A stretch of 63,071 nucleotides of DNA, the filler included, from Lenisia limosa (taxonomy: Eukaryota > Protista > Breviatea): the NCBI GenBank assembly GCA_001655205.1. It is 13 parts of 13 records of this genome, joined end to end, with 100 filler letters (N's around TTAATTAATTAA, not from the genome) between each part and the next. Parts side by side here need not be neighbours in the genome. Positions count along the whole stretch, not along the records: positions 44,491 to 52,042 come from LPNZ01009093.1; positions 52,143 to 54,529 come from LPNZ01010140.1; 11 more parts are not named here. One strand, 5' to 3'. Position numbers and translations under genes: made by a program. Below the pieces are notes generated by a model that worked only from the letters and a program-made list of their open reading frames with translations, searched no databases and had not been told where the DNA came from. Below are positions 1 to 63,071 of this stretch, piece by piece. Position 1 is the first letter of the stretch, and the number at the start of each line of letters is the position of its first letter.

Positions 1-71
1 GTATTTCATAAATTTTCCAATTGTACTATTGGACTTTTTTTGTTATTTCCAAAATTATCCAATCCCCCCAG

Positions 72-5340
<5,269 letters not shown>

Positions 5341-5354
5341 GGTGGGGGGGGGGG

Positions 5355-5454
5355 NNNNNNNNNNNNNNNNNNNNNNNNNNNNNNNNNNNNNNNNNNNNTT
5401 AATTAATTAANNNNNNNNNNNNNNNNNNNNNNNNNNNNNNNNNNNNNNNNNNNN
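5355..5454. other. Artificial scaffold linker (44N-TTAATTAATTAA-44N); also at 9486, 18331, 20735, 32459, 35693, 37406, 40621, 44391, 52043, 54530, 58022
   Basis: Identical 100-nt spacer with stop codons in all six frames, seen 12 times. Confidence 0.98.
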
Positions 5455-8400
5455 AGGCTGATAAGGACGCCATGAATTCACCAAGACAAACTCCCTCGCC
5501 TTCATCTAAGGCAAAATCACCCCCCACCCCCGAAGGATCAATTGCTCTCCTTGTTCTCAGATACATCGGGTAGGACTCATTAACATTATTACCTGCTTGT
5601 TTTGACAATGGTTCTGTTCTTCTCTTCATTACCTCCCAGAGCGCGCTTGACTGTCATCTATTCACACGGTACTTCTGAGGTGAGTTCTCTTGAGAGTAAC
5701 ACATCCCCAATATCAGTATTGAGCTTGTTTTCTGTTATTTCACATTCCAACGTTTTTAGGATCTTGGAACTTGCCTGCCTTATATGAAAATGATAAGTCA
5801 CTACTGCAAGGTCTGCAACGGGTACTCTTCCATTGGTCATACAACCCCTCACACTCCAGGTGAATGTGATACTCTATGACTACAGGGGATATGGTGTTTC
5901 CAGCTCAGGTAGGGCAATTCTCATGTCTTCCTCTTGACAAACGTTGTTTCCCTGATCACCTTTTAGTCCAATGCTCCGAAGCAAGCACACGAGAAGATCT
6001 CAAAGCAGTCATTAGACATGCGTGAGTGGCTTTCAAAACATATTCCACATGATTACTCCTTTGCTGACAGTGTAGACGCGAGGTTCTAGGTATTCTTCCC
6101 GAGTCCATTGTTCTCTTTGGGCGGAGTCTTGGTACCGGTGTTTCATGCCAGGTTGCTTCCGAGGAAACTTTCGCCGCTGTGAGGGGGGGTATTACTATTT
6201 TTTAAAAAAGAGAGAAGAAGATGCAATAAGGTTTTATCAATAGTATGATATACATAACTTTTTTTTAAAACCTTATTGAATCTTCCTCTCTCTTTTTTAT
6301 ATATTTTATATTATATCATATGATACAGTATGTATAAAATATACATTGACAAAGAAAAGGTGTGACCCCTTTTCAAATGCAAATTAAGGGTGAAAGAATG
6401 GCATATCGGGGGCTATCCTGAGATTATCTTGCTTTTGTTATCTTTGCCACAATAGCAACATGTTTGGAACATGCTGACACCCTAGGTGATCCTGCAGTCG
6501 GGCTTCACATCCATTGTAGGGTCAAGGCTCCGATGGCCTGCTCTGAGCCCTTGGACAGATATGTACCGCAATATTGACAAGGTTGGGGGTTTGGTACATT
6601 GTTCATTGGAGCTAATTGTCAACTGTCTTACGCTTTGTCACTTCGCATTTCATAAAACTTATGCCTTTTCATGCCTTAGGTTACATCAATTAATGCGCCG
6701 ATATTTGTCATTCATGGAACAAAGGACTCTGTCACTCCGTTCCGATGCAGCAAAGTACGTTGGCTGGCTGGGTCATCTTTCATTAACTCTTCAGGCACTC
6801 TACATCAAAGCCAAGATCAAAGGGGGATTTCAAGAGGTCAAGAAAGCCGGACATAACAGTGAGTGCCATACCCTTCCTTGACTTGTATAGATTTGGAGAC
6901 TGTTTTTGGCTTTGGGCAGTATTGCTTGACGCTTTCCAAGTGGTTTGCACAGACTGTAGCCTACCGAAATCTTTCCTCTCCGTCGTTTCCTCGAGATTTG
7001 GCCGAATCGTTCAGAGACCTCTACCCCTCTCCGAACGTCACACCTAGCCCTGAGATTCCCGTCACGGGGGCCATCGAGTCTCTCAATGTAGGCTTCTTTT
7101 TTCAATAGGAAAGATTTGGTTTTTGTGGTTATTGGAACTTGGCTTTTTTTATTCAAGAAACGACAAGATTGCAATACAATCCTGTAATACCCCTTGTTGA
7201 AAATTTTTACTCTGCAGTTGCAAAACGCAGCCTCGAAAAGTTCGATCAAATCCCTGACCCCCTCGCCGCCGCCCGAAGACAGCAGGACAGGTAGCAAGAT
7301 CGGCTTTGAGAATGCGCTGTCCCCCGGGACGCCTTCATCTGGTGATGACGGCACCAACATGCTCTCAATATCGAGGTTCCCTGAAACCCCCCCTGTACTG
7401 TCGCAGCCGGACCTGCCCATGCCGAAGCTGGCCCAAGCAACGTCCAACGTTCCGTCGGCTCTCAAACCGCCGTCCAGCCCCTTCCACAGCCCGCGGCCGG
7501 TCAGAAGTGAAGCTTTCCTGCCCAGACCACTGGTTAGCGAATTTGCGTGTATTGCCCTTGCTTGTCCGTTGCCCAGTGCTTCAGCTCACACTTTAGTCTT
7601 CGGGCTCGGAGTGGCAGCGTTCAGCCTCGTCCTTGACCTCTCTTTCCCAGGACAGTGATAATGAATTGTTGAGTCCCTTACACTCCCCCAAAGTCATATC
7701 GGGTAAGATTGTTGATATGTAAAAGAAATCGCGAAAAGGGAAATAGACGACATTATACAGTGAACGATTGGTAGAGATTCCTTAAGCCTTACACCCCAGA
7801 GCATAATGGTGTCAGTGCCTGGGCCGAAGATAGTTCCGCCGCCCTCGTGACCGTTCAGGTCTTGGGGGCTTTTATGGCTTTCTTCTGTCAAACAAACTTG
7901 ATACAATGGGGAGACATGGTGTATCCTTTCATCCGGCAACCTTGACCATTAACGTTTTTAGAAAATCCATGGAGTTACAGCGAAGGACTCCCCGAGCATC
8001 ATCAGGAGGGACCGCATGCTGCCCAACCTTGAGGATCTCATTCTACCCGGCACGCCCAGGGACAAGAAACGGGTGTCCAAATCCGTGCTTCGAGAAACCG
8101 ACTTTCTCTTGTCCACTGCTGTAGAGGACCTCTCGGATTGTGAAGGTTGGCCCCAAGCTGAGTGTAAAAGTGAATGGCAGAATGTTGTCAATTGAATCAA
8201 GTTCAGAGCTAACACCTCAGTTCCGGCACCCCGAAGGGAGCCCCGAATACTCCTCCCCTCCGGGCCCAACGTTCTGAGGGCAGTTCCACGACCCACACCG
8301 CCCTCGACGCCGGCTCTTGGTGGCCTGAACAGCAGCCCCTCCATTGCCAGAGACAAGAAAAAGTCTCTCAGATGGGGCGGTAATCTCGGTAGGTTTTGTT

Positions 8401-8563
8401 ATTATAATGACTTTACCTGATGTGATTTTAAAACCTGTATGTTCCCTTTTTAGTGGTTCGGACTAAAGAATCCTGGCTGATCCTCCCCCCCCCCCCTCCA
8501 GGTGAAACGACTTTTGACGAGAAAAAGCCTGAACCAAAAGCAGCTGTATTACGAATACAATAG
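5455..8563 (+). CDS. ABHD17-like alpha/beta hydrolase (putative protein depalmitoylase) with long Ser/Pro-rich C-terminal extension; 5' partial
   Basis: Exons VNVILYDYRGYGVSSSG; CSEASTREDLKAVIRH; IVLFGRSLGTG (nucleophile Ser); VILQSGFTSI...DMYRNIDK; APIFVIHGTKDSVTP (Asp); KKAGHN (His); inferred last exon ends TAG at 8561-8563. Confidence 0.85.
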
Positions 8564-8728
8564 AGATAAGGTTGGTTGAATTTTGAAACTTGACACGTTT
8601 CACAGTTTTAGGTTGGCGCCTGGAGTGCAGTGTTAGTTTATAATATTTAAGAGTGTATGATATAGTAGTGGTATTGGATGTTTCTATTTATTCCCTTTCC
8701 ATTGAACAAAGGACAGTTCTGCATTGCA

Positions 8729-9315
8729 CTAGACAGGGGGAATGACAGTGCGACAAAACTTCCCATCAACGTCTGCAACAATCACTACCTGTAGGGTCAG
8801 AGATTTGTAAAAAAGTGACTTCATCAAATATCTCATCAAAGCCCCCCCCCCCTCCCCAACAAAGTTGATTTCCAGTACGGCCTTCTTTTTACTTATCACA
8901 GTTGCCTTGAGCATCTGGGTGCTCTGTAGACTGGCTTGGTCAAAGTCATCTGGGTTGAAGGCCGGGACCTGGGAGGGGAAGGGGGTCAAATTGATAGGCA
9001 GTCAGTGGATCAACTCAGTCTGTGAAAACAACCACAAAGACGAACAGGAATAATAAGAGAAGTTTCAAAATTAAAACTATCAGTAATACACACAAGTCGA
9101 AGCCTTAAATTATAACAAGCACATTCACCCAACAATATTAACTCGATAAAAGTTAAAAAGGCGCATGCGGGGAGTAGAGGGGGTCGGCTGTCAGAAAGCA
9201 ATAAGAGGCCCCCCCAAACTTGGACAGTAATGAGAGTTTTTCCTGGGTTGACAGTGTTAATGTCTTTTGTGGCAACAGTCATGACCTCTTCAGGATCGGT
9301 AACGTCGAAGCAGTA
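8729..9315 (-). CDS. 3' exons of an uncharacterised protein
   Basis: Exons YCFDVTDPEEVMTVATKDINTVNPGKTLITVQ, VPAFNPDDFDQASLQSTQMLKAT and VVIVADVDGKFCRTVIPPV* with canonical splice sites. Confidence 0.55.
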
Positions 9316-9585
9316 CTAAACATTTAATATGAAAAGGAATTATATCATATAATAATACTATTGTATCATGTAGTTAATGATATGATATAGTATAGTAATA
9401 TTACATAGTATGTGATGTCAAAAAGTATATATATATAGGTGAGTGCACACGACCGCGACCTGTAACATAACCGCGACCGCTTTTCNNNNNNNNNNNNNNN
9501 NNNNNNNNNNNNNNNNNNNNNNNNNNNNNTTAATTAATTAANNNNNNNNNNNNNNNNNNNNNNNNNNNNNNNNNNNNNNNNNNNN

Positions 9586-9660
9586 CACCCCTCATCACAC
9601 TCCGCATCACACCCCTCATCACACTCCGCATCACACCCCTCATCACACTCCGCATCACAA
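9586..9660. repeat. Minisatellite, 24-bp unit x3
   Basis: cacccctcatcacactccgcatca repeated at scaffold start. Confidence 0.85.
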
Positions 9661-9665
9661 CTCAC

Positions 9666-9762
9666 CAGGCGTCACTTCGGTTACAAAATGACGAATAAAT
9701 ATGGTACTTATCGAGGATTAATCGAGGATTCAGCCTTATTTGGAACCTAAAGTGAAGCTCTC
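9666..9762. mobile_element. MITE family 1, degenerate copy
   Basis: ggcgtcacttcggtt ... aacctaaagtgaagctct with atcgagga core repeats. Confidence 0.6.
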
Positions 9763-9924
9763 ACTCCACCCCCCCCCCCCCNNNNNNNNNNNNNNNNNNN
9801 NNNNNNNNNNNNNNNNNNNNNNNNNNNNNNNNNNNNNNNNNNNNNNNNNNNNNNNNNNNNNNNNNNNNNNNNNNNNNNNNNNNNNNNNNNNNNNNNNNNN
9901 NNNNNNNNNNNNNNNNNNNNNNNN

Positions 9925-12900
9925 AGTAAGCCAATGGACACAGAAGAAGTCTCTAGGGCTGAAAGAATGCATTAAAAGTCACCTTCCAGGGCCCTCCAGA
10001 ACTCTCTTGATGACTCCTCTGTTCTGATTCGGTATGCCTGGACAATATTTGGGGATTTTTTGCTATTTTGCTGACGTTCAAAGCTTCGAGACAGCCAAGG
10101 CTCTGGCTGGAGCCGACCTCATCACATCGATGGTGGAGCAGGAGGAAGCGTCCGAGCTTGAGGAGCTGAAGGTCATTAACGCAGCCCTGCAAGACCCCAA
10201 GGTACGCTCTGTCACTTTCCCCGGATGGAGATATAGGGGGCATTATAATTTGCCCTTTGGACCATTTTGATGTCGCCACGTCACCCTGCAGACCCTGGTG
10301 CCGCAAGAGTCGTTTTCGAGTGTCCCCTCCAGGCCGCACTTCTGGACCGTAACCGGCGGATGTGACAACCTTGCCGTCGGCTCAATAGAGTGGCTTCCTA
10401 AGGTATATCCGGTTATGCTGCTCTAAACTTCACAGGAAGAAAGAGTGGAAGTAGCTGGAGCGCCGGCCCCCGCCGCCGAAACCACTATCGGAATCCTTGG
10501 TGACAAACTGCAGATTCCGATGAACCGACAAGTCTCAAGTACTCATGAGGTGAGCCTGCTTACGTGGTTTATTCCTGGGGGTTTTATGGGTCAAACAATC
10601 ACAAAAAAATTCGAAGCAATCCGTTTTTTTTTGAGAAACCCAGGTCCAAACAATTGTCACCCCTTTCCCCCTCAGCCGGACCCTCAACCAGCAGTGCCCA
10701 GTGCGGGGCACTCAATCCGATCAATCCATGAGGAACCAGAAAGTAAGGCTCTTGTGTCTGGACCATATATAATACATAGCATGGTATAGTATTATACATT
10801 ACATGTGCATAGGAAGTAAATGGGAAATGAAAGCAGGATATATTTTCAATTATTATTCTCCTTCATCTTTTGGACACCATATATTGATTGAAACAAGAGG
10901 TTTCACAGATGTTACCCTCCAGCCGAGGCAGCCACTGCACGTGACACTGAAGAGGCGCGTGCGCGCGTTTTGTCGACTTTATTAGCGCGACTGGGTGACT
11001 CGAAATGGACCGTCCGCCGAGCCTCTCTGCTGGCCATTAACGCTCTGAGGTATGAGGGGCATTTGCTCTGTTTAACGTTAACTAGGGGGTGAAGGCATGC
11101 ATGAAATGTCTTCCAGCTGTCACCTTCCAGCACCGTGTGGGAGAAAATCGACGACCGAGTAGTCATTTTGGTGGAGGAAAGACTTGCTGATTCACAAGCC
11201 GAAGTATGTTGGGACTGAAAAGGCAAATGATTGGGTGGATTAATCATTTATTCTGCTTGTATCTCTTCTTAGCGTGGTGAACAGCTTCGGCTGATTCGTT
11301 TCTCATTCATATTCCGTCGTTTATTCATTTCTCATTCATATTCCGTCGTTTATTTGACACATTGTCTAACAAAGCTTTTTCAAATACGATATTGACAGGA
11401 ATTAACTCAGCGAACAGGTCAGGAAGGCTGCGGCGCGACTCCTTCTGGACCAAGGGCTTTCAGACAGGTTACTTCTCGTGAGTTTAAAGTTGTCTAATTA
11501 GGCGTAACAACAACAGGCCCTGGTTCTGAGGACACGGAGTGAAAGTGAGGTCATCCGAGAGGAGGCCTGTTCGTTTCTGTCTTACCACAGACTTTCCGAC
11601 TCCAAAAAAGCTCTTCAGGTGAGCCCCATTCTAGTCCTTTATTAACATGATGCGTTGATACCTTCGTTCTCAGTATCTGTTGAGTTTCTCCTCATACCAA
11701 GTATCCTATTTTAAAAAAGCGGCTGTTTTGTTTACCCCCAGGCCCTGGTGGCATGTTTGGACGACCCGGTCGCTGGCGTGTCGAAGGCGGCGGCGCGGGC
11801 TATTTCGGTATGCGTTGTGGTTGACTATCAGGCTTCATAAACAGGAACTTTGCTCAGTAAAAACGATGTTTTGTCGTTATTTTTTCAAACCAAAGGAATG
11901 AGTTGGTGTGACAATGTAGAACACTGGTCGGAGAGACGAGGCTGAGGAGCTGCTTTTACCTGCTCTGGTCAAGTTGCAACTTTGTGAAGCCCATGGTTTG
12001 CTGGGGAAGAACGTGCAATATGATACCCCAATGTCAGATTATTTATCCGATGTCATGCATTGATACATGTAGATGATAGTGGGTTTGCTCCCCTCTTCAA
12101 TCTCCAGGTATGCGTTTTTCTGATAATTTGTTCCGAAAACACCAATTGGGTATTTATTGGGCGAAAAATTTACTTACCATCTGACTTGATAGTCCCAGTC
12201 AGCAGCCGAGCCTACCCCCGACGCCAACAGGCCGCCTAAACTGCCGACTACTCCTCGAGGCTCAAATCTCAAACTCGACCTTTCAAAGAGTGCGTCTACC
12301 CATGTCTCTCTCCTGGGACTAATGCCTATGCTTCTCTTCTCTCTTGGGACTAATTCCCGTCTCTTAGGACCTTTTCTGACTGTCATAGTTAACTTTGGAG
12401 AATCTGATGAGGGTCCTTTGGCATCACTTCTTTCCGCGAGGGTCAAGAGGGATGATGGTAGGTTTGATGTCAAAAAATCAGCAATTCAACTTGGACGTCA
12501 CATGAGACTTGCTCTGGTCATGGGGCGGAGCCTGATTATTCAGATGACAAGCCGGGGGTGCACACAAGGGACTCAGTAGAGGCCGCCCTGTCGTCTCTCC
12601 GCGGGCTTGCCGTGTTAGGAAGCCCGTCAAAGTAGGACATTTTGAAATTTTGCATGTGATAATTGTTTTACACCTTGACTTACATGATGTACACTAGATG
12701 CCAGTTTTTACTTCGTAGCTTGGCCGTTGTTTCGATACGGGACGCGATTTCTGCCAAGCCTTGGGTGTTGAGGTCAGTTTCGGAGTTTCATTCACTCGCA
12801 TCATACCAACCCTTTTGCCTTCATTCGTGACACCATTTTGGCCGCAGTATTTGACCAGTTTAGGAGCCAGGCGGTGACCACTGTTGCGCAATGGGGCATC

Positions 12901-15283
12901 AATGACGACACCGTGGGGGTATAGGCTGGGTTAATCACAAATAGAATCTGAAACTTCAAAATAAAAAGGGGGGTGAGGGGACAGCATGGGCTAAAAGGGG
13001 GACATCTATGTCCATTGCATAGTGAAGGTCTCACCGTGCCAGATTACGGACACATTGCAAAAGCGGCTGATTGAGGCCGAGTGGCGAATGCGGCTTGAGG
13101 CGGCAGCGGACCTGGCAATGCTCTCGCCAAGCTGCCCAAGGGTGGGCCTTGGTCTTGATTAGTTTTATTGGAACTGTTCTCATCCCCACAGGCGCTAAAC
13201 ATTCTACTTTCTGCATATTGGGACGAGAACAATGGAATCGTCAAGTCCACCATAGTTGACGTAAGTCCTAACTTCATGACTTATGAATCCCCCGTAAAAA
13301 CAAAAATTTCATGGAATTTTTCGAGCTAGTGTCCAAATAACCTCTGCTCACCTTTTTACTGTTATTTCTTCTTGGTTATGGTTATCTCACTATTGCAGTC
13401 CATATCGGCTAGCATGACGCATAGGAACCTTCCGAGCCAACCCGGCCGGCCAAGATCAGCGGCTCGGAGCTCGGGGCATTTCACAGACTCTGTACCGGAC
13501 CTCACACTTTCACCGGAGGGTCCAATACGGCCGATAAAGGTATAATGGGGGTAAGGGGGGGATTAGGCCTTTCTAATGTGTTGTTTTTGACACCTAGGTA
13601 CCGCCTGAAGTAACCCGGGTTCTCGTTCATGCCCTCAAACACGCCGATCATTTGGTGTCGCTCTCAGCTGTCAGGTGAGCAGAAAGGCGCGTGACTCATC
13701 AGTGTTCGAAGATTCTTTTGTTATCAATTGTCCTTGTATTGATTCAACAGGGCGGTTGGTGCTCTTCGGTTGTCAACCCCAGGCACGCGGAAGGGACTGG
13801 TTCTTCTAACAAAGTCGCCAAACGAAGTCACGCGGCTGGAAACACTCAAAGTTGGGAGGAGAGGGTAATGTCTTTACCGCGCCCTATTTTCAGTTCAATT
13901 GAAAATATCTTTACCCGATACATCCCTCTCAGCATTCTCCGGGCTATTTGAAGCCTTTTATGATCTGACACTCCAGTGTATCTCCACGTTACTCTCTCTG
14001 ACAATGGCAGCAGTGGAGATGGACAAATCGTCTAACTCTCTTGTACGTGGTTTCCCCCCGTTATGATTTGATCCTTATGACCGCTTTAGGTTGGATCTTT
14101 TGTCCGTTTTGAGAACCTGGCACGACAGTCCCCTCCAACGTCGGGATCTGATTTTTTCTTGCATTATTCATCATTCTTCATTATTGATAATCACAAGTTC
14201 ATTTCATTATTTATTATCACCCATTGTTATGTTTACTGTTCATTATTCATTGTTTACAGGTATAGGCCTGGCAGTCCCTTCAGTAGCCCTATAAGAAGAG
14301 ACTGTTTGGGGGAACCTTGGTTTAGTCATGCAATATCTGTTCTGCTCTACAAGCAGTCACAATGTAGCTCCTTTGGATGACAGTGACATTTTGGACGGCA
14401 AGGAAGACGAATATGACGCCCCAACCACGGAGCTAGAAGCGTCTCCAAACCTCGAGTTTTCGCGATCAACTGCACGAATGGCTTTCAGTGGGTTCCCTTA
14501 TGGTTGATCTAACTTGTCAGAGGGCAGTCCCCCATCAAGGAGAGGCAAGTCGTCGCACCTCAAAATGTTGGTGACTTGTGACTAGAGCATCACTTTGTGG
14601 TTCAAAATATTACTGAATTTCTCGATAAATCTGATAAATATCGATATATTTTATCAGTCTTTTTGAATCGGAATGAAGTCCTACTTGTGACCATTTATGA
14701 CTCTGTAGGAACGGGAGTCTCGAGACGCAGTTCTCCAACTCTGCGGTATGCACGTGACCTCCGATGTTTTTAACTCTTTAGCCGCACATGAGCACCGAGA
14801 TACCCTCTCAACTTCAGAAGAAACCACCTCCTCACATCTCCGCCCTCAAACCAAACAATAAGAGCAGTGGGGGGAACCATCAACTGCTTTTTAAATTCCA
14901 TAAAATACTGAATTTGTCACGAATATTAATCAAAGCGAGGTGAAGTGACCCCGTAGATTTGGCACCTTCAGAGTTGGTTGAGGCTGTCCATGCTTGCTTG
15001 TCAACAAGCGAAACCCCCGCAGTGAGGTAAGCAGCACGTGAACGGATGTCTTATGTTCTTGAAGAGGAATACTTGGCTGACACTTTTAGATCTGCGGCAG
15101 TTGAGACTGTGGCGAAAGGCGCTATCGGGGAAGGCATTGTTCAGACCCTTCTCAACTTGGCTTGTGGGAGGGGTGCTTTGGAAGATCTGTGTTTGGCTCG
15201 GAGGTGAAAGGGTAGCGGACGCATAGGTTTTTGGCCCAGAGGACACCCAAATTATTGATGAGGTGGCCATCAACCTCAAATGA
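9925..15283 (+). CDS. Large multi-exon helical (HEAT/ARM-like) protein, family not recognised
   Basis: Many in-frame exons, e.g. DVQSFETAKALAGADLITSMVEQEEASELEELKVINAALQDPK and LQKRLIEAEWRMRLEAAADLAMLSP; final exon DTQIIDEVAINLK* (TGA 15281-15283). Confidence 0.5.
14583..14683. mobile_element. MITE family 1, degenerate copy
   Basis: tagagcatcacttt ... gaatgaagtccta with ctcgataaat/atcgat core. Confidence 0.65.
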
Positions 15284-15665
15284 TCTGAGCCAAAATCCTG
15301 CCTCCTAAGGCCTCTTCTTCCCCCTTCCTTCGCCTTAACACATTTTTAAGACAATCTAAGAGCCTCTACTCTTGAGGCTTGTCTGAAGCTCCACGGATAA
15401 CTGGCGTATTTCGTCATTAAATGGGTTATTTTAGCGAATTTTTTCGGCTAATATCTATACTCGTTAAATAGGCGATTTGAAAGGACAAAAAATGTATTTA
15501 TCGTAAAAACATTCAGTAAAACAAAGATAAAATAGATACATGGGAGAGCGACGGCGGAGTGGACGGGGATGGACTGAGGGAGGTGATCTCTTCTGGAGTG
15601 GGGCGGAAATTTTCGATATTTCTGAAAAAACTTGCATCGAGAATGAAAGAGGGGAATTAGCTTTC

Positions 15666-15715
15666 GGCTACGGTCATACTCTGGGGGTCATCGCGCATCC
15701 CGTCCGCTCTGCGAA
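15666..15715 (+). rRNA. 5S rRNA gene, 5' 50 nt (cut by a gap)
   Basis: Identical to the first 50 nt of the copy at 17251; similar 65-bp upstream flank. Confidence 0.85.
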
Positions 15716-15942
15716 NNNNNNNNNNATTTCAATAAGATTAGACTTATTGTATGGAATTTTATCTGTGTTGGTATGAATTTATATAATAATTATATATTTG
15801 TCTGTTTGATGCCAACTGTTACTGGTTCTTAGCTGTTTGATGCTTTGTGTAACTCAGAGTTTTTTTTTTCTCTCTTCTGTTTATTGATTTTACTGATTTT
15901 GGGATTTTAAAATAATTCCAATTTTACCCTTCCCCCATTTAG

Positions 15943-18086
15943 ACCATCGATTTCGACGACACTGCGACGTTCACCATCCCGGCTGCCGAGTCTTTCGCGG
16001 TCAGCTCCGGAACCTGGAATGGAGGACCCGCGACGCATGTTAATGTCTATGTAGGGGGGCATGTTAAGACCCAATGTTGTAATGTATAAAGCAGAAACAA
16101 CATAGTCTTATTTGAATGCACTGCTCACAATCATCTCCTTTTGATTTCGTAGGTTTACGGAATCCTTTCGATTAGCAACATCCCAACTATCAACATCAAA
16201 GTGACCGGGGGTTGTTGAATTATTTTTAAATCATTGTAGTTATGAACTCTGCACCCCCCCTCCCCCCATTGCTAAAACCATTTGCAGTTTCAAACCTACC
16301 CCGGCTCACGGCTGGAATTCTCGGGCGCCACTACCGTCACAAAGTCCCTAGTCTTAGCCGGCGACTACGCGTTTGGCAGCTCCTTCAATGTGAGCTGGGG
16401 ATTGTTGGGTTGAAATGCGTCAACCATATCGTAACTGTAACGAGGGTTTTACTTGGTTTTTTCTTGGACACTTAGTTCTGTATCATAACTAGGGCTTCAC
16501 TTTGGTTCGAAAAATACCCAGTAAAATGTCGATACTTTTAGAATTTTATCGAAAATTTCAGTCTTTTTGCGAACCGAAGTGAAGCCTTATTCATAACGCC
16601 AAAATATGTTTTCAATACGTGAAATGATACCGGAGTGTTAGTTCTTGACATCAAATGGGGTTTTATCTAACCAGCTTACGCCCAGCGTCATTTCTTTCCT
16701 TGTTATTTACCCGTTTCATATTCCATCGTATGCATTATTCAATCTTGTTTTTATTTTTGATGTTCATGAAAATCTAAGGAAACATATAATCCTTACCTTC
16801 GTGCTCAATCCAGTATAAAGGCTTATTTACTCCTCTCACCGCCAAGACTGGTACTCTGACTATCGACACGCCAAATCCGCCCGAAATATTAGTGGACGAT
16901 TGGGCCAGTTCCGACATTTATGTGTCAAGTGGCGACCTTTTCATCAATGCCACCAACACTGTTTCGGTGAGTGGTGCTGAATAATTAGGGCTTCACTTCT
17001 ACAATACTGATGGAATTTGGTTTTTTGAGAAAATACATGTCATCCACTGGTCTTCAAGTTAAACACAACTGAAACTGGATCATTAAAAGGAGAAATACCG
17101 TTTTTTCTGTTTTTTGTAGTAAAAATGATGGAATGATGGTGCCTCTACACGATGATGGGTTGTACTAGGGGTATAGTCGTGAAATCCGCGAAAATTTTCG
17201 ATATTCTGAAAAAAACTGGAATCGGGAGTGAAATAGTGGGTTATGCTTTCGGCTACGGTCATACTCTGGGGGTCATCGCGCATCCCGTCCGCTCTGCGAA
17301 CGCAAGCCCCAGCAGGCCTTGGTAGTACTGACGTCGGAGACGAGTCGGGAAGGCAGGGTACTGTAGTTTTTTTTCTTTTTTTCTTTTTTTTTTCTCATCT
17401 TTTTCCTTTTTCTTTTGGCAGTAGTATGTTTCTTTCTCCCATCATTATCTTTGGACGTGGTCTGAATAGCTCTTCAAGGAACTAGAGGGATAATAAGGTG
17501 GACTTCTATGGGGTACAAGTGTCATTATTGCCCCCTAACCAGTCCAGCCGACTCCGTTGCTGCCGTGCGTTCCAGCGCACTTCTGGCCGTAGCGCGCCTG
17601 TCCGCCAGCCCCCCACACCTCTACCCGGCACTTGCCAACGAAATGAGAGAGGCCCTCACTGTCGAACCCTCCAGGATGTCCATTTCTGCTTCTACGAAAA
17701 CGGTCCAATCTTCTGGTGACTGTATGGGGGGTTCTTGAGTTCATTGTTATGGGGAGTCCCGCAAAAAGCTGTGTGCACAGAGTTGTAAGGCAAATGATTG
17801 GGTGAATTTATATTATACTATCATCCAATNNNNNNNNNNTATCAGAGAATATAGTCTCTACAAGGTTAACAACACTTTAGCTTACCAAGTTACTGCCTAT
17901 AGAGATGCTTTTATATCGTCCTGAAATTTTTACCTAGCTTTGATATCGCTTCCCTTTATTGGTTATAGTTTATGAATCTCCATCTCAACTTACCCCCAGA
18001 TAACTGGGTCGATTTCCAACCCCGCGTACAACTGCTACATTTCAGCTGGCACCAGCGTTGTTCTCGGTGCCATCACTTGCAAAACA
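15943..18086 (+). CDS. Beta-rich, Thr/Ser/Gly-rich putative surface or secreted protein (multi-exon, partial)
   Basis: Exons TIDFDDTATFTIPAAESFAVSSGTWNGG, FQTYPGSRLEFSGATTVTKSLVLAG, TGTLTIDTPNPPEILVDDW, ITGSISNPAYNCYISAGTSVVLGAITCKT. Confidence 0.55.
16490..16589. mobile_element. MITE family 1 copy, intronic
   Basis: tagggcttcactttggttcgaaaaa ... ttttgcgaaccgaagtgaagcctta. Confidence 0.85.
17251..17368 (+). rRNA. 5S rRNA gene, complete (118 nt), followed by a Pol III T-run
   Basis: GGCTACGGTCATAC...GGTAGTACT...GGAGAC...GGGTACTGTAGTT. Helix I GGCTACGG/CTGTAGTT, helix II CTCTGGGG/CCCCAGCAG and helix III GCGCA/TGCG-C fold as canonical 5S; long T tract downstream. Confidence 0.93.
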
Positions 18087-18179
18087 GTAAAAAGTGCGTA
18101 CCGTGCATTCAGCCTACATTGCTACTCTATCTCTCTATGCACATTATTGTACATGTCTACATAAGGGCCATATTCTAAA

Positions 18180-18330
18180 ATTCCATGACATCATAGGTGA
18201 TAAACCTTCTAGTTTCCATGACATCATAGGTGATAAGTGATAAACCTTCTAGTTTCCATGACATCATAGCAGGTGATAAACCTTCTAGTTTCCATGACAT
18301 CATAGGTGATAAGTGATAAACCTTCTAGTT
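18180..18330. repeat. Minisatellite, about 32-39 bp unit x4
   Basis: ttccatgacatcataggtgata(agtgata)aaccttctagt. Confidence 0.85.
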
Positions 18331-18498
18331 NNNNNNNNNNNNNNNNNNNNNNNNNNNNNNNNNNNNNNNNNNNNTTAATTAATTAANNNNNNNNNNNNNN
18401 NNNNNNNNNNNNNNNNNNNNNNNNNNNNNNTTTTGTTGTTGTTAACCCTCGTGTGTTGTCAGCCAACAGAGTTGATTTGATTCATATTTACCCCACAG

Positions 18499-20540
18499 GC
18501 TCATGGCAGTTTTCTTTGGCTATTACCGGTAACAACCTCGAACATACCAAAGTGGGTTTCGGCTGTTTTCTCCGAAAAGTGGACTGCTTCTGTCTTCCTG
18601 TTTCTTGTCTTCTTTGTCTTTCTTTTTTGAGCAGATATTGTGTTTTTTCAGTGTTGACCATTACAAATGACCAGACAACAAACAAAGGAGGCCAAACAAG
18701 GTTTTATTTTACATATGATATATAATATAGTATATATTACTTTACTATACATATTTGTATAGCGATATTGATATCCATATCAGAGTGCATATACATGTAC
18801 AGATAACAATTTTGTGATAGCTTACCCCCCTTTTATTAACTACAATAGCTGGATGCTGTCGACACTTGCGAAAATGACAAGACTTGGGGTTATCAATGTG
18901 GTATGACACAATCAAATATATTGTTCCATCTTCCTTTGTTGACCATTTTCATTCATTGGGCTTTTGCTTCATCTTTGACCTTATTTCCCAAGTGTTTCTC
19001 GCAAACAGTCAACGAATTTCCAAATTTACTCCACCAGAACGCTATTACTGCCCCAAAAAGCACTGTGGTGGAGTTGGCAAGTTGAAGGAAGATTGCTCGT
19101 GCCAATGCAATGAACTCTTTTCGGGTTTGTGGTGGTTAAGTAAGCCATTTTTTGGTTGCTGATAATTAAGTCATTTTTTGGTTGTTGATAATTAAGCCAT
19201 TTTTTGGTTGTTGATAATTAAGCCATTTTTGTGGGGGTTTCATCAACTATTTCGGGTTGGTTGCAAAGAGTTTAATTCTGAGACTGTTAATAAAATCAAT
19301 ATTTGAACAACTTCATCCAGATAATTTTCTAACAACTATCAATGGCAAATATATTAAATTACATATAATACAAATAATATATTATATATAATTATATTTG
19401 TGGCAACTTCTGACCTACCCAGGCCCGAAATGTGAAGTGGTAGACATGACCCCCAGATGCAAACATGGGAAACGTAAGAGGATTATTATTGTTAACCTGA
19501 TAGCAATAAGTTCTGACAAAGATATGAGCGTTATCATGGGTATCGAGTCAGGACTTATCGCGGTCACCTTGTGAACATCAAGATCTATCTCTAAGTTATA
19601 ACTCACTTCCGGGAGTTGACATGATTCAAAGATGGCGAGTAACGCTGAAAGCTCTGTGCACAGAGTATTAGGGCAAATGATTGGGTGAATTGATATAGAA
19701 TATGCAATATTTCTTATTAGCGTGGTGTTGTGGACGGCTTCGGCCAGATACTGTATTCCAGTATCTCTTATAATCGTGATGGTGTGATCAGTATATCTTA
19801 TAAGCGTGGTGATGTGTACGGCTTCGGTGAATCAATGATGACGAAGACTAATTAGCCCAGCAATGAAACTGAAAGATACCCTTGATACGATCTGCCAGTG
19901 TGAACCTGGCCACTACGGAATCCTCTGTGATAACAACCCTGATGATAGGTTTGCCAAATGTCTGTCTATACCTCTGCCCTTTTCTACTTGTTCTTGTTCT
20001 TGTTATTGTTCTTTTTCCTTTTATCTTTCCTCTTTTGTTCGGTTGTTTGCTCGGTGTGATTTATGTATACTCGCTATTTCTTCCAAGCTGATGGTAAAGA
20101 ACAAATAGAAATATTACCTTAACAGTTTTTTTTTTTCGAAAAATATTAGATGAATGTATTTATTAGTTAGAAAGGGGATGAAAAAACTGTTGTACAGACA
20201 TTATTAACAATGTAAACAAAACATCAAGAGAAGGCCTCGTTTTGACCTTTTAGAATCACCTACTTTGGCTTTGCGAACCCCCTCAATATTGAAATTCCAG
20301 TAAGATGAAGGATATTTGAGGGTTGATGATTTTTGAGACCATATGCAGCATATTTCTCTCATAACGTGATGGAATGCGGTGCTGCAGAAGCGANNNNNNN
20401 NNNNNNNNNNNNNNNNNNNATAATTTTTTTTGTTTCATTAATTTCCCAATTTTACTCCTCCCCCCCCCCTCCCTCCAGGATACGGGAAGAGACCACATGA
20501 TGTTCATGTTTAACGGACCGAAAAATATGAAGGTAGTGAC
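18499..20540 (+). CDS. Multi-exon extracellular protein with EGF-like repeats (partial)
   Basis: YYCPKKHCGGVG / EDCSCQCNELFSG and TICQCEPGHYGILCDNNPDD cysteine patterns. Confidence 0.65.
19648..19830 (+). repeat. Dispersed repeat family 2 (motif A plus two motif B copies)
   Basis: A: aaagctctgtgcacagagtattagggcaaatgattgggtgaatt; B: agcgtggtgttgtggacggcttcggccagatac; related copies at 11220, 17763, 43926, 47412(-), 47934(-), 50422-50660, 51934, 57347. Confidence 0.8.
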
Positions 20541-21859
20541 AACTTGGCGGTGACAGAAATGACTAGATTATCATTTGATCCTCCGATAAATATCGATATT
20601 TCACCTGTCGTTTTGGGAGCTGAAGCCCTAGAGTACCTGGTAATTGCCTTTTTTAATATGATATTTCAATGATTTAAGGCGACCCCCCTGAGTGCGAATT
20701 CCAACCTGAGTGCGAATTCCAACCTGAGTGCGAANNNNNNNNNNNNNNNNNNNNNNNNNNNNNNNNNNNNNNNNNNNNTTAATTAATTAANNNNNNNNNN
20801 NNNNNNNNNNNNNNNNNNNNNNNNNNNNNNNNNNAGGAAAATGGAAGAGAAAAGACTATAGTGAAAGGTTCAGTAGAGGTAAAGGATTGCTGTTCTGTTT
20901 GCTGAAATGTGATTCCATTTTTTTACCTTCTAGGAAGCATGAATTGCATATCCTGAAGGAATCGCTAAAAAGGAAGCGAGTCACTAAGGTTTGTTTTTGA
21001 TTTCCTTCTTGTTTTGTGTACTGGAACAGTGGCCGGTTTCCCTGGAATCGGTCAAGGCTTACCACGATCACTATATGTAACATATCGATATATATCATAT
21101 ACGTATATTATGAAAATATACACTGACTGAGATAAGTGCACACGGATATTGAGCTTTTCCTTAGTAAATCGGGGGGGGGGGGGNNNNNNNNNNNNNNNNN
21201 NNNNNNNNNNNNNNNNNNNNNNNNNNNNNNNNNNNNNNNNNNNNNNNNNNNNNNNNNNNNNNNNNNNNNNNNNNNNNNNNNNNNNNNNNNCAACAGACAG
21301 CGCTACGTTATAATTAACCGCTTTTCCAGAGCGACTGTCTCTCCAAGGTCAGGGGCAGCATAATGGTTGATGGATTCTTGAAGCAAGATGCACGATTTCT
21401 GAATCACTGCCCCGGGTATGCTGGCAGTACTGAAAATACTCTCAGGAAGAATGTTGTCAAACCAATCAGTGGTTTATGTGTGCAAATGATGTAACTTTAA
21501 TAGCATAAGGGACGAGGGGCATATTGACTACGATTTACGATACTCACAATACTCATTTTCTCATTTTGTAACACATCATTATAGTTTGTATCTGATATAT
21601 TTTAGCAAAAGTATACATAATCAGCAAACATCCTTGAATTTTTAGTTAAAAGAAGCTTGGAGTTTTATAAAAAATATATCAGGTTATCTCAGAATTCTTA
21701 ACATTTGCCTTTTGTTGCGCTTGCAACCAATAGGGATTCATATTTTGGTCAGTACTTATATGTCTAATAAATTGTGTTTTCTCTTCTGGCTTTTCTCTAT
21801 TTTTGAATTATTTTTTGATTACTTTCTTAGAAATACCTCACGGTTGCATTGGAGGTCAG

Positions 21860-22600
21860 ATCTGCAGAACTAACACACAGTCTGATCGGCTACATCGCAA
21901 AACGCCACGATACGAGGACAATCAATATTTCTTTCAGGTTGGGTGAGGGTGGGGGAGGTAAAGTGCACACTTTTTGGTTAGGTATTGCAGGTGGAAGATT
22001 GCTGAATTTTTAAGACCTCAATATAATTCTCAATAATCAATTTTGTTAAAAATTGCTTCTTTCCAGTCATTGTGTAAAATGGATTTGATTGCGGATTTCT
22101 TGAATGGCTACAAGCGTTCGCATTCATGGCTTTTACTAGTAGTTGTAGTCCATTTTGCACTGGACTCTGTTGTTTCACAGCCTACAGACTGAGGAGGTAA
22201 ACAGCAAAAGCAATTACACATACCTTCAAATTGCTACTTTCCTCGACAATGTTGAGCTCGTTGAACTTCTCCTCCCACTATCTTCTCACATGGTTGAGGG
22301 GGGGGTCGTTTCTGAAAGAAAATTGGATGCTGTACCTTTGGATGCTGTACCTTTGGATGATTTTTAGATCTTTCACATACAAAGTAACATGATCCACAAT
22401 CTCAGTCATGAAATTTAATCTATAACATATTTTGAAAGTTGGGAAGTTATTACAAATAAACCAGATAACAACACAGTGAAAAGTAATGATGAGATGAAAC
22501 CTTGACACTTGTTTAGAATAAGAAGAATGCCGTTCAGTTGGCGGCAGAATTGGGCCACATTGAGGTTCTTGAGACTATCTTCCTCGAAACCCCCCCCCCC
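21860..22600 (+). CDS. Ankyrin-repeat protein exons (partial)
   Basis: YTYLQIATFLDNVELVELLL and KNAVQLAAELGHIEVLETIF fit the ankyrin consensus. Confidence 0.6.
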
Positions 22601-24320
22601 CAGNNNNNNNNNNNNNNNNNNNNNNNNNNNNNNNNNNNNNNNNNNNNNNNNNNNNNNTTTCCATTTAAGCTTAAATTATCGAAGCATATTTTTAATATGT
22701 GATCACCCATTCGTACGAATGTCTTTAGGCAAAACTGCTTAGTCAAGACATCAGTATTTAAGGTACAAAAACGGAAAAATCTTGAAACTAATACTTGGCA
22801 TCCTCCTCAAATCTGATTCTCAAAAAGCAATGATCTGTCCGAAAGTACCACCTAATACTGGGTGTCACACATGAACAGAGTTATAAGCCATTTTTTGCTA
22901 TAAATTGGCAGCTATCATATCACTTTTTGGATCATTTTCAAATGTGTGACTATCATTTTCCACGCAGTGATATGATATGATACCTCATATCCACTCTTAT
23001 GATAATTGACCGACAAGTCTCAATGATACTCTGATACACTCGGGATGAACCCTCGTATTATCTTCATTCATCATTTCCACTCGAAAGTCGGTTATATGAT
23101 CATATCACTTGTGGAGATGGGTTAGCATATTCAGTATTCTTTACAACATTTTTAGCATGACATCTTGAAAGTCTGATAAAATACAATCGTTTCATTTCTT
23201 ATCGGCACTCTTGATATTGTTACTTCAAGATAACATATGATATATAAATTCATATTTGTTTAGCTGCAATAAAAGGGTTTGTATCAATAACATAACATAA
23301 TTGCCAGGGGGCTGTAATATTTTTACCTCTTCAATAGCCCCGTTTGTATTGGTAATAATTAAGAATAATCGAATAACAATGACGTGATACACCCATGAAC
23401 GAGTTAAGAGCATGAACCGGAATCTGCCAGAGGATTACGTTCTATTTTTGGAGTAGTTGTTACACATTGCAGGTGATTTTTGAGAAAAGGAAAATAAGTG
23501 GTAAGCATTCCTACATATGAGATAATGAATGCCATTATTATCTAAACTGCATTCTGCTTTGCGTTATTTGCTTCATCATCTTGCTAGCATCATTGTTGCT
23601 GTCTTCACTGACTGAGAAAAGAACATGAAAGAGTAAGTGGATGATTTAACGCCAAACTATTTACAGTCTCATCAATGTCACAAGTTTTGTTGATCCAAAT
23701 TCCAGAGTTTTATTTTTAGTGTTATTTTCGTCTCTAATAGTCTTACTACTGCGTACTCATCTTCTGTAGATGTTCAAATTGTGTACTTAATCTGTTGTTT
23801 CCATGATCTAAGATGTAAATGTTGATGTTTATCTAATTTGTCACCCAGCGTTCGGAATAATCCAATACTTGGCGAAATCGAATGGAGTAGTACTTGGGTC
23901 AGATTTTTTCAAAGAATCATAACAATAACAATTTCAAGTGCGCTGCTCAGAATCAAGCAAGTCCCACCACACCTGCATTGCTGGTTTAGCAAAGGTTGTC
24001 AAAGTGCAAAAACAACAAAGCCCAATTGAGTTGTGTTGTAAGCATTGCCGGAAGTGGAGGCCCCTTGCAGAATATGACACTAAGACAACGATGGTGTATC
24101 ATTGGGATTGCGCAGGGCGCGGACGTAGGGTTCATTTTTGAAAAAAAAATTTGTCGCAAACGCGCAAAATTGACATTAAACGACTGAGACACTGACAAAC
24201 ACACCTGAGGAGGAGGAGAGAAGACAGCAGCAGGACATCAGACACAAGCACGAACAGACCAACAGACCTGATCAAGCAGCAAGAGGAGGGCAAAGTCATT
24301 CCCAAGCTTGAACGTTCATC

Positions 24321-27300
24321 ATGGTCTTCTATTACACTCTGTCCGACAAGGAGTGGGTTTGCTACATGGGTCGTGACAAGGAGGAGAACGAGGACCTCAT
24401 CAAATACTCGTGGCCAGAGGATGTTTGGTGGGGGGGGGGGGAGTAAAACGAAGTTTTTTAGTCTCACCAGAATAGCAAGNNNNNNNNNNNNNNNNNNNNN
24501 NNNNNNNNNNNNNNNNNNNNNNNNNNNNNNNNNNNNNNNNNATGGGTCTAAGGTATTTTGGAGTCAATATTTGGTAGTTGGATTTGGTGGAGGGGAGGGG
24601 AGGTTGAGAGGATTGCTGTGTGTGATGTTTGGTATGAGAGAGCTATGCAAATACAATAGGAACATAATTTGAAGCCAAACTATTATTTCAAAAATGGCAA
24701 AATAGCAAATGATATTTTTTTTTTTTCCCCACTACGAAGGTTTGAACTGAAGTAAATCACACTTTTCTAGGTTTCATGTTGACTCCCTCTCATCTGCTCA
24801 TGTGTACCTGAGAAGACCGTATAACTCCGAATATGAATGGTGAGTCTACCAGAGGTTCATTTCGTTCCTAAGAGGCATTGTCAAAGTTGTATATGACTGA
24901 ATAGCATTTTTATATAATATCATATTGTTTGGTTAGGATATAAAAATATTACCGAGGATTTGTCGAGAATGCACTCTTTTTTTGTCCTCCTTTCCGGCAT
25001 AATATAGGATTGGCGATTCAGCTGACTGCTTAGGAATGATATGCCAGAAGATCTTGTGGAAGAATGTGCTCAAATTGTGAAGGCTAACTCTATCCAAGGT
25101 AAGGGATGAACTATGGAGAAATATCGATACACCGTGTTCGACGCGTAGATATTTAAACCTTTTTGCCGCCGTGAAAGTTTTGAAACTAAAGAATTTGGTT
25201 AAGCATGTTCGACCAACAATCTAAGCTTATCTGGTAACCGTTTTATGTGGCTAGAGTTTGTTGAATGAGTTTCCAACTTCCTTGCTTTGGAAATACTTCA
25301 ACAGGTGAAGAAAGTATAACGAGAAAGTACAGCGAAAGTGGTGTGGAAGAAAGTTGGTAAAAGATAACGCAAGTCTGGGCTGCTCTATTATTTTGTTTTG
25401 TTTCTCTTGGGATACTCTTTTGAGGCCGGTAAATCTGTAAAGGAGAAGCATAAGCGACAATTTGGTCACGGAGAGTCACGTGCAAAGTGTAGATTTCTTA
25501 GCAACCTGGAGAGGTGACCCCCAAATCTAAGCTTATTTTTTTCAAAAAAAATCTAAAAGAAAAGATTTTTTGGTAACAGAAAATCTAACTAAAACCTAAG
25601 AAAAAGCTTCGAATCCCGGGTGGGCGAACGCGAACTGAGTGAACTTTTAGATAGTGTTCATGGAAAATGTCAACCAGTTAATTCCGAATCAACCCTCTTT
25701 ATTGCTCAGGTTGCAAGCTTGCAGACACTACGATTGTCTACACCCCATGCACCAACCTTTTGAAGACTGGAGTTGGTATTTTGTGTTAATGAATGAAGGA
25801 TTCTCTTTCGGTTTCATAAAATGAATATACATATATACTTCTTGATAATTTGTCGAAAATTCAGTCTTTTATTGTGAACCGATAGTGATGGCTCAAATGA
25901 AAAGTAAAACTGTCTTCTTATGGACTCTTTGTCTCTCCTTGCCTACTACTTTTTGAGCGTCCACCAAATAATTCAGCATCCTTCTATACGACATCAACAA
26001 CATCAACACTCCAACACATGAGGTTATCAACATGACCGCTTAGGACATGGTTACTGGCCAAGTTGGCTTCAGGAGACAGAAGCTTGTCAAAAAGGTCCGA
26101 ATCACCAAGGTTTGCGATTTGGGCTTCACTGTTTTTTTTTTCAAAGCCTAGGTGTAGTATAGTAAATATTACTATTTTTCTGTTACGATGTGAAGCCAAG
26201 TTGACCTTCTACATTACCCACCTGGGACTGAACTAGTTTTTTAAGGCTTCACTTTCAGTTCCAAAAATATACATCCTCGATAAATCCTCGATAAATATCG
26301 ATAAATATCGATAATTCATATCACATGGCTTTTCCATAAGTAAGCTTTAGTTTATTAGTATTGTTGATCAATTGTATTTAATATGCATATGATATGCCTA
26401 ATAGAAAATGTGATGGGAATTTATAACTCCCCTGTATTTATCATACTATGTATGATGTTTGCAGCAGTTCTAAATCTCTTAGAACCGTGAGATGATCAAT
26501 AAGTTATCGAAAACGAAAACTGAGATTGACGTCAACTTGAAGTGGGGGGGGGGTTAATCGTCCATTTTTATAGAATTGTTTGATGCTCTTTGATATCGTT
26601 GCTTAATGAGCTTTCAAAATACTCGTTGCTTAATTAGCTTTCAAAATACTCGTTGCTTTCTCAATTGCTCCCAACAATGACCTAGTTCTTGTTGTAAGGA
26701 TGGCTTCGGACAGATACTAAAACTATTTTTACCATTACCTTATTGAAGGTCAGGTTACTGTGTTATTGTTCCGCATAACCTCCCGGGCTGTGTGTTCTGA
26801 ATGGGCGAATCTTTGCATGACAATTTTCATAGTTAAGGGACGAACGCGAAAAGAGGAAACAGAAAGAGCAACGCGAACGTAGTGCCAAGACTCGGCAATT
26901 GGTTGGCTTGGCCTTGGTTACCATCGATATACTAGTGTGAGGTAATCAAGCTGAGGTTATCGAGCAATTTTTGAGGAAAGCAATGGCAGCAAGAAAAATG
27001 TCTTATCCACATACTATCATATAGTACACATTAAGGGATTCATTGATATTAGGGGAATATTGACTCAGCTTGGACTCATATTTTGTTACAAGTATAGTAT
27101 TTGATATGATGTTGAAGATAGCAATCAGTTATTTTGCTGAACTCTATGTTAGAATAGTATTTCTTTTCTCTGTTTACTTGTGCAGGAAAAGGAGAAGAAA
27201 GAGAAGGCAGAAGCCTCGAAACAGCACAAAGAAACAATGAGCTATGATAGAGGTAAGGTGAATTACATATGATATATGGATAAATGATGATGTGGATGCT

Positions 27301-27498
27301 TTTGCCTTTTTTATTTCTCAGTTCAACATATCATATTTTTGATATGACAATCTAACAGATTTTCTTGTGTATTCATGATATTGAATTACTTTTCTTAGAA
27401 TTCATGAGAAGCACTTATTTTTCCTAGTCTTTGTTGAGGACAACATGGTGAGCAACAAGGGTCGCACAGTGGAGGAACTCGAAGATGATTTCATGTAA
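24321..27498 (+). CDS. CCDC25: Coiled-coil domain-containing protein 25 (NFACT-R domain), about 9 exons, complete
   Basis: [52 protein letters not shown]-...[46 protein letters not shown]-...EDDFM*; matches the known CCDC25 motif order. Confidence 0.95.
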
Positions 27499-28229
27499 TC
27501 CTTGAATGTACTTTTGGAACAAGGAGTTGGCAGGCTATCCCATATAGCAACTGGTGGAAACTATATACTATGTCATATATTGATCCCCACACTTGCTAAA
27601 ACTGGCACAATTGTTGGTTATCCGTTTGCTCAAGTGGTGAAGCGAATTCCTAAATTCCTAATATTCAATCAAGTACGTACGTTCTACCTACAAAAGAACC
27701 CCCTTTGAGTCCCTGTGAGGTACAGAGTTAATGCAATATTAACATTGGCGCCAAAACTATGGTTTTAAAAGCGTGGGTTTTGCTAAACAAGTCGGCTTGT
27801 GCTAAAAGTAATATACATTAGTATTCTTTTGTAAATCGTTGACCAGAAGTTTGTAAAGAGCTTAGAAAACGCTTTCATTCTGCCGAGTGAAATATATAAT
27901 AATATACTAGCAAGTTAACGGACGAAGGTGTTGGAGAGTATGAAATTGGAGTTGTCAGGAATCAGGATGTGAATGGCAAAAGGTCAGTATGAATGTTGAT
28001 TCTCTCTCAGTGAGAAACTGACAAAAGGTAGAGAAAGGCGTCAGAGAGATGTGGTTTCATCAAGAGCTAGTGCCTGTGGTCGACTTTATTCAAGCTTCTT
28101 TAGCTCAACTTTCGCTTAACTTTCGCACTTTAGCGGCTGAACCCACTGAACCGCACTGTCCTAACAATAGTCATTCCTGTGGGGATTATACATTCAGCCG
28201 ACGCAAAGCAGCGAGCGAGCCCCTTTAAT

Positions 28230-28860
28230 ACTCTCTCTGGAAATGATGATGATGAGCAAAGTTAAGCAAATTAGAAAAGAGCCAGCAGAAATATTCGGCT
28301 TGCGTCAAAATTTCCATCGGCCAAATAAACTACCAAAACTATTCTGCCACACCAGCCTTCTTTCTGACATATTAGCGCGCCCTCTGGCTATTCAAGGTTA
28401 GTAGTGACTATATTGGAGGAGATATTTAGAATCATATCATATTTGCAGTGTTGACTTAGTGGAGGAAAATTTGTTGCGGACGAATNNNNNNNNNNTGTTT
28501 GAAGTAAGGTTCCCCCCATAAGACACAGCTTACCATGATGTTGTTTGAATAAAGGTTCCCATAAGACACAGCTTACCATGATGTTGTTTGAAGTAAGGTT
28601 CCCATGCGGGATGCCTTTGGAGTGAAGATACTGGATCGCCTGGCCAATCTGAAGCGTAAAATCAAAAAGAAAAATCGGTAAATCATTGATATGATGCCCC
28701 CCCACTTTGATATGATGCCCCGCCCACTTTGATAAGGATAAGAAAAGCCTCCGCGGATCCTGGGTACAGCGGTGCATAGAGCACAGTTTGGCATTTGCTA
28801 GGTACCTGGATTCATAGTTAGAAGGAGCCCCGATATGGGATGAATGAAAACTCTGACTGC
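28230..28860 (-). CDS. Protein-kinase-like exons (degenerate catalytic loop; possible pseudogene)
   Basis: Exon IGQAIQYLHSKGIPHGNLTSNNIM (subdomain VIa/b with HGN in place of HRD); the following exon has a 1-nt indel relative to its paralog at 30261. Confidence 0.55.
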
Positions 28861-28976
28861 GACATCCCACACACGTTATTTCAAAGTTTACAACCACTTT
28901 CCTTCAAACATAATATGTATTTGCATCATGTTTAGGCAAAGTGTGAATAAGACTAAAAATTAGGCATTAGTGTTGG

Positions 28977-29075
28977 TTGGGCTTCACTTCGGTTCGAAAA
29001 GGACAGGTGAAATATCGAGAGTTTTCGAGGATTTATCGAGAAATTCATTCTTTTTCGAACCGAAATGAAGCCCTA
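28977..29075. mobile_element. MITE family 1 copy
   Basis: ttgggcttcacttcggttcgaaaa ... ttttcgaaccgaaatgaagcccta. Confidence 0.85.
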
Positions 29076-29649
29076 AGTGTTGGACAAGTGTTGGGTAATA
29101 AGTGCTAGAAAGCTGAATTAATCCCCTCCGTCCCTAACAACTGACCATAAACACACAAAAACACCCTTAAGACAAATAAACACACAAACACATCCAACAT
29201 TATTATTATCAACCACACAAACAAACTACATCATCAATATCACCTGAACATACCGCATCATCAGCTCCTATCAAATCAAGCAGTCCTGATGTAAGCGCGG
29301 ACCGTAGTGAACATCCATCAACAAATGCTGAGACGTACTATAGTGAAAAGTGAGAACAGCAGCGGATGGGGGGGGGGGGGANNNNNNNNNNNNNNNNNNN
29401 NNNNNNNNNNNNNNNNNNNNNNNNNNNNNNNNNNNNNNNNNNNNNNNNNNNNNNNNNNNNNNNNNNNNNNNNNNNNNNNNNNNNTTCAAAAATCCTATTT
29501 TCGCTCAGAAAAATACCTTAGTATCTGTAAATGATCCACAGAAACAAAATTGTTGTATGAATCAATTCATCAAGTAGCTAACCTGAAAATAACATAAATC
29601 AATTCCAAAGCAACCCATCTTCGGCCTTATTGACAGGAAGAAATGCCTA

Positions 29650-30261
29650 CTGATGGGGGACACGGAGAAACCGCAAGGACGGGATGAAGGTACCGATGCT
29701 GTAAACAAGACACCGCTCGTTGATAATGGATTTTTTCATCTGTCCAATAAGAATCCAGCTGAGAAGGTCAGTGAAGCCCAGCTTCCAAATAACTTTACCT
29801 CGTCCCATTGCTTTAGTACAGCGTTTACCCCGCACCATTGGACATGCTTCAAAGAATTCTATTAAATTTTTAGAAGTGAACGTCTGTAGGAGCTTACCAT
29901 CCCTCAGAAAGGCGATATATGGTTCACCCAAATGCAAGAAAGTAGCTGTGCCTGTCTTGTTGCATAATCCTATTATACCCGAATTATTTCTTCTTTCTTA
30001 TCGCATCTGTATCGCATTCTTCTTGTTTCTTCTCTTCAAAACTGGATCTGTTTGATCAAGTTGTCCTGATTTGCAATTGCAAAAATGCAAGTTCTCCTTT
30101 TGCAATACTCTCTCTAGAAATGATATTGATAAGCAAAGTTAAGCAAAGTAAAAAGACCGGCAGAAATATTCGGCTTGCGTCAAAATTTCCATTGGCAAGT
30201 AAACTACCGTAACCATTCTGCCACGCCAGCCTTCTTTCTGACATATTATCGCGCCCTCTGG
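29650..30261 (-). pseudogene. Partial duplicate of kinase C-lobe exons
   Basis: About 230-bp paralogy between 28250-28486 and 30130-30360; VYLPMEILTQAEY resembles subdomain VIII and RAVSCLQHRYL resembles subdomain XI; no N-lobe exons seen upstream. Confidence 0.4.
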
Positions 30262-30510
30262 CTATTCAAGGTTAGTAGTGACTATATTAGGGGAAATAAT
30301 TAGAATCATATCATATTTGCAGTGTTGACTTAGTGGAGGAAAATTTGTTGCGGACGAATTGGGAAAATTCGATTTTTCCAGCGGAATTTTTGTGGTTTTG
30401 TGAGTATTTAAGTAGAACAATTTCAAAAAAATTCATCCAAATTTTCAAGCTCCTACTATTATTTTTTGAATTTTTACAACAGATTTCTTGACTTATAGTC
30501 TATTTTCACC

Positions 30511-32458
30511 ATGAAGCTCTCAACCCTTTTCTTGTAAGCAAGAGCTTTTGCTCCCCCCCCCCCTTCCCATTGTTCATGGTTCATATTGACACTTTAGCCT
30601 TTCTCTGATCGGAGCCCTTTTCTTCGCTTCCCTCAACCCGGTCCGTGCCTCTTTCATCCGTGGAGATGACGATGTTGACTCAACTTCTGAGGAGGAGGAG
30701 GANNNNNNNNNNAATTCATCCAAATTTTCAAGCTCCTACTATTATTTTTTGAATTTTTACAACAGATNNNNNNNNNNGTTATTTCCGTTTTTAATTATTA
30801 ACTTTTCAGAATACACCTTTGAAATGAAGCCCCACCAAGTTATGGTTGAGATTGAGAAGGAAGGCCCTGACTTTGAGCACTCTCTCGAGTTCAAGATCAA
30901 CAACCAGAAGGGACTCTGTTTGAGGGGTTTCATCTTGTCATTGCTTTGTCATTTGCCATATTTCTTCAAATTGATGCAGTTCCTTTTTGACCGCTTAGAC
31001 GTGAAGATGGAAATTGAGAACGAATCTGGTGAACTTGAAACCGAGACGGAGACTAAGCTCAGGTTAGTGGGGTCCAAACTGTGTTGCAAATCCTCTTGTT
31101 CCCGCTTTGTTGTTCTCCTCTTTCCTCTTTTACCGCATTAGAATGCGTGAGATCATCATTTTCCAGCGCGCTTCTGTTGACGAGATTTACACCCGTAAGC
31201 TTGTTTGATATTTCGCCGAATTGTGTACCAACCCATAATATTCTTTAACCCTTCAGATGGCACCTCTGTCGTTGATGCTACATACGACTTGACNNNNNNN
31301 NNNTTTATTAACTTTTCAGAATACACCTTCGAAATGAAGCCCCACCAAGTTATGGTTGAGATTGAGAAGGAAGGCCCTGACTTTGAGCACTCTCTCGAGT
31401 TCAAGATCAACAACCAGAAGGGACTCTGTTTGAGGGGTTTCATCTTGTCATTGCTTTGTCATTTGCCATATTTCTTCAAATTGATGCAGTTCCTTTTTGA
31501 CCGCTTAGACGTGAAGATGGAAATTGAGAACGAATCTGGTGAACTTGAAACCGAGACGGAGACTAAGCTCAGGTTAGTGGGGTCCAAACTGTGTTGCAAA
31601 TCCTCTTGTTCCCGCTTTGTTGTTCTCCTCTTTCCTCTTTCACCGCATTAGAATGCGTGAGATCATCATTTTCCAGCGCGCTTCTGTTGACGAGACTTAC
31701 ACCCGTAAGCTTGTTTGATATTTCGCCGAATTGTGTACCAACTCATAATATTCTTTAACCCTTCAGATGGCACCTCTGTCGTTGATGCTACATACGACTT
31801 GACCAGCAAGGCCTTCACTGACTTCTCTCAGACGGCTGTTTCCAGCACCGTCACCTCTTTCTCCACTGGCACCACTGATGGTTCGCCTTCTCCTGCTTTC
31901 TGTCGTCTATGATTACCAATGATGATGTTTATTGACTTTACAGACAAGTTTAAGGCTGTCTTCTACGTTACCAACGTTGATACCAAGGAGGGCGAGAACT
32001 ATTTCACTCCCACCTCCGTCAAGTTCGATCTGATTTTCAACTTCAACATCACCGCCAACCAAGGGTATGAAGGCCCCACTTTGTTTTCTCTGCGTTGTAG
32101 TTTCTTTGCATGCTGCTATTGGCATTGCTTACCACTCAGAATTGCCATGCTGTGCAAGATGGATACTGACGTTGAGGTTGAAAACGAGGCTTCTCAGGAG
32201 GCTACGGCCGGCAAGGCGGTTCTCCCCGAGGGCCAGGTACGAACCCGAGTGATGTGTCAATGAGTGGATTTCATGATGGTACCTCTTGTTGAAGTGATAG
32301 TTTTGACAGTTTCAGATCGGTGGTGGAGTCGGCTTCTTCTCTTTTGCAACCAAGGCCAAGGCTGAAGGTGCTGCTAGCTCCGAGCTTGCTGTTGTTGTTT
32401 CCAACACTGTCAAGGACACTGACAAGGACGAGGATGACGAGAAGCGTGAATACTCCAA
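30511..32458 (+). CDS. Secreted acidic, beta-rich protein with signal peptide (3' partial; contains an artefactual duplication)
   Basis: MKLSTLFF|LSLIGALFFASLNPVRASFIRGDDDVDSTSEEEE, then EYTFEMKPHQVMVEIEKEGPDFEHSLEFKINNQKG and DKFKAVFYVTNVDTKEGENYFTPTSVKFDLIFNF. Confidence 0.7.
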
Positions 32459-32558
32459 NNNNNNNNNNNNNNNNNNNNNNNNNNNNNNNNNNNNNNNNNN
32501 NNTTAATTAATTAANNNNNNNNNNNNNNNNNNNNNNNNNNNNNNNNNNNNNNNNNNNN

Positions 32559-34762
32559 TTGCCGTTGAGATTTAACGACTCAAGTAAGCCTAGCCACTCG
32601 CTGCTGCCCTCAGGAAGGGCCTCAATACGGTTGCCGGCAAGGTTTAGATCCTCGAGGGACAGCGACAGATATGTTGGGATTGACTCCTACAGGGGTAAAT
32701 TGAATTTGTGATCTTTGAGGGAGACAGAGGGAGGGAGAATTACTTGGTTAAGCGCTAGAGCTTTACCTACGGTTCAAAAGACCATGTCTTTTGTACCATT
32801 GCAAACCAATTCGTTGAATGCCAGGTTGATGAACCGCATGATGGGGAGGGAATCGGCTGGGGGGGCAGGCGGGAGGTCCAGAACCTTCTTTTGAATGTGT
32901 TCGTGGTCCGCTTCATGCCGGATCTGGGTCCCTCCTGTGCCTTCCTGGAATATTGAGGGGAGTGGTTGGGAGTATTATGATAAGAGTGTCCCTACGGTCC
33001 CAAAAAAAGACGGAATTTCTCGATAAATCCTCGATAAATATCGATATGTATACGGTCTTTTTCGGACCGCAGGGAAGCCCTAGTTATGATTGACTGAATT
33101 TTATAGAGCAAAAAGAACCGACACTTTACTCTTTTGACTTGGCATTGCGATCCAAATGCACCACACCTAGGGCTTCTCTTCGGTTCGGCAAAGTCCAGAA
33201 AATAGCAAAAGTTTTCGAGGATTTATCGAGAAATACAGTCTTTTTTCGAACCGAACTGAAGCCCTAACCCTACCTGTATAGTGTTCCGGACGACGCACAG
33301 CCACTTTTCCCAGTCATCTCCCGTCCAATCGGCATCGTCGCCTGCNNNNNNNNNNNNNNNNNNNNNNNNNNNNNNNNNNNNNNNNNNNNNNNNNNNNNNN
33401 NNNNNNNNNNNNNNNNNNNNNNNNNNNNNNNNNNNNNNNNNNNNNNNNNNNNNNNNNNNNNNNNNNNNNNNNNNNNNNNNNNNNNNNNNNNNNNNNNNNN
33501 NNNNNNAGGTTGGAGGGGTGGTGGTGAGTGGTAAGGGTGAATAAGGGGATAAAGTATCTCATATACATGTATACATGTACTATATATCAAAAAAGCATGT
33601 CATCAAAGTGAGTCATTCCCTTACACCATCCATTCACATATCTCATCACTACCCCCCCCCCCCCNNNNNNNNNNNNNNNNNNNNNNNNNNNNNNNNNNNN
33701 ACCGTCAACAATATAACAAATGGAGAAAATGTGATAATGAGTAAAAATAATACTATTTCATACTATCTTGTTGAAGGTCCGACTGGGAGAAGACAGGCCG
33801 AAAGACTGTGTCTGTATCTTTGTTGAGCGGGTGGTGGTGGTATAAAACACTAATCTAACATGTCAGATGTGAATTGAGAATAATCCGCAAAGAAACGTCC
33901 ACCCCAGCCCATTCATCTCATTTTTGAAACCACGTAATGATAAAAGAATGACAGAAGACGAAATATTAAGAGCTACTTGAATAACCAATATCGATAACTG
34001 GGGGAGAAGACAAACTTTATTATGGTGGGCACTCAACACTTTAAGGACGGGGAAGGCTAGCGAAAGCTCAGTTAACTCATTATGGCTAACATACAGCTCT
34101 TCAAGATTGGGGAGGTCATATAGCTCTCTGATAGGGGGGGGGGGTAAAATTGGACAANNNNNNNNNNNNNNNNNNNNNNNNNNNNNNNNNNNNNNNNNNN
34201 NNNNNNNNNNNNNNNNNNNNNNNNNNNNNNNTTTTGAAAACAAACAGAAAAAACTCACAATCTAATCCGTTCGCTTCACACCGAGAAGAAGAGAGTGTTA
34301 AGAAATAACAAAACATTATTTTAAAAAATTACAATCTTTGTAAAGATGAGAAGTTTTGACCAAAATAAAAATCTAGGTTCCCCCTTCTACCTCACCCCAA
34401 GAAACAGTTTTCTTCCATCTCATGAAAAGAATAATAAAAAACTTATTTTCGCCCCCTCTCCCCGACATACGGCGGGAGGGTGGAAATTCGATTGTTTTGG
34501 AGGCTCAGGGTCACAAGGTTCGAGAGGTTTCCAAATGAACGGGGAATGAAGGTCTGGAATATCACTCATCNNNNNNNNNNNNNNNNNNNNNNNNNNNNNN
34601 NNNNNNNNNNNNNNNNNNNNNNNNNNNNNNNNNNNNNNNNNNNNNNNNNNNNNNNNNNNNNNNNNNNNNNNNNNNNNNNCTATTGAAGTCCGCGAGAAGC
34701 TCTTGCAAAAAGGGCAACTTGCCGAGTTCGTCAGGGAGTCGTGGTAGCAAATTCTTGCACAA
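32559..34762 (-). CDS. Leucine-rich-repeat protein (partial)
   Basis: LPRLPDELGKLPFLQELLADFN and LYDLPNLEELYVSHNELTELSLAFPVLKVLSAHHN LRR motifs; downstream non-LRR exons assigned by strand and order. Confidence 0.7.
32981..33082. mobile_element. MITE family 1, subfamily b (TIR ...CCCT(A/G)CGGTCC...)
   Basis: gtgtccctacggtcccaaaaaaag ... ttttcggaccgcagggaagcccta; the same left end recurs at 46346. Confidence 0.75.
33168..33266. mobile_element. MITE family 1 copy, intronic
   Basis: tagggcttctcttcggttcg ... cgaaccgaactgaagcccta, with TA at both ends. Confidence 0.85.
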
Positions 34763-35425
34763 GTTCTAATATTATAAAAGGTTAGTCATGCCTTTTTGAA
34801 TGACGCAGTTTTATTGGAACCACCTTTGTAGAACAAAAAGTGTTCACCAAATAAATACTAGGAGCGAACGTGAGAGGGAGTATATGACCAAATCCATCCA
34901 CCTTGGTGTATTAAGTCACCAATCATTTGTTTTACACCTATGAAAATGAAAAGATATATAATACAAAATAGTAGTCAGTGGCTGCCAATTTTTTTTAAAA
35001 AAAAGCCTTGGAAATATAATTCAGGCATACTATTTAAAATAATCACCCGATGTGTACTACATCTCAGTTGTCGAGAATCTGATACTCTTCTCTATGTTTG
35101 TAGATTCAACGGAGTAGGCTGAAACACCAAAAATAAGAAATGGAAATCAACAGAACAAAAAATAAATGAGTAAGATGAAAAAAGAAGAGGGCAGGCAACA
35201 AGTGCGTGAATTTTGAAAATTTCGAAACCAACCTTGAAGCGCTTTTCTGAATATGTTTTATTAACATCCCTTGGCGGTCTTATCACCACTCAAAAGAGAA
35301 GCTGTTGGTTGGCCACCGAACCAAAGAAAAAAAGAAATGGAAATCAACAGAACAATAAAAAAGAAAACAAAGAAAAGAAAAATAAAACATAAAGGAAAAG
35401 ATAAAAATTGGGGAAACAGAAAAAA

Positions 35426-35497
35426 CGAGCACGGCAGGGATCGAACCTGCAGTCTCTTGATCCGTAGTCAAGCGCCTTTCCATTTGGCCACGCACCC
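35426..35497 (-). tRNA. tRNA-Arg(ACG)
   Basis: GGGTGCG TG GCCAAATGGAAAGGC G CTTGA-CTACGGA-TCAAG AGACT GCAGG-TTCGATC-CCTGC CGTGCTC G; cloverleaf with T-run terminator immediately downstream. Confidence 0.96.
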
Positions 35498-35635
35498 GCT
35501 TAGGAAAGAATGAACAATTTTCGATGCCGATCCGAATTTTTGGAAAAAAAGTTATCTTTTACCTCGATGTCTCCCTCTCTGTCTCCGGAGCGCCTTAACT
35601 CGGCCCCCGGTAGTCGCCCACACACTTAGCAAACT

Positions 35636-35692
35636 ATGGACCCCGTCATCACCTTCCGCGGCCATGTCTGCCCTTCCCTCCGAGAGTACCTG
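35636..35692 (+). CDS. Probable first exon of an unidentified gene (cut at scaffold end)
   Basis: ATG MDPVITFRGHVCPSLREYL in a GC-richer context. Confidence 0.3.
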
Positions 35693-35894
35693 NNNNNNNN
35701 NNNNNNNNNNNNNNNNNNNNNNNNNNNNNNNNNNNNTTAATTAATTAANNNNNNNNNNNNNNNNNNNNNNNNNNNNNNNNNNNNNNNNNNNNACAACAGA
35801 ATCAGTTCTGTCAGCTTAACATTTCCCCTGCACGTCACATAGTAAACCATTGCACATCTCAAAGTAAAACATTGCACGTTGGTAAATCCCGCGT

Positions 35895-37291
35895 ACACGT
35901 CCCATGCAGTGGAGGGCGCCGTTGTACTGTACACCGGAAGCAGTCATTTGCTGGAGGCGAGTCTTAGCCATATCGAAGGGCATGGAGCAGGTGGTGGCGA
36001 AGAAAGCTGGGGAGGGGGGTAAAACGAAGGAAATTTATGAAATGAATTAACAAAGCTGAAACAAAGTGTTTTTTTTTCAGTAAAGTCTCTATTGAAACCA
36101 GAATCATGAAAGATCTGGCGGTTGGACAATACAGAAATGCGTCTGAAATGGAACTCACTTCAAAATGCAAAATTAACGTCTCGATTAACAACACAAAGAA
36201 CAAAGAACAAGGATAGAGAAACGGAAGTGAAGCCCTACAAAGAACAAAGCACTACCCCCCTCCCCCCAGGAAAGTCCAGACATACCGGAAATAAGAGAGG
36301 CGGAAAGATGGAGGGGTGTGCCTTCCTCGAAGACCTTAGCCCTAAAACGTAAAATACTNNNNNNNNNNNNNNNNNNNNNNNNNNNNNNNNNNNNNNNNNN
36401 NNNNNNNNNNNNNNNNNNNNNNNNNNNNNNNNNNNAACATTTAAATAAACAACACAGAATCAACTCTGTGGGCAAAACACACAACAATCGAGAAACACAC
36501 GAATGGAATCCCAAATGTACAACAATTTCCGCTCAAAAACAAACTAACAAAAAAGGGCCAAATATGTGCATGTCATTTGTACAAACAAAAGCTTCCACAC
36601 GGTCCGAAAAAGACCATAGATATTTTAGCGGGAAATCAGGTCTTATTTGGCACTGTAGCGAAGCCCTCCATGAATTCCCCTCCCCTACTGGAAAAGCATC
36701 TGCTTGGCCTGAGAGTAAGTGGCCAACTGTGCAGCATTGAGGATCATAGCACGTTGAATCTGGGGGGTGGTCAAATATGATAAAATAATATAATAATACA
36801 TCACATTTTTGGGTGAGCTGAAGAAAGAGGAGGTTGATCCGCATGTAGATAAATATCATATGCAAAAGGCTTCACTTCGATTCGAAAAAGATCGGTGAAA
36901 TATCGATAGAAATTCAGTCTATTTTTGAACCGAAGTGAAGCCGTAATCATATCCCAAAAACCAACAGTGGGGATGACACCTCTCCAGAGGGTAGTAACGC
37001 CCTCGGTCTTGGAGATTCTGCGGATGGCATCGAAAACGTTCTTGTAGTTGCGGCGTTGATCAATGGGCAGACGACCGTCAGCGGTCATGCGGATGAGGCA
37101 GACTTCTGGGGAGGGAATAAAACGAAATTTCGATGAAGATTGTTGGCTTCTGTGACTGGAGAAGGAAATTTGCTTTAAAAATGGCTAAAATATAAGGGGG
37201 AATTATCAGCAGGATTATCCCCCCCTCCCCCCATACCGGCAGGGTTGCCGAAGCAAGCACCAAAGGCACCAGCAAACATTCCGATTCCGGC
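35895..37291 (-). CDS. SLC25A11: Mitochondrial 2-oxoglutarate/malate carrier (SLC25A11-like), internal exons
   Basis: AGAFGACFGNPA|EVCLIRMTADGRLPIDQRRNYKNVFDAIRRISKTEGVTTLWRGVIPT|IQRAMILNAAQLATYSQAKQML|...LHLSASLISG|FFATTCSMPFDMAKTRLQQM. Confidence 0.92.
36866..36945. mobile_element. MITE family 1 copy inside a carrier-gene intron
   Basis: aaggcttcacttcgattcgaaaaag ... tttttgaaccgaagtgaagccgta. Confidence 0.8.
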
Positions 37292-39298
37292 CTGGGGAGT
37301 AAGATGGGGGAGGGGGGGAGTAAAATTGGAAAATTTATGAAACAAAAAAGCCCAAATCAAATCTGTTGGCTGATAAATTGGAAAATTTTATGCAACAATA
37401 CGTATNNNNNNNNNNNNNNNNNNNNNNNNNNNNNNNNNNNNNNNNNNNNTTAATTAATTAANNNNNNNNNNNNNNNNNNNNNNNNNNNNNNNNNNNNNNN
37501 NNNNNGGGGGGGGGTTCAATCTTACTTAAACGAAATCAATAAACTACAACACAATTGTAGATGATATGAGGTGAAATATCACTGCATGATTGCCTCAAAA
37601 AGGAAAATACAATAAGGTTTTGAAGAAAAGGAAAGGATGAATCAGCATTTGTCTATTATTTCACCAAAACCTTTGTTCAATAACAATCAATTGCAGGAAA
37701 TATGGGCATGTACTGAACAAACAAATCCCAGTAATCCTGGTATTTCTTGTGCAATGAAAAAGTTAAAATATCTTGCGGTCCAAAAAAAGAAGAACACTGG
37801 CTTTTATAATCAGAAAGTATGCCATCAAAAGGATTACCCGCCAACCTAAAAAAAACGGTCCAAAGAAAAAATGGTGAATTTACCTCCAATATTGCCTTCT
37901 AAAATGGTAAGAATATTAAAAAAAGAGGGGATATGTCGAAAGGTGGCTAAAATAACTTTTCACCGAAATATATACTTGAATGAAGGCAAATGGCGAAAGA
38001 AGAAGAATTGATACCACCTTAAAACAGGATGTTGTCTAAACTAGCCGGTAAAAGTGGAGTTGGCCCGTGATTCATGTTTTATCTATATAGTATATAGTAT
38101 ATTATGCATAAATATTTTAACCAAATAGCTTTTGCATTTAATCACTGTTTAGAATTCCCCAATTACTCAAGTCTCTCCGGTGCTTCAACAACAGCTGTTG
38201 CCTAGCAAGCAAAGAAAGCCAAGTCAGAAGTAGTGGATGAGGCCAAAATTTGGTAGGCAGCATTTTTGACTAACTGTTCAATGTGTTTTTTTCATTTAGC
38301 ACCACTTTGCAAACCTTCATCACTAGCCGTTTGCCTACCCAAAGCAGGGCGAGCTGTAGTGTCAAGTGGGTATTATGATCGAAAAACAAGTCATGTAACG
38401 ATCGGTTTGCTTAGTTCCAACCCTCCTTCCTCCCAATTTTGAAAAAATATGTTGCATAAAAGCGTACCGAGGTGACACTGCCCCATAAGTTCAGCCAAAA
38501 CTCCAATTCGCAAAAAAAAGTACATAGTTTTGCAAGGGGTGAACTCCCCAGGATTTGTACTCCGTCATGATTTCATGGAAGGCGAAGTGTGACAATTGTT
38601 TCATAGAGATACTGGGATTTTTGACTCCCCAGGATTTTTTTTTTTGTACAACCAGTCACACAGTTATTACGTTAGTTATTAATTGTCTATTGCGACGGGC
38701 CACAGTTCCTGTTCGGGATGACTGGTTTTCGCAGTTTTGGCTGTATTCAGAGCCCAATTTCTTTTTTTGATATTCAATTTGACGGTGACAGGTTCGAGTC
38801 CCAACTTCATCATATTTTTATTTTTCTACCAACAAAAATTTGTCCTCTTAATATTAGAATATTCGAGGATTGGTTGAGAGGTGAGAAGATCCGAGTGTCA
38901 TCTTTTAAAAATCTAGTTTAAGAACTCTGAGCTTTTATGATTATTTACAATGTTTTATGATGATCCCAAGTGCTCATATACGAAGAGGGCTTTTGTGAAG
39001 CAGTACTTAATCTGTTAAATTTTGCATATTTAGAAATATTGTTTATGTTTTGCGGTATTTAGAGAAAAGAAACCTGGTAAATTTAAGTTCTCACGAGAGT
39101 TGTCGTGAAAAATCATCAATTCACGGTAAAAAATAGCTGCCTCGGATTCCCATTTCCGAAATTACTTTCTCTCCATGGGATTGGGAGAACGGGTGAACCT
39201 TGCGTGAACCAAGGTAAACCACCACCTTTCCTCAAGTGTCACCTAATGAGACAAAGATCGAAAAAAGAACAAAGTACAGATTAAATAATATGTCATAA

Positions 39299-39925
39299 TC
39301 AAGAGAGGGAATCAATCATTCGAGAGAGCAGTTCAGTAAGGTGAAAAGACAAGTCTATATCGTATTTTCCTTGACATTTTCTCAAAAAGTTAACCATTTC
39401 AACACAATCATTCAATATAACGAATAACACACTAACTGAAGTTATACCTTGAAGATTTCCAAGTTGAAAAGGATCACAATTACAAAGTTGAATAATCTCA
39501 TAGACAAGCGAAAATGAATGATGTGCTTCCCAGTTTTCTAACATTCTGAGCTTTAGTGGAAGAGACTCCATTTCTGTTTCATTATGAATCCAAACCAAAG
39601 GCTTCTGGTACTTTTGGTACAGTCCAATTAAAAAACAACACTTATTGTTTTCTCCTTTGTTTGCTTATTTGTTAAAAGAAACAACAAACCCTGAAAATAA
39701 GGTGAAGCAGGGGGGAATCCTCTAAAATCATATAAAAACTGAGGTCTTGTCAGAGTCGGAAAAAAACTTTGATTGTACATTTTTCACAACAAGTTGCAGT
39801 TCTTCCCTTCCAAGAACAGAAAGCTCAAAATTACAAAATCTATTTAAAGCTGCAATCCTGCTTAAATCTCTGGTAAGGGAGTAAAGACCTTCACTACTCA
39901 TCTTTCTCAAACACTCAATGACCAA
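39299..39925 (-). CDS. Uncharacterised two-exon coding stretch
   Basis: ORFs 39728-39925 and 39299-39598 on the same strand, joinable by an intron ending CAG near 39608. Confidence 0.4.
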
Positions 39926-40720
39926 TGCTGGACCAATGACATTGAACTTTGAACTTCCCGGGGCGCCCTGGGTCTCATTTTATGAGACCCAGGGCAGCTT
40001 TTCAAAGCCATTTTGTAGAGATTGGCTCATTCAAGCGGCAGTAAGACATTCCGTTTGTCATTGATAAAAAGTAAGAAAAGAAGAGCTTAAGGGACGGTAT
40101 TGTGGATACTAGTGGCTCTTTCAAAAGCCGAGATCGGTGCAAGGTTTACGTCCCTTCCCGCCCCTTTGCTTATAATAATAATAGGTTTCGTTGAAAAAGT
40201 TGTATTTCACTAATATTCTGTGCTGGTTCTGGTATAATGATCATTATTCAAGCCATTTACATCCTTCATAACAAGTCAGATGCCCAAAGATGGTGAAATG
40301 AAGGACACTAATGAGTTGGAATGTGAACCAGAGCTTCATTTCACAGTTGGTTGTGTAATTATGCTTATTAGTGTTTTTACACTATTTGAAAAATCGTTCT
40401 TCTCTGATCTTGCCCCTCTTCCTTGGCAGTCTTTTAGAAATAGTAAAAGGGAAGACTTTTTTGCAAGTATCGAGAAAATTCCCAAATAGGCCATTAAACT
40501 TAACCCCTCTTAAATGAACACTTAGTTTTAGAAGAATCTGAAGGCAACAGAAACCGGATGAGCAAGCTTGTGCAGTTCAAGGTCCCTGCCACAGAAGGCA
40601 CAGTCGCAGCGTCTACAGCCNNNNNNNNNNNNNNNNNNNNNNNNNNNNNNNNNNNNNNNNNNNNTTAATTAATTAANNNNNNNNNNNNNNNNNNNNNNNN
40701 NNNNNNNNNNNNNNNNNNNN

Positions 40721-41459
40721 CAAGCTCGAGGCCTATCCCGACCTTCACATCCAGGTGGGTCTTTTGTGAGAAAATGTTGAAATTGGGCTTTAATGATTTA
40801 TATACAGCTTCTTTAGTGTGTTGGCATTTAGGAACATACAAGGGATGAAAACAACAAAGTCCTAATCCTGCACATGGTCTCCATTACATCAAATGGGAAT
40901 TAGAGACTCCCCAGAAAGAGAAAGAGGGGAGAAGTGTTGCATTTGGGCTATGATCCTCATATTAATGTTGATATACAGGGGGAGGGGGGTACGATTGTGA
41001 TTTTGATAACAGGGTCTATTATTAGAGTTGAGTATTGAGCTTCATGTCATCACTCCGAGCCATACAGTCACGGAATTTCTCGATAAATAATCGATATATA
41101 TTTCGATAATCAATCGACCTTTTTCGTACCAGAGTACATCTTTAGGTAATCATCTTCTCACACTGCAGGTGTTTGTTGAGGACATGATGAAGAAGCTCAA
41201 GAGAAGAGCCGAAAGAGACAGCAAGAAGAAGAGATCCAGCCGATCTAGATCCCCTGAAAAACGCAAGTCTCGTAGCCCTGAGCGGTCTGAGAGGAGAAAA
41301 CGGAGCCGTTCCCGCTCTGTTGATAGATCTGAAAGGTCAGAGAGATCGGAAAGGTCAGAACGGTCAGAAAGATCTGAAAGAAGCGATCGTGACCGTGATT
41401 ACAGAGATAGAAGTGACCGTGACCGTGATTACCATCATTCGAAGAGGTCTCGGAGATAA
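40721..41459 (+). CDS. 3' end of an Arg/Ser-rich (RS-domain) protein, probably splicing-related
   Basis: VFVEDMMKKLKRRAERDSKKKRSSRSRSPEKRKSRSPERSERR...(SER)n..DRDRDYHHSKRSRR*. Confidence 0.75.
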
Positions 41460-44400
41460 GTGTAAATTGTTTGAGAATGCATTGAAAATGCTCCATCTGG
41501 TCTCCCGTTATTTTCGCTTAATTCTGATGTTCAACATTTTTTAATGTGAGTGAACCACTTTAATAATCCTCATTTTGGGCAAAGGGGCTTGACATTTTAT
41601 TGCTTCCACTGTTCAATGCCTCCAGCTCCAGCTGGATTAATACCATCCAACTAACCATGTCGTAAATATGTGCTTTTAAATGCTCGGGGATAATATGAGG
41701 TTTCAGCGGGTATTTTCTCTTCTTCCTCCCTTTTATTAATAAACAAGTTCAATCATTTACTCTACCGAAGCTCTAATGTAGTTCCCTGTTGTTGGCAGAC
41801 ACTTACTTAAAAGGGTACCACCCTGTGTTGTTACTTTTTCTTCATTCGGTTTTCCGCTTCGCATCCATTTGTTTAGTATTGATTACTCAAGAAAATAATA
41901 GCTATAACTGAGCTATTAGAAAAGAGTAATTATTGTTTATACACGTTTGTCATCACCCCCCCCCCCTCCCCNNNNNNNNNNNNNNNNNNNNNNNNNNNNN
42001 NNNNNNNNNNNNNNNNNNNNNNNNNNNNNNNNNNNNNNNNNNNNNNNNNNNNNNNNNNNNNNNNNNNNNNNNNNNNNNNNNNNNNNNNNNNNNNNNNNNN
42101 NNNNNNNNNNNNNNNNNNNNNNNNNNNNNNNNNNAGCCTCCACAATGACTTCCTTGTTGAGGGGGTTACTTGGACATCCAAATGCTAATAACTCCTCAGA
42201 AGATACCAATGGTAAGATGAGACCTATAATCAAAATCATCTCATACATTCATGACATCCTGACACTAATAATTATCAATTTTAGAAATTAGCCAAACCGC
42301 AAACCTGTGGAGAGACGATGTAAACAAACATCAAGTAGGGCAAAACTTGAAACATAGAGAAATTTATTGATACACCGTATTCTCTATTTTTCTTCCCTTG
42401 GAAGATCGGCGTAAGGTTATATAATAAAATTTCATTGTCATAAATTGACAAGTCAATCAGTGTATCGACATCATTGTCAAAGATTGAAGGGATCATACAA
42501 TGTGATTGAAATATATGTCACACCGCGGTGGGTATTTCTATTTAATCTGCTTTTTTTTTTACTTTTCAGTGTTATTGAGGAATCAACCACCGTGAAACAG
42601 TTTACAAAGGAAGCGAACCGGCAATTCTCAGGGAAATATAACAGGTTTTTGGAGTGGTAGAAAAGTGCAGAGTTATGATTTGATTCGCGCAAAAACTCTT
42701 GAATATGGTATATCGTTTACATCCAAGTCCTAATTTTATGCTGGATTTTTACATTTTTAGTCAACATACGTCACCAGATTGAAGCATTGCTTGACAAATC
42801 AAGGTAACTTGGGCATACTCTACACGTAAATATTCGCAAGTATAATTTCCATTCGTATCGTTTTCACTATATTCTCTTAGTTCAAGAGAACAACGACATG
42901 GTGCACTATTCAATTTGGCTTTCCAATGGCTTTGTCCAGCAATTTGAAGTCTGCAAATCTCAGTTTCATCAGTTCAAACACTTGGCAGATTGCGACTACC
43001 TTAATATATTCTGCTTTCTTTTCACTTATAACCCAATTTACCAGAGTAATATACTGCGACCGGGAGAAGTCTTGAACGATTATCTCCGGAAATCACATTA
43101 CAAATCGGTCAAGACTTACCACGGTCACTGTATTCCAAGTGTTATAAACCCTCTGAAGATTCACCCTGGTCAGAACAACGTCTTTGCTATTAGTTGGGCT
43201 TCACTACGGTCACAAAAGGACCAGTAAAACATCAAAAGCTAACGAGAAGATATTGGTCAGTTTGTCACCGAAGTCAGTTGTAAACCTTTTACATCCTTTT
43301 GGTCCTAGAGTATAATCAAACTGCACATTGCTTTTAGCAAAACAAACCCGATCTTTTGGCTTAAACATGCGCACAGCTCTGAAGTACATAATACAAAAAT
43401 AAAACACGTAATATTACCATGGCTGACATTCCTCAAAAAGTGAAACGGAAGAACCTCACTATGAATGTCAAATTCCATAATTGAGAATTCAGAAAACTTT
43501 CATTTAATTTTCGGCCAGATACAACCCTGTTCTTCATTTCTCATTGCCATATATACTGGGGTTTTGCTGGGTGAAAGGTCAATAGGGTGGTGCATCATTA
43601 CGATATATGATTGGTGGTTTGTGACAAAATAATCAAATGAATAAGTTGAATGTGGTGAATATGTTGGATGCGTGGGGAAACTCCCAGTTCAAATTAAACA
43701 CATACGTTATGATTCAACAGAAGGGGGCATGTCAAGGTCCCACAGAAGGGCGATTGGCTCAAAGTTGACCTCATAAGGGTCGTTGGAATCTAAACTCGTC
43801 ACTTACATTGTAATTTGGGTTCCGCGCAGTTGAGTATGAATTGGTTTTCATGTCTCAATTAGTTTACATTTCAAATTGTATCAATTGGTGACTAATCTAA
43901 AGTAATACCGAAGCTTTTCACACCATTATGCACAGAGTTATAAGGGAGGATTCAGTGAAAAAGTCCGATCTTGCTTTTAAGCGTGATGGCACAGAAGTTT
44001 TCTGCCAGACACTAACTATTTTTATTTCTTATCTCTATTATCGATGCTAATTAACCAAATCATTTTCTCAGAGTTGCGCAACATGTACACAAAACCCCTG
44101 CATCAAAGCTCAAGTACACCCATCCGTCTTGGTGCCCGGATTCAAGAGGTGCCAGAAGATTAAATTGCTGTAATCAAAGACGCTATGTACATATATATAA
44201 TTACACATATATTATATGTATATACTATGTATAATTATGTAAGAAGAGCTATTTTAATCCCAAGTAAGCGTACTAGGTAAGTTGGTATAGGCACTTGGGT
44301 TGGCTTTTTTGCGCCGAATCTTCATCTTGCCGGATAGCGTGCCAAAAGCGGAATCTATTTGAACGCCCGCGCCCAACTTGATGTTGCCAANNNNNNNNNN

Positions 44401-45229
44401 NNNNNNNNNNNNNNNNNNNNNNNNNNNNNNNNNNTTAATTAATTAANNNNNNNNNNNNNNNNNNNNNNNNNNNNNNNNNNNNNNNNNNNNGTTGGCAAGC
44501 AGTAGCACACGAGGGTTAAAAATCACAAAACAAACAAAGCCGAGGCCAGTCGCTTCTGCAGTACGTCCCATCAAGCGTGCTGCCAATCGAAAGCAACAAA
44601 GGAGAAAACTGTATTTGTATTGACCGTTTTGAGAAAATTCCATAAAATGATCATTTTGTGCATAAATCATTATATTATAATATCATATCATATACTGTAT
44701 ATACACTATAGTATACATATATCATATCATATACTGTATATACACTATAGTATACATATATCATATCATATCATATGTAGTATATTGTATATTATGTATG
44801 ATATTGTCTGTTTGAAAAGCCAGGAACCCCCCCTCAATATTCCAAAAACAATTTATTCATCCATCCTTCTACCATCCCTGGACTTTAGAACCCCCCCCCC
44901 CCTANNNNNNNNNNNNNNNNNNNNNNNNNNNNNNNNNNNNNNNNNNNNNNNNNNNNNNNNNNNNNNNNNNNNNNNNNNNNNTTTATCAATACATTCAGTT
45001 GTTTTTCAAACCGAAGTGAAGCCCGAACAATATTACTCCCCTAATAAAATAATCCCTACCCAAGAGAAGGGATCGTGAGAAGTCCGAGGTATCGTCCCCA
45101 AGCAAGGCAGTTAAGAAGAGCTAGAACGTTTAAGTAAAAAAATGGACAAGGGAGTTAAAAAGAGCTAAAATGGACAAGGGAGTTAAAAAGAGAAAAAAGA
45201 GACAAGGTTAAAAGAGAAAAAGCATACCG

Positions 45230-48200
45230 GGAAGAAGTTACTAACGAAGTGGCAGTTGATCATTTGGACAAAGGAGGTGAACGTGAGGGATTTGAAGTTT
45301 GGAGTCTTCCACACCTGTTTGAATGTCTTTATCACACCATAAGCTAGAGGGTTACCAGGGTTATGTTGTATGAAAAGTGCTATAAGGGTTTTGTATGCTA
45401 AAGTGTCATGTTGAGATGCAAAATGGTATGTTTGTATGTTACACGTGTGAAAATGATTCAAAAAGTGATATGATCGTCTTTATCCTTCTAATTGGAAATT
45501 AATTGCATTGAAATCAAAGGGTCTGAAATGCAGATCTGGTTAAACTAAGTTCTCAATTAGTTTAATAGTCAAACAATCCAAGAACGCTCAGCACCCCACC
45601 CACTCCATTTTGTTGATATTAACCCTCATGTGCTGTCAGCGATTTGGGCTTTTTTCCAATTTTACTTTTTTGTTTCATAAATTCTCCAATTTTACTTTTT
45701 TGCTTCATAAATTTTCTGATTTTACCCCTTCCCCCGCCCCGAGAAATTCACAGCCAACCCGCCACCCCCNNNNNNNNNNNNNNNNNNNNNNNNNNNNNNN
45801 NNNNNNNNNNNNNNNNNNNNNNNNNNNNNNNNNNNNNNNNNNNNNNNNNNNNNNNNNNNNNNNNNNNNNNNNNNNNNNNNNNNNNNNNNNNNNNNNNNNN
45901 NNNNNNNNNNNNNNNNNNNNNNNNNNNNNNNNNNNNNNNNNNNNNNNNNNNNNNNNNNNNNNNTGAATTTCACGATAAATCCTCGAAAACTATCGATATA
46001 TTCATAGGGTTTTTCGAGGTAAATCTCGATAACCATCAGCTTTGCTATTGCTAGCCAACAGAATTGATTTTGGACTTAATGTGGCTTAATTTTCAAATTT
46101 GACCCTCCCATCCCAATACCGCAAATTCCCCCATTTTACCCCTACCCACTTTGCCGTTTTCAGCAGTTCTGCGGCGTAATAGTACGAACCTGCCGCGAGG
46201 ACAGAGAAAATGCATACAGCAGTCTGAATTCCAGAGAGATCTGAGAAATTATCTTTGATTTTTACATTATCTTTGATTTTTACATTATCTTTGATTTTTA
46301 CATTATCTTTGATTTAATCTTCACCCGAGGGTAGGGTATTAATCATAAGAGGGTGTCCCTACGGTCCCAAAAAAAGACAAAATGATAAATACTTGATAAA
46401 TCCTCGATAAATACTCCTATCGGTCTTTTTTTAAGGGAAGTAGGTAAAAAGTAAGATTTAGTGAAAAAATAATATGCCAGTTCTCTCCATTCTCCCAATT
46501 CTCTATATACATGTAGCTATACATGTACATATCGATATGTATTGTATATACTTGGGGCTTCATTTCGGTGAAAAAAAAGAATAAAAGCGATATTTTATCT
46601 GATTTTTTTTCGAACCAAAGTAAAGCCCTTAATATACTATCTCAAAACACCCCCCTCCCCCGCAAACCGTTTCTGTCATACACAGTGAAGGAGAAAAAGA
46701 CTGAAAGAGAGCCGATGAGCGCTCCAATGGACCCGCAGGTGAGCGCTGGAAGAGTAACAATTGGTCAAAGTGATAAAGCCGAAATATTCTCTGTTGTAAT
46801 TACTTGTGGAGATGGATTTCCAGTCTGCTCCCACCAATAGTTCGCTCGGATTGATCTCGTGAAATGTCAGTGAGAACCGAAAGTTGCCGAAGATACACCA
46901 CCGTTAGTCCAGAGTCATAGACAAAGAGGGTCACGAGGAAATGCAACCCCACAATAAACTAAAATATTAATGTATTGAAAAATTATTTTCAAAATTTGAA
47001 GTCGGACATATTGTAACGAAAACCCAATTCCAGCGACACTTTAATTTCTAATTTTGTCAATTAATCATCTAAACAAATTAATTGCACGGAGCCCTATGAA
47101 ATATGAAGGGGTAATGGGGCGTTTTCACTTCGGTTCGAAAAATACCTGTAAAATATCAATAATTTTCGAAGATTTATCGAGAATTTCCGTCTTTTTTTGA
47201 ACCAAAGTGAAGCCCTAGGTATGCATGAATTAACTAAAGTATGAATGAACAAATTTAAATGTGAAGGGTTAATAAATATGATAAATTACAATGTAACAGC
47301 AAAACAAAAGAGAGAGATCCCCCCACCCACCCCCCAACTTCCATTATAGAGTATGTCATACATAGCAATGGGAGCAAAAATAAAGCTGATATTGAATTAT
47401 AGTATAATATTAATTCACCCAATCATTTGCCTTACAACTCTGTGCGCACAGCTTTCTGCATGCCTCACCAGCATACCTTAAACATGTATAGTATATGATA
47501 TCGATATCATATTGTATATCAGAGATACTATATTCATTACATGCGAACCACCCACCGAATACTCCGGAGGCGCCCATGGGAAAAAAGGCAAGAGGAATGC
47601 AATGGAGTAAAGGACCCCCACATATCTGAAAGATAAAAAAAAATACCCTTTTGTTTGTTGACATTTTAGAGCGAGAGTACGCCTTCACTCCGATGTGAAA
47701 AAAGTAGAGTTCCGTGCAATTAATTAATGTGAAGCGTGACATATTGTAATGTAAACTTAGATACTAAATTAAACTAATTGCACAGAGTCGAAAAAGATAG
47801 GTAAACTATGGAAATATTTTGGTTCGGAAGTAGTGTTACACTTCGGTTTGGTTCGGTTTCGGTATTACTAGAGATATGAAACAATACTCTTCGTGGGCAT
47901 TCGATATTGAGAGATGGATAATAAAAATAAGGTATATCTGACCAAAGCCGGCCACACCATCACACTTCTCAGAGAGATACGGGATCTAGTTAACTAGTTG
48001 GGTCAGCATTCTAATTATATGTGGAAATGAGAAGATTAACAAGGTATATTTTGACAGTACCCCCTTCCCACAATAATCTTACCCCCACCCAACTTGAAAA
48101 TTTCAACGTGCCGCCGGAGGATATACATTCCTCCCTGGAGAATAAAAGAAAAGAAAATTAAGACAAAATAATGGGATTGGTTTGATTGAAGCTATATCGA

Positions 48201-48910
48201 CAGCGATTGGTCTGATTGGCGCTACCCTCCAATTAGTAACCCAATTAAGTCCTAATCTTTGATGGTGCTCTCTGAAAAACTAGAATCTATTATTCTAATA
48301 TCAATCTGAGTGTATTTATGTTTAGTAACCCATTAAAGCCCTTGCCGTTGGTTGGTATATGCTAGTAACTAGCGCGGCTTCACTTCGGTTCAAAAAAAGA
48401 CTGAAATTCTCGATAATATTCGAAAATTATCGCTCTTTACCTGGAAATTTTTGCACTGAAGTGAAGCACTAAAACCAATAAAAGCCCCTCTACCTTTGGT
48501 GGTGCCAGAGTGTCCATGAGCCAGCCAAAAAGAGGGTCATTGACAGAGTTCCACACAATGAATAGAACCTCCACAACTGAGAACCAAAGCAATGAAACCT
48601 GAAGGGAATGGGTAAAATTCGATGAAGAATATTGGCGTAAAGGTGCTGATAATCATTTGCCTTCCAACCCTGTCACAGCTTTCTACGTACCTCCCAATAA
48701 TTCACCCAACCACCCCTTTGTAGGTACTTTGGAAGCAATACCCCTTGGGCTTCACTTCAATTCAAAAATACCGGGAAAATATCATAGTTTTCTAGGAATT
48801 ATTGAGAAATTCAGTCTAAATACCCCACCTTATAGGTGCTGTAAAACAAGTCAATGTGGTAGACGAGGAAGACGTTGTGAAGAAGCGTATTGGCAAACGA
48901 AAGAAAAGCT
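45230..48910 (-). CDS. MFSD13A: MFS transporter MFSD13A/TMEM180-like (multi-exon, partial)
   Basis: NTLLHNVFLVYHIDLF; WNSVNDPLFGWLMD; GGPLLHCIPLAFFP; LHFLVTLFVYDSGLT...DISRDQSERT; IGSLSVFFSF; FVQMINCHFVSNFFP, collinear with known TMEM180 motifs. Confidence 0.88.
46553..46631. mobile_element. MITE family 1 copy
   Basis: tggggcttcatttcggtg ... cgaaccaaagtaaagccctta. Confidence 0.7.
47115..47217. mobile_element. MITE family 1 copy
   Basis: ttttcacttcggttcgaaaaa ... tttttgaaccaaagtgaagcccta. Confidence 0.8.
48374..48471. mobile_element. MITE family 1 copy
   Basis: gcggcttcacttcggttcaaaaaaagac ... gcactgaagtgaagcacta. Confidence 0.75.
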
Positions 48911-50199
48911 GGAGGAATAAAATTGGTAAATTTATGAAACAAACAAAAACCAGAAACTGGGGTGCAATAATGGGAATAGTTAAGGCCCCGGAAGTGGGGA
49001 GTGTAGAGAGGGGTCTTTACCAGATTTATGATAAAGCGGCTGTTGTTGTTAGCCAATGCTTGCAAATTGAGATGGGTACGGATTGTTTTTTTATTGTTTT
49101 TTGTTTCCATATTCGCAAAGCAAACATTAATATTATGTCGTGGCTTTTCTTGTAATCAGTGCAAATGTTAAAGGGGGAGGGTTCCTTGACTGAGATTAGT
49201 TCCTTTAAAATTTTTGACACAGCGGGTTGTCCAGATGTCATGTGCTCCTTCCAAGATAGGGGATATCTTGTTTGCAAGAGATTTGTTTCGTAGAGGTGTT
49301 TAAAATATGTCAATAAAACAATAAATTTGTGTCAGTTTTGGAATGAGGCCAGCAGCTATGTATGTGTAATCGATATTTTGGAAGATATCGTGACTTGGAG
49401 TTGATATTTGGTTCAATTGCATTTTCTTTGGCGAGAGTAGTTTTGCATCTTTCTTGGATTGCTACAAGTACATGCCATACGGGAGACGGAATACGGAAGA
49501 ATAATGTCAAGAGGGATGAATGGTGGTCTTATTTGCATTGGTAAAAATATAAACTCCCAGAATCGAGAAGAAAAAAAAAATCAAATAAAAAAAATATATA
49601 TATATCTGGTTAGTATAAGTCTCGGAAGGAGACAATGAAATATGGTGGCGAAAAATGTGGAGAAGGGAAAACGTTCCAGGCCATCTATATTTCAGATTCC
49701 AGATTTCAATAAAACCCACCAACCATAGGCAACACACGCTTGAGAAGCCCTTCCGGACACTACATCAGTGACATCTGCGAACCAAGACGACAAAGCGTCC
49801 ATCCTCGGCTGGAAGAAATCGGACTTTGTAACGTGAGTGTGTGTGTAACGTGGAGAGAGGCAAAGGTGAGAAGCACTGCGCTTTTTGTCTGTTTCTTGGG
49901 TTTGTACATCCCCAGATACATGATACATTTAACAAATTTTCAGAGATTTTGGAATGAGAAGTGTTAGAGAACGAACATTAATTTGAATTAATTCATTAAG
50001 GTAAAAGATATAAGTTTAGTTAGAGCAAAACAAGAGAGAAATCTGAGTGTGATCATCTAACTGCTCTGGGCCACCACCATTGGTCTCCTAGAAACGTTTA
50101 AATAGCTTGATTGCTATAATTATTGTTTTATAGTGTCAAACAATCAATTCCCGCTGAACAATGGACTCAACCATTCCCATTCCTCACAAGCTTCCCCTC

Positions 50200-51665
50200 C
50201 ACTCTCTTCCTGGCGATCCTTCAGAGCCGTTGGGAGCGAAAATGGTGGGTGGCTATTATTTGTACAATCTTTAAAAAGATGGTTTGATAGTCGATTGATT
50301 TATAGCGTGTTTTTTGTGCTGTTCATCCCCACTTCTCTGTTCAAAAACAGGTAAAATATTGAGATTTATGAATTTGAAGACCGCAGGCGATACTTTAATG
50401 ATACTGTGAATTAGTATTATTGATGGTGTGTACGATTTCAGCCAGATACAACCTTGTTTTATTTCTCAGCTCTATCAACAAAATAATCCAATATCTCTTT
50501 AGCGTGATGGTGTGGACGGCTTCGGTCAGATACTATAATAATCCTATATAGTACTATATATAATTATATAATATATAAATATCGATATATCTTATCTTAG
50601 AAGCGTGATGGTGTAGACGGCTTCGGCCAGAAACAACCTTATTTTTTATTTCTCATTGCTACTTTTCCACGAACCCCTATTATCTGCTAACAAGAGCATC
50701 TCATCAACGCCCAGTATTAACACCTCAATTGAATCTTGAAAATTTAATAACTTTAATTACCTTTACATAGCTCCACTATTCCATAACACCCAAAGCAATC
50801 TTAACCATTGTAGAGCTCGGAGCAACTGTTGTCCCAGTCGTCAGTGACATTTGTTGATGCTGTACTCAGGAACGACATGAGCCGTCTTGTCGACCTGACG
50901 ACCTGTACCCAGCTAGAGCTTAAGAACCAGGCCGCAATTATTAAGGAGAAAGGTGGGGGGTCATTACAGCTAGAGCTTAAGAACCCGAATGCTGTTATAT
51001 GGAAAAAGGTAGTATTAATTTGCCCAATATAATACATATCATGTCCATTTTCGACTCACAGCCGATTATTTGTTGCATAGTTTTCTATTGTAGTTGTATA
51101 TGGTATCTCTTGTGAAGAAAAACCCCCCAATTACCATGAGGGCTTCACTTCAGTTCAAAAAAAGACCGGTAAAATATCAATAGTTTTTGAATATTTATTG
51201 AATCGAAGTGAAACCCCTGTCATCCCGATACGATAATCCCTTTCAGATAAAAATCATCATATAGTGATACTTCTTATGCTAATTGCCTCTCAGACGCAAT
51301 CATTGCGGATGAAACACAAAGGCGAAAACGCTGCGAGGCGGAGATCAAGCGTCTGAGAGCACACCTCGCCGCCGCAAAGAAGAACTCTGACTATTCCGTG
51401 GGGTGATGGTGTTGATTATTTATAGGATGCTGAGAATGACTTTTATGATTAACCAGCAGAATGGCTTTCATGAATTCCCCCCAAAACACCCCAGAATAGC
51501 CTTCCTTACCCCACCCCCACCACGAATAGCCCCCTAAGTTGATTTTTGGCTTTTTTTGTCATTAATTTTCCCATTTACCCCACACCAGATAGCCCCCCTT
51601 CGTGACCAGGCTGCTGATGTCGCAACAAAAGAACTCGTGGAAAGCTTCAGACAAAGGGACGCCGT
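50200..51665 (+). CDS. Coiled-coil protein exons (uncharacterised)
   Basis: TFVDAVLRNDMSRLVDLTTCTQLELKNQAAIIKEK|AIIADETQRRKRCEAEIKRLRAHLAAAKK|IAPLRDQAADVATKELVESFRQRDA. Confidence 0.55.
51138..51218. mobile_element. MITE family 1 copy, intronic
   Basis: gagggcttcacttcagttcaaaaaaagacc ... tgaatcgaagtgaaacccct. Confidence 0.75.
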
Positions 51666-52143
51666 GAGGGGATTACACATACATTGCGGCGCATCTACTT
51701 GGGATTCTTGTGAAAACGGAATTCTTATCTTTTACATACTTTTATGGAAATTTGAAGATATTTATGAGGTCACCAAATAATAAAAGGAAATCACAGGTCG
51801 CTGTGCCGTAGTGTAGAACGAAGTTATTATCAAGGATTTATCGAGGGAGTTTATCAAGGGCTTATCGAGGGTTTATCGAGGGGTTTCGAGGGTTCTATGG
51901 AGGGTTTTGATGTGGCGATGATGTCATCCTCTTATTAGCTTGATGTGTGGACGGCTTCAGCCAGATACAACCTTTTTACTTTTATTTCTTATATATATAC
52001 ATGTATATAAAGTATGGTGTACATGTATATTTACTGAGGGGGNNNNNNNNNNNNNNNNNNNNNNNNNNNNNNNNNNNNNNNNNNNNTTAATTAATTAANN
52101 NNNNNNNNNNNNNNNNNNNNNNNNNNNNNNNNNNNNNNNNNNG

Positions 52144-52311
52144 TTCCATAAATTTATTAGGAGCAATCCAAATGTAAAATGGTATATAAAGGTAATCCAT
52201 ACAGGGACAAATATGAAAGAGAAGTTTTACTTTGAGAGATATTATCAACGTATTTATGCTCCTATTGGAAGCTATAGTTATAATTCTAAGACCCTTAAAA
52301 AGGTGTTTTAG
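52144..52311 (+). CDS. C-terminal fragment of a possible GIY-YIG endonuclease
   Basis: FHKFIRSNPNVKWYIKVIHTGTNMKEKFYFERYYQRIYAPIGSYSYNSKTLKKVF*; the E-x2-Y...YN ending resembles the GIY-YIG core C-terminus; N-terminus lost at scaffold edge. Confidence 0.4.
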   Translation, partial: FHKFIRSNPNVKWYIKVIHTGTNMKEKFYFERYYQRIYAPIGSYSYNSKTLKKVF

Positions 52312-52326
52312 AAATATATTTTTTTA

Positions 52327-53193
52327 CTATTCTTCTATAACCCTATATCTCCCTTTTCTCACCTCATCAGCATATTTAACATAGTCAGGGAATAAGTATT
52401 TCCAATATCTTTTCCAATAAGGTTCTATTTCTTTTTCCATCTTTAAGTATTTTTCACTTTCATCCCCAGCTTCTGGATATAAATCATTCAAAACTAAATC
52501 GGTGTTCATCAAATTTATCCAATGGTCTTCATCATCTTTATCAACTCCTCGACCATCTTCCATAGCATTCAATATTAATTTTCTTTGTTTACTAGGAGGA
52601 AACATAATTAGGGCTGGTGTTTGGAATCTAAGATCTGATAAGTATCTATCTTTCATATATTCTAGTTGATTAAACTCTTCGGTGTTTGTAACCCTCATTT
52701 CTTCAGTACTTCTTAATTCTTTTCTTTGACTAACTCTACATGCTTTACATGTACCTCTATAACCTCCAGAAGATAGTTTTTCAAAATCAGAATTTGGAAG
52801 TTTTAGTTGACAAGATTTACACTCTTGATATTTACTAACATCCTCTTTCGGTTTTCTTCTCTTTATCTTTGAACATTCTATACAATAGGTTTTAAAGGTA
52901 GTGCCTTCTGAATTATTTGGGGAGAAATTTTCCTTCTTGTTTAGATGTCTATGACAACTTATACAATATTTTGTATCTACACAGTCTACACAAGTAGGTT
53001 TGAATTTTGTATTCTCCTTATTTTTAGATATAAAGTATTTTGTATCTCTAATCTTGTTACAAACATTACACTTCTTGTTTTTTCTACAAGGTATACATAC
53101 ACTTTCGAACCTTGTCTTTTCTTTATTTTTTGGAACAAAATTATTTTTGCTAACTCTCTTTTTACATTCAGTACAATATTTATCTAGGGTCAT
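52327..53193 (-). CDS. 288-aa protein with four tandem CxxC...F...CxxC zinc-ribbon repeats and an unknown acidic C-terminal domain
   Basis: CTEC..F..CIPC, CNVC..F..CVDC, CISC..F..CIEC, CKSC..F..CKAC; intronless and Lys-rich, typical of large-DNA-virus and PLV ORFs. Confidence 0.8.
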   Translation of the reverse strand: MTLDKYCTECKKRVSKNNFVPKNKEKTRFESVCIPCRKNKKCNVCNKIRDTKYFISKNKENTKFKPTCVDCVDTKYCISCHRHLNKKENFSPNNSEGTTFKTYCIECSKIKRRKPKEDVSKYQECKSCQLKLPNSDFEKLSSGGYRGTCKACRVSQRKELRSTEEMRVTNTEEFNQLEYMKDRYLSDLRFQTPALIMFPPSKQRKLILNAMEDGRGVDKDDEDHWINLMNTDLVLNDLYPEAGDESEKYLKMEKEIEPYWKRYWKYLFPDYVKYADEVRKGRYRVIEE

Positions 53194-53247
53194 TTATAGG
53201 AAAAAGAAAAACACATTTATTTTTTTCTTATTTTTTTTAAAAAAATG

Positions 53248-53875
53248 AACACTAGTGTGGGGTCAATAAATAATTCATACTTGCTTTACCCCCCTATAGT
53301 ATGTTCTAAAAATGTTTGTACAGTTTGTATATTTTATATAGAACGATCTAGACTCAATTATATTATTGACTCCACAACATTGTTCATTTATTAGTAAACA
53401 ATAAAATATATTAATTAATATAAATAATTTATACTTACCTCTCCCTCAGTAGATTCTAACAAACAAGGTTGTATAATATTATTAGCTCAATTATATAGAC
53501 TCAATTATATTATTGACTCCACAACATTGTTCATTTATTAGTAAACAATAAAATATATTAATTAATAAACACTTATATGGAGTCAATAAATAATTCATAC
53601 TTACTCCATCCCTATAGTATGTTCTAAAAATGTTTGTATATTTTATATAGAATGATATAGACTCAATTATATTATTGACTCCACAACATTGTTCATTTAT
53701 TAGTAAACAATAAAATATATTAATTAATGAACACTTATATGGAGTCAATAAATAATTCATACTTACTCCATCCTCTATAGTACGTTCTAAAAATGTTTGT
53801 ACAGTTTGTATATTTTATATAGAATGATCTAGACTCAATTATATTACTGACTCCACAACATTGTTCATTTATTTA
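53248..53875. repeat. Tandem array of about 162-172-bp units (about 3.5 copies), each with an internal inverted repeat; further partial copy at 54403-54529
   Basis: Unit starts at 53248, 53568 and 53730; GGAGTCAATAA ... TTATTGACTCC in each unit. Confidence 0.92.
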
Positions 53876-53932
53876 TACAATTCTATGTTGGTATTTCTAA
53901 AGAGGAAAAAAATAAGTTCCCTAAGGATTTTA

Positions 53933-54381
53933 TCATTGAAATAATTTTAAAATATTTTCTCTTGTTGGTTTAATTCCAAGTATAAATAGAATACAGTAAT
54001 AACCACAAAAGATACTGTTCACTTTTTGTAACCTCTTATCAACAACTTCTTTTAGTCCATAATTTTCCAATTCTTGGATTGGGGGGTGACCAAAACTGTC
54101 AANNNNNNNNNNNNNNNNNNNNNNNNNNNNNNNNNNNNNNNNNNNNNNNNNNNNNNNNNNNNNNNNNNNNNNNNNNNNNNNNNNNNNNNNNNNNNNNNNN
54201 NNNNNNNNNNNNGGTGAAAACAGTAACAATTGTTTGGTACGCAATTTCTAATTTCAAATAATGTTAATGGTTTAATCTCGAAATTTCCTAGTTCTACCAG
54301 GGTGTCCAAGGGCTCCACCCCTCTGGTATCTAGGATATGGAGCTCCAAATCCGCGTTGGGATGCATATTTATCAATCTCAT
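53933..54381 (-). CDS. Adenain-like (clan CE) cysteine protease of Polinton/PLV/virophage type; gap in the middle
   Basis: KPLTLFEIRN ... [110 N] ... FDSFGHPP ... RLQKVNSIFCGYYCILFI. FDSFGxPP and QxxxSxxCGxYC are hallmark Maverick/adenovirus protease motifs; the catalytic His is expected within the gap. Confidence 0.82.
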
Positions 54382-54629
54382 TTGCTCCTCTTNNNNNNNN
54401 NNCCTATAGTATGTTCTAAAAATGTTTGTACAGTTTGTATATTTTATATAGAATGATATAGACTCAATTATATTATTGACTCCACAACATTGTTCATTTA
54501 TTAGTAAACAATAAAATATATTAATTAATNNNNNNNNNNNNNNNNNNNNNNNNNNNNNNNNNNNNNNNNNNNNTTAATTAATTAANNNNNNNNNNNNNNN
54601 NNNNNNNNNNNNNNNNNNNNNNNNNNNNN

Positions 54630-56323
54630 GCTAGGAACTTGGGGAGAGCGAGAGTGATTTTGAGGAACTGTGACAGACCCTCGTTGGGCCTGAATTGGTA
54701 GATCGACTGCGGGGGTAAAACGGAAGAAAATTTCGATGAAAATGGAAATTTATGAAACAAAGATACCCAACACTGTTTCCTCAGCATTTGAGAAACACAC
54801 AAGATAAACAACAAATAAAAACAAAAACATAAATACCAGGCAAGTCGCTTCTGCAGCACCGCACTCAATAAAATGGACAATTGATGACAAAAATAATAAA
54901 TAAAAAAGCCCAATTACCTCCCACCCACCTCCTTCACGACAATCTCAACCTGCACCACCAGGTCCTTTCCTTCGAACATATCCGCGTCGTTCTTATTGAG
55001 TCTAGACCTGGCATGGGCCTAGATGACCGTAAAACGAAGAAAATTTAGACAAAGAATACTGGCTTTAAGATATCACGAAACGAATAATCTGAAACTCCAA
55101 ACAACAACAACAAAAAACAAAAAAACAACAAGTGCAAAGATGAAATATGAATCCCCCCACGTTCAGCTGCGATTTGACGGCATCCAGGTCCTCCTCCATG
55201 AAGTTGTCCGGGGCCTTGATGAAGAGGTAGGGCATGAAGTTCTCAACAGAGAGACAGACACTGTTGCCGGTCTAAGGAGGTCATATGTCAATAGAGGTTG
55301 GAGAATTGGAATATTTATCTAGCATTACCTTGGGATTCTTATGAAAAAGCTGGGGTTACCATTATTACATGGGAATCCCATAATAATTATATGGAAATTT
55401 AAAGACGCCATGGGAATGCCAAGTCAATCCTAATTATAGCTCCTTGACACCTCCCTCCACCTCAGTGACGCCAAAAACGAGGATGTTGGGTTTACCATGG
55501 GTCATATCACCAAGCTCTACGTCGGTTTGAAGGAAATCTGAAGCGTGATGGAAAAGGCATTTTGGGGTAAAACAGGGGAAAATAAATAATCTTATAAACA
55601 TCACATTGAGACATGCTATTCGTATGGGTCTCATCTTTAGTCTTTACCACTATTTTGTGGCTTTGTTACCATAATATCATTTTTTTGGATCATTTTCACA
55701 CGCATCTGCTATCCATGAATGATCTTATAAATAGCAGATGCGTGTGAAAATAATCCAAAAGTGATATTATGGTAACAAAGCCACAATGGTAAAGACTAAA
55801 GATGGAACCCATACGGAACTTGTTGCGAGCATTCGACCGAAGCCATAACGTTTGTAGCGATACGGATAAAAGTATCAATTCCAATTACACACAAATGCTA
55901 GATATGATATCATCTATGATATTTCGAAATGGGGGAAAGCAAAAAGAGGTAGTTTCAACAAATACATCATACTTCATCTCTGTGTCAGATTTGAATCCTT
56001 ATGATTGTAATTAATGTATCGTCATATTGTGTATGGTCCTTTATATATTTGTTGTGTATCCTGACTTATATTTCATATAGCTACATCGTGACCGCGATAA
56101 GTCCTTAATAGCTCAAGATCCGTGTCAGGACTTATCGCGGCCAGTATATATCTATATATCTATATCTATATATCTATATCTATGATACATTACTATATGC
56201 ACATGATATATAGTGTAATATATCATACCATAGTTTATTTATTTCTTGATCCCAACACGCGGCATACCAAATTTGTCAGTTGAGGGGTCCACTGCTTCTG
56301 CAGCAGGACGCATCCATGGCTTC
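54630..56323 (-). CDS. POLD1: DNA polymerase delta catalytic subunit, N-terminal exons (partial)
   Basis: KPWMRPAAEAVDPSTDKF|FLQTDVELGDMTHGKPNILVFGVTE|TGNSVCLSVENFMPYLFIKAPDNF...LN|...VVQVEIVVKE|SIYQFRPNEGLSQFLKITLALPKFL, collinear with Pol delta. Confidence 0.9.
55621..55815. mobile_element. Foldback element of about 195 bp (family 3) in a POLD1 intron
   Basis: Arms of about 85 bp are near-perfect reverse complements around an 18-nt loop; arm fragments recur at about 22920 and 45445. Confidence 0.88.
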
Positions 56324-58579
56324 CTGGGGGGGGGGGTAAAAATGGACTACTTATGAAACAAAAAAAAAGCCCAGAATCAAGTCTCTTGGCTAGCATTTGC
56401 GAAAGACACAATGGATATTATCGATACGCTATGTTTATCGATATGCTATGTTTAATTTGCTCTGTATGTGATGGATACTATCAAAGAATCAGTGTAATTA
56501 ATTGAAATATTAATTCAAAAGTTGAAGTGAGACACTATAAGATTCGCTTTCGCTATAAGAAGCATAATTCCTTGTAATGATCAACATTTGCCCGCCAAAA
56601 TGAGTGCTACCCAAAAGAGAGGATCTCAACAAGTTCCGCCCGTTTTGTTGAGGAATCAAACCCAGTTAGGTTCTTCTCATGTTTAAATAGGATTGCTCTC
56701 TCATAATTCAAGTACTTGGGAAACGAGTGGGGTAGGGGGAAATGATCTTTAGTCTCAAGCGAAGATGATGGAAGAAACCCACACAAACCGTGTTTGGACT
56801 TCAGAAGTTGTTTGCATCATTTTGACGCAGTCCTTAGAGACGCGGGAGCAACGGAAGGAGAGAAGGCGTCACAGCTTTGGTCAAGTCCCTCGAGCAAGCA
56901 AATCTAACAACTTCTCAACAATGTCGTTTAAATAATATGAACAAAATAACAGAGCTATACACCCAAACAAAAGGAAAAAGACAATTCACAAAAATTTGAA
57001 ATAGCATTTGTTCCTGGGATAACGACCAACCATATCTTCCTTAACAGTTCCAGAATAGCTTTTCCATCGCCGTTTTTGCCGAATTAAAGAAGCTTGCTGA
57101 AATAAGATGGGAAAAAGAACACGGATTTGAGAAGCCGGCCGTTTTCAACTTGCGCATCGATCTCAAGGTCTGTACTGCCATTCTTTGCTGTTCTACTCAT
57201 GATGTGATAGCAGAAATAAACCATAGAAAGAAAAATGGCTTTATGGCAGTATGGCGAGATTGGGGGTATGATATCATGGAGTCTTGGCCGGATCTGCTAT
57301 CATGGGACGTGTATCACCAGTGTGTGTGGTGAATTAATATTACACTATAAGCGTGAGAGTGTGGACAGCTTCGGTCAAATACCAGCTTGTTTTCTATCAC
57401 ATCTATCACTATTTTCCAATGCTCACACACCAAATCATTTGCTTTACAATTCTGTGCAGCTTTTTGCGTGCCTCATAGGAGGAGAGTAGATTAGGAATGG
57501 TATCAGGGTACTCCCACATCGTGTGAAGTTAAATGGGACGGAACAATGATGACTCGGTTTAGTAACAACATACACTCATTACTTCTCTCTTTTGTCACAT
57601 ATACATACCTATTTATGTTTTTTTCTCCTACTTGTGTGAGTTTGCATTTTCTACGCTGTGAATCAAATCATACTTTTTTTCTCCGATCTAGGCGTAGTTT
57701 ATTTCTTCCAGCATCTCTGTCTACTATATTCTTTTTTTGGGTATTTGGGCTGGTGTTTTGGTCTTGAGATTTTCAACACAGGGAATCTAACATGGTTGTC
57801 CTCCTAACACTTCAAGGGAGGATTTGGGTTTCCTCTTTTTTGTGTTTTTCTGTTCTTCAGGCATAATGTGTACAAGTTAAAGCCTTTTCTGTGTAATCTT
57901 TTTGAACTTTGTTCAGTTAAATAATTATATGCTCAAATCAAAGAGATCTATATGATACAATAAAATTGTGTATACACCTCCTTCACCCCTCCCGCCGTTG
58001 GAGTGGTGGGATACGGTGCTGNNNNNNNNNNNNNNNNNNNNNNNNNNNNNNNNNNNNNNNNNNNNTTAATTAATTAANNNNNNNNNNNNNNNNNNNNNNN
58101 NNNNNNNNNNNNNNNNNNNNNCAAGCTGTCCGGGAGTTTTGATGTGTCCGGGAATTTTGAATGATGTCCGGAGCTTTGACTTTACATACATATATATTAG
58201 TGGGGTTGCGATTATTCACCTCTGACTTAGACATCATCATAAAAGCATCTTTACTCGTATACTTCAAACAATATACTGAGAAAAATTTCATCAAACATTA
58301 ACCACATCTAGTTCACTGCTAATTTTTCTTGTCAACAAAATACATTGGGACTTTATGCCGAATTGACTCTAAACGAGACCCTGCACTCTATCATGCCATT
58401 TGAACTGGTATTTGGGATTTTTTTGGTTTAGATCACTGGTGCAATTGGATAAGGTCAACACTTACTGATAATTTATATATGAATATTTCATTATAATTAT
58501 GGATTAGTATTATAACATTCTATTATTTGAAAATTTGAACTACAAACTATAACAAACAACTAGCATTTTTACATATTTC

Positions 58580-61500
58580 AGAGGGCTAGAGTAAATGGTG
58601 ACACAGCCAATTACTTCCAAACTAATACCGATGACGTAGTGACATTGTGGAATGGCTACGAACTTCCCGTGCGGAATACTTCGTGTTCAGGGTGAGGGGC
58701 TAGAACAACTGTGTCATTGTGTTGTTATGTTATTGTGTTATTGTGTTATTGTGTTATTGTGTTATTGTGTTATTGTGTTATTGTGTTATTGATTGTGTTA
58801 TTTGGAGCACTGTGGAAATTAATGCTCTGATAATAATGGATCATTTTGTATTTTATAACAATTATACAATATCTCTTCAAATTTCATATTTGACAAACAG
58901 CTAACACTTTCAACAGACGCAAAACAATTCTTACCATTGATCACTTCATGAGATTCAATTGGACTCAGGTGAGATAAGAATCTTGGTAGTTTTGTCTTTT
59001 ATTGTCAATCACGATCTCAATACGTTTAATTCCCAATTCTAATTTTCCTCTCACAGTATAACTTGACGGTTTACCAAAACGGTGCTCTTCAAACCACGGA
59101 AACCTCAGTTCCCCTATATATTCCTAAATATCCAACATTACTTAACGTATATCCTCTCCTCTGGGTGCCGGGCACAGAAGTAGGTGATGGTGCCGAGTGG
59201 GGTTTTGCTCGTGTCTTATCTCTGACATTCCTGAGAGTTAGAATTCTGAATTACTTGTATTTTATGCAAGAAATTACAATATTCATTTTGTTAAGTGAAA
59301 AAATTGGTCGTGAATTGTTTTAACAATACTATTTCTGTTGTTATTATGAATCACCTCAATCAACACTCCCAATAAACCTCACCTGATAATCCCTTTTAGG
59401 TTATGGTAGAACTTAAGGATATGAAATGGACACCAAATTTGTCATGCCGTGCACGTCAGACTGGCAGGAACAAATACTACGGGTCAATTGTAAGATGGGG
59501 GAGATAACCGTGAGTAATAACAGTCACAGTGATTAGTTTGGAAAGTAGTAGAGGAGATGCAATTGCTGATTTTACAAAAGGTAAAAAATTAACACATGTA
59601 TTATATATTAAAAAAACTACATACGCACCAGTAATATTGTTTTCTCACGAATATAAAGAATATTTGATATTATTTGCATTATTTAGTTTTGACTTGGTTC
59701 TCTTCTCCTTAGCCTTCTTTTTGCTTCACTTGTACATAAATTCATTAAAAATTCCTAGTATTTACCATTCTAGCATTCCATCCAACAGGTTAACGCGACG
59801 CATGGTGTCTTCACTGTCAGTGCCATTTCAAAGAAACAGAAATCGACGTACCTCTGCGCTTCAAACACTGGCTCTTACAGTGTAAGCACAATAATAATCT
59901 TGAACTCTGATATTTACCTGTATATATAATTGCGAAAGAGTTAAATAGTTAAACATATGTACATGAGTCATTTATTGTTGCTATCGATAACCTAATACTA
60001 TTCTTTCGGTCTACAAGTGATGGAGCCGATAGCGAAACAGATGCAGTCACAAAATTGTCTTCCCATCCAATTCCAAAAACCTCTTTCTTTGTAAATATGA
60101 TTATAACACTCCTCATACTTTATTCCCAATCATAACTTCTCAAGCTTGATGATCGAGACTGTTACTTTGAGGCAACGGCATTAGTAGGAGGATTCATTGC
60201 TGTATTGGTAAATTTGGGGATGAAATAATGATTACATTTGATAAGGCCCGATAAGCCGACGCAATTACCAAATTTCAATCATTTACATTCAATGATAGTA
60301 TACAAATCATGAACGTATCTGGATTTCTCATCTTACAGAACAAAATTCTTTTTGAATCAGCTCTTTATCTTCTGAAAGACTAAACAAAGCAGTATTCTCC
60401 AGGAATTGATTTTGTTGCTATTGCTCCTGACTCCACATTTATCAGTGAACCGGACACTACTTTGGTTAGGATCTGTTGTAATCTCATTTTTGAAAATGTT
60501 AAATTATAGTATTTTTATTGAAATCTGTCTTTCATGATTATCAACAGGTCTCAACGTAATATTGGAGGTCCATGGCTTACTTCCTGTATTATTATTTTTG
60601 TTACATTTCAGGTTGTCATTGCGAATGATGTGATAGATAGCCCTGCAACCCACTGCGCCTTCGGCAACATCCTCACACCTGCAACTTTTATATCCACTAT
60701 GGTGCGATAATGGTTGTATTGAATGACTGAGAGGTTGTATTGAATGACTGAGAGGTTGTATTGAATGACTGAGAGGTTGTATTGACTGGTTTGAAAAGAG
60801 TTGTTAATACCTTTTATTTGACTTTCACCAGGTCTTTGAATGTGCCATTCCATTTGCCGACACTCCGAAAATAGTCGATTTTGGAATTAAAATGCTAGAA
60901 AATGTGAGCAGTATGAGTTGCTGCATTTTTTCAATTGTAATTATTTTCAATAACGTGAATATATGTAAAATGACTGGGATAAGCCTTGAATGATTTGCTG
61001 ACTTCTTTTGTTCACTGTATGTTTATAATATTACATTTGGTACACATAAAATACGAAGACAAAATTGGCACTTAATTCAAAGGACCCTGAGATATTCACT
61101 ACATTCGAGTACTTGGGAGACTACTATGCTGAGATTGTATCTGCTTCACCAAACGTGACTTTAGCTTCAGTTCCTCTGGATCCAATACCCATTCTACAGG
61201 TTGGTTGACACGAATATAAATCATAATAACTGGGAAAACAGAGGACTATCGATAATCATCTTTTCAATCGTGTTACAAATTGTGGATTTAACGCTCCTTT
61301 AGATTATGACGAGACCCTCCAACATTTCATGGCCAGTTGAAGGCATCCAGTTCACAGCTTCTATTCTGCCAATTCCCCGAAGGTAGGATTGGGGCTATTC
61401 AAAACAGCATCAAACACCTGCCGTGTATTGACAGTCAATGATAATATTTTGATGATCACATACAAAATAAACAGACGAGCACAAAATGCATAAGTGTATC

Positions 61501-62160
61501 TATTTTGGTTCTTTACAACTTAGATCATCAGGACTAATTGCGACTTCTGATGCGAACGGTACCGTTTCTTTCAGCGACCTACGAGTAAGTTGTGTGGTAA
61601 TAATCAGTATTAACTACTGCTCAATTAGTAAAGTAATGTTTTGACATTTATTTTGTTTAGTTTGAAGGGTGGCAATTCACAGAGTACTTCATCACCATTG
61701 TGGCTTCTGAGGTCGAATGTGAAATTGTTATTGTGAGCTTTACTCTCATTTATTTTTGTAGCCCCTAATTATTACTCAGCAAACTACCACCATTTACCTT
61801 CTCCGCCATATAATAATAACCTTTAATGATTTTGTTTTCAAAGCCATTCTGCAAGACTGTTCATTTTTTAGGGTCCAATTTATGCCGCCCCTTGCAGCGA
61901 AATGATGGAGAATTCTGTTTATGTTTGCGAAATATTAACACATTTTTGCTTAAGTTTTGTAACCATTTTATTACTTTTGGACCATTTCTAAATTTGATAA
62001 TTTCAAACTCTTCTGTTATATTGTTGTTTATTGAGTAGGTTTTTGCTCTTGCGGTATATATTAACCACAGTAGTCAAGCTCCAGCTCCAGTAGTGACTGT
62101 CTTTGTAAAGAGGGCTTCTCATATAACCACCCAACTAGTCAGTGCTTTAGTTGTCCCATT
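58580..62160 (+). CDS. Large multi-exon, probably extracellular beta-sandwich protein (partial)
   Basis: Exons such as ARVNGDTANYFQTNTDDVVTLWNGYELPVRNTSC, YNLTVYQNGALQTTETS and VNATHGVFTVSAISK with many N-x-S/T sequons. Confidence 0.45.
58735..58795. repeat. Microsatellite (GTGTTATT)n
   Basis: About 7 tandem 8-bp units. Confidence 0.9.
60715..60788. repeat. Minisatellite, 21-bp unit x3
   Basis: gttgtattgaatgactgagag repeated. Confidence 0.85.
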
Positions 62161-63071
62161 GGAACTTTCAAAAGTGGGCGGATTAGGTGCTTGTATGTTT
62201 AACATCACATTATATGTTTCTCATTTGCTGCAATACAATCACTCATCGCATGATTTATTTTGCTTTGCACAAACGTCAGACATTTTTGAAAAACATGTCC
62301 CTTTGGGTAAAAAATAGTAATTGCCATGAGCCACCCGAATATTTAATGTATCTGTTTCTAATTCAAAACTGTGGTGTGTAGAAGAGATAATACACCAACA
62401 TAATTTTACAAGAACAAATAACTATAAAACATAATTCATAAGGCATAAAATATGTGATGGGTCAAAATGCGGATCAGTGGACAAAATGCGGATCAGTGGA
62501 CAAAATGCGNNNNNNNNNNGTGATGGGTCAAAATGCGGATCAGTGGACAAAATGCGGATCAGTGGACAAAATGCGGATCACTTTTTTTTGCGGTCACAAA
62601 ATTGGAGATAACCTTCCAATAATGTTCAGAAAATGCACATTTTTAACATCTGTTTTGAAATGTATAAACCCCATAAAAAAACAATATCAAGTTTCCTTAT
62701 AAGGCAAGTTGTAAGCTTATCTTTAATTTGGCGTTTTGATTGTACTTGCCTCATTATCTTAGCTTGAGACATTTATTTTTTTAGTATTTTCTTGTAATAA
62801 AACACAAGATCTTCANNNNNNNNNNNNNNNNNNNNNNNNNNNNNNNNGTTGCCTTTGTTCTTCTCAAGGCACATAACATTCAATAACAGTATGGAAATGG
62901 TTTCTAATAAGTTCTCTGCAAAGGCGAAGAAAGAAGCAGAGGCTTAATAGCGTGTTAAACGCCGTATTCAGAATTTTGAGAAGTTCTCAAAGCAAGAACA
63001 AGTGGATTCTCTCTCTAAGGAGGCGTCATCTCTAAGTGTAACGTTTTCTCAGCGCTCCCTTTCCTACGCTC

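Follow-up and report, generated by a model that had tools for sequence, protein, structure and literature searches.

The 2.4-kb scaffold at positions 52143-54529 (LPNZ01010140.1) of the DNA analysed here from the Lenisia limosa assembly is very probably part of a small capsid-type dsDNA virus-like element of the polinton-like virus or virophage kind (Preplasmiviricota). A fragment of this kind had been proposed in a first-pass annotation of the window, i.e., the whole stretch of 63,071 nucleotides, and the proposal is borne out by the presence of an adenain-like protease, an A32-like ATPase and a capsid candidate on the same element. Such capsid-type elements are common in eukaryote genomes; polinton-like viruses and virophages occur in great abundance, often in endogenous form, and possibly shield protists against giant viruses.

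Results

Gene content of the scaffold

The scaffold is AT-rich (20-35% GC) and holds no long non-coding, host-like stretch, in agreement with the first-pass annotation, which had set it apart from the host scaffolds as intronless and very AT-rich. The description as three tightly packed ORFs applies to ORF A and ORF B, which are 15 nt apart (Table 1), but not to the protease gene, which is separated from ORF B by about 740 nt that consist mostly of a four-unit repeat array. Moreover, a fourth gene fragment, namely the end of a gene for a 188-aa basic protein, was absent from that ORF count.

Table 1. Features of the scaffold, in window coordinates
Feature	Position	Strand	Basis
GIY-YIG nuclease gene (ORF A), C-terminal 55 codons and stop	52144..52311	+	frame open from the scaffold's left edge, which cuts the gene
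ORF B, 288 aa	52327..53193	-	ORF and translation
Promoter-like AT-rich block, immediately upstream of the ORF B start	53194..53243	-	similar blocks precede most genes of both elements
Repeat array, four direct units of about 147-176 nt	53244..53900	.	TRF, repeat-family and inverted-repeat finding, unit alignment
Adenain-like (clan CE) cysteine protease gene, split by a 110-N assembly gap	53933..54381	-	ORF, relatives, contig L004
188-aa basic protein gene, last 39 codons and stop	54272..54391	-	translation equals the C-terminus of P0009
10-N gap, then lone 127-nt repeat-unit copy	54393..54529	.	100% identity to L004 56-182

The identification of ORF A as a GIY-YIG nuclease gene holds through its full copy on contig L003, which has one mismatch in 1101 nt to window positions 52143-53243, but not through the window itself, where the C-terminal codons alone are present and the GIY-YIG motifs lie outside. 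The full gene on L003 passes the Pfam cutoff for PF01541 (E 9.6e-10; 39.1 bits, cutoff 22.6), and the copy in a related sister element matches Pfam GIY-YIG at 3.4e-11.

The N-terminal half of the ORF B product is built of four modules with two CxxC pairs each, of zinc-ribbon type (eight CxxC motifs in total), and is followed by an acidic C-terminal half with no assigned fold. No Pfam family was found for this protein, and a word-indexed search of 5.8 billion proteins returned the self match only. It could be a zinc-ribbon DNA-binding or nuclease-derived accessory protein. Its gene is missing from the corresponding position in the sister element, which also appears to be devoid of the repeat array, so that both would be present in the scaffold's element and absent from its sister.

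PHROG profiles of the type "endonuclease / endonuclease VII" match ORF B in four stretches (E 1e-6 to 5e-4). Together with the low GC content and the dense intronless ORFs, these phage profiles could be read as signs of a bacterial, phage or organellar contaminant. We consider such an origin extremely improbable, since the PHROG matches are confined to the Cys modules, the other seven proteins show no PHROG family at E≤0.001, tblastn of the element's ATPase against 50,697 phage records gave no match, scans for tRNAs and Rfam families found none, and the protease relatives accompany pPolB, Pox_A32 and VLTF3 genes. A contaminant, which the first-pass annotation had wanted to see checked, is not indicated by any PHROG, phage or PDB match of bacterial kind.

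An adenain-like protease gene

The product of the gene split by the 110-N gap is an adenain-like cysteine protease of clan CE, and the string RLQKVNSIFCGYYC, quoted in the first-pass annotation, is present in this minus-strand ORF. A 13.3-kb ENA metagenome contig (L004), which is letter-identical to window positions 53655-54102 and 54213-54392, has 111 nt (37 codons) in place of the gap and an uninterrupted ORF of 149 codons. As the size of the gap is an estimate, it follows from this alignment that the two sides of the protease are out of frame in the window only through the estimated length of the N-run. The catalytic Asp, the Gln of the oxyanion hole and the Cys are located within the window, and the catalytic His would fall into the unread 110-N stretch; the product of the L004 gene (P0002) carries a His in the gap-equivalent part, where the His motif had been expected.

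When compared to an HMM of 25 relatives that was built without it, the C-terminal protease piece of the window scores 54.7 bits and places its Asp, Gln and Cys-Gly in conserved columns, and the N-terminal piece finds no homology support from the family HMM. Relative to the sister element, no protein-level conservation is seen in the first 31 codons, and conservation begins past the overlap with the upstream gene. The latter encodes the 188-aa basic protein (P0009), overlaps the 5' end of the protease gene in a different frame and is cut by the 10-N gap; the protein is 88-94% identical to its sister-element counterpart, with a dN/dS of 0.09.

The family assignment was made through relatives and not by a direct Pfam match. 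Pfam (including PF00770) gave no match for the pieces or for the whole 149-aa L004 product, PHROG and PDB sequence searches returned nothing for the pieces alone or for the whole product, and a word-indexed protein search with the protease piece yielded the self match only. Among 1.84 billion representatives, 28 relatives were found at E≤1e-3. His, Asp and Cys-Gly are invariant in all 26 of 26 family members, the Gln is present in at least 90%, and Pfam Peptidase_C5 is matched by 12 of the 26 (E≤0.01, best 3e-8). Compared against the PDB, the family profile finds adenain at an E-value of 7e-9, ASFV S273R at 6e-6 and SENP1 at 0.3. The fold was checked on P0024, a relative that shares 37% identity with P0002 in the family alignment, and not on the protease itself. 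The AF2 model of this relative (pLDDT 92.5) has adenain as its top Foldseek match in the PDB (2.6e-7, TM 0.65-0.74) and an adintovirus adenain as its first match in BFVD (1.8e-9, TM 0.80), where Sputnik V9 (2e-5) and proteins of Tetraselmis virus, moumouvirus and Aureococcus virus are also found.

One could nevertheless imagine that the viral look of the protease is superficial and that its gene is a cellular one of Ulp1/SENP type or is carried by a transposon or plasmid that has no capsid: clan CE is common to cellular SUMO proteases, two of the 26 relatives match Pfam C48, and the capsid protein of the element is unproven. From our point of view this is highly improbable, because the family profile favours adenain over SENP1 (7e-9 vs 0.3) and the top fold matches are adenains, as the first-pass annotation had anticipated in calling the enzyme adenain-type rather than SENP/Ulp1. 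Further, genes for an A32-like ATPase and a capsid-like protein belong to the same block, and the genes of the element are intronless, AT-rich and preceded by a common upstream block. As part of a capsid-forming element, the protease would cleave precursors of the capsid or core within the assembled particle, in the manner of adenain and the virophage proteases.

The wider element

On contigs L003 and L004, the scaffold's element has genes for a DUF4116-repeat protein, for an A32-like packaging ATPase and for two GIY-YIG nucleases, and L004 also encodes a fibre-like protein. In total, about 12 kb of the element were recovered (L003, the array and L004 positions 530-9860), with the left end open, and within these 12 kb no polymerase, primase, helicase or integrase and no terminal repeats or element ends were found. 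The sister element shows about 82% nucleotide identity to that of the scaffold. Judged from the alignments of eight gene pairs between the two elements, which display dN/dS values of 0.09-0.43 and no internal stops, all eight genes compared are under purifying selection.

The ATPase (P0005) has a P-loop and matches Pfam ATPase_2 at 34.9 bits (cutoff 33.2), and Pox_A32 is not matched directly. In phmmer searches its matches (to 3e-7) are A32-type ORFs on over 30 IMG/VR contigs that also bear the protease, and Pfam assigns two of the matched ORFs to Pox_A32. In the element, the ATPase gene is followed by those of the 263-aa protein, the large protein and the protease in the same order as in uncultivated viral contigs, and the nearest relatives of the protease and the ATPase are located on contigs of this kind of 12-30 kb. 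Relatives of the protease adjoin pPolB, A32, Prim-Pol/helicase, fibre and VLTF3 genes; a narrower family alignment finds 63 relatives in IMG/VR, whose contigs measure 4-30 kb and carry A32, Prim-Pol and pPolB genes. For the two best relatives, the contigs were too short for gene context.

The capsid candidate is a protein of 521 aa (P0007). Its AlphaFold model, calculated from a two-sequence alignment, is poor (pLDDT 40), and the Foldseek matches of this poor model in BFVD are mainly double-jelly-roll capsid proteins of many families (TM 0.2-0.25). Its C-terminal 60 residues weakly match the large ORFs beside the protease in relatives (14-18 bits, compared to ≤5 for shuffles), and an hhalign comparison of the C-terminus with the large ORFs of related contigs gives an E-value of 5e-5. 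The profile of P0007 matches nothing in IMG/VR and no PDB chain at E≤10, the protein has no Pfam match, including Capsid_NCLDV, and no PDB match is found by the profile built on 32 large ORFs of related contigs. The fold matches and the weak C-terminal matches suggest that P0007 may be a double-jelly-roll capsid protein. L004 carries an A32-like ATPase and a capsid candidate, two of the genes for which the first-pass annotation had proposed a search of the assembly. That the lineage is undescribed, as the first-pass annotation had supposed, is in line with the search of 5.8 billion proteins, which returned one sister besides P0007 itself and, for the 288-aa ORF B product, the aforementioned self match. 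A penton candidate of 263 aa (P0006) matches a 256-aa ORF at the same position in contig L017 (1.7e-7) and has no PDB match; no penton protein was identified with confidence in the element.

A different origin that has to be considered is a giant virus (Nucleocytoviricota), of which the scaffold could be a genome fragment or an insertion. GIY-YIG nucleases, DUF4116 repeats, zinc-ribbon proteins, clan CE proteases and A32-type ATPases also occur in giant viruses, and the BFVD matches of the protease model to Tetraselmis virus, moumouvirus and Aureococcus virus would fit. However, the capsid candidate matches neither Capsid_NCLDV nor any other Pfam family, giant-virus core genes are lacking in the 12 kb, at 149 aa the protease has the short length seen in small elements, the contigs of its 63 IMG/VR relatives measure only 4-30 kb, and L004 exits the element after about 9.5 kb. 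We thus regard a giant-virus origin as very unlikely and retain the small capsid-type element as the preferred reading.

Repeat array, upstream blocks and the right end of the scaffold

TRF finds a period of 162 in the repeat array, with 93% matches, and every unit holds an inverted repeat with 34-nt arms (repeat families D1-D3, inverted repeats I11/I12). Contigs L003 and L004 both terminate within the array, and the core of the repeat unit is absent from IMG/VR. The 127-nt piece at the right end of the scaffold matches a part of L004 that lies inside the array downstream of the protease. Upstream of the protease, L004 continues into the 188-aa gene instead of a repeat unit, and as such the 10-N join to the end piece is probably a scaffolding artefact. 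A length of 127 nt is a common maximum k-mer length of assemblers. An arrangement with repeats on both sides of the protease was rejected, as the right-hand unit is the lone piece behind the 10-N gap and is contradicted by L004.

Most genes in both elements are preceded by a block that consists of a T-run followed by a CTATAA-like motif, with 3-10 nt between the end of the motif and the ATG. The number of AT-rich motifs in L004 is not above chance (14 vs 10.8 expected), whereas their placement before start codons is non-random. The AT-rich block, with its CTA-type motif at the end, may represent the promoter of the element, and it could possibly be read by the transcription apparatus of a giant virus, as is the case in virophages. 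Mavirus-type elements offer a parallel, as they have a TCTA late-promoter motif (PMC8547959). By this analogy, the promoter-like block is the one feature that hints at a dependence of the element on a giant virus.

Integrated element or free virus

The window contains no host flank, as the first-pass annotation had stated. L004, in turn, passes from about 9.5 kb of the element into 3.3 kb of GC-richer, intron-like DNA with a poly-C run, a CA microsatellite, a GT-type splice-site-like boundary and EGF-like, Cys-rich, exon-like pieces. Because of this transition, we lean towards the view that a copy of the element is integrated in the genome of a eukaryote, with the host junction being known from one short-read contig that is possibly chimeric.

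It is conceivable, if less probable, that the element is real but belongs to a free or episomal virus or virophage that was co-sequenced, and that the host-like end of L004 is an assembly chimera. The depths of the element's contigs are unequal and rather high (26.5x for L003 and 58.9x for L004, in addition to 113x and 135x), a near-perfect palindrome of 145 nt, at which assemblers can mis-join, lies exactly at the composition boundary of L004, neither a second junction nor a target-site duplication or terminal repeat was observed for the element, and its genes are intact and under purifying selection. On the other hand, the element and the GC-richer, host-like DNA are spanned by a single contig, and protists very commonly contain such elements in endogenous form (PMC10120064), which is why we prefer an integrated copy.

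Discussion

The element shares its small AT-rich dsDNA, capsid candidate, A32-like ATPase and adenain-like protease with the protease-encoding polinton-like viruses (Gossevirus group, cluster VC35; PMC7805220, bioRxiv 10.64898/2026.06.19.733378), which likewise have endonuclease genes and a capsid protein without BLAST-level similarity to virophage capsids. It differs in that its capsid candidate has only one relative in 5.8 billion proteins and only a weak C-terminal link to the large ORFs of the IMG/VR contigs. It also has no lipase, tyrosine recombinase or replication gene in the recovered part. Polinton-like virus genomes comprise about 14-40 kb with a replication module; the roughly 12 kb of the present element, which are open at the left end, yielded no such module.

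With virophages such as mavirus and Sputnik (PMC8547959), the element has in common a putative morphogenesis set of four genes that includes a clan CE protease, for which Sputnik V9 is a fold match (2e-5), and a short common motif just upstream of most genes (TCTA in mavirus; PMC8547959). Virophages can further integrate into eukaryote genomes, which is possible for the element, too. In contrast to virophages, the profile of its capsid candidate has no sequence match in the PDB, and pPolB, an rve integrase and long terminal inverted repeats are absent from the recovered part of the element. Among the fold matches of the poor model, a single fragment of a virophage capsid is listed, at rank 15.

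The third group to be compared are the Mavericks/Polintons and adintoviruses. An adintovirus adenain is the best fold match of the protease family (TM 0.80), the A32-like ATPase is alike, and adintovirus and adomavirus capsid proteins are among the top BFVD matches of the poor capsid-candidate model. However, the pPolB, retrovirus-like integrase and terminal inverted repeats that define Mavericks were not found in the element's 12 kb, from which the ends are unavailable, the protease is shorter (149 aa), and the accessory genes (two for GIY-YIG nucleases and those for the DUF4116 and zinc-ribbon proteins) are atypical. With adenain itself, the human adenovirus protease (PDB 1AVP/1NLN; Peptidase_C5), the protease shares the order His, acidic residue, Gln, Cys, although the identity is about 18-22% in structural alignments, the score is below the Pfam C5 threshold and the C-terminal part is shorter.

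One could tentatively speculate that the two sister elements represent an unsampled, family-level branch of the polinton-like virus and virophage assemblage. Such a branch would reside in an intron-rich eukaryote and would be characterised by (i) its own capsid type, (ii) a protease gene and a downstream GIY-YIG gene that overlap the end of the preceding gene and have no conserved start codon of their own, and (iii) a promoter that might tie expression to an unknown giant virus.

[quoted passage not shown] In this context, the present work describes two related elements whose capsid candidate has no other relative in 5.8 billion proteins, yet whose adenain-like protease and A32-like ATPase are recognisable. 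It further demonstrates that a gapped scaffold of 2.4 kb can be resolved via protein look-up in metagenome assemblies. If the junction on L004 is confirmed, the host of the element would be named. Overall, the element and its sister would add a lineage to the protease-bearing polinton-like viruses.

Assembly of the element and a sister element

In a word-indexed protein search, the C-terminal piece of the protease matched P0002 (68 aa, 100% identical over the piece), which is encoded on the ENA metagenome contig ERZ3820729 NODE_1179 (13,263 nt; loci L001 and L004). This contig contains window 53655-54102 and 54213-54392 letter for letter with 111 nt between them and, since it also holds one open frame of 149 codons across this region, the protease gene is continuous across the gap. 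Judging by the contig, the frame offset in the window is due to the estimated length of the N run and not to mutation. The catalytic His of P0002 falls in the stretch unread in the window, and the first-pass annotation, which had placed the missing His motif in the 110-N gap, is borne out by the His that the L004 product carries there.

Window 52143-53243 shows 1 mismatch in 1101 nt to L003 (NODE_5619, 2595 nt), another contig from this sample. As L003 and L004 both terminate within the repeat array and match the two halves of the piece, the window scaffold joins them via the array, though L003 (26.5x) has less than half the depth of L004 (58.9x). GC content is 20-35% across window 52143-54529. 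The lone repeat unit behind the 10-N gap conflicts with L004, and its 127 nt equal a typical maximum k-mer length of assemblers; for both reasons it is probably a scaffolding artefact.

The same sample, and also an NCBI assembly, contains a sister element (contigs L005, 113x, and L002, 135x) with the same gene order, about 82% DNA identity and roughly twice the depth. Since internal stops are absent and dN/dS amounts to 0.09-0.43 over eight sister gene pairs, the genes of both elements are functional or were so until recently; apart from interruptions at assembly gaps or contig ends, no broken gene was found in either element. The GIY-YIG genes of the sister element directly follow the protease, so that ORF B and the repeat array (~1.6 kb) represent a presence/absence difference between the two.

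Features of the window piece and of the matching contigs
Sequence	Position	Strand	Feature
Window	52144-52311	+	ORF A, GIY-YIG gene tail; frame open from left edge, 55 codons, stop at 52311
Window	52327-53193	-	ORF B, 288 aa, putative zinc-ribbon protein
Window	53194-53243		AT-rich leader, 50 nt, between ORF B and repeat array
Window	53244-53900		Four-unit direct repeat array; units 147-176 nt, each with internal inverted repeat (34-nt arms)
Window	53933-54381	-	Protease gene, split by 110-N gap
Window	54272-54391	-	3' end of 188-aa basic protein gene (last 39 codons and stop); overlaps protease 5' end
Window	54393-54529		10-N gap and lone repeat-unit copy, 127 nt
L004	874-983		Overlap of 188-aa gene and protease ORF
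L004	1530-2162	-	210-aa protein gene (L002: 58-633)
L004	7096-9480	+	794-aa fibre-like protein gene
L004	9582-9637		14-nt tandem repeats in AT-rich spacer
L004	9862-10006		145-nt near-perfect palindrome; 72-nt arms, 92% complementary, 1-nt centre
L004	10000-13263		GC-richer stretch
L003	1229-1965		Two tandem GIY-YIG ORFs (L002: 1759-2504)
L003	2060-2593	-	DUF4116 protein gene, runs off contig end

An adenain-type protease family

Neither the protease pieces nor the whole 149-aa L004 product had a sequence match in Pfam or PDB. An exhaustive phmmer search of 1.84 billion representatives with P0002 returned 28 relatives at E<=1e-3, mostly of 110-190 aa. His, the Asp of the Asp-Ser-Phe-Gly block and Cys-Gly are invariant in the family alignment (26 of 26), and Gln occurs in 90% or more of the members. 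Against an HMM of 25 relatives, from which the query had been left out, the C-terminal protease piece in the window scored 54.7 bits and the N-terminal piece gave no match.

Pfam Peptidase_C5 is matched by 12 of the 26 family members (best 3e-8) and C48 by two. The family profile matched adenain at 7.3e-9, ASFV S273R at 5.6e-6, chlamydial deubiquitinases at ~2e-4 and SENP1 at 0.3. For the AlphaFold model of the relative P0024 (pLDDT 92.5), the top fold matches in PDB were adenovirus proteases (2.6e-7, TM 0.65-0.74) and the top BFVD match was an adintovirus adenain (1.8e-9, TM 0.80), and further entries of the BFVD list include a mastadenovirus protease and Sputnik V9. The adenain-type assignment made from the window sequence, for which a better alignment to SENP/Ulp1 had been named as the refuting outcome, hence holds, given the stronger adenain than SENP1 scores and the adenain-type top folds.

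Over its first ~110 nt, the protease ORF coincides with the 188-aa gene, which is read in a different frame. When the two sister elements are compared, protein-level conservation of the protease begins only at residue 32, immediately past this overlap, and the 188-aa protein is 88-94% identical; no conserved ATG was seen close to where the conserved portion of the protease begins.

Gene content

On L004, the protease is followed in order by genes for the 188-aa basic, 210-aa, 521-aa, 54-aa and 263-aa proteins and a 282-aa ATPase, with genes for a 391-aa, a 43-aa and the 794-aa protein on the opposite strand. The ATPase scores above the Pfam ATPase_2 cutoff (34.9 vs 33.2 bits) and matches, to 3e-7, ORFs of A32 type on over 30 IMG/VR contigs that bear a protease; Pfam calls two of these ORFs Pox_A32. 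Protease relatives are encoded on 63 IMG/VR contigs (4-30 kb), the annotated ones of which also have Prim-Pol/helicase, endosialidase-chaperone-domain fibre proteins and endonuclease VII, and two other relatives adjoin pPolB, VLTF3 and Pox_A32 genes. The element and the viral contig L017 agree in having the ATPase, the 263-aa protein, a large ORF and the protease in this order; on L017 it is a 256-aa ORF that matches the 263-aa protein, at 1.7e-7.

The 521-aa protein had no Pfam, PHROG or PDB match, and its sole relative among 5.8 billion proteins is its 68%-identical sister. Its AlphaFold model is poor (pLDDT 40), and the BFVD matches of this model are dominated by double-jelly-roll capsid proteins at E 1e-8 to 1e-3 and a TM of only 0.2-0.25, from adomaviruses, adintoviruses, an asfa-like virus, medusavirus, a virophage, STIV, an ascovirus, pithoviruses and tectivirus-like phages. 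Independently of this, the last 60 residues of the protein match the C-terminal ends of 440-680-aa ORFs near the protease on 32 related contigs (HMM 14-18 bits vs <=5 for 200 shuffles; hhalign E 5e-5, probability 68%). We are thus fairly confident in regarding it as the putative major capsid protein.

The 210-aa protein has an N-terminal CxxC, a weak thioredoxin-like match (E 0.16) and, judged by eye, a hydrophobic C-terminal segment; this segment and the CxxC suggest a membrane protein rather than a penton. Asn/Thr-rich repeats occur in the 794-aa protein, whose C-terminus gives a weak C1q-like match (E 0.099). As its gene occupies the position of the endosialidase-chaperone-domain fibre genes in related viral contigs, it may be a host-recognition fibre.

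Leftward, the piece extends into L003, which holds the full GIY-YIG gene of the ORF A tail (Pfam 9.6e-10), a second GIY-YIG gene (Pfam 3.9e-6) and a DUF4116 protein with at least six repeats (Pfam 1.7e-66). The DUF4116 gene may be part of the element or of the DNA around it. In both elements, the downstream GIY-YIG ORF (that of ORF A) overlaps the end of the upstream one and has no ATG before the catalytic motifs; dN/dS values of 0.10 and 0.14 indicate purifying selection on the two ORFs.

The eight CxxC motifs of ORF B make up four modules that resemble one another, and the C-terminal half that comes after them is acidic. Matches to PHROG endonuclease VII profiles are confined to the Cys modules, and ORF B had no Pfam or PDB match and no relative in the protein search. 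Our best guess, held with low confidence, is a zinc-ribbon DNA-binding accessory protein. The repeat array, with units of ~160 nt, sits between the 3' end of the protease gene and the 5' end of ORF B; its unit core was not found in IMG/VR. The array may serve as an origin or a regulatory region, or it may belong to an inserted cassette.

Probable integration into the host genome

The window piece contains no host flank. Past the 794-aa gene, L004 has an AT-rich spacer containing tandem repeats and then the palindrome. The latter sits exactly where AT-rich element DNA turns into GC-richer DNA; it could mark an end of the element, be a small transposon of the host or be the site of a mis-join. 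The 3.3 kb beyond it (~40% GC) look like a eukaryotic gene region. They have no long ORF and carry a poly-C run, a CA microsatellite and a boundary resembling a splice site, together with three exon-like pieces, all on one strand, whose Cys patterns are of EGF type (weak match to Pfam cEGF, E 0.001). From our point of view, integration of the element in the host genome is somewhat favoured, the main alternative being a chimeric join at the palindrome, for which the unequal contig depths leave room.

Relationship to known elements

Polinton-like viruses are defined by capsid protein, minor capsid protein and ATPase, and most lack a protease; exceptions are the Gossevirus group and cluster VC35, which their protease links to Mavericks (PMC7805220; bioRxiv 10.64898/2026.06.19.733378). 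Endogenous copies are widespread in protists (PMC10120064). Set beside the named groups by their descriptions, the element fits in as a new, very divergent member of the polinton-like viruses. The Maverick hallmarks pPolB and rve integrase, as well as a virophage-type capsid, were not found in the recovered part of the element.

In the 45 nt upstream of starts on L004, L003, L005 and L002, a promoter-like block of 25-30 nt recurs in very similar form before most genes of the two elements (A-run, T-run and a CTA-type motif whose end lies 3-10 nt from the ATG). ORF B has a variant of it in its leader; it is missing before the protease and the 43-aa ORF. Counted over all of L004, its core pattern shows no enrichment (14 vs 10.8 expected), but of nine occurrences in the viral part, five fall 16-25 nt ahead of a start codon, in sense orientation. 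Since virophage genes bear similar short motifs, which correspond to the late promoters of the respective giant viruses (PMC8547959), it is reasonable to suppose that the element, too, would depend on a giant virus.
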